This document shows, piece after piece, positions 1 through 64,000 of a DNA stretch of 64,000 nucleotides. The notes under the pieces are model-generated. The model was not told the DNA's origin, searched no databases, and saw nothing but the letters and a program-made list of their open reading frames with translations. The stretch is taken from assembly GCA_030390025.1 (NCBI GenBank), contig CM059432.1, forward strand, positions 65,598,001 through 65,662,000, read 5' to 3'. The DNA comes from Squalus acanthias (Eukaryota). The translations under genes were made by a program, and so were the position numbers. Each line of letters begins with the position of its first letter. Within the stretch, counting starts at the first letter, position 1.

Positions 1-76
1 AGTGTAAACAGGGAAGTGCCTGGCTGGAACTCATACTGCAACTACTGGTCTGAGACAGGCAGCTACAGTATCAGCA

Positions 77-1702
77 TGGCCCTCGACCGTGTCCGTTCTA
101 TACCGAGGATACCGAGAAACTCCAGGATGATTTGGACAGGTTGGGTGAGTGGGCAGAAGCGTGGCAGATGCAATATAACATGGATAAATGCGAGGTTATC
201 CACTTTGGTGTCAAAACAGAAAGGCAGACTATTATCTGAATGGCAATAGATTGGGAGAAGGGGAAGTGCAACGAGACCTGGGTGTCCTTGTGCACCAGTC
301 GCTGAAGGTAAGCATGCAGGTGCAGCAGGTGGTGAAGAAGGCAAATGGTATGTTGGCCTTCATAGCGAGAGGGTTTGAGTATAGGAACAGGGATGTCCTG
401 CTGCAGTTGTACAGGGCCTTGGTGAGACCACACCTTGAGTACTGTGTGCAGTTTTGGTCACCTTATCTGAGGAAGGATGTTCTTGCCATGGAAGGAATTC
501 AGCGAAGATTCACAAGGCTGATACCTGGGATGGCAGGAATGACATATGAGGAGAGATTGGGTCGATTGGGCTTATACTCGCTGGAGTATAGAAGAATGAG
601 AGGGGATCTCATCAAAACATATAAAATTCTGACAGGTCTGGACAAACTAGATGCAGGAAGAATGTTCCCGATGGTCGGAGAGTCCAGAACCGGGGTCATA
701 ATCTAAGGATAAGGGGTAAGCCATTTAGGACAGAAATGAGGAAGAATTTCTTCACCCAGAGAGTGGTGAACCTGTGTAATTCTCTACCACAGAAGGTAGT
801 TGAGGCCAAGTCATTAAATATATTCAAGAATGAGTTAGATATATTTCTTAAAGCTAAAGGTATCAAGGGATATGGGGAGAAGGCAGGTACAGGGTACTGA
901 GTTTGGATGATCAGCCATGATCTCATCGAATGGCGGAGCAGGTTCGAGGGGCCGAATAGCCTACTCCTGCTCCTATCTTCTATGTTTCTATGTTTCTTTT
1001 TCCCGCACTTCTGCTCTCACCCCTTCCCCTCCCTCCCAGAACCACGATAGGGTTCCCCTTGTCCTCACCTTTCACCCCACCAGCCCCCCCATTCAACGTA
1101 TTATCCTCCGCCATTTCCGCCACCTCCAGCGTGATCCCACCACCAAACACATCTTCCCCTCCCCTCCCCTTTCAGAATTCCAATCGGACCGCTCACTCCG
1201 TGAAACCCGTGTTCCACTCCTCAATCACCCCCAACACCCCTTCCCCTTCCCACGGCACCTTCCCGTGCAAACGCAGGAGATGCAACACCTGCCCTTTTAC
1301 CTCCTCCCTTCCCACTGTCCAGAGCCCCAAACACTCCTTCCAGATGAAACAGCGATTTACTTGTACTTCTTGCAATTTAGTATACTGTATTCGCTGCTCA
1401 CGATGCGGTCTCCTCTACATTGGGGAGACCAAACGCAGATTGGGTGACCGCTTTGCAGAACACCTCCATTCAGTCCGTAAGTGTGACCCCGAGCTTCCGG
1501 TCACCTGTCACTTTAATTCTCTGCTCTGACCTCTCCATCCTTAGCCTTTTACACTGTTCCAACAAAGCTCAACGTAAGCTCGAGGAACAGCACCTCATCT
1601 TTCGATTAGGTACTTTACAGCCTTCTGGACTCAACATCGAGTATTTCCAGCATTTTCTATTTTTATTTCCGATTTCCAGCATTCGCAGTATTTTGCTTTT
1701 GT
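77..1702 (+). mobile_element. Penelope-like retroelement 3' fragment (GIY-YIG endonuclease), split by a CR1 insertion at ~102-997
   Basis: 77-101 (ALDRVRS) joins 998+ (SRTSALTPSPPSQNHDRVPLVLTFHP). GIY-YIG and Cys motifs: CKRRRCNTC...NLVYCIRCSRCGLLYIGETKRRLGDRFAEH; C-terminus EQHLIFRLGTLQPSGLN. Frameshifted. Confidence 0.9.
102..997 (+). mobile_element. CR1 LINE, 5'-truncated (RT C-terminus plus 3' UTR)
   Basis: LQDDLDRLGEW...LYRALVRPHLEYCVQFWSP...RMRGDLI; 3' stem-loop at 936-972; (CTATGTTT)n tail. Confidence 0.95.
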
Positions 1703-1923
1703 ACAGTATCAGAATCCTGTATATTTGATTTTAAGTTCATTATTTTTGTGTTTCTCTCAATTGCTTATGTGTTAAATGTGCCGCACGGTTTTCCTTTGAG
1801 TCTTCACCTAAATACACAACATAAAATCTGATGTAAAAGTTTGACCTTCATAGACTTTGTCCTCTGAATATAGTAGAGCGAGGTTTTTTAATCAAAATGG
1901 TAATTATAAAGAAGGGAATTCAT

Positions 1924-2079
1924 GGGTAAATTCATCCATCCTGTGCGCTCAATGGGGAGCTGTGCTCTAAGAAAACGTAGGTTGAAGAATCTGTGCTGCA
2001 GTGTCGTAACCCTATCTCTGACCTGTACTCCCCTTGAGCGCAGCTCTCTGCTGGGAGTGCGGGTTCTATGAAGTTAGCC
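1924..2079. mobile_element. Small MITE with internal inverted repeats
   Basis: TIR GGGTAAATTCAT / ATGAAGTTAGCC (10/12 match); internal GCGCTCAATGGGGAG pairs with CTCCCCTTGAGCGC. Confidence 0.55.
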
Positions 2080-2459
2080 TATATGGTTGTGTGAATTATA
2101 TACTGCTTTTACAGTATTTCACAATTATATCTGAATCTTAAGTGAGGTTAAGATGTGACAAGGCTGCGTTCACAGAGCCGTGAGATGTGTTGTTTCACAT
2201 AATAGCACAGTATACGATATCAGTTTGTACATTTACGTTGAAGTTTGTCTGCAAGCCAAAATGTATGCTTTCCCAGCTGTGAGAAGCAGTTGGCAAAAAG
2301 GGTTTGGTAGCACTTAAGTGGAAGTTGTTAAATTTAAAAATACTTAAGTTTGGATTTTGGAATATTTTACAGGCAATACATTTTTAGCTCCCCTTCCCTC
2401 AGCCATCCTGCCCGGCTGGAATTTTAACTACCCTGTTTAGGAGAGAGCTCTTTTTACAG

Positions 2460-2548
2460 GCTTGGTTACTTGCATGATCAGAGCTGTCTTACAAGAGCTA
2501 GACAGAATAGAGAGAGTCGAGTCATCAAAACATCAAAATGAAATTCAG
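2460..2548 (+). CDS. Candidate internal coding exon of an unidentified host gene
   Basis: Acceptor ctctttttacag|, donor CAG|gtaggt. Only one frame is open: LVTCMIRAVLQELDRIERVESSKHQNEIQ (phase 1 in, phase 0 out). Not TE-like. Confidence 0.45.
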
Positions 2549-2791
2549 GTAGGTTTACAAAGTGCCCATGGAGTCCAATGGATTTACACTCAAATCAAAG
2601 CAATGTGAAACTACCCACTCCTGGGAGTCTCATTTTGCTTCGCTCCAGAGTCAGGTACTTCCAGCTCGCAATGCCAGTTTAGTGTTGGTATAAAGCTGAA
2701 ATTACTTCACACCGACGTAAAACTTGCAGTATAAATGCAACCTTAGTTACATTACAAGCAATTACTTGACATTTAGTTCCTCAAACACACA

Positions 2792-3770
2792 GGCCGGAAT
2801 TTTCTGGAGGAAGGCGGGTTGGGGGCGGGGGGGCACCGAGGCGGTTTTAACGGCAGGGCCTGATTTGCATGCGAGTGCTCAGTTTCCTGCCCGCAGCCAG
2901 CCAGATTGAGAGGCTGGCTGACTGCGAGGGGGTAGGCCTACGGCCATACGGAGGAGGGAGGGTTCGCATGAGGGCCTGGCTGGGCAATGGATTGGTGGGG
3001 GAGGGAGGCGGGGAGGAAGGGGAGAGAGGACCAGGGCCTGGCAATGGATTGGGAGGGCTGGGGGGGGGGAGAGGATCGAAGACGGGCAATGGATCGGGGG
3101 AGAAAGAGGACCGGAGATCGGGGGGGGGGGGGGGGGGAGTTGGAGAGAGGACCAGGGATCTGGGGGCCAGGTCAGGGCTGGGTAGATGATCGGGGGCAGT
3201 TGTGGGGGGAAGAGAGGATCGGGCCGGGGGCAGCATCGGGAGTGAGGTCGAGCAGAGATGGTCAGGGGAGGAGAGAGGGGATCGGGGCCGGCCACCGGAG
3301 AATCGTGGCCAGCCTCAACATCATCGTTGGGGGGAAATTCCTAGGGGAGTGGTGGGGGGTAGGCCTGGGGAGGTGATCTAAGGCCTGCGGTGGTGCGGGA
3401 GGGGGAGGTCTGGGAAGGCGATCCGAGGCCTCATGAGGGGGTCTCCGATTGCAGGGGATGGGTTAGGCAAGGACTCTGGATCCAGGAGGTAGGTGTAAAG
3501 CCACTTACCTCCTGGAAACAGCAGTCCCCGTCTTGTTTTAACTGCCGGGTTTCACGAATTGTGTGAAACCCGTCCACATGCAGTTAAAAACAAGATGGAG
3601 GTTAAAAAAAGAGGCTTCCAGCCTCATTATAATATTTAAATTGATGTCCGCCGCCTGGGTGCGGGTTGTTCGCGCGCCCCCCTGTCCCACTCCCATTCCG
3701 CCTCCGTTAAAATCGGAAGTGGGCGAGTTTGGAGGCGGGATCAGGTTGGGAATCCCATTTTTAACACTTT
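2792..3770. mobile_element. G-rich non-autonomous Harbinger-type element (same family as 60775-61690)
   Basis: Starts GGCCGGAATTTTC; colinear with 60775-61690 on both sides of a G-tract core; right TIR missing. Confidence 0.75.
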
Positions 3771-4436
3771 GGACACTGGAGCCAGGTGGTGGGGGTTGAT
3801 GGCCTCGGTGATGTGGTCCCACATCGTTCTTTCTGGAGGGCCTCCTGGCTCCTGTGGGTAGAGGGCCTCTCTTGCAGTGTTGACCCCCTGCACAAAGCTG
3901 GAGTGCTGCGTGCGAGACCCTGGGTGCCCCTTCCCTGATTTGCCGAGCCATTTGTGTTAGTGCTGAAATACTTTTCCCATTTTTTGAGGTTCGGAAGATA
4001 ATTCAGCTTTAAGAGCTGGAGACTCCGATTTGGGAATTTTTTTTCAAATGTTAATTTTTTCCCCCAGAAGGCAGTAAGTGCTGAAAACTGCATAGTTTTA
4101 CATCATTTTTATTTTTATCATTTCGGAAGGCATTGCCCTTTTAAGGAAACAACAATGCATTGCCCTTTTAACATCCCACAATGCTTTGTGAAATCACAGC
4201 CTCGCTTTCAGAGGCTGTGCGAAGCTGCAACGCTGCCTGTGGACGCCACATTGGGGACTGATGCCAGGACGAACGCCACCAGGATGGCGTTACACAGTCA
4301 GTTTATCGCTGGGCTAATAATCTTTAGTTCCCAGTGCGAATTTTTTACTCTTACCGGCACCACCATTTTCCACGGCTGTTAACCTGCAGCCGCGGTGGCA
4401 CCAGCAGCTTTCGTGGCGCACTCGAATTTTTAGGCC
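3771..4436 (-). mobile_element. Harbinger terminal fragment with decayed Myb/SANT exon 1
   Basis: From 3951 (-): MARQIREGAPRVSHAAL, frameshift, VQGVNTAREALYP...MWDHITEAIN; terminus GAATTTTTAGGCC ends at 4436. Confidence 0.7.
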
Positions 4437-4695
4437 TTTTAAATTTATAACCCTGTAATCAGTGTGAAGAAATCAAATGCAATATTTTACTTTTTTTGCA
4501 CCCTGTTACAGTATCAACTCCTAGGTAAGAAGTAGCATGAATTAGATGCAGTGCACCCTAACATTGTGCCCTAAAATATACCCCAATCCAAACTTCAAAA
4601 AGGTAAGGATCAACTCTACCAATGAGATGTTTCAATTTGACAATCCTTGTTTCACAAAAATTACTCTGTGCACGGGTATATTTCTCTTCTTACAG

Positions 4696-4818
4696 AAAAA
4701 TCCACCTTCGACGGAAGATAGAGCACAGACAAGTGGAAGGACACTGCAGGTCAAACCCCTCGACCCCTTCAAATATGTCATCATGGAGCTTATCAGCTGC
4801 AAAATTGTATGCAGATGA
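4696..4818 (+). CDS. Candidate terminal coding exon of the same unidentified gene
   Basis: Acceptor tttctcttcttacag|. Phase-0 frame KNPPSTEDRAQTSGRTLQVKPLDPFKYVIMELISCKIVCR* is compatible with the 2460-2548 exon. AATAAA near 5345, 5612 and 5764. Confidence 0.4.
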   Translation, partial: KNPPSTEDRAQTSGRTLQVKPLDPFKYVIMELISCKIVCR

Positions 4819-6519
4819 GTGCTCCATAAGCTGCAGGAGAGAGTTACACTTCAGAATTATATAATTCTGATTGCATACTTCCAATGTTCTTGGGAGACAG
4901 ACTGCAGACTCCCGACCTGAACAACCATGAATGAAGGATTTAGGAACCTCGTAGCAGTGCAATGTTCTGCGCTGATGTAAGGATTCGAATTCCACCAGGG
5001 ACATGCAAGAAGCAAACTAGAAACAGAGGGATAAATGGCTGGCTCTCAAGCCGCCACCAGTCGATTGCCTGAAAATATCTCTGCACAATTAACAGAAGAA
5101 ATCCCTTAAAGCAAGCAAGACCAGGCAGCTAGAACAGGAGTGGCTGTTCCTGGCACAGAGGCACGCAGGAAACACACATATTCCTTCCAGCAGTACATCA
5201 TATAGGAGAAGCACAGCAGAAACATGACAATGCACGAGAACACATATCACAAGGGGTAGGCTTGGCAGCACATCATACAGCGCTTTCAATATTATTTTCA
5301 GTAAAGATACAATTTTACAGATACTCTACATTTTTGAAATTTGAAATAAACAGCAGTACTGAGGAATCATGTTTATATTTACAAAAGAATGTCTGATAAA
5401 CATAATGGCAGATCTCAGGGAAATAACTGCCTGTTCCTGTGTTTGGAATTTCGATGTAATTCTGTGCAATTTCTCTCATGGGCAAGAAAAAGTGGGACAG
5501 CTGCCATTAGTTAATCATACAACACATGACCATTGCAACTCATGCTCAGATAGGGGTGGGACCACATCAGCAAGAAGCAGTATTGGAGATGCAAAATGAA
5601 GGATTAATGTAAATAAAACAAAGAAAAATAAAGAACAGCTGCCTGTCCTTCACATTTAAAAGCTATATTTTAGTTGTGATTGTATTAAAAAATTGTAAAA
5701 TAACCTAGATATTGAAGACCAAAGGTATTCTTTGTTGAGTAACAAATTATGGAACATTCATTGAATAAATGAACGGAAACAACTTCAGTGCATGTCGTGT
5801 TAATGATAAAGCGTTTTTCTTTGAACTATTTGTGAGCTGCAATTCAGCAACCTCTCTTATCTCAAGTAATAACTCAGGATATTGATCTCACAAATAATTT
5901 CTTGTCTCTCAGATTAAAGATGAAAGATAAATTCCTCCATAAGAAGTGCCGAATCAGTGTAACCATCTGTAGACAAATAAATCTCCATGGAAAATAGACA
6001 TTGCAGTAAAAGAGGCGTAGACTTTAAATTATATATTCAACTTGTAATATCTCTACATATGACATGATATATAGATCTTGAAAATAGTTTGGGTAAATGG
6101 TTGTTGATGAAAGATTTACTTCCATGGCTTGTAAGAGTCTCTGAATGTAGTTGAATACTTTTTTGAACTAAATGATCAAAGGCGTTGACCATGTCTTTTA
6201 CCAGACATCTTTATTATTTTCAAAGAAATTATCTAATTTTATTAAACTACTTCTTTCCTGAATATACACAGTTTCTCCTCAGAGGTTTTTGAAAAGCCAA
6301 GCTTTGGTCAGCAGCCAAGGCAGATGTGGCAGTTGAGTTTACTGAAGTAACATACACACAGGAAACATTATGGTTCCTCCAGTAATTGGAGAGAGGTTTA
6401 TCCCAGGATTTACAGACTTTCTGACTTCAGCTGAAATGCATAATGAAGAAGGCCTCCTATGGTCCAAAGAAGTCATTCTCAAGTCCGTGGGATAACATTT
6501 CACGTCTGATATTAAAGTT

Positions 6520-7028
6520 GGGGGGAAATTTTAACTTGTGAAAGCAGCCTAACCTCATGAACATGCAACTGGCCAACTGCACAACCTGAACGGCTGGAAG
6601 TAGGCGGCAAGCAGGGGCCTGGAGGCCGCTCGCCGGCCCAAGGTTAGTGCGGGGGATGGGGGGGGTTCCAGGGTGGTCAGCAGTTCAGGAAGGGGGAGGG
6701 GAGTCCAGGCAGGGGAAGCCTAGACTTTCCTTGTCAGCTTACTTTACAGGGCCTCTTCGCAGCGCCAACCAGATTGTTACTGTTGGGGCGACCATTGCAC
6801 ACCTGCTTTCTTCCAGGTTAACATGTCATCGGGGCTTGATTGACGTTACTGGACCATGATTTACATGAATGTATGAGGTTCCCACCTGACTCAGGCAGGC
6901 ACCTCATATGCCTGACAAATTAGCTCGGTAAAAATCCAGCCGAGTGGTAGCGTAGTGGGTATTTCACCCTCTTCATTTTAATTGACCCGCCTGGTTTCCG
7001 CCAGGCAAGGAGAGATAAAATTCACCCG
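6520..7028. mobile_element. Harbinger-type MITE
   Basis: Imperfect TIRs GGGGGGAAATTTTAACT / AGATAAAATTCACCCG; GC-rich body in AT-rich flanks. Confidence 0.65.
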
Positions 7029-7254
7029 ACATTCTCTGTACTTTTCAATGCTTTAATATGGTTTGATTTATATTATAATAAATGATATGAAATTGTAAGA
7101 AGTTTGTTCTGACAGTGATGGCAACAGTACTCAAAATCTAGAATATAATTTAGAAAAGCTATTTTTGCTTGACAATACATTTGAATGCCATATTCATAAG
7201 CAATATATGATATATAACCTTACCATTTTTACTAAATTGTGGCAACTATTATAA

Positions 7255-7630
7255 AATCATAGAATGTCATGGCACAGAAATAGGCCACTTGGCCAGTGTT
7301 ATTCTCCACGTGAACCACCTAAATGAATCCTATTATCGAGCTCCATTCCTATACCCTTTATTCTTCTTTTTCAAGTAACTATCTAATTAATTTCAAAATA
7401 ATAAATTAAATTTTCTTCAGAAGTAGTTTGTGCCAGATAATTTTTTAGTTTAACCATCGTCTGTGGAAGTAAATGTTTCTAAGCCCCACCCACTTAATTC
7501 ATTTGTGATCATTTTAAATTTAAGCTTTCTTGTTCCATGTTGCTGGCCAGTAGAAACATTCTACTGCTATTCCCTTTATCAATACCCGTCATAATCTTCA
7601 AGACATCTATCAAGTCACCTTTTAACTTTT
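7255..7630 (-). mobile_element. Degenerate CR1 3' end
   Basis: Tail-like ATCATAGAATGTCAT; antisense of GDLIDVLKIM. Confidence 0.65.
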
Positions 7631-8398
7631 GTGTAGTATATAAGAATCTTAATATAATGATGCAGGATCATGTGCCAGACCAGCTACCCTTTCTCCAAAA
7701 AGATTCAAATGAAATAACACTTTTCTTTTAATTTATTATTCAAAACCGCACCATTTTGGGAAAAACTACTGCTGCATTTTTCTTTCCTATTACAGCAGAT
7801 TCTTCTGCTCCCAAGTAATACTCCAGCACTCAGTGGTTATCACTCAATAGTCACTTTTACTCTCAAAATAAAGTCTGTAAATTATTTTTCCAAGTGCTTA
7901 TTTCTGTCATCTGCCTCACCCGAGAGTGATGGAGTAGTTACCCACACGCTACTCGATGAAACCTACAGTGTTTGGTCTATCAAAATATCTGTATTAGCTC
8001 AGACCCACTGAGCTATAAAGAAAGTAATTCAAGCAGTTCCAGTTTGGAATTTTCTCCATAATGGAAATAATGCTGCAGACTTGATTGAGTCATGCAAAGG
8101 CATGGGCTAAAACAAATGAATGAATGCTTCAATCCTTGCCTTGAAGGTATAACACAAATCATTTCACAGCTTTCCAAAGAAAACGGGAAAGTAAAGGTTA
8201 AAGTGACACTTCCGTTTGTACAGTAAGCCTTACCCAGACTGTACTTGAAACCCACAGCCCTGAAGCTGTCCAGGTGCCTTTGGAAAGGCTTGATTAAAAC
8301 CTCTTTTCTCAAGCTAGATTTATTCCCAAAAGTGAATCAGAATCCTTTTGATTGGTGTGGGATATATGCAGCATCCCTCCCTCCCATTCTTGAGGCTT

Positions 8399-9650
8399 CA
8401 TAGGATTACATAGGATATACGGCACAGAACAAGTCCATGCCGGCATTTATGCTCCACACGAGCCTCCTCCCGTCTTTCCTCATCTAAATCTATCAGCATA
8501 ACCCTCTATTCCCTTTTCCCTCATATGCTTGTCTAACCTCCCCTTAAATGCATCCATACTATTCGCTTCAACCACTTCCTGTGGTAACGAGTTCCACATT
8601 CTCACCACTCTTCTGAATTGCCTATTGGATTTCTTGGTGACTATCTTATATTGATGGCCTCCAGTTATGCTCTTCCCCACAAGTGGAAACATTCTCTCTG
8701 TATCCACTCTATCAAAATGTTTCATAATTTTAAAGACCTCTATTAGGTTACCCCTCAGCCTTCTTTTTTCCAAGAGAAAAGAGACCCAGCCTGTTCATCC
8801 TTTCCTGATATGTATACCTTTGCATTTCTGGTATCATCCTTGTAAATCTTCTCTGCACCCTCTCCAGTGCCTCTATATCCTTTTTATAATATGGCTACCA
8901 GAACTGTGCGCAGTACTCTAAGTGTGGTCTAACCAAGGTTCGATACAGGTTTAGCATAACTTCCCTACTTTTCAATTCTATCCCTCTAGAAATAAACCCT
9001 AGTACTTAGTTTGCTTTTTTTATGGCCTTGCTAACTTGTGTCGCAACTTTTAGTGATTTGTGTATTTGTACTCCCACCCTCCAAGTGATAAGTGACCTCC
9101 CTATTCTTCCTACCAAAATGTAATACCTCACATTTATCTGTGTTGAACTTCATTTGCCAATTATATGCCCATTCTGCAAGTTTATTAATATCCTCCTGTA
9201 ACTTGTTGCAGTCCTCCTCAGTATTGACTATCCCCCCCCAATTTGGTGTCATCCGCAAATTTAGAAATTGTGTTTTTGATTCCCAAGTCTAAATCGTTAA
9301 TGTAAATTGTTAACAGCAGTGGTCCCAGCACTGATCCTTGTGGAACACCACTACCCACCTTCTGCCACTGTGAATAGCTACCCTTTACTCCTACTCGCTG
9401 ATTTCTGTCCTGAAGCCAGCCAGCAATCCATTCTGCTAACCCCTGACTCCGCATTCTCTGACCTTGTTCATCAGTCTATTATGGGGTACCTTATCGAAGG
9501 CCTTTTGAAAATCCAGATAAATTACATCTACTGCATTACCATTGTCTACTCTCTCTGTTACCGCTTCAAAAAATTCAATAAGGTTGGTCAAGGAAGAGTT
9601 TTCCTTTTGTAACCATGTTGACTATTCATTATTATATTTTTGGTTTCTAA
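8399..9650 (-). mobile_element. CR1 LINE, 5'-truncated and frameshifted
   Basis: [47 protein letters not shown]-type tail. Confidence 0.93.
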
Positions 9651-9809
9651 ATGTTCTTTTCTTCTCTCCTAATCTTTTCGTATTCTCCCCTGCTGTCTGT
9701 GTACTTAATGTATGCCTCTTTCCTTACCCTCAATTGTTCCCTTATTTGTTCACTCATTTACCTAAACAATTTATATCTATTTAGCATGAGGCCAAATGCT
9801 TCCAACCGG

Positions 9810-10285
9810 TGTTGGCTATAATGCAGTGGTAGCACTCTCGCCTCGGAATCAGAAGGTCATGGGTTCAAGTCCAACTCGAGCACATAATCTAGGCTGATAT
9901 TTTGGTGCAGCACTGAGGGAGTGCTGCACTGTTGAAGGTATTAACTTTTGAATGGGACGTCTCCTCTCAGATGGAATAAAGATCCCATGGCACTATTTGA
10001 AGAAGAGCAGGGGAGTTCTCCCAGTGATTTTTACATAGTTTTTACAGCACAGAAACAGGCCATTCGGCCCAACAGGTCCATGGCGGTGTTTATGCTCCAC
10101 ACAAGCTTCCTCTCACCCGACTTCATCTAACCTCATCAACATATCCTTCTATTCCTTTCTCGTCAATATTTATCCCTCAACCAACATCAGTAATAAACAG
10201 ATTATCTGGTTATTTATTTCATTGCTGTTTGTGGGACCTTGCTGTGTGCGAATTGTCATGTTTACCTACATTACAACCGTGACCA
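9810..10285 (+). mobile_element. tRNA-derived SINE with Deu-like central domain (SacSINE1/AmnSINE-like), interrupted by a CR1 3' UTR piece (~10030-10160, -)
   Basis: A-box-like TGGCTATAATGCAGTGG, B box GGTTCAAGTCC, core GATCCCATGGCACTATTTGAAGAAGAGCAGGGGAGTTCTCC. Family name from recognition only. Confidence 0.75.
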
Positions 10286-10289
10286 ATTG

Positions 10290-10640
10290 AGGGGTAAATG
10301 TTGGCCAGGACAGTGGGATGTTTCTCCCACTCTTTTCAAATGGTGCCATAGGATATTTTACATCCACTTAAGTGGGACAGGACCTCAGTTTAATATCCCA
10401 TTCAAAAGATGGCACCTCTGACTATGCAACAATTCCTCAGTAGTGTATTGAAGTGACAGCCTAGATTATGGAGGGGGGAGGGAATATCTTTGGAAGTTCT
10501 CCCCCTCGTACACCATTATCTCAGCAGAAGAGCTTCAGAAACCCAGGAAATTCACCCCCTATGTGATAAAATCCTTGGAGTGGGGCTTAAACTCACAACC
10601 ATCTGGCTCAGAGGTAAAAATGCTAATAATGAGCCAATCT
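10290..10640 (-). mobile_element. Second copy of the same SINE, inverted, with a ~90-bp MITE-like insert (~10470-10560)
   Basis: Reverse complement matches the head and core of 9810-10030. Confidence 0.7.
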
Positions 10641-11139
10641 CACACTAATCTTGGAATTTTTTGTTTATTTCAACTGCAATGAATAGAAATATTTTTATTT
10701 CAGTTCCCTGCTGGGTGAATTAAGTCAACAGGATTTTGTTAGCGGCAAAAAAAATCAGGATTCACCTGCAGAGATGCTTATTTTCTGCTTCTCAACTAGT
10801 TAAACAGGCAATTAACTAGTTAAGTAATGAGCCGGAATATAATCCAACCCTGGTGAGTGGGAACTATTTACTATTATGTGTAGTTAACTTCTGAGGTTTA
10901 GAAATCAGATGCAAAGGGTAAACTACAATTTAAGTTTTAAAAATTGTGCGCATAATCTTTGTGTCGTTTGTATTAAAAGTTAGATTTAAAAATTAATATC
11001 CTGGTTAGTTTTAACCTTCTTTGTACTTGTAATGATGTACTTAGGCAACCAAGCCTTGAGATTTACAATTTTCCGCAAAGGAGAAGAAGAAATTCAGCTG
11101 CACAGCACATCTGGGCTTTTAAGCAGTTTGCAGCACAGG

Positions 11140-11530
11140 TGTTTAAAGTGTCACCAAGGACAGCCCGGTTCAATTGTTTAAAGTGTCACCGAGGACAGCC
11201 CGGTTCAATTGTTTAAAGTGTCACCAAGGACAGCCCGGTTCAATTGTTTAAAGTGTCACCAAGGACAGCCCAGTTCAATTGTTTAAAGTGTCACCAAGGA
11301 CAGCCCGGTTCAATTGTTTAAAGTGTCACCAAGGACAGCCCAGTTCAATTGTTTAAAGTGTCACCAAAGACAGCCCGGTTCAGGTGTTTAAAGTGTCACC
11401 AAGGACAGCCCGGTTCAGGTGTTTAAAGTGTCACCGAGGACAGCTGTTTAAAGTGTCACCGAGGACAGCTGTTTAAAGTGTCACCGAGGACAGCTGTTTA
11501 AAGTGTCACCGAGGACAGCTGTTTAAAGTG
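11140..11530. repeat. Minisatellite: 8 x 35 bp, then 4 x 25 bp, plus a partial unit
   Basis: Unit TGTTTAAAGTGTCACCAAGGACAGCCCGGTTCAAT at 11140, 11175 ... 11385; short unit TGTTTAAAGTGTCACCGAGGACAGC at 11420-11519. Confidence 0.97.
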
Positions 11531-11559
11531 AGTGGAGTACACTTTTACTGTTCTCATTT

Positions 11560-11765
11560 CTTCTTCACCAGCACCACCACATTAGATTTTCATCTCAGCT
11601 GGCCGTCGGGAAACTGATGGGATTGGGTACAACTCCGGTTTTATACCCCGCTTAACTTTACTCTCCATTGAAGTCAGTGGGGGGCAATGCTGGGCGGGGT
11701 GTAAAACCGGCTTTCCACCCGATCCCGCGGGTTTCCCGCCCGGCGAGTTAGGTTAAAATGATCCC
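11560..11765. mobile_element. Palindromic MITE centred on CCATTGAAGTCAGTGG
   Basis: Arms CCGGTTTTATACCCCGC / GCGGGGTGTAAAACCGG; same core motif as 49587-49743. Confidence 0.7.
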
Positions 11766-11813
11766 TATTATCTATTGATCTATAATTCTGTTCCCTCAAA
11801 TCTTCGACTCAAT

Positions 11814-12557
11814 GGCCCAGAAATTGATCTCGCTCTGTTCCCGCGGGGGTAAGCCTTCCCCGCGATCTCTCACCTCGCTTGTGCTTTTTCAGATCCAGCT
11901 CGCACGAACTTGATGTTCCAGACATCAGCCGGGCAGTGCTTGCGTATCCCACCGGCGTTGTGAATTCGTGCGAGCTGTGGGATCACGTGACTCAGTTAGA
12001 GCCAATGGCAGCACACCATCTTCCATTCATAAGTTTCACATACGTGCTGTGAAATCTATGAATCATACACCCCCCCAAAATAACAGCTAAACCTCAATTA
12101 AATTTAAAAAAAAAACCATCACATTAATAAAATAAGTATAGTTAAATAAACTAACCATTTTAAATAAAAAATTAAATTTTTGAAAAAATTTAAAATCTTT
12201 TAAAAAGTTATAAAAATAAACTTACCTGTCTTTAAAGTCTCTAAAAAAGATATACCTGTAAAAAAAAATTCAAAAAAATACTTAATTCACTACTTACCTT
12301 GTTAAAAGTGGGTCTTACTCCTCCTTTTTACATTTCTAAAATCTTCAGTACTTACCTGCGCGTCCAAAGCATGAAGTGCACAGCGTGCGCGCAGCCTGTA
12401 GCGCGCACGCAATGCACCGAGGAACCGCCCCCTTTTCAAAAGAGCAATTGCCGGTTTTCAGCGCATGCGCAGGGCATGCAGAAAACCGGCAATTGCAGAG
12501 GGAATACGCGAGAGTACGCAGTGCGTACTCTCGCGCACCGGGATGAATTTTTGGGCC
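11814..12557. mobile_element. Harbinger-type MITE with TIRs and 3-bp TSD (AAT); inverted sister copy at 32316-33077
   Basis: AAT|GGCCCAGAAATT ... AATTTTTGGGCC|AAT. Confidence 0.9.
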
Positions 12558-12796
12558 AATACTTTCTCATGCAAGCCAGTTTCTCGGGATTCCTTTCGAT
12601 TTTCTGATTAGAGTCAACCTTGCTTTAATAATTTTGGCAAGCTTCAGGCATTGGAAAAACCTCTTGTTGGGAGCTCACCCGTTGGGAACGCAGTGTGAAT
12701 TAATATGTTCTTACAGGATTTAGAAATCTGCAGCAGCTTAAAGAGTCAGCTACTATGTCAGTAGCTTTTGCTGCACAAAAAAAATTCTATCAATGC

Positions 12797-12900
12797 AGGT
12801 AGATGGAATAAGATACAGATCAGCCATGATCGAATTAAATGACGGAACAGGCTCATGGGGCTGAATGACCTACTCCTGTTCCTACGTTCCTTCCTATGTT
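12797..12900 (+). mobile_element. CR1 3' UTR fragment
   Basis: GATCAGCCATGATC...GGAACAGG...CCTACTCCTGTTCC...CTATGTT. Confidence 0.85.
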
Positions 12901-12904
12901 CTTA

Positions 12905-13155
12905 CCCTACAGAATGTCTGAAGGGCCTTCTGCGTGGCTTATGTTATGGATTCTGCTGTGGAAGTGCTGCTGCAGGAGGTTAGGCAGAGGAGGGAGCCAT
13001 CTTTGAAACACAGAATCACAGGGCCTCAAAGAAATCTGTTTGGACCAGTGGAAGGATGCGGCTGAGACAGTCAGTGCCAACTCCAACACCCATGCATGGT
13101 CACTCCTTGCTGGCAAAAGTTTAAATGATCTGATCAAGTCAGGCAAGGTAAGAGA
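12905..13155 (+). pseudogene. Decayed Harbinger Myb/SANT exon 1
   Basis: DSAVEVLLQEVRQRRE...QWKDAAETVSANS...NDLIKSGK|gtaaga, donor at 13148. Confidence 0.7.
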
Positions 13156-13469
13156 AGTAAATCACACCTTCCAATAATGAGCTACGTACAATAAACCCCC
13201 CTCCCCTCAGTGTGTTAAAATGTTTACCGTCAATGCCAAGGCAGCAGTACAGTGCCCCTTACACCCCCCAGCCTTCATCTAGAAGTTGTTCTTTCACTAA
13301 TATTCTTACACGCAATGACCCACAAACACCTTGAAAGGAACACATGGGGGCTGTGGCATCGCAGGAAGGACTAGTTGAGAAATCGCGGTTCCACAGTGCC
13401 AGATTTTCTGTCAATTATTTTAAATGAACAGAAAATTAATGATAGGATTCCAAATATAAAGGGCCCTGC

Positions 13470-13745
13470 TTGAGCTTCCTCCATGGGGCAGTGAGTAAAT
13501 GAAGTGTCCAGTGTGATATGGAGCCATTTAGGCCAGGGAAAGTTGCAAGCTTTATCCCTGGTCTGTGCTGAGTTAGTCGATTTCAGCTAGTGCAGAAGTC
13601 AGGCACAACTGGCCTCAGTGCCCCAGAGCTAGGCTGGAAAATAAAATCAGCTAGCGTTTCCAATTCAGCCAACAAAGTGCCAGAAGGCTGCCAATATCCA
13701 TGGTACTGTATCTCAGTATGAGTCAGAACCTCAGGAGGGGAGAAA
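13470..13745 (+). mobile_element. Old SINE-like repeat, related to 45500-45745
   Basis: Shares AAATAAAATCAG...TCC and TATCYCAGYATRAGTCAG...TCAGGA blocks with 45500-45745. Confidence 0.45.
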
Positions 13746-14129
13746 ACTGAGCAACATTTTCTTAAAAGACCCCCTCTTATACTAAAAGCGCTATTTGAAT
13801 TAATGTGCATCAGTGGAGGAGTGCCTTAGCAATTATATTGTGAATGTAGACACAAAATGGCACAGTTTAGTTAGACACCATGGGACACTAACCTTTATTT
13901 GACACTGTAAAGACATATATTATCATGCTACAAATGATTTAACACCAAAGGGACATCTGCTGTGTGTTTTGGCTGAACACCATAAGCGGTGTACATAAAA
14001 TAAATGCAGGACAAACCAACGAGATTGCCCTGCTGTTGTTCTTTATGAGCATAAAAGAAATAACATTTACTTACCAACATTATCTCGCCACAGTATAAGT
14101 GTGTATATGTATATATATATAAATATATC

Positions 14130-14490
14130 ATAGAAATTAGAACTGACAGCACATGAAGTGGTGATCTGTGCCAGTACAGGCTCTTCAATTGAAGGCATCT
14201 ACTCTAATCCCATTTTCCTGTCTTTTTCCCCAACCCTTTTATATTCATCCTTTTCAAATACTTGCCCATTTTCTTTTTAAATGGCATGTTACTTTTGCCC
14301 AATAACCACTTGTGGTAAGGCATTACAAATTCTCACAGTCCTCTATGGAGAAAAAAAATCGTCTGACTTCACTCTTCATTTTTCTATCAATGATCCTGAG
14401 TTTATGCCCTCTTATTGCCAATTCACCAACCACTGAAAACAATCTTTCACTATTTTCCCCATAAAAACATTCATGCTTGAAAACCTCCAT
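14130..14490 (-). mobile_element. Degenerate CR1 3' end
   Basis: Antisense DLMEVFK...RLFSVVGE...RGHKLRI...EVRRFFF. Confidence 0.7.
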
Positions 14491-15142
14491 TAAATCCACC
14501 CTCGATCCCTCTGTCCTTACTAACTGCTGCAGCATCTCCAACCTCCCTTTCCTCTCCAACATCCTTGAACATGTTGTTGCCACCCAGGTCTCTGCCCATC
14601 TCTCCTACAACTCCCTGTATGAATCATTCCAATCAGGTTTCCGTCCTCCCACAGCACTGAAACGGCCCTAACTAAAGTCACAAATAACATTCTCTTGTGA
14701 CTGTGAACATGGTGCATTATCGATCTTCAACCATCATCTTTCGCCCTGGTAGACACACTGTACCTTCACCACCAACTTCATCGCCAGTCAATATCTCAGG
14801 GTGGATGGGACTGTTTGCAACCTCAGCATCCTGTTCAACTCTGAGCTAAGTTTCTGACTCCATATTCTCTCCATCACAAAGACAACTACTTCCACCTCGA
14901 TAGCTTACACACCTTCACCCCTACCTCAGCCCATCTGCTGCTGAAACTCTCATCCACTCCTTTGTCACTTCCTGACTCAACTTTTCCAATGCTCTCCAGG
15001 CATCCTCCACCCTTCATAAATTTCAGACCACTCAGAGCTCTGCTGCCCATGTTCCACCTACACCAAGTACTGTTTGCTCATCACCTCTGTCCTAGCTGAC
15101 ATACAATGGGTCCTGATCCCCCAGTGCCTCAAATATAAAATT
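14491..15142 (+). mobile_element. Degenerate L2 RT/C-terminal fragment
   Basis: TLDPSVLTN...ISNLPFLSNILEHVVATQ...ESFQSGFRP; homologous to 20490-21550. Confidence 0.85.
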
Positions 15143-16420
15143 AGGAACATAGGAATGGCTAGAGAGAAAAAGACCAAAGGCCATTGAGTTCACCTTCTGC
15201 CATTGTGGTAGTCACATGCCACAATAAAGGAGTTGATGACTAATCATGGTAATTAATCTCTATCAATTAGTCTACAACAAACACAGACAAGGGGCAAGGA
15301 AAACCCACCAGTGGAAAAAAGCGTTGGGAACTATAGGTTCAAAGTCTGCTGTTTCTCTCAAGCATACTACACTTGCCATATTTCATGTCTCAAATTACTC
15401 ATATACTGTATCCCAAAAGATTGGCCTGGATATTGTGGTAGGAATAATGGTGAAATTACCAGTGCTAACAGTTATTAAAGAGTAAATCGGACAGCAACTT
15501 CTGATGTCCACACATGCGCAGTTAAACGTGGAAATCAGGCAGTTGCTGTCGAGTTGCCCTGCTCCTCCACAAGCTTTGCTATACCAGTATCGCGCCAAGA
15601 GACTCAGCATTCAAATACCTGGAAAGGTATGAAACTGGGGCACTTACCCACTAGATACCCACTAAACATGCCAGAAAAGGTTAGGGCTTGTGCATTCGAG
15701 TGTAAGTACATTTTTAATGGTGTGATAAGTCTTAGTCACTGCCAAACAACCTCTCTGGCACTGAAAATTAAATTTTAAAAATGTGGAGTCTCATTCCTTC
15801 AGATTTTAATTATTGTTGGAGATTTTTTTTAAATGTAATAATTTAAATAATTTTAAAAACTTTTGTTTCTTTTATCTCTATTTCTTTCCATCTCTTTATT
15901 TTGCTTTCTGTGCATGATTTGGCATTGAATTAAATATTCTAATTTACACTTCCTGGTTTAGACTCTGCAGGGGGAGTCTTAACCTGGAGGAGCGCGTGGG
16001 TTTGGGTGCAGGTGGGGGAGTTAAAACCGGCAAAAATGCGAACGCATCAAGAAGCCGGCTCCAATTTGCCGACTTCCGCATTTAAATCAAACGCATTAAG
16101 CTGTGTGCGAGCAACCCCTTCGGGAGAGGTGGGTTGCCTATTAATATATTCTAATCGCTCAATTTGATAGATATTTCAACACACTTTTAAATTTAACATT
16201 CACATCCACGGGTTTCTCGGGCTTCCTGAAACTCACAAGTGAAAGCAAGGCGAGTACACAACAGCAATTGAGGGGGCTGATTAAAATTCATGGAAATACT
16301 CCAATAAATACTCAGTGCTCACAGCTGCTTTCTTACCAGCTAGTGGGAAAGGGTTTGTTCACAGTACTTTTGCTGAGAGTTTGCATTCTTCATTTTGGAG
16401 GATTTCTGAATCACATCAGG

Positions 16421-17426
16421 ATGGGTGGCGCCTTGGCTGCCTTAGATTGGACCGCGGACAAGGAGCAATATGACCAACACCAGCACTAGCAGCAGCCTGT
16501 TGTTGAGAGACCTGCAGCTGGGCAGCAGCAGAGGGGTGCAGCTCACAGGAGTCACTAACCGTGACACAGGGTGTACAGGCAGAGGCTGAGTTTCCTTGAC
16601 ATGTTGGAACAGGAGTGCTTCAGGAGGCTCAGGTTGTCACGTTACTGGTGGCAGACATCTTCAGCCTCCTAGAAGAAGACCTGCAACCCTGCTGGACCAG
16701 GTGGCTACGCGTTACCAATGGCTGTTAAAGTCACCACCACCCTCAACTTTTTTGCCTCCAGATCCTTCCAGGGCTCTGCTGGAGACATATCCAGGATCTC
16801 CCAGTTGCCAACCCACAAATGCAGAAGGCTGATGGATTGTTTGACAGGGCCGCCAATTATGTGAACTTCAGCTGCGATAATGCCAGTCAGAATGAGCAGG
16901 CGTTCGTGTTTGCATCTCTGGCTGGCTTCCCACGATTCAGGGCATCATCGACTGCATACGCGTGGCAATCCGCGCAGCCCCAGATCAACCAGGAATATTT
17001 GTGAACCGCAAGGGCTTTCACTCCATCAATGTGCAGCTGGTGTGCAATCACAGAAAGATATTTCTGCAGGTGTGCACAAGATTCCCGGGGAGGGCCATGA
17101 TGCTTTTGTCGTGTTGCAGTCCAAGCTCCCCGACATCTTTGGACCTGCAAGCACACTTAAGGGGTGGCTGCTTGGTGACAAGGGATACCCACTTCAAACT
17201 TGGCTGATGACACTCGTTAGAAACCTGACTAATGAAGCGCAACATCAGATGTGTGACCGAACAAGCCATCGGAATGCTGAAGATGCGCTTCAGGTGCCTC
17301 GACAGAGCTGGAGGCGCGCTTCAGTACACACCAGCTAGGGTCTCCAGAATAGTCATGGTGTGCTGCGCTCTGCACAACATTGCGCAGCAATGAGTTTGGA
17401 GCTGCAGGAGGAACAAGGTGCAGAAC
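16421..17426 (+). pseudogene. Harbinger DDE transposase (HARBI1-like family), multiply frameshifted
   Basis: [57 protein letters not shown]. Confidence 0.92.
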
Positions 17427-17499
17427 ATAGATTTTACAGTCCACTTTTATGTTCCTTGCAAGTTTACTCTCATACTCTATTTTTCCCCTCTTAATCAAT

Positions 17500-18800
17500 C
17501 GCTGTCATCCCTCTCATAAGCCAGCCGCACTTCACTGCTACCACTCTGCTGGAGTGCACTTTGGTGCAGATCATTGAGGTGCTGTAAGGCCAAGGCTAAG
17601 ATATCGGTCATCCTATTTAAGGCGGCAGACATGTTGGCATCTAGAGTGTGCATGGCCATGGTCAAGGCGTGCATGGACTCATTTGATTGCGGCTTTTGAT
17701 GTTCCACGGAGTTGGTCACTCTATCCATGCAAGAAGACATCATCGCAATGTCCTATGACATCAACCCACTCATGCTTGAGGCAGAATGCTCCATTCTCTC
17801 TGTAATCATGGTCAGTGTGCTTGGAAGGTCTGCCGGTACATCGCACATTCTCCAGCTGCTTCTCCTTTTCATCGACAGCCCCCAGCATACAGCATCTGTG
17901 TCCAGCTGAGCAGAGCTCAGAGAGGGCTGCGCCCTCAAATGCAGACTCTCCACTGCTGTCCCTGCTGTCTCTTGCTCACTTGTGAAATAAGAGTCATTAA
18001 GTGAAAACCCAACCATCTGTCTAACAGGTCCCACTGAAGTGTGAGCATCTGAGCTGGTGCATGGTAAGCACAAGTCCTCAGGTACACCCTCAGAATGAAT
18101 CAGCTCCTCTCTGGTTCGTTGTCTGTGAGGTTCATGGACTCCTGCTGCACACGTGATGGTGTAGCAGAGAGAAAAGATATGATCTAGTACTGACAAGGTA
18201 AAAATGTTGCAACTTATTTTGCAGATGGTCATATTTCACTCGCTGTTGAAATCAAGTCAACATGAGTGCTATATGACATGTGGGTTGCTGATATTTAATT
18301 GTGTCACCAGTTAGCTGGGAGCTCCCCGTCTCCGATGGCGAGGCACTCCGAAACGGCACTGATCTCCAGCGCTTCCTCCTCTGCAGTTGTTAGCTAGGAA
18401 TCAGTGGAGGACCACCTCCAGTTCTCTTCCTCTCCCTCGTATTCTGTGCTCACTTCTCCTGCACCAGGGCAAGAACAGACCCATGAGTGACTGAGGAGTG
18501 AGGAGTGATGTGGTGCAGTAGACTTGACAAGGCAGAGTGAGCAGGTGGGGTGATGCACACTGCAGGATGTAGGTCAATGTGCAACTGTACTCACCTTTCC
18601 TGACCTGGTTAAGTCAGTAAAGCACTTCCTGCACTGAATCCAGGAGCGTGGCACAATGCTCCTGCTACTGACCTCCTGGGCCACCTCCAGCCATACATTT
18701 TGTGTGTTGGCAGCAGGTTTCTTCCTCCATTTTTGGGGAAGCGTATCTCTCTCCGACTCCTCACTGACCCCAACAGTACATCAAGCAATGCATTGTTTCT
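17500..18800 (-). pseudogene. Harbinger Myb/SANT DNA-binding partner gene, spliced and decayed
   Basis: WIQCRKCFTDLTRSGK|gtgagt, intron 18594-18459, tgcag|EK*AQNTRERKRTGGGPP. Confidence 0.85.
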
Positions 18801-19432
18801 GCAGCCATTAACGGTCTAACTTCCCCATCTCTTTGCGCAAATTCTAACTCCAGATTCCATCTTTGGATTGGCCCTTTAATACTGGAGTTGAGATCATGTC
18901 ATGCGAGTCCTCATCATGCCCACTGCCACACCATCGACGTCAAACCCCAAAGTAAAATGATAATGAGGTGGCTGCATTAAAATGCCACTGACAGACGCGC
19001 AGAAATTCCTTCCAGGTTCCAGATGCAATATCGGACCCCCGCCCCCCCCCCCCCCACCCCCACCCGCTCCCAACGTGCCTCTGAGTTAATATCGGGGCCT
19101 GTGTGCCTCAGTAAGGATTCTAAATCTGATTGGTTGAGGAGACACACCATTGTTTGCCTTGTTCACAAATTTTATCCAGTTCCCCTGCAGAGGGTCCGCA
19201 CAGTTTTGACTCTCTAATTACCACAGTCAAAGTGCATAAGTGGGTGAGGGGGGGGAACGAAGATCGTGGAGTTTGGAGGGGTCGGCCGATCGTGCGAAGG
19301 GAAGCAGGTACGCTTGTTAGGCCTGAAGGAAACACTCCTGCTGCTCCTGGCCCACAGGCAGTGCTGTAAATGCAATTACCTTATGAATCAGGCCCTTCTC
19401 AGCTCATTTTACCTGCCGGGTTTCTCGAGGCT

Positions 19433-21843
19433 CAACCACTATCTCAATTCATCATGCTCTCTCTCCTCTGAGTTCACTACCCTCCTATCCTCCCTTAATC
19501 TCTCCCTCCATGTAAACTCCCGAACCCATATTCACGGCCACCCCCTTGACCTTGCCATCTCTCGTGGCCTCGCTACTCCCACCGTGTCAATCAAAGATAA
19601 GGCCATCTCTGACCACTTCCTTGTATCGCTCTCCACCCACATCCCCCTTCCCCCACCCAGCCCTACTTCCTTCTGTGTCCACCCCTGGAAAAAATTGTCT
19701 CCCAACTCTCTTACAATTGCACTTGCGAAATCCCAACTGTCCAGCCTTTGGCCCTCCATTCACCATGACATTTCTGCAGCTACCGATTTGCTCAACCACA
19801 CCCTCACCACCACCTTTGATGTCCTAGTCCCTATTAAAACCATTACTCTCGCTCACCCTGGCCGCTCTCCCTGGTATGGCCCACATCTTCGCTCTCTCAA
19901 GTCCAAGGGACGCAGACTTGAACGTATATGGGCGGACAACTGGTTTAGCCATTCACCGCCAGATCTGGCTGGACCACATAAAGCATTATCGGGTCCTACT
20001 CTTGTCTGCCAGACTGCTCACTATTCCAGGATCATTCTGGAATGCAAAGATAACCCCTGGCTACTATTTTTTACTGCTAACTGTCTTCTTAAACCCCTCT
20101 CCCCTGTCTCCGCCACAATCTCCTCCAACAACAAGTGTGAGGAGCTCAAGGACTTCGTTGTCTCTAAGATTGAGACTATCTGATCAGCTGCCTCTGCCAC
20201 TTCCCTTCCTTCCCCTAGCCTACCAGGCCAAACTTCCTCTAAGGCTCTCCCCTGCCCTAGTCCTGAACTCGCATCTTTCTCCAGTTTCTCTCCGATCTCC
20301 CCTCTTGATCTCTCCACACTCATCTTGCCCATGAGGCCCACTTCCTGCTCCCACAACCCTATTCCCACTAAACTGCTGACCACCCAACTTCCTTTTCTGG
20401 CTCCCATGTTAGCTGACATTGTTAACGGTTCTCTCTGCTCAGGTACTGTCCCCCTCTCTCAAATCTGCCGTCATCACCCCGTCCTCAAAAAAACCCTTGA
20501 CCCCTCTGTCCTTGCAAACTACCACCCCACTTCCAACCTCCCTTTCCACTCCAAAGTCTTTGAATGTGTTGCCACCTCCCAAATCCATGCACATCTTTCC
20601 TGAAACGCCATATTTGAGTCCCTCCAATTTGGTTTACTCCCCTGCCACACTATCGAAACGGCGCTCATCAAAGTCACAAATGACATCCTTTGTGACAGTG
20701 ACAAAGGTAAACTATCCATCCTCGTCCTTCTTGACCTGTCTTCAGCCTTTGATATGTTTGGCCACTCCATCCTACTCCAACGCCTCTCCACCGTCGTCCA
20801 GCTGGGAGGGACTGCACTCGCCTGGTTCCACTCTTATTTATCTAATCATAGCCAGAAAATCACTTGCAATGGCTTCTCTTCCCACTCCCGCATCGTTACC
20901 TCTGGGGTCCCCAAGGATCTATCCTTGGCCCCCCCCTACTATTTCTTATCTACATGCTGCCCCTTGGCGACATCATCTGAAAACACAGCGTCAGTTTCCA
21001 CATGTACGCTGACGACACCAGCTCTACCTCACCGCCACTTCTCTCGATCCCTCCACTGTCTCTAAATTGACACACTGCTTGTCCGACATCCAGTACTGGT
21101 TGAGCAGAAATTTTGTCCAATTAAATATTGGGAAGACCGAAGCCATTGGCTTTGGGCCCCGCCACAAACTCCATTCCCCAGCCACCGACTCCATCCCCCT
21201 TCCTAGCATCTGTCTGAGGCTGAATCAGACTGTTCGCAACTTTGGTGTCATATTTGAACCTGAAATGAGCTTCGGACCACATATCCGTGGCATAACAAAG
21301 ACCGCCTATTTCCACCTCTGTAACATCGCTCATCCGCTGCTGAAACCCTCATCCATGCCTTTGTTACCTCTAGACTTAACTATTCCAACGCACTCCTGGC
21401 TGGCCTCCACATTCTACCCTACGTAAACTTGAGGTCATCCAAAGCTCGGCTGCCCGTGTCCTAACTCGCACCAAGTCCTGTTCACCCATCACCCCTGTGC
21501 TCGCTGACCTACATTGGCTCCCGGTTAAGCAACGCCTCAATTTCAAAATTCTCATCCTTGTTTTCAAATCCTTCCATGGCCTCGCCCCTCCCTACCTCTG
21601 TAATCTCCTTCAGCCCCACAACCCCCCAAGATATCTGCACTCCTCTAATTCTGCCCTCTTGAGCATCCCTGATTATAATTGCTCAACCAACGGTGTCTGT
21701 GCCTTCTGTTGCCTCGGCCCTAAGCTCTGGAATTCCCTCCCTAAACCTCTCCGCCTCTCTTTCCTCCTTTAAACCACTCCTTAAAACCTAACTCTTTGAC
21801 CAAGCTTTTGGTCACCTGCCCTAATTCTTATGTGGCTCGGTGC
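19433..21843 (+). mobile_element. L2 LINE (APE C-terminus, RT, 3' region), frameshifted, inserted in a MITE whose right end is at ~21981
   Basis: THIHGHPLDL...SDHFLV (APE); LDLSSAFD, SGVP, MYADD (RT); LHWLPVKQR...HGLAPPYL (L2 C-terminus). Confidence 0.95.
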
Positions 21844-22020
21844 CTCCTGAGAGCAGATTGGTCAGCCGCCCCCACATCCCTCCTTCGTTAATACCGGAAG
21901 TGGGCAGGTTGGGGGAGGATTTCAAATTTTAACTTCTCACGCAACCCAAACCCACCCTTACTTGGGGATTAAATTACCCCCAATGTTTCCGCAGATTAAC
22001 TTTGAATTTAACTCCCTTGA

Positions 22021-25000
22021 AGTCATAGAGTCATACAGCACAGAAAGAGGCCCTTTGGCCCATCGTGTCCGCGCCGGCCATCAAGCCCTGTCTATTCTAA
22101 TCCCATTTTTCAGCACTTGGTCCGTAGCCTTGTATGCTATGGCGTTTCAAGTGCTCATCTAAATGCTTCTTGAATGTTGTGAGGGTTCCTGCCTCTAACA
22201 CACTTTCAGACAGTGAGTTCCAGATTCCAACCACCCTCTGGGTGAAAAAGTTTTCCCTCAAATCCCCTCTAAACCTCCTGCCCCTTATCTTGAAACTGTG
22301 CCCCTTGGTTATTGATCCCTCTACTAAGGGGACAAGTTCCTTTCTATCTACCCTATCTATGCCCCTCATAATTTTGTACACCTCAATCAGGTCCCCCCTC
22401 AGCCTTCTCTGCTCTAAGGAAAACAACCCCAGCCTGTCCAGTCTCTCTTCATAGCTGAAGCGCTCCAGCCCAGGTAACATCCTGGTGAATCTCCTCTGCA
22501 CCCTCTCCAATGCAATCACATCCTTCCGATAGTGTGGCGACCAGAACTGTACACAGTATTCCAACTGTGGCCTAACTAGCGTTTTGTACAGCTCCATCAT
22601 AACCTCCCTGCTCTTATATTCTATGCCTCGGCTAATGAAGGCAAGTATCCCATATGCCTTTTTAACCACCTTATCTACCTGTGCTGCTGCCTTCAGCGAT
22701 CTATGTACATGCACACCAAGGTCCCTATGATCCTCTGTCCTTCCTAGGGTCCTACCATTCATTCTGTATTCCCTTGCCTTGTTAGTCCTCCCAAAATGCA
22801 TCACCTCACACTTTTCAGGGTTAAATTCCATTTGCCACTGTTCTGCCCATCTAACCAACCCATCTATATCATCCTATAGCCTGAGGCTTCCCTCCTCGCT
22901 ATTTACCACTCCACCAATTTTCGTGTCATCTGCGAACTTACTGATCATACCTCCTACATTCATATCTAAATCATTAATGTACACTACAAACAGCAAAGGT
23001 ACACCACTGGACACAGGCTTCCAGTCACAAAAACAACCTTCGACCATCACCCTCTGCCTCCTGCCACTAAGCCAATTTTGGATCCAATGTGCCAAATTGC
23101 CCTGGATCCCATGGGCTCTTACCTTCTTGACCAGTCTCCCATGCGGGACTTTGTCAAAAGCCTTACTGAAGTCCATGTAGACCACACCAACTGCACTACC
23201 CTCATCCACACACCTAGTCACCCCCTCTCAAAATTCAATCAAATTGGTTAGACATGATCTCCCCCTGACAAAGCCATGCTGACTATCCTTGATTAATCCT
23301 TACCTCTCCAAGTGGAGACTAATTCTGTCCCTCAGAATTTTTTCCAATAATTTCCCTACCACTGATGTTAGGCTCACTGGCCTGTCATTCCCTGGTTTAT
23401 CCCTACTGCCCTTCTTGAATAATGGTACTACGTTAGAGGTCCTCCAGTCCTCTGGTACCTCCCCTGTGGCCAGAGAGGTTCTGAAAATTTGTGTCAGAGC
23501 CCCTGCAATCTCCTCCCTTGCCTCACACAGCAGCCTGGGATACATCTCATCTGGGCCTGGGGATTTATCCACTTTTAAGCCCGCTAAAACCGCTAGTACC
23601 TCCTCCCTCTCAATACTAATTTGTTCAGTATATCACAATCCCCCTGCCTGATTTCTATGCCTACATCGTCCTTCTCCATAGTGAACACAGATGCAAAATA
23701 TTCATTTAAAACCTCACCAACATCTTCCGGCTCTACACACAGATTGCCACTTTGCTGCCTAATGGGCCCTACTCTTTCCCTGGTTATCCTCTTGCCCTTA
23801 ATATACTTATAAAACACCTTGGGATTTTCCTTTATTTTGCCTGCCAGTGTTTTTTCATGCCCCCTCTTCGCTCTCCTAATTTCTTTTTTAAGTACCCCCC
23901 TGCACTTTCTATACTCCTCTAGGGCTTCCACTGTTTTTAGTCCTTTGTATCTGCCTAATGCCTCCCTTTTTTTCCTAATCCATTCTTGTATATCCCTTGA
24001 CATCCAGGGTTCCCTGGGCTTGTTGGTCCCACCCTTGACCTTTACGGGAACATGTTGGCGTTGTACTCTCTCTATTTCCTTTCTGAAAGACTCCCACTGC
24101 TCTGATGTGGATTTTCCTACAAGTAGCTGATCCCAGTCCACTTTGGCCAGATCCTGCCTTATCATATTAAAATCGGCCTTCCCCCAATTTAGAACCTTTA
24201 TTTCCGGTCCATCTTTGTCCTTTTCCATGACTACCTTAAATCTCACCGAATTATGGTCACTGTCACCAAAATGCTCTCCTACTGACACTTCTACCACTTG
24301 CCCGGCTACATTCCCTAGAATTAGGTCCAGTACCACCCCCTCTCTTTGTAGGACTTTCTACATGCTGCCTAAAAAGCTCTCCTGGATGCACTTTAAGAAT
24401 TCCGCACCCTCTAAGCCTTTCACACTCTGACTATCCCAGTTAATATTGGGGAAGTTGAAATCCCCTACTATTATTACCCTATTATTTCTACACTTCTCTG
24501 AGATTTGCCTACATATCTGTTCCTCTATCTCCCCCTGACTGTTTGGGGGCCTATAGTACACTCCCAGCAAAGTGCTTGCCCCCTTTTTGTTTTTAAGTTC
24601 TACCCATATGGCCTCATTAGAGGAACCTGCTAAGATATCATCCCTCCTTACAGCAGTAATTGACTCCTTGATTAATATTGCGACACCCCCTCCTCTTTTA
24701 CACCCCCCTCTGTCTCGCCTGAAGATTCTATACCCCGGAATATTAAGCTGCCAGTCCTGCCCCTCCCTCAACCATGTCTCTGTGATAGCAACAATATCAT
24801 ACTCCCATGTGTTCATCAACACCTTCAATTCATCTGCCTTACTCGCAAGACTCCTTGCATTAAAATAAATGCCATCCAACCTTGCCATACTCCCTTGTGC
24901 CATTACATATTTGCTCTGCCTTCCAGGCTGACTTGATTTTTCCTTTATACTTGGCTGTGCATCACCCCCTACTATAGCTCCACTCCGTATCCCATCCCCC

Positions 25001-25311
25001 TGCCAAGTTAGTTTAAACCCCCCAACAGTACTAGCAAACCTCCCCGCAAGGATGTTGGTCCCATTCCGGTTCAGGTGCAACCCGTCCGACTTGTACAGGT
25101 CCCACCTTCCCCAGAAGCAGACCCAGTGATCCAGGAAACTAAAGCCCTCCCTCCTGCATCAACTCTTTAGCCACGCATTCATCTGCTCTATCCTCCTATT
25201 CCTATACTCACCAGCATGTGGCACCGGGAGTAATCCAGAGATTACAACCTTTGAGGTCCTGCTTTTTAATCTGCTACCTAGCTCCCTAAATTCTTCTTGC
25301 AGGACCTCATC
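22021..25311 (-). mobile_element. CR1 LINE, 3.3 kb: ORF1 esterase (SGNH) end, APE endonuclease, RT, 3' UTR; frameshifted
   Basis: ORF1 VVISGLLP...DGLHLNRNG; APE YFNARS, ITETW, YYRPP, GDFN, SDH; RT DFSKAFDKVPH, FADD; (CTATGACT)n tail. Confidence 0.97.
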
Positions 25312-25339
25312 CCAGAAGCGCAGCCATGTCTTCCAGTTC

Positions 25340-27000
25340 TACTGTTCTGGGAATAATAAAGCAGCTAGTCCTGGTCTACATTATCGAGTCCATTTAGAAT
25401 TTTAAAAACAGCAATCACCTCACTCCTCAAGCTTCTCTTCTCCAGTGAGAAAATGCATAACCGCTCCTCATTATCCAATCCCTCCTTTCTCTCAATCACT
25501 CTGGTTGCTCTCCTCTCTATCCTTACAATGCTCTTTATGTACTGCAGCAACCAAAACTGTACACAGTATTCCAAGTGCTTTTGCACCAGTCATTTATAAA
25601 GTGGCAGGATTTCTTCACTATTGCGACTCAATATTGACTTTTAATACATCCCAACATTTTATTTGACATACTGCCCGAGCATTATTACAATAGCTTCAAT
25701 TTGTTGTCAATCAGGATCTGTTTTATTTTCCAGATATATTATTTTCGTTCCATTTAAATAATAATCCCTTCTTGAATTTTTTGTGCGCGTGAAGCACTTT
25801 GCATATTGAATTTCATCTGCCATTTACCTGCCTAATTCCCAAGTATGTTCATATCCTCCTGTAGTTTAACCTGTTCAGCTTTGCCATCCACCACCTTCAT
25901 CAGCTTTGAATTATCTGCAGATTTAGCCACTGCACTTGTGACTCCCTAGCTCCAGATCATTTCGGAAGATGTTAAACAAAACAGGCCCCTACAGAACCCC
26001 ACTATTAACATTCCCCCAGCCTGATGACAATCCCTGGACCAGTACCCTTTGGGTTCTACTGGTCTATCTGTTGCAAGATCTTTCCGCTGATTCCTGCTTT
26101 CTTTATTTTATTACCAGCCTCTCCAGAGGAATTGTATCAAAGCCCTTACTGAAATCTAAACAGACAACATCCACTGCCTTGCCCTTGTCAAGCTCCTTTG
26201 TCACACCCACAAAGAAAACCATTAGATTTGATTGACAAGCCTTTACACTTCATGAACTTATATTGGCTATCTCTTATGATTTTATTTCTGTCCAGATGTT
26301 CCATGATCTTTTTTTTTTAAATCGGGCGCTCCCTAACTTTACCCACAATGGACATCAAACTCACTGGACACTGTTCCTGCATCACCTTTGCTACCATTGC
26401 AAAAAAAAATAGGAGCAACAAATGGCTTTCTCCAGGCCCCATACTCCTCTCCAGTATTCTGTGATTTCTGGCCGATTTGTGCCAGAGTTCCTGCAATTTC
26501 CTCCCTTAGTTCCGTAAGGATCCTCGATGCATCTTATCCAGCCCCTGAGATTTATTCACTTTAATTTGCACAGCTGTTCAGCAATCAAGTTGGTAGTAAT
26601 GTGAATTGTGTCATAACTTAACTCTGCAACATTCTCAAGTTGCATTTCCAGATCAGATAAGTTACTTGTCTTCTCCTTAGTAAAAACTGAAGCACAAACT
26701 GTGTAGTATCATTTGTCTTGTACTCACTGGATCCCACATTCAGAGGCCCCACTCTAATGCTCATTTTTATTTTTCTCTTAATATAACTAAAAATATTATT
26801 ATTATCCTTCACTTCAATTGCCATTTTCAATTCAAAATTTTTGTTTGACATTCTATTGCCAGTTTTATAAACCTGGCATGGCTTTTGTTATTGAATCCAT
26901 CTTAATTCTGTGCCATATTCCTTTATGGCCTTAAATGCCTTTTTCCCTCTTTATGAGTTGCTTAGTTGTCCTGTCCAACCAATCTTGGCACCTTTGCTTT
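25340..27000 (-). mobile_element. Old degenerate CR1 ORF2
   Basis: HLEYCVQFW, SLEKRSLR, FSYIKRK...VGPL remnants. Confidence 0.85.
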
Positions 27001-27039
27001 GAATGTGCACACATAGTTTATTCTGAATGCAATGGACCA

Positions 27040-27200
27040 AACTGAAGGAACTCCATGGTTCCTCCAATCTCAGCCTTGTGCGTAAAACCTTCCTTGGCAT
27101 CAGCCCACCCTACCTCTTTAACCTCTTCCATCTTTACAACCTCCTCCAAGCTCTGCTCCTCTGTCTCTGGCCTCGTGCATCCCTCCTCCCTCCTGCCATA
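27040..27200 (+). mobile_element. L2 3' fragment
   Basis: ELHGS...FLGISPPYL; homologous to 21500-21680. Confidence 0.65.
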
Positions 27201-28207
27201 ACTCCAGTGGGAGTAAAGCAGAAGGCCCCAGAAATGGGCCAGATAAACCAGGTCCCAGGCATTGCTGCGAGATTCTGGGGGTACATTTTCTGGGGCAGAA
27301 CCTCTGTCTGCCCAGAGCATGTTCTCCCACAGCAGAGGGGATGAGGTTGGGGCTGGGGACAGGGACTCAGAATGCTGGGAGTTCCTGCTTCCCTGACCTT
27401 AGTAGGACCTGGCATAAAGTTGGGGAGGAAAGTAAGCTGAATGAGATGAGCAATACCAGCCTGCAGAAGGGCACAAGTGGGCCAGGGAGGCAGCTAATTT
27501 CCCTGAAGAACAGGTAGATTAAAAAATATGTATTATCGCCCCCTTTACAAAGGAAGCAAATGGGACACAGCAGGAATTGCTAGGCTGTGTAGGCTGGCGA
27601 GTGCCCGAGATGTGCCCATAGTAGATGGCGAGTAGATGGGGCATGGGCCAGCCCATGTAACTTAGTTTCATCCCATTGACCCCAGTGCTGGAATATTATG
27701 ATACTAAAAATATAACAAAAGGAAAATCCACACAAAACAAATAGAAAACATGTCGGAAAAGTGCCCATTAATTTCCTCAAAGAGTGCCTTCGAGATTTGT
27801 AGACTTACTGACGGCCTGAAATGTGCCTAAAATAGAGTTTTTAGCTTGAAAGCTACCTATCAAAATGGAGTTAAGCTGTTAAACTGAAATGCTTGCATGC
27901 GCCTGGAAAATAAGTCTTCTTAGCTAGTTCAAACTATGGAAGTTCAGGGGTAATTAGACCATGAAATCTCTACGTTAATTACACCAGGAAGATTTATGCA
28001 GACATAAGACATTCCTTCATGACATCATAAAAATCATTTGGAAAACTCCAGCCACTTAGATAACACTTAATGGAATGTAAAGGTGTCACATCTCCCCATT
28101 TGTGTGGAAACCTATTGAGAAATGTAAGGCGAATAGAGAGAAAGGCAATAAAACCGTAGACACAGATTGTATCTTGCTAGGGTGAGGTCGTGCTCCAGTG
28201 ACTCAGT

Positions 28208-28990
28208 GGCCCTGAATTTGTGGTCAGCAGTGAAGCAAAGGCATTCGCTGCTGGCCCCGAAGTACACTTCACATAAGAATCTCGTGGTCCCTGTGTCGAG
28301 AACTTCGGGTTTTTCGACCTTCAATTCAAATCAACGGAGGTTAGTGGGGATCCCCTTGTGCGAACTTCTGTGACGTCAACAGGTTGTCTAGGCAGCCAAT
28401 CAAAAGGCAGAATTCTCACAGACAGCAAACAAGGAAGTAAGTAAGCTCTTAAGATTCTAACTTTTTAAAAATGTTCGAGAGAGCAAAACAAAGATTGGGG
28501 CCCTCACATGGGGAAATGGCAAACCTGAAATAAAGATGGACAAACTTTAAAAAAAAATGTTTTTCGAAAAGTTTCTTAAAAATGTTAATTTTTATAAAAA
28601 TGGACAAATTTCACACTACACAAAATTAAAATTAGTTTTCCAGGCCCTTAACATTTGTTTAGCAGTAATAACGCTGTCAAAACCCCAGTTACACCTAATC
28701 CCTTTGGGTCTAACTTTTAGTGAGGAATTTAACAGCGTACTTACTGCAGAAGAGCCGAAGTTTGTGTCAGTTTCCCTGATTTGAGAGATTACACTGATTG
28801 CCGGCTTTGGGAAGTGGGGGTGGGTGTCTATTGCGCAGCCTATTTCGGAGCTGTCAATGACAGACCGCAACTTCAGGATTTCCGTATGCGCCTGAACATG
28901 CACCAAATCCCAAAGTTGCGGTCAGTTTCAAAGGCGGAATGACGGTGAACGCTGACAGTTTGCCATCATCCCAACTGCAAATTCCGGGCC
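28208..28990. mobile_element. Harbinger-type MITE
   Basis: AGT|GGCCCTGAATTTG ... CAAATTCCGGGCC|AAT. Confidence 0.8.
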
Positions 28991-29185
28991 AATGACTCCA
29001 TATTTATCATGTTTGATTGGCAGAAAGGGAGGGGGGCGGTGTGAGACCTTGTGGCATAGGTGTCATGTGATTGGTTAAGTGAATGTAGGGAGATTGCCCT
29101 TTGAAAGTAACATACAAGATAGAGGGCTCTCACACCCCTCCAGTGTAGTAGCAATCTGCAGGAAAGTGGAGTAGCAAGAGTCATG

Positions 29186-29482
29186 GGCATAGAAATTCCT
29201 TACCTTAGCACGACACATTAGTGCTGTAATCGTGGCGAAAAATGGTGGCCGCCACTCTAGCACCCTTCTCTGGTGTGGGACTCAGCAGCTGCCATTTTGG
29301 TACGGGCCGTAGCGCTGCTGATAGCAGCGCTGGCCCTGGAGATGTAACGTCACCTCCTCGACCATTGACCTTAGCACTAATTAGTCCCCAGCACCAATTT
29401 TTCGGTCCTGCCAGCGTCACCATTTTCGACGGCCATTAACACCCGCCCGGCAGCTTTGGTGACGTTCATTAATTTCTAGGCC
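29186..29482. mobile_element. Harbinger-type MITE
   Basis: ATG|GGCATAGAAATT ... AATTTCTAGGCC|AAG; internal inverted repeats such as AAAATGGTGGC / GCCATTTT. Confidence 0.75.
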
Positions 29483-30064
29483 AAGGTTCTTTGTCCTGGT
29501 TAGAGGTGGACTCCTGGAGATACTGTTTGCTTTGTTAGTTAGGAGATTCTTTTATATTTTCTAGTCTCCTTTAAGCAACTTTTACCTAGTAGATTTAAAA
29601 AGGGCACTTTTACAAGTGCATTGAGGACAGATAGCGAGTTAATTAAAGTGAAATTAGGCAGCTATAGCAGACAGTTACAGGCAGAGATAAGAGTGTAGCT
29701 TAATTGCAAGTAGTCTGAGCTTGAGAAATGTGAGAGTGAAGCCAGTTCGGATAGCGTCGCTCGTGTGTAAGCTGGGTTCAGCTGGAACCGAAGTTCCAAG
29801 TGGAATAGATAACCCCACTGCCAAAAGGGGCTTGTCGATTTGAAGCTCCATAAGTTAACACCTACATCCCAGGAACTCAACCACAGCACTCATAAGGAAG
29901 ATGTCGTGTGAGCTCCGATACAGGGTTTGCTACCAATATCTAGATAATAATCTGTCCAATAGACTGACTATTCAAACATGACAGCTATCTAGGGACTTAA
30001 CACTAAACTAACCTCACCAATTGTAATAAGTTCAAACTCTGATCATTGCTATAATTAATATTCT

Positions 30065-31383
30065 GGCCGCGATTTTACGAATCTCGGCAGGTCCGTGGCA
30101 GGCGATGTTGGTGGCGGGTCCCGACCCCGCTGCTGGCTCCATCTGAAATGAATTTCCCCTGATTGGGCTCGTTAAGCCAGCCCAGCGTGTTTGCCGGCCA
30201 ATTAGAGGAAGCGGTTGCATCATCAGCCGGTTTCCTTAAAGGGACCATGGCCAAATTGATTTTGACATTTGTGCTGACAGTGTTCTACAGTGTGCTGCAA
30301 ATACTGACAAGCACTGCACAGAGGTGCAGAGCTGCACCCAAGCTCTCCTAAGACTCCCTCTATATGCGGAAGAGACCTCCCAGGAGATCAACACAGCCTG
30401 GTTGCACATTGCAGAGGAGGGCACAAGCAGGGATGTGGTCAGGGTGCAGTGCCGCAAACATTTTAATGATCTCAGTAAATCACAAAATGTTAGTACAAAG
30501 CCACACTCAACCTCATCCTGCTGTGCCTTTCATCACATTTCCATCACTCTGCCTTCCCTACCCTACTCCTGCACATCCTTACTCACACCAACTTACCTTG
30601 CACCTCCACCCATCCCTCTCTATCTACAATCTTCATATCCCCATCTCACTAGCCACTCCTCATCCTAGTCCAATCATACCAACTAACAACACACAAGGGT
30701 AGGCACTTGGGTGTTTTATCCAATGTTCATATAAAGTTTCTGTTAATGTGCTGTCAAACGCTGAAAACTTTATTTTCAACACTTTGCGTTCTTGGACAGA
30801 TGTGTGTGTACCTTTGGAAATGGCTTAGTGAGTTGCAGTGAATAGTGAGACATAACGGTACACCCCGCAATGGTCATGAGTGTGAAAGGAATGGCTTGGG
30901 CATTGTAGGGATGCTTTATGGTGTTGGTGTGGGATGGGGTGGTGCCAACCTGGTGCATCATGTGGCAGCCAGGGTGTACAATGTCAAGTGAAGTAAATCT
31001 GGCCATGGTGAAGCCATCCATGGCCTCCCGGACAGCAATGTGGTCGGGTGCTGATGCCCTGTGTCATGTGCAACATCAGTTGATTGTGGAGAAGTTTGGT
31101 GTTGTTGTTGGTGCTGCTGGTGTGCCTGGTGATGCTGGTGTTGGGGCTGATCATGGTCAGATTCTGAGGACCAAGGTGAGGGAATTTCAAGGGCACCCAT
31201 ACTGATGGAATAGATGGCAGGTGAAGTAGAGATGACAGAAGCGATCTGTCACTGGCAGTAATCCAGCCAAAACCCTGCCATGCATAATGAATAACCTCCT
31301 ACTCCGGGAAATAGGTTGGGATGGATCCAGAGGGACGAGTGGAATTCCCTCCCATCCCACCCTCCCCCCTAGAACTGCACCCC
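30065..31383. mobile_element. Internally deleted Harbinger (Myb exon 1 on +; transposase N- and C-termini fused on -)
   Basis: AWLHIAEEGTSRDVVRVQCRKHFNDL at ~30395-30475; MGALEIPSPWSSES...HQH (from 31200) joined to HIAVREA...MARFT. Homologous to 55450-55625 and 56650-56700. Confidence 0.85.
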
Positions 31384-32315
31384 GAAGAAGAGAAACCGAG
31401 CACTTATGTTTTACAATGTATGCTGCCCCTGTCCTTATAAAACAGCACCTTCTCTGACTTACTGTGGAGTAATGCCTTAGAAGATTCACTAATATTTGAA
31501 ACAATCAAAAAAAACATGGGATATCATTACAACAAACTGAAAATCGGAGTACAAAATCCTAGATTTTTTTTCCTGACAGAGTGGTGCTGGAGCGAGATGC
31601 AGAATCCCACAGCACCAGTTTTATGAAAGGAATGCACATCCTTGCCGCCAATCCCATAGCTTCATTGAGAGCAGTGATGATGCATCCCCAGAGACCTTTT
31701 TAATGAGTCAGGAAAAGGTTTGAAACCATGGCAGTGGCAACAGTGGGAGTTCTAATGGGGAGAATGGGATAAGCAAAACATAAGAGTAAAGGAATCACTT
31801 AGTGGAAGTACCCACAATTTCTTCAAGATGAACAGAATGGCAGGCTTCACTGTATAATTAGAAACTTAAAAGAACAAAGGTCCTTATAAAGCAATTCTCA
31901 ATGTTCATTCATTTGGGCAGATACTGTAGTGAAAGACCAATTCATTCCATTTGACCCTATTTAGTTAACCTGTCAAAATCAAATATGGGCAAAGATACAA
32001 CATTCATCAGTGCATATTAGTTTGAATGTTATGTATTGCCAGAATTTGGAAAACAGTTCCATTCCTTGTATAGGTTGTACAAGCAGGGCATTCAGATTCT
32101 TGCTATGAAAATGTGTACGAAGCAGAGATGAGACAAATAGATTCGGAGTATGATTTGAATATTTGGCCCAAAAGCATGGGATTGAATAGATAATTTTTCA
32201 AGTGTGCATCTGATGAAATAAAAATTAAAAGTATATTTCTTTAAGAGGAATGCTCATAAATTTCCCCAAGACTGAAAGAGCACTCTGCCCATAAGATTTC
32301 TTCTAATGTTATAAT

Positions 32316-33077
32316 GGCCCGAAAATTAAACCTAATACGCGAGAGTACGCACTGTGTACTCTCGCGTATTAGATCCCGAATTGCCGGTTTCCTGCATGCA
32401 CTGCGCATGCGCGGGAAGCCGGCACTTCGTGAATTGAAAAGGGGGCGGTTCCTAAGTGAACCACGTGCGCGCTACAGGCTGCGCGCACGCAGTGCACTTA
32501 GTTATTTTTTCAGCTTTGAACGCGCAGGTAAGTGGTGAAGATTTTACACATAAAGAAAGCAGGCGTAGGACACCCTTTTAACAAGGTAAGTAGTTAATTA
32601 AGTGTTATTTAACATTTTTTCAACAGGTTTATCTTTTTTAGAGACTTTAAAGAAAGGTAAGTTTATTTTTATAACTTTTAAAAAGATTTTAAATTTTTTC
32701 AAAAATTTAATTTTTTGTTTAAAGTGGTTAATTTATTTAACTATACTTATTTTATTAATGTGATGGCTTTTTTTTAATTTAATTGAGGTTTAGCTGTTCT
32801 TTTGGGGGTGTGTAGTATTCATAGCTTTGACAGGTATTCCTGTCAAAACTATGAATGAAAGATGGTGTGCTGCCATTGGCTCTAACTGAATCACGTGATC
32901 CCAGAGCTCGCACGAACTAATTGCGTCTCTGGGTCACGCAAGCACTGCACGGTTCCAAGAGAGAGAGCCTTTCAAACTAAAGTTCGTGTGGGCCCGGAGC
33001 AAAAAGGTAGGCGCGGAGTGCGATATCGCGGGGAATCCTTACCCCCGCGGGAACCCTCACTGTTTAATTTCTGGGCC
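32316..33077. mobile_element. Harbinger-type MITE, inverted sister of 11814-12557
   Basis: GGCCCGAAAATTAAAC ... GTTTAATTTCTGGGCC; colinear reverse complement of 11814-12557. Confidence 0.9.
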
Positions 33078-33394
33078 ATCGTCATGTGCATTACCAACAT
33101 GCACTGAAAGAACGTAATTGTGGAAAAGGGTTCTGAACTGGCTGTAAGATTCAAATCTGTATGGTAGCTCCTCAATCCATCATTTGTTGTTGATCCTTGC
33201 TATCAGAGGGCAATCCCAGGAGATGGTTGGTGATACAGCATTATTATTCTAACAGGTCAGAGCAGTCAGAGTATTTCTCAGGTTTAGGGGTTGTGTTCTG
33301 TGAAGATCACACTTTCAAAACCCTCTGAAAATATTTTTAATGTGTTTGCATTTGTCAGGGTTTTTATGCTCCACATCATTTTTCTATCTTTACA

Positions 33395-33440
33395 AGACAG
33401 GGACTTCTCACTTACAGACAGGGACTTCTCACTGACAGAC
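33395..33440. repeat. 21-bp tandem duplication
   Basis: AGACAGGGACTTCTCACT at 33395 and 33416. Confidence 0.9.
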
Positions 33441-33689
33441 AAAAAATGTTTTAGAATGTTAAAGCTTTAAAGATCTAATTGCGATATTTATTCTGCAACC
33501 GTGAGAAGTTCCTGATTTTCTATAGGGTAACTGATAAATGGTGAGTAGTATGAAAGTTCATTTCCGGTTGGAAAATCTTTCTGTAATAGAAGCTATTCAT
33601 CACATTCTGTTCAACAAGATCACATGATGTACAAAAGGAAAAAGATGACTCAGCCCATCCTAATTCATCCTTCCGAAAAAAAAACTTAA

Positions 33690-33800
33690 TAAAAGAAAGA
33701 CTTGCGTTTATGTAGCGCCTTTCACAACCACCGGACATCTCAAAGCACTTTACAGCCAATGAAGTGCTTTTGAAGTGCAGTCACTGTTGTAATGTAGGAA
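33690..33800 (-). mobile_element. SINE 3' tail (L2-like), within an old CR1 3' remnant
   Basis: Reverse complement CTGTAAAGTGCTTTGAGATGTCC...AAAGGCGCTACATAAACGCAAGTCTTTCTTT. Confidence 0.75.
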
Positions 33801-33845
33801 TAGTTCCCTCATTACTGAATACAACTGCTTCCTAAATGATTCCAG

Positions 33846-34568
33846 GGGGAATAAATTGGTTGCTTTGCGCCTCCCGTTAGTGCCCCATGGGGGCACTAAC
33901 AGGGCGGAAGGCTACTAGTGCCCGGGCGTGGAGCCGCTAACGCCTCCCGTGAAATTCACCGGGAGGTTAGCGGCGGCGGTAGCTGGTAGTGCCTCGCGGC
34001 GCTGTGCCTCCGGCGATGACGTCACCCGCTCGTGCCCCAGGCCGTAAACTTGGCTTGCACACCCTGACCTACCGCCGGATGCTATGTCCAACAGCGTCAG
34101 GGTGGAGTTTTTGCAGCCGGCATGGCGCTAATTATAAGGCAGGTGTTGGGTGGACATTTTTTTTGGGCCGCCTGCTAGCACCTGCCCCCTCTGGCCTCCT
34201 CCTGCGGGGTGCCGGCTGCGATCCATCAGCCCGACAGTCCTCTTGAGTGCCAGGCTCTTTTGCCGGCACCCCTGCTCCCTGGTGATCCAGCAGGGCCCCG
34301 GTGCGCGCTGTGCTAGGCCCCTCCCCTTTAATCAGGGGAGGGAGGACTGCAGTACCGCGGCGCTACAAGCCGGCGTGCATGGCGCTGCTGCACATAGCAC
34401 CGCGATATTCAATGTGAGCGCCCCAAGAGGGAGGGGGAGCGCTTCCAGTAGTGCCCCGCCTCCTGCTTGAGGCACTACCATAGAATTCCTGGCGCGGGGG
34501 TGCTAACTTTTTCGGGGCGCTAAAAGTAGCATTATCGTCCCAAAGGGGGCGTGAACCAGTCTTCCCCC
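33846..34568. mobile_element. GC/CpG-rich MITE
   Basis: GGGGAATAAATTGGTT / AACCAGTCTTCCCCC, flanked by CAG on both sides; recurrent AGCGCCCC/GGGGCGCT-like motifs. Confidence 0.7.
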
Positions 34569-35224
34569 CAGGAGTTTTCTTCTACTACTCTTTCTGGAAG
34601 TCCATTCCATTTGTTCAAACATCCCCAAAGACCAGTGCCTGTAAACAGACTCCCAACAAATCATGATATAACATACCTTTTCTTAAAAAGTAACATATAA
34701 TGCAACTTTCTGTGAGTATTGCCGCAGGAGATCCACTAGAATATAATATAAAACTAAAATTAACATGTACTCTTCTTACCCGTCAAGTCAGTTATTGTAT
34801 CAGACCTTGGTATGATTCTTCAGGCATCATACTTAATTATAAACAAAATCCTAGACAAATTTCTTTTACACTTGTTGTTCTTTGATGATATGTAAATTTA
34901 TTCCAGCTCCATGGAAATTTCTTCAAGCTGACTAGTTTATGTACAAATTTCTTAACTGATTTACGCCTACAAATTTCTTAACTTTAAGTATAGGTTTCAC
35001 AGGAAAACTATTTACAACTGCTTATTTTTTAACTCAGAAAAGAAAGACTGCGGAGAGAGCCAGAGGGATTGATAAGTTATGTGCTTTATTTTGTTTATAC
35101 TGGAAAATGGACAAAAAATATTTACATATACATTTGTTTTTCTCAACTAAAATTGAAGCTGAAAGATGAATTTTAGAACTTATCTGAGACAAAGTTCCAC
35201 AGGAAAATTACTTCAAGGAGGGAG

Positions 35225-35279
35225 GGTTAATATTGCAAATGAAAATAAGGAAATGGCAGACTAGTTGAACAATTACTTT
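35225..35279 (+). mobile_element. CR1 ORF2 stub immediately left of the Harbinger
   Basis: ENKEMAD*LNNYF; compare NKEMADQLNKYF at ~51975-52010. Confidence 0.75.
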
Positions 35280-37835
35280 GGCTGGAATTATCATTACCTG
35301 GGCGGGTTGGGTGCGGCTGGTTGGTATGGTGGGTCGGAACCGCATTCTGCAATCATCCTGCTCCTCAAAGTGACTTTACATTAATGGCTCCTATTAAGGC
35401 AAGCCTGCGCATTTCCTGGCCCTATTAAATAGTGCGGGTCTGATGACGCCATCGATGACTCACTTCCAGCGGGGTTATTTAAAGCAGCCTTGGCCACATC
35501 GGATTTAAAGGCTCATTAAGGAGTGTGCAGGCAGTTCATATCACCACTGGATGTAGCTCAGCCTTGCAGAGATAGCTTCACAAAGACCAGGTTGCAAGCA
35601 GGTTTTCAGATGACTTCCTACATAGTCTTGTGCAGGGAGTCAGAGCACGCAGGGAGGACCTCTTCCCCGCTGATGGGTGCAAGAGACCTCCCCAGGAGAC
35701 AAAAAGAGCCTGGCTCCAAATTACAGAGGAGGTGAAAAGCAGGGATGTGGTGAGGAGGACCTGGATGCAGTGCCGGAAACGCTTCAATGATCTCATGAGA
35801 TCAGGAAGGTGAGTGCAAAGCCACACTCAACTTCATCCTGCTGTGCCTCTCATCACATCCCTGTCACTCTGCCTTCCCAAGCCTGCTCCTGCACATCATT
35901 ACTCACACCAACATACCTTGCACGTCCACCCATCCCTCTCTCTCTATCTACATACTCACATCCCCCTCTGACTAACGACCCCTCACACTCACCCTCATCC
36001 TAATGCAATCATACCAACTAACACCACATAAGGAGGCTATTGGCATTGGCACTGGCACCACACTCCCTCAGAATCACCCTCGAGAGATGTAACCCACACA
36101 TTCCTTACACTCATGCCATCACTCTGACTCAAACTTCTCTTCTTTCCCTCCTTGCAGGAGAAACGAGCGCACAATAACAGGGAGAGGGAGAGAACTGGAG
36201 GTGATCCTCCATCCTTCACCACTCTGACAGCAGCAGTGGAGGTCGCCCTGGAGGTGTCAGGAGTTGCGGAGCAGCTGACGGTGCAAGACGGAGAGAGGGG
36301 GACCTTTCAGCAACCTCCTACATCTCCTACAGCCACATGGCATAAAGCAGTCACTCATATGATGACTGATGTCAGCAGCCATTGAATGTTCATCATGTGC
36401 ATAATGGTATCGGTAGCCATTCTTAATATAACATTTCTAAATCATCTCTTTACACTCCCACAGGTCCATCAAGAGCCACCCCCACTGTCAAGCCAGAAGA
36501 GGAAGATGACTCCTCAGAGGAACCTCCAGCCTCTGAGGGTGCACCGTCACCAGACTGATGCGCACCCAGTACCAGCGCAGATATGTGCACCTCGGTGGGT
36601 CCTACGCAACATAGAGTAGTCTTGTCACCTGGTGTCTCACAAGAAGTTATGCTGAATCTTTATAAAGCATTGGTTAGGCCACAACTGGAGTATTGTGTCC
36701 AGTTCTGGTCACCACACTTTAGGAAGGATGTGAAGGCCCTTGAGAGGGTGCAGAGGAGATTTACCAGAATGGTTCTGGGGATGGGGGATCTTAGCTACAA
36801 GGACAGGTTGGAGAAGCTGGATTTATTTTCATTAGAGCAAAGGAGGTTGAGGGGTGATTTGATAGAGGTGTACAAGATTATGATGGGTTTGGATAGGCTA
36901 GACGGGGAAAGGCTGTTCCCAATAGTTGATGGTACAAGGACTAGGGGACACAGATTTAAGATTTTGGGCAAGAGATACAGGGGGGATGTAAGGAAAAACT
37001 TTTTTACGCAGTGAGTTGTGAGGACCTGGAACTCGCTGCCGAAGGAAGTGGTGGACGCGGAGACACTCAATGTTTTCAAGGGGAGACTGGATAGGCATTT
37101 GAGGGAAATAAACTTGCAGGGCTACGGGGATAGAGCGGGGGAATGGGACTGATTGGATTGCTCTACAGAGAGCCGGCACGGACTCAATGGCCTGAATGGC
37201 CTCCTTCTGTGCCGTTATGACTCGATGACTCTAGACTCAAAGTCACAAGTGAGCAAGAGGAGATGGTGGAGCCAGGGACAGCAGTAGAGACTCCACGCCG
37301 GAGGGCGCAGGACGCTCCCAGCTCTGCTCAGCTGGATCCAGACGCTCAGCCTCGGGGGCCATCCAGATAGATGGTGATCCTGGAGGTGCAGGAAGAAGTG
37401 CAGGAGGCTGTGACAGGTTTTGCGGCCGCGATGTCTGCAAATGTGCAGAGAATGGAGGAGCCCATCTCCAACATGAGCACCACCATGTTGCAGGTGATGG
37501 GGACGGTGTGCTCTTCCATGGAAAGGATGGCCACCTAATTCGCAACTCACATGAGCACGTTATCTAAAGATGGCAGAGGCTCATAGACCTCCTCTCTAGG
37601 AGCAATGTCAATGTAGACTTGGGTCTTCATCGCCCCACTACTGTGCAGCAAGATGCTCTCCAGCTCCTTGCTAGCAGGGAAGTGCGGGTGACCCATGAGA
37701 GGGATGATGGTGAGAGGGGACATGGAAGTAGGGGCTCCTCTCAAACTGCTCACACTTCTCCCCCGTAGCCTCCCCTTCAGTCAGAGCCCCACATGCTTCC
37801 TCGCTTCACGATGGCCGAGTCTGCCCCTGCACAGA
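35280..37835 (+). mobile_element. Harbinger half-element with three-exon Myb/SANT gene, interrupted by CR1
   Basis: TIR GGCTGGAATT; exon 1 RAWLQITEEVKSRDVVRRTWMQCRKRFNDLMRSG|gtgagt (35809); acceptors ending at 36157 and 36463. Confidence 0.9.
36639..37233 (+). mobile_element. CR1 3' fragment inserted in Harbinger Myb exon 3
   Basis: EVMLNLYKALVRPQLEYCVQFWSP...; tail TATGACTCGATGACTCTA. Confidence 0.95.
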
Positions 37836-37949
37836 GAGCGCCAACATGGATGTGTAAAGGGTATGTCATGTCTAATGAACCAAATAAAATTTTTTGAGGA
37901 AGTAACTAAAGTAGTAGACAGGGGAATGTCTATGGATATAGTTTATATG

Positions 37950-38145
37950 ATTGAGAGGTCGCACAACACCAGGTTATAGTCCAACAGTTTTATTTGAAAT
38001 CACAAGCTTTCGGAGCTATCGATTGCTCCTTCCTCAGGTGAAGTAAATTAGATACAGAATCGCCAAAGCATATATAGATAGAAAACAAAGCATGTGTACC
38101 TTTGTCCACCCCAGTCCAACACCGGCATCTCCGCATCATGACCAC
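37950..38145. mobile_element. Penelope pseudo-LTR mini-insertion with 5' inversion and 13-bp TSD
   Basis: TATAGTTTATATG at 37937-37949 and 38146-38158; interrupts the CR1 VYMDFQKAF motif. Confidence 0.85.
38001..38042 (-). ncRNA. Minimal type I hammerhead ribozyme motif (Penelope-type)
   Basis: Minus strand: UUCAC-CUGAGGA-A-GGAGC-AAUCGAUA-GCUCC-GAAA-GC-UU-GUG. Has the CUGANGA and GAAA cores, 5-bp stem II, palindromic stem III and CAC/GUG stem I. Confidence 0.8.
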
Positions 38146-39088
38146 TATAGTTTATATGGACATAGTTTATATGGACTTCCAGAAGGCATTTGATAAGGTT
38201 CCACATAAGAGACTGTAAGCTAAAATTAAAGCTCACAGAATTGAAGGCAAATTATTGACCTGGTTAGCAGATTGGTTGGGTGGTAGAAGACAGAGAGCCG
38301 GGTTAATGGGTACATACTCTACTTGGAAGGAAGTGACTCGTGATGTCCCACAAAGATCTGTGCTGGGGCCTCAACTATTCACTGGATTTATTAATGACTT
38401 AGATAACACAATAGAGAGCCATATATCCAAGTTTCCTGATGTCACCAAGATTGGTGGTATAGTAAGTAGTGCAGACGGGAGCATAAAATTACAAAGGGAC
38501 ATTGATAGATTAAGTGAGTGGGCAAAACTGTGGCAGATAGATTTCAATGCAGGTAAGTGTGAGGTCATCCATTTTGGACCAAAAAAGGATAGATTAGAGT
38601 ATTATTTAAATGGCGAAGAGCTAAGAACAGAGGAGGTCCAAAGAGATTTAGGAGTCTATTTACATAGATCACTAAAATGTAATAGTCAGGCACTGACTGA
38701 AATATGGAAGGTTAAGAGGTGATTTGATTGAAGTTTTTAGGATTTTGAAAGGAATTGATAGGGTAGAGAGAAACTTTTTCCACTGGTGGAGGAGTCAAGG
38801 GGAGATAACCTTAAAATCAGAGCCAGGCCATTCAGGAGCGAAGTTAGGAAACACTTCTTCATGCAAAGGGTGGTAGAAGTGTGGAACCCTTCCCCCACAA
38901 AAAGCAATAGATGCTAGCTCAATTAATAATTTTAAATCTGAGATCAATAGATTTTGCTGGACAAAGATTTAAAAGGATATGAAGCCAGGGCGGGTTGATG
39001 GAGTTAAGATACAGATCAGCCATGATCTCATTGAATGGCGGAACAGGCTCAAGGGGCTGAATGGTCTACTCCTGTTCCCATGTTCCTA

Positions 39089-39375
39089 ACCCCCTCCAGA
39101 ACTCTCCGAGCCTCTGACTCTGCCCTTTCGTGCATCCCCTTTCAACCCACCAATATGGCTGTGCCTTCAGCGATCTAACCCACAAACTCTGGAATTCCCT
39201 TTCACTACTCCAACTCCCTCTCCTCTTTTAAAACCCTCCTTAAAATCTGTCTCTCAGCCCACCTAATATCTCCTCCTTTGGTTTGGCATCCATTTTTGAC
39301 CGATTACGCCTCTATGAAGCACCTTGGGATGTTCTTTTTAATGTTAAACGTTCTATATAAATGCAAATTGTTGTT
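39089..39375 (+). mobile_element. L2 3' end
   Basis: CTCTGGAATTCCCT...TGAAGCACCTTGGGATGTT...TATATAAATGCAAATTGTTGTT. Confidence 0.8.
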
Positions 39376-39957
39376 CCTGGTTTTAGAAGGGCAGAAACAC
39401 TGGCTACCACATCTCGGTGTACTAGAATCCAATTCTAGATCTTAACTGCAATCCACACTCTTCTTCCTCTCTGCATCCTCACTGTGTTCAAGTGAAGACT
39501 CATCACACTTTCTCACTATTCCTTTATTTGCCTTGTCGGGATGGTATGAACTTAGACTTCTTGGCATTCAAGGGGGTTTGTTTTACCGATTTTTGGTTTT
39601 TATCAAATTCAGTGTTTTTTGGTGATTTAGTATTTTTAATTGAAATAGTTAAAATTTGCATAAACTCGGGATTAAAGAAATTGAGCCCAGAAAAGTAAAG
39701 TGGGTGTGATGAATGTCTTGGTCATGAGTTTCCTGGTACCAAGGTGCAGTCAGAATCTTTATACCAGAGGGACTCCTGCACAACAGCTGGTAAGAATATT
39801 ACACTGGTCCTTCTGTGATTTTCAGTATCTTCAACACTGATATCAACTTCCAAATTTGTGGATCTGAGACCTTTAGGTGTAATGTGTTTCTAAAGCATTT
39901 AAACAGGGACCTCTGGGTGTAATGTGTTTGTATAGCATGTATACAGCGATTCCCAGT

Positions 39958-40087
39958 ATCAGGGTATAACAGGATATGGAGCCAAGGCAGGTAAGAGTTA
40001 TGATACAGATCAGCCATGATCTTATTGAATGGCAGAACAGGCTCGAGGGGCTGAATGGCCTACTCCTGTTCCTATGTTCCTATGACT
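39958..40087 (+). mobile_element. CR1 3' UTR fragment
   Basis: 3' stem-loop plus CTATGTTCCTATG tail. Confidence 0.88.
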
Positions 40088-40443
40088 CAGAGAAAAACAG
40101 AAACAGATAAAGGGGGATGATTCCAGGTGGGCCCCACTTTTACTACTGAAGTAACCTGTATCCAGGGTTCATCCTAGCATTCAGTTTACTTAGTGCTAGA
40201 GAGGCTGAGGCCAAGGAAATTCCTTGGGTTGGAGTTTCCTCTACTGAAGCTGCCCTCTCCAATGTCACGGGCCATGTTTGGGACAGAAGAAGATCTGGCC
40301 CCAGTGGAAATTTGAGACTTGGGCTGGAACCTAGCATATCCAAGTCCCAGATGATTTTTCAATCCTCCACTGCACTCCCAAGGTCCACAGATTATTGTGG
40401 CCTGATTGGTTCCTGGAAAATAAGTAAACTTGATGAAATAGAA

Positions 40444-41008
40444 CCTTAGTTAGACCACACTTAGAGTACCATGTACAATTCTAGTCTCCATATTACAAAA
40501 AGAATATAGAGGCACTAGAGATGGTGCAAAAAAGATTTACAAAGAGGATACCAGAACTGAGAGGTTATAATTATCAGGAAAGACTGAACCGGCTGGGGTT
40601 CTTTTTTCTAGAAAAGAGAAGGCGGAGGGGTGACCTAACAGAGGTCTTTAAAATTATGAAGGGGTTTGATAGGGTAGACGTAGAGAAGATGTTTACACTT
40701 GTGGGAGAGTCCAAAACTAGGGGCCATAAATATAAGATGTCACTAATAAATCCAATGAAGAATTCAGGAGAAACTTCTTTATCTAGAGAGTGGTTAGGAT
40801 GTGGAACCTACTACCACATTGAGTAGTTGAGGCAATTAGCATAGACGCCTTAAGGGAAAGCTAGATAAGTACATGAGGGAGAAAGGAATAAAAGGATATG
40901 CAGAAAGGGTTAGATGAAGTAGGGCGAGAGGAGGCTCGTGTGGAGCATAAACATCAGCACAGACTAGTTGGGCCGAATGGCCTGTTTCTGTGCTGTAAAT
41001 TCTATATA
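40444..41008 (+). mobile_element. CR1 3' fragment (family of 8399-9650)
   Basis: VQKRFTKRIPEL...RRRGDLTEVFKIMKGFDRVD. Confidence 0.93.
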
Positions 41009-41893
41009 AAAACAATCAGAAGTCACTTGCTTCCCTGTCTCTTGGCAGATCTTTTATAAACTTCTTTCTAAATTCTTTCAGTGGAGATGTGCACACACAG
41101 CTGAGAACCACCCTCTTGAAACAGTATAATCTCTGACTCACTGTAAATAATGCCACAGGAGATCTGCTAATAATGAAATAAAAGTCTTAAGTCTAGTGCA
41201 CATCCATGAAACATCAGATGTCACACACCAGACAACAAACACCCTTTTGTTACACATGCAAAGCAATCTTGAGCCTCTGATTTATAAGCAGATTACAAGT
41301 AACTACAATTACCTGACTTTGCTTATTTAAAACAATAGTCTTAAACGCACAGGCCAAGTTAGCGGTTAATCACCACAAGTCATGGTCCATATCCGAGACT
41401 GTCATGGGAGGTCCACTAGTGCTTGGTATGTTCTCAAGTTCTTTCATCCCTATGGTGTCAATCCTGAATTTGAATTTTCTACTGATAGAAAATACTAATA
41501 CTCCTGTCCACAGCAAACCCATCCCATCAGAAGGTGTAATAAATGTTCTAGTGATGCTTGCTGCTATGACTCTCAGTTGCCATTGAGACAGGTCTGTATC
41601 AATTACAGATCTGAGCAGTGCAGTACAACAGTGTAATAAAACTTGATCATAACAGTAAATGACCTTTCAACTCCAAAAGACAGACTCTTCCTTAGTTCTT
41701 CAAGCTCAAATATCTGCTGCATTCCTCGGAGTAAATGTAATTTAAAAACACCACAGTGGATGTCAGTTGACTAGAAAAAGTGTTCTTTGTTCTGTTAAAT
41801 AATATGTAAAGTGTTTATTGATATGATTGAGAACTCAGTGAGGTCTTAGCTGTGACCATGGTTATCAACATTGACATGGTACTTTAACATGAT

Positions 41894-42100
41894 TACAACA
41901 ATAACTTGCATTTATATGGCACATTTAACATGGAAAAAAAAGTCCCAATGTATTTCACAGAGGTGCAATCAGTAAATAATGGATGCTGAGCTAAAGGAGG
42001 AGATATTAAGAGGGGTGATCAAAAGCTTGATCAAAGTGATGAGTTTTTAGGAGGGTCTTAAAGAAGGAGACGGAGGTGGAGAGGGAGTGGGGTTTGGGGG
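41894..42100 (-). mobile_element. L2 3' end
   Basis: Reverse complement of the 39200-39375-type tail. Confidence 0.8.
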
Positions 42101-42142
42101 AGGGCTCGTGGATTATAAGGCAGCAGCATTTTATTTGGAAAT

Positions 42143-42850
42143 ATGTCTGCAAGCAGTTCAGCAGGGCAAAGACCATCCCATTTCTCCAATGGGGTGATTG
42201 AAATTCTGATGGAGGAAGTGAGGTACAGTGGTGAGGGGGAGTTCTCTATGGAATTGTGTGCCATAGGGCCTCTAGGCAAGCTGCCCAGTAAGAATAGCAG
42301 GAGGTGGCAGCCAGAAACAATGGCATGAGCAACTAACTGGAGACAATGTAGGAAGACTTTTGATAACCTTAGGTCAATCAATTTAAGGGAACATATACAT
42401 TCCATTAATTCAGTGCACAAAGGCACATATGACAGTTACAATTACCTACACCTCACACTGTTTTAAGTTACTCTCTATGCTTGCCATATATGCCAAATGT
42501 CAAATATAGGCTTCACTTAGCACCACCCACCTTCCCCTGGAAGTATTCCCTCACTCACATCTTCTCATGTATTCAGGCCAAAGTAATGAATCCATCTAAT
42601 GTAATTACATGATGCGAGTACATGCCATCACAGTTTGATACATATGGCACTCAGCTATCCCTGTATAACAAGACAACTGGAATCTCTCACTTCTTCTACT
42701 TTGCAGGAGTCAATGGCCCACAACAATAGAAAGAGAACATGCATAGGATGAGGACTCCCTAATGTGGAGGAAGCCTTGAGAATCCTTGGAAGAGAGGCCA
42801 TAGAAGCTGCCAAATATGGAGAAGGAGGGTTACTGGTCTCAGCTCAAGAT
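42143..42850 (+). pseudogene. Old Harbinger Myb/SANT exons 1-2
   Basis: HFSNGVIEILMEEVR...WRQCRKTFDNLR; acceptor ctactttgcag|ESMAHNNRKR at 42707. Confidence 0.7.
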
Positions 42851-45499
42851 TCACGCTAAACCATTTTCTCTTGCTCTTTCTTCTTACCCTATTCACTCAT
42901 TTACTCACCAGCAGGAGTGACATCATGCATGCAAAATCTCTGCCTAAATATGTGTAAGCATATTGTAGTAACATCCAAATAGCAGGAATATATAATTTGA
43001 CATATTTCCCATCATTTGCGCATTAGCAATACTAGGCGCTATGTTTTCCACCCCCCTTTCGGTAGGCTTTCTGATAGAGGCAAAAAGCCACCAATATAAC
43101 CAAGGAAGCTGAAGCCAAATGTAGCTCCCCAGTTGCTGCTCCAACCGAGTTTATTGTTAAATTTAAATTTTTATTAACAATAAAAGCATTGAACCAAGCA
43201 TACAAATAAATTGTGCTACAACACAATACTAATCACCATATATAAAAAAATATACTGATGCAAACTGCCAGCCTTATCCTGACCATGACTGTACCACAGT
43301 AAACTAACCAGGCAAAACATAGTAACGTGACCACTGCTGATACTGAATGTACCACCACGAATATGAAAAATAATGCAATATAGGAAAAAAGTCAAACAAG
43401 GAAGTTACATTTCTTATAACATGCTTGAACCTGATAATATAATAGTTATTCTTGTTTTGTAATGCTGCAGTCATTCATCATTCATTTGGAAAACAGATGT
43501 CTTTTTAATTCTCGGCCTTTTTCTATGAACCAAGACCAAACCATCCAATTAACACCATCTGGAAATGTGGAAAATTACTTAACTTCACTGGAATAATTAG
43601 ATCACACTTTCAACTTTTTTTTAGGATATATATTTGTATTGCTCTCCAGAGTATAACTGGCCAACTATAAAATCTCCAGTAACAGTCCCACAGATTCTCA
43701 AAGCACCAACTGTTAATGGAAAAAAATGAGCACCTGGATTTCCATAGACATTTCTTTCCACAATTTTATTCCTGATAACTCCACCCAGACTTCGGAATCC
43801 AACTCAATGCAAGGACACAAAATAGTGCAGTGATGTTGAACGCCACCATACAGACATCTCCTGTTCTTCAGAAACAAAAGAACAGAAATCAGCACCAAAT
43901 TCTGTTGTCACTACAGAGCCAAATTTACACTACACTGACAGTGGGTTCAGACTGGAATAGAATGAGATTGGCTAATGTTACAAATTGTCAGGGTTTGGGC
44001 TAGATATTCTCTCAAGTTCAGCATCAACGGTCACTCCCCTAAATTGACCTCATACCTGCTACAATCCCAAGTACGTCCTTAACTGTCAGCTATCTAGTTA
44101 AATCATAGCATGGCCCAGAGACTGTAACACAGAACCCTGATGTAAATACCAACTATTGTAATTTTGCATGTGCTGTCACGTGCGTGTATTCTGTCTTCAC
44201 AGAAGGCAGACTAAAAAGCATTTTAGGAATATGTGAATGAAGAGAATTTAGTTTTCATAGTAAAATTTAGCAATTTCTTACCACTCCTTATTCCATAAAA
44301 AATAAAAATGAATCCTTTCGAGCTAGCTAAACCCACGTTAATTGACCAAGTATTTCTCTGTGACAGACTGCACATACCCAGAATGGTATATCTGAGTGAT
44401 AGTGTTCTCTGTGTCCTGTATTGTACTTGCATACAATATGACTTTTTTTGATTTAATGAAACTACAATGGATATTCCACCAATACTGACTGAAAACAAAG
44501 GAGTCTATCTTTATTGAAGGTCAAAAATGCTTCTCAGTGATTTGACCAATTTAGCTAACTGACCTCCAGGGTCTTTCCCAGGTCCCAAAACTACATAAAT
44601 TTGCATTAAAAAATGAACTTTATGGCTGACCTGCCTGGTGTTCCCTGGGAACCATTCTATCACCATGGCATGAAGTGTTAAGAATTGTACTCAACAACTC
44701 CCATTGTTTCCTAACAGACATTCCAAATTACTGTGGCAACAGTCTGGTTTCCATGTCTTCTAGCTTTGGGAGTTAACCTCTTGTAAGCCAAATCTAATCA
44801 TAAAGCAATATCATAACATAAATTAAAACAAAATGCTCTACAGGCCCAAACAGGTCGAACTTTAAAATGCGAGATATTGAACCAGTCTGGAACTGATATG
44901 AAGGGACTAAATGAATCACTTTCATTCTGGATTGAATCCATACCAGATTTACACACAACAAAATTGCTGGTATAAACAGGGCTAAATTTAATGTAGAAGC
45001 TACCAGTTAAGAGTCATACATTTTCACCCTTGCACTTTAGCTTCATCAGTAGTTTAAAATCACCCAAAATACAATGTATTCATTTACAGTACAGCCCTAG
45101 AGCAAAAGATTTAGACACAAAATAAACACATTGATCAATTGTTTCATTCACGGGGGAAGCAATTAAGAACAGTGACATTTTGAAGATTAAAATGTAATAC
45201 ATATGTATGTTATCTTTTACAACCATCCGTTTATACAGTTATAGTGACCAGAGATAAATGATTGATTGGGAATTACCTAGGGAAATGCATGTTTATTAAC
45301 AAATCTTATATTTTAAATTGAACAAAACCAAGAAAGAAGATTTGTTTAAATGCTTTTTAACCCACTGGCTCATCAGGCCATTTTTCTTCTCTATTTCTTA
45401 AACCCAAAGTATTAGTAGTTCACTGAGTAAATCTATCACATGGTGTGACTCAGTTTGATTCTTGTTTTGTGCGGAGATGATTAATCTTAGATAGAAAGC

Positions 45500-45745
45500 A
45501 AATAAATCAGTCATGGCTCCTGCTTCTGATTGTACCTGCGGGAATGTGAGTGTAAAGGTGGATGTCAGGAGAGAACGGGATTGGGCTTGTCCATTATGCC
45601 AGCTCCCCCCGCCCCAGGTTCAACAGGCGGTCAATACTTACTGTCATGGTTCATGCATGAAGAATAGTCACTTGGGCAAGGTACCAGTGGACTGCTGGTG
45701 CCTTTGGGACCATATCCCAGCATAAGTCAGTATCTTCAGGAAAAA
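45500..45745 (+). mobile_element. Old SINE-like fragment related to 13470-13745
   Basis: Shared sequence blocks, see 13470. Confidence 0.4.
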
Positions 45746-48700
45746 AGGAGTTAAAAACAAAGGCCCCATTCCTTTCCAAAATAACAATTAATGATGAAGA
45801 GAATGAGTTAAAAGAGCAGATGTGCTTAGAAGCAGATGTTTTAAGACATAACTTTCAAGCTATTCCCTCATGTTTCCGTAAACCACCCATGTTGCTGTAG
45901 CCTCAGGCCACTCTACTTGCTCTGCGAAAAAAGATACATGATGATTTAATAGAGAGAAACGCTGTAAAGTAGAGTGAGCACAGGAGTGGATCAGGCTCAA
46001 AGGAATTCTAGCTAAGACTTTAAGGCAATGGTATTAACCAATTGCATGGGATTTCATGTGGTAAACAAAATGGTGATGGGATCTCTATGAAAAATATATT
46101 GAAGTTATAACTTTATCATCTTGAGCTGTTTAAGATTTCAAACATAGTAAAATGCTAGAAAGGTTAAAAATACAGAGTTATTGCAAATGGCTAATTGAAT
46201 AAGGGGGGCAGAATATGAGATTGTAAGTTTCTTATGGGGAAGATCCAGTCATAGGAAATATCATTTGAAGTAGTCTTTTCTTTTGTCTCCCGAAACTGAA
46301 AACTTTGAACCAATCATCAGTGTTTGCTTCAGAACATTGGGAGTGGTTATCCATTCTGGACTCCGAAAAGGAACAGCAAAATTGCTCTCTGCCTGGCCCC
46401 ATGTGCTGCCCTACCTCCTGGGCTCTAGCCATACCTCAGTAACGCAGCAGCCTGACTTTGTCGAGCTTGGTTCCAAAGGGAGCCCTGCTCATTAAAGGTG
46501 CTGCTCAATAACTGGACTGAATGACTGAGAAGGATTTAATCCTAGACTAACAGATGGGCCTCCTTCCAGACTTTTCTAACAAGGGTGTAGTATAGGAAGG
46601 TGAAGGTCTATGACAGCCTGTTTTACCCTACTGCAAGAATTCCTCTTGTTAGCGGATCACAAAGCAGCACTGACCAGAGCCAGAGGAAGCTTGTGGCCTG
46701 GCCTTCTCTAGAAAATAGATGAGAGGCCTCCTAAGAATAAACAAACATTAAAGAAATGGAAGTGTATAGAGTTCCAAAGCTAGACATAGATAAAGTAGAC
46801 ATCTATCACTGGTGCTGCAGATAATGCAGTGTCTTCACCACCGCAGTATAGTTCATTATCAATGTTCAGCCACACAAATAAATTGTTTTAATATTAATTC
46901 ACTTTTACTGAAGGCACACAATTTTTCATTAAAGTAATATAGACTGGTTAATGACATGTAAATTGGCAAAATATCATTTTATTCTGTAATAAGTTGAGTA
47001 GGGGTCTAAGTCTGGAAGATGTCAATACTAAAACCTGGAAGGTGGTGGGGTAGTGGCACTGGCTGGAATCTCCCTGTTTGGCTGCTTTAAATGACAGGAT
47101 TCAAATATCAGGGCTGCCAACTCTAACAATTATTACTTCTTCATTTATTGTTCATATGACACAAATAGGGAAGGCATGGCCCTTTTAATTCCTGGTGTTG
47201 TGCCTAGTCAATCCTTCCTAGCACTCTGGAACAATACTAGAAGTACAGTGTGAAAAGGTGCTGGAAGTATAATTATAAATATTCATCCATAAATGCAAAA
47301 GTCTGCATTCTGCTACTGAATGATAACACTATGATTAATCATTCATGAAAATAAAAATGGTGCTGATTTACCTTCTTATTTTATGTGAAAATTGAAATGG
47401 GTTCCTCTGCTTCTACATTATTCAATGTTGCAGTTTTCCAGAGTATCCATTCAGGACCATCATGACATTGCTCATTCTTTATGTTCCAAGGAACAGAGGA
47501 ATTCCTGTACTCAAAGGGTTAACAGATCTGGTTGCTACAAGATCTCTGGTTGAGCTAAAGTCAAAAGTTTTGCATAACTAATTATCAATGCAGTTTATCA
47601 TTAGTATGGTGTACAGTTTTGCTTTGATGCCCAAATTAATTTCGGGCACCCTTCTTTAACAATAGTGAACAGGAACTCTTTCATTGCTGTTGCTCCCACT
47701 GCAGCTGCCAGTGGCCAGCTTGACCTTAATAATGGGCCATCTATCTAATCTACCAGTCTCAGATAAAACCTGTACATCAGGAGTCTACGTTGGCCATAAA
47801 TTACACCCAGGTCAGCTATATGTGAAAGGTAACTATGACTGTTGTTCTACCAACAATCTTCACTTGATCTGAAGGCCTGTCAGAGATTCTTGGCTCACAC
47901 GAGAGATCTGTCTGTTCATTTCATAAAAAACTGGTAGATGTCTCATGACATTGCTCATGTTAACTCAGAGGATATGTTTTATAATGACAGGAGTATTGCA
48001 GTAAATAGTCTCATCCTGAGCTCAATTGCAGGATATTTGCTGTTTCTGAGGAAAGTTTGGGTGTAGACTGACAACTGTTTGTAAGTCTCCTACTCTCGCC
48101 TTAGGGTAGCGGCCACATTATAAAAATAAAAAGAAACTGGTAGGAAATGACTGACATTCATTTTTTTTTTTAAAAAGATACTGTTTCTTGATTGGTTGGT
48201 TCTCTCGGGTTGATTACCCAATCAGGCACCCGCAGCGAGCAATGGCATTCCCAGAGAGCATTGATCAGGAAATGTTATTCCCACAGCTCTGGGTTTTCCA
48301 TTTAGATATCACAGTCTTAGGGCCCATTATTTCCCAATGAATGCTCCCTGTGAGCACGGCTTCTTGTAGAAGAAGCTGACTGGGGAATCAACCCTTTCCC
48401 CTCTTCAGATTTGATTATTTGAATATGATAACAGTGCAACATAAAATTTATATGTGTGACATTTCTGCTGTTGTCATGGCAAGTCACAGTAAGCTATTTT
48501 ACAAGTCATTTACAGTTACTATATTTTAAATAAAAGTATATTTTGGAACTGTTTAAATGATAGGAAAAAAGGTCACAGGTGTGAACTTTGGCAATGTGGT
48601 TTTCAAGTTAATGGCTCTTTCCATTAGTGGCTTTTACAAATAGTACTTTTAACAGAACACATGACTGATGATGTTGAGGCGTCACTAAACTCTCCTTTAT

Positions 48701-48757
48701 TTATTAACCAGTAAACAATGGTCTTTGATATGGAATATAGAGCGTTTTCATTTGCAG

Positions 48758-48789
48758 ATGTCGAATAAATTTTGATACATAATACCAGA
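48758..48789 (+). other. Candidate non-coding (5' UTR) micro-exon
   Basis: ttttcatttgcag|...CAGA|gtaagt; all three frames contain stops. Confidence 0.25.
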
Positions 48790-49381
48790 GTAAGTAACTT
48801 GTTTACCCCGGATTCTCCTCAACAGCAGATTTTACCCAAAATTGCCAACTTTATGCCAAATTGTAATTCTCATAATCCTTGGGGACTTTTTGCCCGAGTT
48901 AGATATTACATTTTGGCAGAGCATTTTTCATCTGTGTCATTAGTATCCCTATACTTGATATGGAGAGCTGAATGTGTAATCCTCAATACACATGCTTTGT
49001 GTATGAATCACTTGCAAGCTGTCCACATTTCCACACTCAGTAATTTGTTAGGGCTCGGCTATGATTCCAGCTAACCTAAGATTCTTTAATATGAAGTCAC
49101 TGTGAAATATATGGGATAGAGTTTACCAGTATTCATTGCCACATTCTTCACAATTAGAAAGCCCAGCTTACAGCTGGAGATTAGCAATAATATTAACCTC
49201 CCTTTATCTGGGTTTCTCTGTCATCTAAACATGGCCCAAAGCCAAGGACATATCATCACAAACAGCAATTCTAACTAGGCCTACATGTAAAATTTCCCTC
49301 CACTGACATAATCTACATTTGTTCCCACAAGTTCAGACTAGATACTTTCCAAACTACAGCCAAAAGCTATATGGAATCATT

Positions 49382-49583
49382 GGGGGTGAAATTGCTCTTC
49401 AGCAATAATGCAAAACAGGCTATAGCGAATCGGCAGCCCTTTCTACACTCCACCCGATTTTCTTTTTTATTGAAGTCTTATAAAAGGAACTCAATGGTGC
49501 TGGGGGGTTTGGGGAACTGAGAAACTGGCTGCCGATTTTCTATCGCCCGTTTTGTTCTATTGCCAAAGACCAATTGCACCCCC
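49382..49583. mobile_element. Palindromic MITE
   Basis: GGGGGTGAAATTG / CAATTGCACCCCC; inner arms AATCGGCAGCC / GGCTGCCGATT. Confidence 0.85.
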
Positions 49584-49586
49584 AAT

Positions 49587-49743
49587 GGGGTTAATTTTCA
49601 CTTTTTCCACTGGGCAGTAAACGGGCACTAGTTGATCGATCACCCATTTTGCACCCGCCCATTGAAGTCAATGGAAACAGAAACGGGCTCCCGATACGCT
49701 ACCACCTGTTTCATGCTCGGCAATAAAAGTGAAAGTTCAACCC
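49587..49743. mobile_element. Palindromic MITE abutting the previous one
   Basis: GGGGTTAATTTTCACTTTT / AAAAGTGAAAGTTCAACCC; core CCATTGAAGTCAATGG. Confidence 0.8.
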
Positions 49744-49910
49744 ATTGAGTCCAATACATACCTTTCAACGAGCTCCACCTCACTTAGAGTGATAAGTTAG
49801 GCCACTCAAAAGAACTAGAGCACATTTTGCAAAGTGCAAACATGTTATTTTGTGTAAAAAGTTATAACCCTGTAATTTTACCTTAAATCGCAGTAACTAT
49901 CACTTTGCAG

Positions 49911-50001
49911 GGTCCTGTCTTGGCTTGTAATAAGAAGTACATTGTTTTCACTTTAAATTACTATAATTATGTCATCCAATACACAGACTCTTGCTGTACA
50001 G
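49911..50001 (+). other. Candidate exon, possibly a first coding exon (MSSNTQTLAVQ, phase 0)
   Basis: cactttgcag| ... CAG|gtaagt consensus donor; ATG at 49969 with A at -3; frame 0 is also open throughout. Confidence 0.35.
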
Positions 50002-51312
50002 GTAAGTACTGTATAGTTGGTTGCGGAAAAGGGCATTTTGGTTTTATGTCTCTGAGTATTACTGTTCTGGATGAGAATGCTTAGATCATCGTTAAAGATG
50101 ACACAATACTGGGAGATGGGAATTGTTTTCTACTTGTATTGAAGAATCTTTTGGTTTAAATGCTGGGACGTATTCATAGCTTTCATGCTGGGAAGTGTTT
50201 CCATTATCTTAAACTTTAATAAGAGTTACTGCCCTCAAAAAAGAAAATAATCTTATGAACAATGCAAGTGCAAAGAAAATATTTAATTGAGGCACCTTAA
50301 AAAACGTGCTTTGCGTGAATATTCACAGACAGTCACAGAATAGCTTAAAGTCAATCGATTGTCCATGTTTTCTTTTTAAAAGTAAACTACATGCCAAATC
50401 ACTGATTACCATCTGAGGTTTTGCCAATGATGACCGATAGGATTTACCCTTTAGCTTGGAAATAAGAGAAGAGCTGGGCATCCTTTAAACTTACTAAAAT
50501 AACAAGAGAATTCTGTATGAAAATCAGTTCATTAGCCGCTCAGCAACCCCAGGCTGATCTGTTGGTGAGCACAAAGAGCTGTTGTATTATATGATTTGTC
50601 TATTTCATCTACACAAATAGTCATGGATGAATTTCCCCTTTTACAATCTTTGACGTTATATTGAAATGAGTTCTTTCCCCTGAGAAACCATGGGTTCGAA
50701 GAATACTGTCCTCATGCTTCTGGTATCAGGGTTTATATTCAACTCAAGCAGATGGAATGAAAATTTTGGGCTCTCAAAGGATCTACTTAGAATCCTAAAA
50801 TCTTGATTCTACTATGGTTATAAATTTGCATTTGTTGTGAATTGTCAGTTCCAATATGCAAATACTGGACAGTTATTTACTCTTCAATTTGAAGTAAAAG
50901 CACATTTCTCTGGGAAGTAGACTTTAGCTTCGCTGCAAAGATGACAATTCACATCAGGAAGATGCAGATGTCAAAAGCATTTCTCCTGTCGCATCTTGTG
51001 GCAAGTAAACACTTAACAGTCATGCTGTGAGCTGCTAATTTAGCATCACCAGTGGATAAACTAATTGAAGGCACAGATAAGAATAAACACTGGGAGACTA
51101 CATGCAGTCTAAAGTGAATTGATTGAAAACTTACAGTTTTAAGTGTAGCATCCGTGAAATTAATTTGGACAGACTCAGTTCACTGTAAACCCACCTGCCA
51201 ATTTTCCAGAAAGTATGCATCCACCGCACGACAACCCTCCCTCCTCCCATTAGTAATTCTCAAATTGCGGAAGAGGAGTGGACATAGAGTTAAAAAGTCA
51301 AAACATCTTTGT

Positions 51313-53747
51313 AGTGTTTAAGGGATGGTTTCCTAAACCAATATGTTGAGGAACCAACTCGAGGGGAGGCCATCCTGGACTGGGTGTTGTGTAATGAGGA
51401 AGGACTAATCAGCAATCTTGTGGTACGAGGCCCCCTGGGGAAGAGTGACCATAGTATGGTGGAGTTCTACATTAGGATGGAGAAGGAAACAGTTAATTCA
51501 GAGACCATGGTCCAGAACTTAAATAAGGGCAACTTTGAGGGTATGAGGCGTGAATTGGCGAGGTTAAATTGGCAAGCGATATTTAAGGGGCTATCAGTGG
51601 AAGGGCAATGGCAGACATTTAGAGATCGCATGGATGAACTACAACAATTGTACATCCCGGTCTGGCGTAAAAATAAAAAAGGGAAGGTGGCACAACCATG
51701 GCTAACAAGGGAAATCAGGGATAGTATTAAAACCAAGGAAGTTGCATACAAATTGGCCAGAAGTAGCAGCAAACCCGGGGACTGGGAGAACTTCAAAACT
51801 CAGCAGAGGAGGACGAAGGGTTTGATTAGGGCAGGGAAAATAAAATATGAAAGGAAGCTTGCAGAGAACATTAAAATGGACTGCAAAAGCTTCTATAAAT
51901 ATGTAAAAAGAAAGAGGTTAGTAAAAACAAACGTTGGTCCCCTGCAGTCGGAAACAGGGGAAGTCGTAATGGGGAACAAGGAAATGGCAGATCAATTAAA
52001 CAAGTACTTTGGTTCGGTGTTTACTGTGGAGGACACACACAACCTGCCGGAAATAAAAGGGGTCAGAGGATCTGGTAAGAGGGAGGAGCTGAGGGAAATC
52101 CTTATTAGTCGGGAAAAGGTATTGGGGAAATTGATGGGACTGAAGGCTGAAAAATCCCCAGGGCCTGATGGTCTGCATCCCAGAGTACTTAAGGAGGTGG
52201 CCTTGGAAATAGTGGATGCATTGACGATCATTTTCCAACATTCCTTAGACTCTGGATCAGTTCCGATGGAGTGGAGGGTGGCCAATGTAACCCCTCTTTT
52301 TAAAAAAGGAGGGAGGGAGAAAGCAGGGAATTACAGACCAGTCAGCCTGACATCGGTTGTGGGTAAAATGATGGAAGCAATTATTAAAGATGTCATAACA
52401 GACCATTTGGAAAGTGGCGACATGGTAGGTCCAAGTCAGCATGGATTTGTGAAAGGGAAATCATGCTTGACAAATCTTCTGGAATTTTTTGAGGATGTTT
52501 CCAATAGGGTGGACAGGGGGGAACCAGTAGATGTGGTGTATTTGGACTTTCAGAAGGCCTTCGACAAGGTCCCACACAAGAGATTGGTGAGCAAAATTAA
52601 AGCACATGGGATTGGGGGTAATGTGTTGACGTGGATTGAGAACTGGTTGGCACACAGGAAACAAAGAGTAGGAGTAAATGGATACTTTTCAGAATGGCAG
52701 GCAGTGACCAGCGGGGTACCGCAGGGTTCGGTGCTGGGACCCCAGCTGTTTACATTATATATTAATGATTTGGACGAAGGGATTAAATGTAATATCTCCA
52801 AATTTGCGGATGACACTAAATTGGGAGGCAGTGTGAACAATGAGGAGGATGCTAGGAGGCTACAGAGTGACTTGGACAGGTTGGGTGAATGGGCAAATGT
52901 ATGGCAGATGAAGTACAATGTGGATAAATGTGAGGTTATCCACTTTGGTGGTAAAAATAGACAGGCGGACTATTACCTGAATGGTGGCAGATTAGGGAAA
53001 GGGGAGGTGCAACGAGACCTGGGCGTCATGGTACATCAGTCACTGAAGGTGGGAATGCAAGTGCAGCAGGCAGTCAAGAAAGCAAACGGAATGATGGCCT
53101 TCATAGCAAGGGGATTTGAGTACAGGAGTAGGGAGGTGATGCTGCAGTTGTACAGGGCCTTGGTGAGGCCACACCTGGAGTATTGTGCGCAGTTTTGGTC
53201 TCCTAACTTAAGGAAGGACATTCTTGCTATTGAGGGAGTGCAGCGTAGGTTCACTAGATTGATTCCTGGGATGGCCGGACTGACATATCAAGAAAGATTG
53301 GGTCAACTGAACTTGTATCCTCTGGAGTTCAGAAGAATGAGGGGGGATCTTATAGAGACATTTAAAATCCTGACTGGTTTAGACAAATTAGATGCGGGCA
53401 GAATGTTCCCAATGTTAGGGAAAACTAGAACCAGGGGTCACAGTCTAAGGATTAAGGGGAAGCCATTTAAGACTGAGCTGAGGAGGAACTTCTTCACCCA
53501 GAGAGTGGTGAATCTATGGAATTCTCTTCCACAGAAGGTTGTTGAGGCCAGTTCGCTAAATATATTCAAAAGGGAGTTAGATATAATACTCACAACTAGG
53601 GGGATCAAGGGGTATGGCGAGAAAGCAGGAATGGGGTACTGAGGTAGCATGTTCAGCCATGAACGCATTGAATGGCGGTGCAGGCTCGAAGGACCGAATG
53701 GTCTACTCCTGTACCTATTTTCTATGTTTCTATGTTTCTATGTTTCT
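51313..53747 (+). mobile_element. Young CR1 LINE, 5'-truncated
   Basis: Open ORF2 to its stop, 3' stem-loop, three CTATGTTT tail units. Confidence 0.97.
51384..53642 (+). CDS. CR1 ORF2 fragment: APE C-terminus plus complete RT domain, 752 aa with no stop or frameshift
   Basis: [53 protein letters not shown]. Frame open from 51315; the endonuclease N-terminus is missing. Confidence 0.93.
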   Translation: MLCNEEGLISNLVVRGPLGKSDHSMVEFYIRMEKETVNSETMVQNLNKGNFEGMRRELARLNWQAIFKGLSVEGQWQTFRDRMDELQQLYIPVWRKNKKGKVAQPWLTREIRDSIKTKEVAYKLARSSSKPGDWENFKTQQRRTKGLIRAGKIKYERKLAENIKMDCKSFYKYVKRKRLVKTNVGPLQSETGEVVMGNKEMADQLNKYFGSVFTVEDTHNLPEIKGVRGSGKREELREILISREKVLGKLMGLKAEKSPGPDGLHPRVLKEVALEIVDALTIIFQHSLDSGSVPMEWRVANVTPLFKKGGREKAGNYRPVSLTSVVGKMMEAIIKDVITDHLESGDMVGPSQHGFVKGKSCLTNLLEFFEDVSNRVDRGEPVDVVYLDFQKAFDKVPHKRLVSKIKAHGIGGNVLTWIENWLAHRKQRVGVNGYFSEWQAVTSGVPQGSVLGPQLFTLYINDLDEGIKCNISKFADDTKLGGSVNNEEDARRLQSDLDRLGEWANVWQMKYNVDKCEVIHFGGKNRQADYYLNGGRLGKGEVQRDLGVMVHQSLKVGMQVQQAVKKANGMMAFIARGFEYRSREVMLQLYRALVRPHLEYCAQFWSPNLRKDILAIEGVQRRFTRLIPGMAGLTYQERLGQLNLYPLEFRRMRGDLIETFKILTGLDKLDAGRMFPMLGKTRTRGHSLRIKGKPFKTELRRNFFTQRVVNLWNSLPQKVVEASSLNIFKRELDIILTTRGIKGYGEKAGMGY

Positions 53748-54932
53748 CCTTGCAACTGATTACGGAAAGATAATTTCAGCTTTCACAGCATGTGTGTCCT
53801 TTTTTTGTATGTAACATCTGCCAAAATGATTTTGATGTCATATATTATGTCACAAATATGCTTAAATAAGCAAACATTACATAAGTCTCCATGTTTATAG
53901 AATAAAACAAACACGTTGTAATCTTGTTACAATTATTTTTTTTGGAGGAGAATCTTACCGCAATTCTGTAAGAGGTAAATTCAGCAATCCTGCACATTGA
54001 GCTGCACTTAAATAGATCATGGGCTAGAGGGATAGTGTTACAGTGTTGAGGTGGGAATTTACATGTAAGTGCTATCTTAGGCTGGAGATGTACTGTGTGA
54101 ATTCAAACTGGAGTGAGATGGCCTCCTGGAAATGGTCTTGCACCTCAGGGTTTCAGTGCACTTCATAGTCTGCCGAATTATACACTGGCACATTAGGATT
54201 GACATACACCCATGTTCCTGATCCTTGGATGAGAAAAGTCCAGCGAGTTCATCGAGCTCACTTCATTGTTTAAACTGTAATCATTACCGGATCAGACCAT
54301 TTTTGTCTCTCTGTTCTGGAACATATTGATAGCTCCAACTCCCTATTGAGTTATAAATCTATTAATTTCATTTCAGAATGATTCATCCATATATATTTTG
54401 ATGGGGATATCCTGGGGGAGAAATTCAACTTGCGGCGTTAAATCAGCATTAGACCTGCGAATTTTGCAAACTTTGCCGGAAGTGCAGCGGATGCCATATT
54501 ATCCATCCATCGTCTGGTTAAGGACCTGACTGCCAACTTGAACTTTGGGAGCCCTGTATTTGTTCACTCTAAAACCCACCCACACATCCTTGGCGACAAC
54601 AATTGGGAAGGAGGCTGCACCAGCATTATTTAAAGGGATCCACAGCTGTATTCAGATAAGTCTCTGATTAGTTATTTTAACCAGACTATTTTGTGGACTT
54701 TTAGGCCTATTTCTGGCTGTGTTGGTTGCTCTTGCTGAGCTCAAGAATTGTGGAGAATTATGTTTTGGAGCTGCAGGACAGTGATGTTAGCAACATCAGT
54801 CAATTGCAGTGCGTTGCTGCATTAAACAGGTGTTGGAAACACTCCTCGCTAAGCTAAACAAATCCATCACTTTCAAAGCAGAAAGACAAAAACTCTTCCC
54901 TCCCCCAACACCCCCTCCCCACCCACTATTCC

Positions 54933-54960
54933 CACACACACACACACACACACACAAACA
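54933..54960. repeat. (CA)n microsatellite
   Basis: CACACA run directly left of the Harbinger end. Confidence 0.95.
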
Positions 54961-55691
54961 TATCTGGAATTTTCCCAGTGCGGAGCGTGTGGGTTTAGGG
55001 GCGGGTCAGCAGAAAAAATCGCGGAAATTGCCAGTGCATCGGGAACCCGCCATCATCCCATCGACTTCAGCATTTAGCTCGGGCACGTTTCCCAGCACAC
55101 CACGGGAGAGGCGGGCGACCTCATTGAAGCACTTAAAAGCTTGTTGAGAGACCCTTAAGAGGCTTTTTAACCTTAGGGATGGCTTTAACTTCTTGAGCAT
55201 AGGATTCACGCACCTCGGGAACCTTGCCTCTGAAGGGGAGGCGGAAACTCAGTGGCCATTGTGCGAGTCCATTAAGTGACAGCTGGAAAAAACCATAAAA
55301 ACTCACATTACACCTGCTTCCTTGCCAATGGAAAGGCTCTTGCTGACTCCATTTTGTGCAGAGATTTAGTTGTCAGGAGTTTGCAGGTAATTTCTGCAAC
55401 CTCAGAGGGCATCTCACCACACTGCTAGTCACTATCAGAACATTGAGGGATTGGGCCTCTGATCTCCACTTTACTTGCTGTCTATTATATCAGTGCCACT
55501 TACGCTGTCTCACCTTGGACCTCAGAATCGGACCAAGATGAGCCCCAGCACCAACAACACCAGCCACAACAGCAGCCTTCTCCTCAACGACCTGATGCTT
55601 CACAGGAGAGAGGGGGTCAGCACAGGGCTGCAGAGCATCGGAGGCGATACCCCCAACACAGGGTATACAGGCAGAGGATGAGCTTCCTGGA

Positions 55692-56510
55692 ATGACTGAG
55701 CAGCAGTGTTTCAGGAGGCTCAGGCTATCGCTTCAGATCATTTGTAGCTTGCTGGAACAAGACCTGCTGCCCAGAGGACCTGGTGGACACACCTTACCAG
55801 TGACTGCCAAAGTCACCACTGCCCTCAATTTCTTCGCCTCAGGCTCCTACCAGGAATGTGCAGCAGAAATTTGCAGGATCTCGCAGTCAGCCACCCACAG
55901 ATGCATCACACAGGTGACCGATGCCATGTTTCACAAGTCAGCCAATTATGTCAATGTTGCCACTGATGAAGCCAGTGTTACTGAGCGGGTGCTCGGCTTT
56001 GCGGCTCTGGCTGGCTTCCCACGGGTGCAAGGCATCATCGACTGCAAACATGTGGCCATCAAGGCACCCCCACATCACCCAGGAGTGTTTGTGAACCGCA
56101 AGCGTGTCCACTCCCTCAATGTGCAGCTCGTCTGCAACCATAAAAAGATCATCATGCATGTGTGTGCCAGATTCCCTGGCAGCTGTCATGACTCTTTTGT
56201 GCTGCGCCAGTCCACCCTTCCTCAGCTCTTCACACCTCCAAACAGACTTACCCACTTGCTGCTTGGAGACAGAGGCTATCCACTGAAGATGTGGCTGATG
56301 ACACCCTTGAAGAGGCCAAGTACTGAGGCGCAGGAGCATTATAATGACAGCCAAATGTCCACCAGATGTGTCATAGAGCAAGCAATCGGCATGCAGAAGA
56401 TGCGTTTCAGATGCCTTGACAGATCTGGAAGAACCCTTCGGTACCCACCAGCCAGTGTCTCCAGAATCATCGTTGTATGCTGCGCGCTGCACAACATAGC
56501 GCAGCAGTGA
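55692..56510 (+). pseudogene. Harbinger DDE transposase core (272 aa open); N-terminus frameshifted at ~55691, acidic tail behind a TGA
   Basis: [55 protein letters not shown]. Confidence 0.93.
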
Positions 56511-57026
56511 GGATTGGAGCTGCAGGAGGAGCAAGGTGCAGAGCGCACAGCCTCTTCGGAGGAGGAGGAGGAGGAACAGGTGGAACACGAGGAGGAGGAG
56601 GAGGAGGAGGAGAACAAACCTGAGATGGAGATGGCACCAGCAGTGGTGCACATTGCTGCCCGGGAGGCCAGGTTGGCCTCATAATGGCCAGATTTACTTA
56701 ACTTGCTCCAGTGCACCCAGATGGCTCCCAGATGCTGGACTAACTTCACCACCCACCGCACCCCACCCCCCACCCGACCCCCAACCAACAACATCACAAA
56801 GCAGCCCTACAATGACCAAGCCATTCCTCTCACCCAAATCCCCATAGCTCGAAGTTAAGTAATGCCTCACCATTCACTCCAAGTAACAAAGCCACTTCCC
56901 AGGTGGCAGTCAAACATGGACAAGACCAGAAAGTTGTGCAAAGAAATAAATTTGTGTGCGTCATAAATAGAACTGAAACTTAACATTAAAATTTTTTCAT
57001 ACACCCATGTGCATATCCTTGTGCAT

Positions 57027-58974
57027 TTAGGATTGTGTCTTTTTTCTTTTCCACGTACTTCTACAAGGTGCAGCCCCTGTAGATACATCAGAGGTGGAGG
57101 CAGGCTGCTCACTTCCCTGCTGCGACTGCTTTGACACTTTTGGTGGACATCCTCTGGGTTTTGGAGCCTGTGAGGGCCCTGCCAAAGACTGCTTCTCCTG
57201 CAACTGTGCAGGGGCAGACTCAGCCATCGGATCTGAGGCAGCATGTGGGGCTCTGACTGAGGGGGAGGCTATGGGGGAGCAGTGGGCACGCTTTGAGAAG
57301 AGCCCCCACTTCCATGTCCCCTCTCAACATCATCCCTCTCATGGGCCACCCGCACTTCCATGCTGGGAAGGAGCTGGAGAGCACCTTGCTGCACAGCAGT
57401 GGGGCGATGAACGCCCAAGTCTATGTTAATATTCCTCTTCGAGATGAGGTCAATGAGCGGCTGCCATCTGTTTTTCACAGCAAGCATGTTCTCGTTGGAC
57501 TTGCGCATTTTCTGCTCCATGCAGGTGGCCATCCTTTCCATGGAACGGTACATCGTAGCCATCGCCTGCGACATGGTGGTGCTCATGTTGGAGATGGACT
57601 CCTCCATTCTCTGCACATTTGCACACATCGCGGCTGCATAAGCTGCCAGAGCCTCATGCAATTGTTGCTGCCCCTCCAAGATCATCCTCTCGATGGACCC
57701 AGAGGTTCAGCATCTGCATGCAGCTCAGCAGAGCTTGGAGTGTCCTGCACCCTCCAGCGAGGAGTTTGTCCCCGTCAACACCATCTGCTCTTGTTCATTT
57801 GTGATGTGTGAGACATCAGGTGACAACACTACTCTATCTCGCACAGTACCCACTGAGGTGTGCATATCTGCGCTGGTGCTGGCTGCGCATGGGTCTGCTG
57901 ATGGTGCACCCTCAGAGAAGGTGTGTTATGATAAGAATGGGTAACGTTACCATTAGGCACATGATGACATTTCACTGGCTGCTGACATCAGTCACCATAT
58001 GAGTGACTGCTGTATGCCATGTGGCTGTATGAGATTTAACTTTGTCACCAGGTTGCTGGGAGGTCCCCTTCTCTCCATCTCCCACCACCAGCAGCTCTGC
58101 AACTCCAGAGATTGAGGGTGTGCTCCTCTGCTGGTGTCAAATTACTGAAGACTGGAGGGCCACCTCCAGTTCTCTGCCTCTCCCTGTTGTTGTGCACTCT
58201 CTTCCCCTGCAAGGAGGGAAAGAAGAGAACTTTGAGTGAGAGTGAAGGAATGAGTGTAAGGAATGGATGGGCTACATCTGTAGAGGGTGACTATGAGGGA
58301 GTGGTGTGACATTGCCAAATGGCCTCCTTCTGTGGTGTTACTTGCTATGATTGCATTAGGATGAGGATGTCAGTGCTGGTTAGTCAGATGGGGATTGTCA
58401 TAAATCGCAAGTAACAACTCAGGAAGTACTACTGGGCGGCCAGCTGGGGCGCCGTCCAGGGAATATAAATACTCAGGCATGGGCCCACCTTGGGCAGAGA
58501 AAATCTGGAAACAGGAAGCTAGTGACTGCTAACTAGACCTCCATGTTTTGTTACAAGTTGATTAAAGCCTTGCTTTATGTTCAAGTGCGTAGTGAGTCTT
58601 TATTACGTCAGGGATGTGAGTAGGCGCACAGAGGGGTTTGGGTGCACCTGCAAGGTAGATTGGTGTGAGGAGTGATGTGCAGGAGTAGGCTTGGGAAGGC
58701 AGAGTGATGGGGTTGGGGTGACAGGCATTGCACTCAACTTTCCTCACCTCATGAGATCATTGAATCTTTTCTAGCATTGGATCCACGACCTTCTCACGAC
58801 ATCCATTCTACTGACCTCCTCTGCAATCTCCAGCCACGCCCTTTTTGTCTCTTTGGGTGGTCGTTTTCGTCCATCCCCAGGGAAGGGAACCTCCCTGCAT
58901 GCTCTTACTGCCTGCACCAGAACTTCCAGGGAGGCATCGGTGAATCTTGGCGCTGCGCTCTGTCTTGTCCACAT
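57027..58974 (-). pseudogene. Harbinger Myb/SANT partner (NAIF1/MSANTD-like domain), three exons, inactivated
   Basis: Exon 1 58974-58738 (APRFTDASLEVLV...AWLEIAEEV...WIQC*KRFNDL; donor GT mutated to TT); exon 2 58206-58049; exon 3 ends RSTWKRKKTQS*. Confidence 0.9.
58396..58610 (+). mobile_element. Solo LTR (215 bp) with 5-bp TSD
   Basis: GGGAT|TGTCATAA ... TTACGTCA|GGGAT; TATAAATA at ~58464 and ATTAAA at 58561; absent from the homologous intron at ~35960. Confidence 0.9.
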
Positions 58975-59064
58975 GACCCACAGATTTGTCAGTCTTATTC
59001 CGTTATTTAGACCTCTGGAAACCACTTTCTACAGTCCTACATCAACCTTCAAACAAGATGTGTG

Positions 59065-59130
59065 CAAAGCTGCTTTAAATATTCGCGCTGAAAACAAGTC
59101 ATCGGTGACGTCATCAGACCTGCTCCATTT
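59065..59130 (-). promoter_or_regulatory. Putative promoter of the Harbinger Myb gene
   Basis: CRE TGACGTCA at 59106 and TATA-like TATTTAAA ~100 bp upstream of the ATG; homologous motifs at ~35443-35485. Confidence 0.4.
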
Positions 59131-59479
59131 AACTGGGCTGGGAAACACGCAAGAGTCTTTCAATTGGCGCCATTAAGTTAAACGCGCAGTGCAGAACGCG
59201 CTGTTCAAATCTTCAGGTTCCTGCCCGCTACGCAGCCCACACGCACCCGACCCAACTCCAAGGTAAATATTCCGGCTGATGTCCATACCATCAGATACAG
59301 CCCTTATACCCTCCAGATAAATGCCTTTAACTTCAACAATTGCTTTCACTTCACTAGGCATGGTCAAACGAACACCAATCCAAAGAAACAGTGCACACCA
59401 TGAAACTGGTTCATAATGGTTCACTTTAGAAATAGGGAACAAACAATTTAGAAACTAAAAATGACCCTTATGCAAAGCA

Positions 59480-60200
59480 CTGGTGCCTATCTTAAATGTT
59501 CTTTTGGATAATCTTGTGCTCCTCTGAGGTGCTACAAATGGAGATGAAAGACTACCAATCATCCACTGAGGGCACTTCAGATGGCCATGGTGGACGACTT
59601 CAAGGAGCTCTGGTCTGAAAAGGCCTGGGTGCATCTGGCAGCATCGCAGCTATGACGTGGGCAGTATGGGTCAACTGGCATTCTGGCCCTAGTTGAGGAG
59701 GAGAGAGTACAGCATGTGCCACTCCCATGGTGCTACTGCCACTCACAAGGGGCTGTGCCACAGCAGCCCCACTGCTCTGTAGGAGAGCAGTATGTAGGAG
59801 TAATGTGACAGTTTGGAAGTCCTTATCCTTGCTTTCATCATGCCTTGCAAACTGGAGGAGATGTTGGAACCCAGGGCCAGAATGGCAGCAGTCTGAGCTT
59901 TTACTGAAGTGATCAGAGCATTTACTGAAGGCTCTATAACTGAGGGCTCAGCTGCAGTGTGCATAGAGGTGACCACAAGCTCGATGGCAACTGCACTGTT
60001 TCCTCTCCCTGGGTGATAGCCAAGACCTTCAGTTGGGACATTGCCTCCAATCTTCAGGGTATTTCTGTCCCTGTTGCAGCACCAGAAGAGCCAGAAAAGC
60101 TCTTAAAGTGTCAAAATCCTGGCCTTGATACTGGCCACAATACCACCAGGAGCCTGCCATACATTACAAAGAGCTCCAACCCAATGAAATAAGTCTAGCT
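59480..60200 (-). pseudogene. Degenerate Harbinger Myb C-terminal exon
   Basis: Antisense VAPQRSTRLSK resembles the C-terminus at ~57030-57080. Confidence 0.45.
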
Positions 60201-60279
60201 TGGGGCAAATTCAGAGGGATGGGCAAAACTACTGGCCCACTAGCACTGAAGAGGAGAATACAGATCCTTGGCTTTAGAG

Positions 60280-60650
60280 AGAATACAGCAATGCTGCCTG
60301 GCATTAGATATTTGAGCTACAATGGAAATTGAGAATGTCTTCTTGAATTATTCAAGATCTTAAGGTGCAGAGAAAAACTGAACCCTGAGAATATGTTTAA
60401 TGTAGTAGCAAACACCACAGCAAAGGGCAATATGGTCAAGCTCAGTAGAGAAAAGGTGAACAGTTAGATTTAATGGCTGCCATAGATGAAGTCAGTAAAT
60501 TGAAAAAGAAGGTGGATGCATGGGGAAAGCAGTTACCGGCTATAAGAGATAGTGGTATATGAAAGTCTAAATAGCTTGGGACTGGTCTGATGGATTGCAA
60601 TGGTCTTTTCCAGCCCTGTATATTCCTATGTTTCGATGTAGGAACATAGC
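60280..60650 (+). mobile_element. Very old CR1 3' remnant
   Basis: Decayed LPGIRYLSY and a 3' stem-loop with CCTATGTTT. Confidence 0.55.
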
Positions 60651-60774
60651 CAGAGATATTACTGTGATTGGTCTTTGTCATAGATACAATGTAATATTAT
60701 GCAGGCTCCTTCAGCAATGAAAGTAAAATGTCTTCTCTTCCCATCATGTTTTTAAGTTTGTTGATTATTACATA

Positions 60775-61690
60775 GGCTGGAATTTTCTCAAGGGAGGCGG
60801 GTTGGGGGCAGGGGGCCTCTGAAGCCCTGCCAACTTTAATGGCAGGGCATGATCTGAATGCGAGGCCTCGGATTCCTGCCCACAGCCAGCCAGATTGAAA
60901 GGCTGGCTGCAGGCGGGTAGGCCTCAGAAGCGAGGGGCTGGTCTGGGGGAGGGAATCGCAGGAGGGGGGTTGGGGGGGTGGGGGGGTGGGGGGGGGGGGA
61001 GGGTCGGCAATCGGTCGGGGGTGGGGAGAAAGGATCAGCCAGGGTCGGGGATCGGGAGGGGGGGTCGGGCAGGGATCACGGGGGGGGTGGGGGAGGAGGT
61101 TGGCCAGGGAAAACAGGGGGGGGGGGGTGGGGTCGGGGATGGGGGGGGGTCGGCCAAAGATTACGGGGGGGGGGGGTTGGAGGTGGGTCAGGGTTCGTTG
61201 GTGGGGGGGTGTCAGCCAGGGATCTCGAGGGGGGGCGGGGATAGCGGAGGGGGGGTGGGGGAGAGAGGATCGGGGCCAACCACCGGAGAATCATTGCCGG
61301 CTCATCATCATCATTTGGGGGGGGGGGGGCGGGGAGGCCTGGGGAGGGTGATCAGAGGCCTCATGGGGGGGGTTCTCCGATCACAGTGGGTGGGTATGGT
61401 CGGACCCTGGATCCAGGAGGTAGGTATGAAGCCGCTTACCTCGTGGATTCAGAAGTCCCCGCCTCTGTTTAACTGCTGGGTTTCATGAATTGTGTGAAAC
61501 CCATCCACAGGCAGTTAAACACAAAATGGATGGGGAAAAAGAGGCTTCCAGACTCGTTACAGTATTTAAATTGAGGTAATGCCCCCTTCGAGCGAGTTGG
61601 TCACCCGCCCCCGGCAAAACCGAAAGTGGGCGGGTTGGAGGCGAGATCAGGTCGGGAATCCCACTTTTAACACTTGAACCCCCACGCTCC
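60775..61690. mobile_element. G-rich non-autonomous Harbinger-type element (sister of 2792-3770), cut by CR1
   Basis: GGCTGGAATTTTC start; G-tract core at ~60935-61375. Confidence 0.78.
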
Positions 61691-63377
61691 ATAAGAAAAT
61701 AAGAAATAGGAGCAGGAGTAGGCCATTTGGCCCCTCGAGCCTGCTCCGCCATTCAATAAGATCATGGCTGATCTTCTACCTCAACTCCACTTTCCTTCAC
61801 TATCCCCATAGCCCTTGATTTCATTTATATCCAAAAATCTATCGATCTCTGTCTTGAATATACTCAACGACTAAGCCTCCACAGCCCTCTGCGGTAGAGA
61901 ATTCCAAAGATTCACCACCCTCTGAGTGAAGAAATTTCTCCTCATCTCAGTCCTAAATGGCCGACCCCTTATTCTGAGACTGTGACCCCTGGTTCTAGAC
62001 TCCCCAGCCAGGGGAAACATCCTCCCTGCATCTACCCTGTCAGGCCCTGTAAGAATGTTTCAATGAGATCACCTCTCATTCTTCTAAACTCCAGAGAATA
62101 TAGGCCGAGTCTACTCAATACCTCCTCATAGGACAATTCCCCCATCCCAGGAATTAGTCTGGTGAACCTTTGTTGCACTCCCTCTATGGCAAGTATATCC
62201 TTCCTTAGGGAAGGAGACTAAAACTGTACACAATACTCCAAGTGTGGTCTCACCAAAGCCCTATATAATTGCAGTAAGATGTCTTTACTCTTATACTCAA
62301 ATCCTCTTGTAATAAAGGGCAACATAACATTTGCTTTCCATTTGCTTGCATGTTAACTGTCAGTGATTCATGTATAAGGACACCCAGGTCCCTCTGACCA
62401 CCAACATTTCCCAATCTCTCACCATTTAAAAAATCCTCTGCTTTTCTATTTTTCTTACTAAAGTGAATAACTTTACATTTCTCCACATTATATTCCATTT
62501 GCCATGTTTGTGCCCATTCACTTACCTTGTCTATATCCCCTTGAAGCCTCTTTGCATCCTCCTCACAACTTACATTCCCACCCTGCTTTGTATTATAAGC
62601 AAACTTGGATATATTACATTTGGTCCCCTCATCCAAATCATTGATATAGATTGTGAATAGCTGAGGCCCAAGCACTGATCCTTGCGGTACCCCACTAGTT
62701 ACAGTCTGCCAACCCAAAAATGACACGTTTATTCCTACTCTGTTTTCTGTCCGTTAATGAATCCTCAATCCATATTACCCCCAATCCCATGAGCCCTAAT
62801 TTTGTTTAATAACCTCTTGTGTGGCACCTTCTCGAATGCCTTCTGAAAATCCAAGTACACCACATCCACTGGAAACCCCCTTATCTATTCTGCTAGTTAC
62901 AACCTCAAAAAACTCTAACAGATTCGTCAAACACGATTTCCCTTTCATAAATCCATGTTGACTCTGCCCAATCCTATTATTATTTTCTAACTGCCCTATT
63001 ACCTTAATAATAGATTCCAGCATTTTCCTTACTACTGATGTCAGGCTAACTGGTCTGTAGTCCCCCGTTTTCTCTCTCCCTCCTTTCTTAAATAGTGGGG
63101 TTACATTTGCTACCTTCCAATCCGTGGGAACCATTCTAGAATCTATGGAATTTTGGAAAATGACAACCAATGCATCCACTATCTCTGTAGCCACCTCTTT
63201 CAAAACCCTAGGATGTCATGGGGATTTATCGGCTTTCAGTCCCATTAATTTCTCCAGTACTATGTTTTTACTAATACTAATACTAATTTCTTTCAGTTCT
63301 TCATTCTCGCTAAACCCTTAGTTCACCACTATTTCCGGGAAGATTTTTACGTCTTCTTCCATGAAGACAGACACATA
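61690..63377 (-). mobile_element. CR1 LINE RT and 3' end, frameshifted
   Basis: [24 protein letters not shown]; 3' stem-loop at 61709-61747. Confidence 0.95.
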
Positions 63378-63850
63378 GGGCTGGATTTTCTCAGCCCCAA
63401 GGAGGCGGGTATGGAGGCGGGACTGCCGGGATAGTTGTAGAATTTGGGGGCGGGTGGCATCCCTGCCCCCAACCCGCCTCCGTGCCCTCTTGCCAGGAGG
63501 TGGGAAGCCGTCCTGCCCTGGGTCCCGTCTCCTTGGAGGCAGGAAGGGATTAAAGTCCATTAACTGCCTGTTAACAGATAGTTAACAGGCAGAAAATAGG
63601 ATTATCCCCATTTTTCATTCTGAAGTGCGGGCTTCCCGACCTGGGGGAACCCCGCCAGGGTGTAGGAGCCGAGTAAGAGGTCTGCGGGGGTCGGAGGGGT
63701 CTGAAAGTGCAATGTAGAGATGAGTGATGGGTGCAAGTGTGGAGTGGTAAGTGTGTGAGGTGAGTGTAAAGTGTTGGAAAATGTTAACTTACCTTTGTTT
63801 CTGCCTACAGCCTTCAGCCGCTGTGGAGCCGGAGTCCCAATATCTCCATT
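63378..63850. mobile_element. Harbinger-type MITE left part, abutting the CR1
   Basis: GGGCTGGATTTTC terminus; right end not found. Confidence 0.65.
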
Positions 63851-64000
63851 GTAGAGATCACAGACTGGCTGTTGGATCCTCCGATCCAATAATCATCTGT
63901 TTTCTACAAAGTAGAAAGGTTTGATGAGTTCTGAACACAAGGTATCATCAAACTACACAGAATGTCAGTGTTTGACAGCTTCACAGAGCTGTCAAATGAT

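Follow-up and report, generated by a model that had tools for sequence, protein, structure and literature searches.

Penelope-like elements and related insertions

According to the class-level accounts of Arkhipova et al. (2013, PMC3846280) and Craig et al. (2021, PMC8557442), insertions of Penelope-like elements (PLEs) typically carry an inverted, 5'-truncated pLTR together with a tail of 30-40 bp. For rotifer PLEs the inverted pLTR is described as adjacent, with a tail at one end and a target-site duplication (TSD) (PMC3846280), and the same is reported class-wide (PMC8557442, PMC8969392). The origin of these inverted copies is called "undefined" in one account (PMC8557442) and ascribed to self-priming in another (PMC3846280). 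Cervera and De la Pena (2014, PMC4209133) noted PLE hammerheads paired on opposite strands at a distance of 100-700 bp, and in their description most metazoan PLE motifs lie alone in truncated copies, as is the case here; a single minimal motif is reported there not to cleave, and dimers to cleave at a low level. The minimal PLE hammerheads are restated in PMC6155905.

For Poseidon PAc of Anolis carolinensis, Frangieh et al. (2024, PMC11167929) describe a protein that cuts and extends both DNA strands, prefers AT-rich DNA and uses uncleaved RNA as its main substrate. Synthesis begins at two internal RNA start sites without homology to the target, the tail being the stretch between them, and the ribozyme is reported to cut only once protein is added. 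That the two start sites give rise to inverted copies is not argued in the main text of that work. In L1 twin priming, as treated by Meyer et al. (2010, PMC2837659), two inverted fragments lie within one TSD, and sequence alone is stated to be unable to separate twin from dual priming. We found no paper linking twin priming to PLEs in the open-access literature searched.

An insertion in a dead CR1-like LINE

The window, by which we mean the whole 64-kb stretch of Squalus acanthias DNA that was analysed, contains an insert of 196 bp (37950-38145) placed between 13 bases at 37937-37949 and an identical 13-mer at 38146-38158. The 12 final bases of the left copy are present again at 38162-38173, and this 12-mer occurs three times in the 64-kb window, always at the insertion locus. 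The features of the locus are as follows.

37842-37949, plus strand: left part of the RT frame of the host CR1-like LINE, ending at the interruption (translation and RT identity)
37937-37949, plus strand: left copy of the TSD, 13 bp, 85% A+T (or 12 bp, should base 38146 be part of the element)
37950-38102, minus strand: inverted arm of 153 nt, representing the 3' end of the pLTR without the tail, truncated on its 5' side (joint 37952/38101; loose ends)
38000-38041, minus strand: minimal type I hammerhead motif (both core boxes and stems; predicted cut between 38004 and 38003)
38101-38102, no strand: internal junction, with 2 bases compatible with either arm (from the loose ends on its two sides, before 38101 and after 38102)
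38101-38145, plus strand: forward arm of 45 nt, putative Penelope tail (67% A+C; the pLTR end abuts 38101)
38146-38158, plus strand: right copy of the TSD, 13 bp, an exact match to the left copy
38147-38176, plus strand: perfect 15-bp tandem duplication, giving the third copy (38162-38173) and adding five codons to the host frame
38162-39088, plus strand: right part of the host CR1-like LINE (RT frame with a stop codon; 3' end common to other copies in the window)

Both flanks translate as one RT frame, and the coordinates of a 196-bp insert with direct flanking repeats in a CR1 RT frame, first proposed from the letters alone, hold. Compared with the stop-free RT frame at 51315-53642, the left flank shows 58% identity over 36 aa and the right flank 60% over 151 aa; Pfam RVT_1 matches the right flank with an E-value of 9.1e-06, which falls short of the curated cutoff, and a stop codon follows soon 3' of the insert. 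The host is a dead LINE, which we take to be CR1-like from its RT motif, the search itself having returned RVT_1 only. The target motif is single-copy in the four other LINE copies of the window. The TSD is short and lies at an AT-rich target, and CR1 paralogs lack the insert. A longer TSD of 19 bp (37931-37949 and 38155-38173, one mismatch) was considered and rejected: its right copy has C where the paralogs have T, and it leaves 9 target-like bases unaccounted for.

The insert holds no ORF. An ATG at 38138-38140 opens a frame across the tail end, and the codons after it run into the TSD; if the parent ORF began at this ATG, element and TSD could have up to five bases in common.

Two arms that meet at a common end of the family

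Contigs from four of the 21 listed runs were placed on 37850-38270 (421 bases) at 85% likeness. X1 may be the run from which the window derives; X5 comes from a further sample of that organism, X6 from a different organism, and X16 is possibly RNA. The rows listed comprise 15 of the 191 joints and 24 of the 1050 loose ends. All four runs contain a joint that links 37952 to 38101 on opposite strands (16, 17, 2 and 8 contigs), and a second opposite-strand joint, from 37962 to 38097, is found in eight X6 contigs among the 15 joints listed. In the parent the hammerhead side is thus colinear with 38101 onward, and it is the copy in the window that is inverted. This confirms the inversion suggested by the first-pass annotation, whose alternative of a parent with both arms oriented as here is contradicted by the contigs of all four runs; the limits it gave to the arms (37951-38098 and 38099-38145) are corrected to 37950-38102 and 38101-38145.

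The seam between the arms is clean. The pLTR end stands directly before 38101 in 60, 50 and 8 contigs, ending CTCACT, and one X5 joint has CTCAAT before 38101, which is the minus strand of 37955-37950. Behind 38102, family sequence that is absent from the window continues in 15, 20 and 2 contigs from three runs. The arms abut at the inversion point, and element sequence is neither lost nor doubled there. We found no palindrome at this junction and no inverted repeat joining the arms; the forward arm being the tail alone, none is formed. No contig among those listed spans the whole insert stretch, so that the window's own junctions are without independent read support. In X6 the contig depth falls almost to zero over 38045-38089; missing contig cover is no proof of anything, including the date of the insertion.

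The inversion point is also a common natural 3' end of the family. Contigs leave the element there into long, mixed, AT-rich flanks, 83 of them (X1) at 37952 and 291 and 71 (X6) at 37954 and 37958, with a flank agreement of 0.41-0.44 at these exits. The 45 nt beyond this point appear to behave as an optional PLE tail on one end, many contigs stopping at 37952-37958 without it and others running into 38101 onward. A family 3' end near 38145 was not seen among the 24 of 1050 loose ends listed. The insert is a piece of a very abundant repeat, likely a severely shortened copy of a Penelope-like element, a label given by hammerhead and layout; the contigs placed on 37850-38270 link no PLE ORF to the family.

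The layout recurs elsewhere. At least five joints among the 15 of 191 listed connect the tail, at 38101-38111, to inverted arms that end at 37999, 38004, 38005, 38008 and 38016; three of the five sit at 38101, and two organisms are represented. Other loci thus have the same layout with other arm lengths, though in three of the five unknown letters lie between arm and tail, and the forward arms may be longer. No second copy of the insert occurs in the 64-kb window (best other matches 14 and 13 bases), and a 24-base pattern from the arm had no match in viral contigs and none in metagenome contigs.

Several exits from the inverted arm cluster in one place. At 37997-38016, at least five arm-to-tail joints and at least three go-back joints leave the arm near the predicted hammerhead cut (between 38004 and 38003) and stem II; this pattern has two confounders, subfamily divergence beyond 38016 and the minimum length set for each side. 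At 38039 five contigs of an X5 loose end exit the arm at the edge of stem I and reach the tail after about 15 letters; this form is another arm-plus-tail, with an arm ending at the 5' edge of the hammerhead.

The layout of the window copy is already published, and the copy is mostly ordinary. Like the endonuclease-positive PLE insertions described by Arkhipova et al. (2013, PMC3846280) and Craig et al. (2021, PMC8557442), it has an inverted, 5'-truncated pLTR at its 5' side, next to the forward part (opposite-strand joint in all four runs), and it shares with them the one-end tail, the flanking TSD and the hammerhead within the pLTR. It differs from the insertions in those accounts in having neither an ORF nor a forward pLTR, in its TSD of 12-13 bp instead of 8-10 bp, and in its 45-nt tail and extra 15-bp duplication.

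A fixed non-autonomous family of about 196 bp, in which a small ribozyme RNA is mobilised as a unit with this inversion, seems very improbable. Vertebrates are reported to have non-autonomous derivatives of hammerhead PLEs, and the non-LTR retrozymes described there (bioRxiv 10.64898/2026.07.22.740005) are, as the insert is, short, non-coding, derived from a pLTR and provided with a type I hammerhead. Unlike them, the insert has no tandem units, a single hammerhead and an internal inversion; instead of tandem units each with a hammerhead, we found one motif in 64 kb and no second copy. The listed joints (15 of 191) differ in arm end, and family contigs depart from the window sequence to either side of the internal junction. 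The varying arm lengths speak against the earlier suggestion that the insert is its own non-autonomous family, the same tail being joined to arms with five other ends (5 of the 15 joints listed, of 191). The companion idea of a tiny non-coding ribozyme RNA fares no better: as family sequence goes on beyond 38102, the template exceeded the insert in length, and the inverted arm reaches 99 nt upstream of the predicted cut site, so that the template was not cleaved at the window's hammerhead. The RNA of such a copy would, moreover, have tail and hammerhead on opposite strands. Four of the five arm-to-tail joints are on single contigs with a depth of 100-276, against 2-64 for the listed CR1 pieces; depth is no copy number, and this gives a weak hint that some rearranged forms have been amplified.

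A lone minimal hammerhead

The minus strand at 38041-38000 carries both core boxes and the stems of a minimal type I hammerhead, as had been read from the letters alone. Stem I has 4 bp (38041-38038 with 38003-38000) and is followed by the core box CUGA-N-GA (38037-38031), with G at position 7, and by an extra A (38030). Stem II has 5 bp (38029-38025 with 38016-38012) and a loop of 8 nt, and the GAAA box (38011-38008) leads into a palindromic 4-nt stem III (38008-38005). CUU precedes the predicted cut between 38004 and 38003, the UH at the cut being 38005-38004. The motif thus has stems I and II, an extra base after A9, G10.1-C11.1 and palindromic positions 15.2-16.2. These last three traits, together with the core boxes and a short stem I, are alike in the minimal type I hammerheads of metazoan PLEs as described by Cervera and De la Pena (2014, PMC4209133), from whose Schistosoma families, with 7-8 bp, the window copy differs in its stem II of 5 bp, position 7 being G here.

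The two boxes without stems match seven times in the window against 6.73 expected, which is chance level; the descriptor with stems has a single match in the 64 kb, the motif at 38041-38000. In 150 dinucleotide shuffles the loose descriptor gave three matches, the one with a palindromic stem III two, and the strictest tier (a minimum of 4 bp in stem I and 5 bp in stem II), set to the window copy's own values, gave none. The covariance-model check proposed by the first-pass annotation did not recover the motif: the four Rfam matches up to E 10 include no hammerhead family. Folding z-scores of the region are weak as well (-1.55 to +0.08). Both results are expected where stem III is not stable. 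Related contigs have U or C at position 7 and a different loop II, the remaining core bases being kept (three loose-end rows with 34, 137 and 24 contigs); no other letters at 38030-38037 beyond position 7 appear among the 40 rows listed of 42.

We predict that the lone hammerhead is inert, since it has no partner copy within 64 kb. A U at position 17 makes for poor cutting. No pile-up of molecule starts or ends, such as a sharp end at the predicted cut, was reported in the contigs placed on 37850-38270. In contrast to PAc, whose hammerhead is described as overlapping the ORF start (PMC11167929), all three frames that run through the hammerhead on its strand contain stops here.

Loop II (38023-38018, minus strand) contains its own 6-nt palindrome. 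In a computed two-strand fold (-35.3 kcal/mol) the copies pair via stem II and its loop, not via stem III; the program cannot draw a crossed dimer. The loop II palindrome might possibly serve as a second dimer contact in the subfamily of the window copy.

A proposed priming of both cut strands

The window copy resembles L1 twin priming as described by Meyer et al. (2010, PMC2837659) in that two opposed fragments of one element lie within a TSD, the inverted one starting beside the end of the forward one. The twin-priming-like geometry noticed at the outset is supported by the opposite-strand joint to a colinear parent. Unlike the L1 products of that account, the window copy shows no poly(A), no top-strand annealing and no internal deletion, and the internal site is a fixed family end here instead of being chosen by microhomology (PMC2837659). 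Between the primer end and the six RNA bases at the start site there is no Watson-Crick pair and at most one terminal G-U, so that a top-strand overhang annealing to an internal RNA site, as in L1, is not found. The event thus resembles twin priming, yet does not follow the L1 mechanism. With PAc it shares an AT-rich target without homology between primer and RNA, an AC-rich tail between two start sites and an uncleaved RNA template (Frangieh et al., 2024, PMC11167929).

We lean, with somewhat better than even confidence, to an insertion in which both cut DNA strands were primed on one uncleaved RNA, a twin priming at two start sites that would have given the flipped 153-nt arm and the forward 45-nt arm in the CR1-like LINE. 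A PLE endonuclease would have cut both strands of the AT-rich target 12-13 nt apart. The bottom-strand end may then have primed at the outer start site, which is the tail end, and 45 nt would have been copied; for the top-strand end, priming would have been at the inner site, where the tail starts, in the absence of base pairing, and 153 nt would have been copied through the hammerhead, this second priming blocking the first cDNA exactly at the tail start. Joining of the two cDNAs by a putative repair route would have followed, the 2-base overlap being plain in the sequence, and the 15-bp duplication would have come from the same break. If the two DNA ends each use a different start site of a single RNA, the cDNA of the forward arm would halt where the second begins, which leads to the observed product. 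This is a single locus, and a second RNA with a cDNA that stalls at the same boundary would leave an identical product; the tail, moreover, has 45 nt against the 30-40 published. As twin and dual priming are inseparable by sequence, our confidence is spread over four readings: priming on one RNA appears modestly probable, two RNAs unlikely, a later deletion improbable and a fixed family most improbable.

With two RNAs, one would have served each DNA strand, perhaps on a protein dimer, and structure or a bound protein at the inner start site would have halted the forward cDNA after 45 nt. We regard this dual priming as unlikely. The anole protein is predicted to dimerise, and its start sites are reported to be common to both strands (PMC11167929); fold-back copies with overlapping arms, described as typical of PLEs (PMC3846280, PMC8557442), need two passes across one and the same sequence, and one X5 joint has a forward arm that is 6 nt longer. 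Against this, the stall must hit the very base where the other arm begins, and the hairpin predicted just upstream of the stall point is weak (-5.4 kcal/mol).

A deletion after the event could have led to the same result from a normal fold-back insertion, self-primed or dual-primed, if the forward pLTR arm was lost and the inverted arm and tail remained. Self-priming has been proposed for head-to-head PLE junctions (PMC3846280), and a junction overlap of 2 bases would be compatible with it. The absence of a junction palindrome and of an inverted repeat between the arms argues against this origin, as does the demand that the deletion end exactly at the tail start, and similar joints exist at other loci. 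Long hairpins are prone to deletion, which speaks for such a loss; slippage in a hairpin would be expected to take both arms, which speaks against it. We consider such a history improbable.

A 15-bp duplication beside the TSD

The third target copy noticed at 38162 is real, the 12-mer recurring at 38162-38173. Three copies are thus present, as the term "triplicated target site" implied; they are better read as a TSD of 12-13 bp together with a tandem duplication of 15 bp. Among the 15 joints listed, eight come from CR1 paralogs and skip the insert; five of these amount to a net 224 bp (196+13+15), one to 217, and two are not reducible. As the paralogs indicate one target copy ancestrally, 38147-38176 is a derived tandem duplication of 15 bp. 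Either a 13-bp TSD with an adjacent duplication, or a TSD of 12 bp (37938-37949 and 38162-38173) with 15-16 recopied target bases, accounts for the arrangement.

Within the 64 kb no other perfect tandem duplication of 12-25 bp stands isolated, the one further case being a minisatellite, and the left edge of the 15-bp duplication falls within one base of the left edge of the TSD. This suggests one break for both, and the duplication was probably made at the same break as the insertion. It may instead have come first, by slippage between near-identical CR1 7-mers, the element landing in the first unit later; this would concern the duplication step only, and is a possibility that we hold to be real though not the favoured one. 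The 7 bases before the 15-bp unit match in six of seven positions in the empty site and in one of seven in the filled site, which fits slippage ahead of insertion, and the paralogs have T at the seventh base, so that the C of the second unit is the mark of slippage behind the second 7-mer. The uniqueness of the duplication in the 64 kb and its coincidence with the TSD edge stand against such an independent origin.

Other elements in the window

At about 1005-1650 (plus strand) the window contains a 5'-truncated remnant of another Penelope-like family, in which cysteine pairs precede a GIY-YIG motif (PF01541, E 0.0003, which does not reach the cutoff); the cysteine pattern is reminiscent of Neptune elements. 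This remnant shows no similarity to the insert and no match to the hammerhead descriptor. The frame at 51315-53642 (plus strand), 775 stop-free codons of LINE RT (RVT_1, E 1.6e-34), belongs to the best preserved copy in the window. Two DDE_Tnp_4 transposase frames at 55596-56510 (plus strand, E 1.9e-35) and 16865-17338 (plus strand, E 2.5e-06) lie in related repeats (72% over 936 bp). A minisatellite occupies 11132-11519, with a perfect 25-bp period at 11420-11530.

What the insertion may tell about Penelope-like elements

Dead scraps of this kind are very numerous, and the insert in itself is of little importance. It is valuable as a clean specimen: the host frame pins down the target precisely, and where the tail starts the two arms join without loss or overlap. 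Self-priming does not readily produce arms that share no sequence, and the clean seams suggest that both cut strands were likely primed on one RNA. Going further, we tentatively propose, as an idea still short of even confidence, that the Penelope tail would be the footprint of an obligatory two-strand priming on a single RNA, one strand at the tail end and the other at the tail start, with the second blocking the first, and that the telomerase-related PLE enzyme would have copied target DNA a second time at this break, giving the extra 15 bp. A genome-wide count of such junctions offers a cheap test between twin priming, dual priming and fold-back. If the proposal is true, forward arms that consist of the tail alone, with zero overlap, would be the direct product of this priming and a countable class, and it would explain the inverted copies of PLEs.
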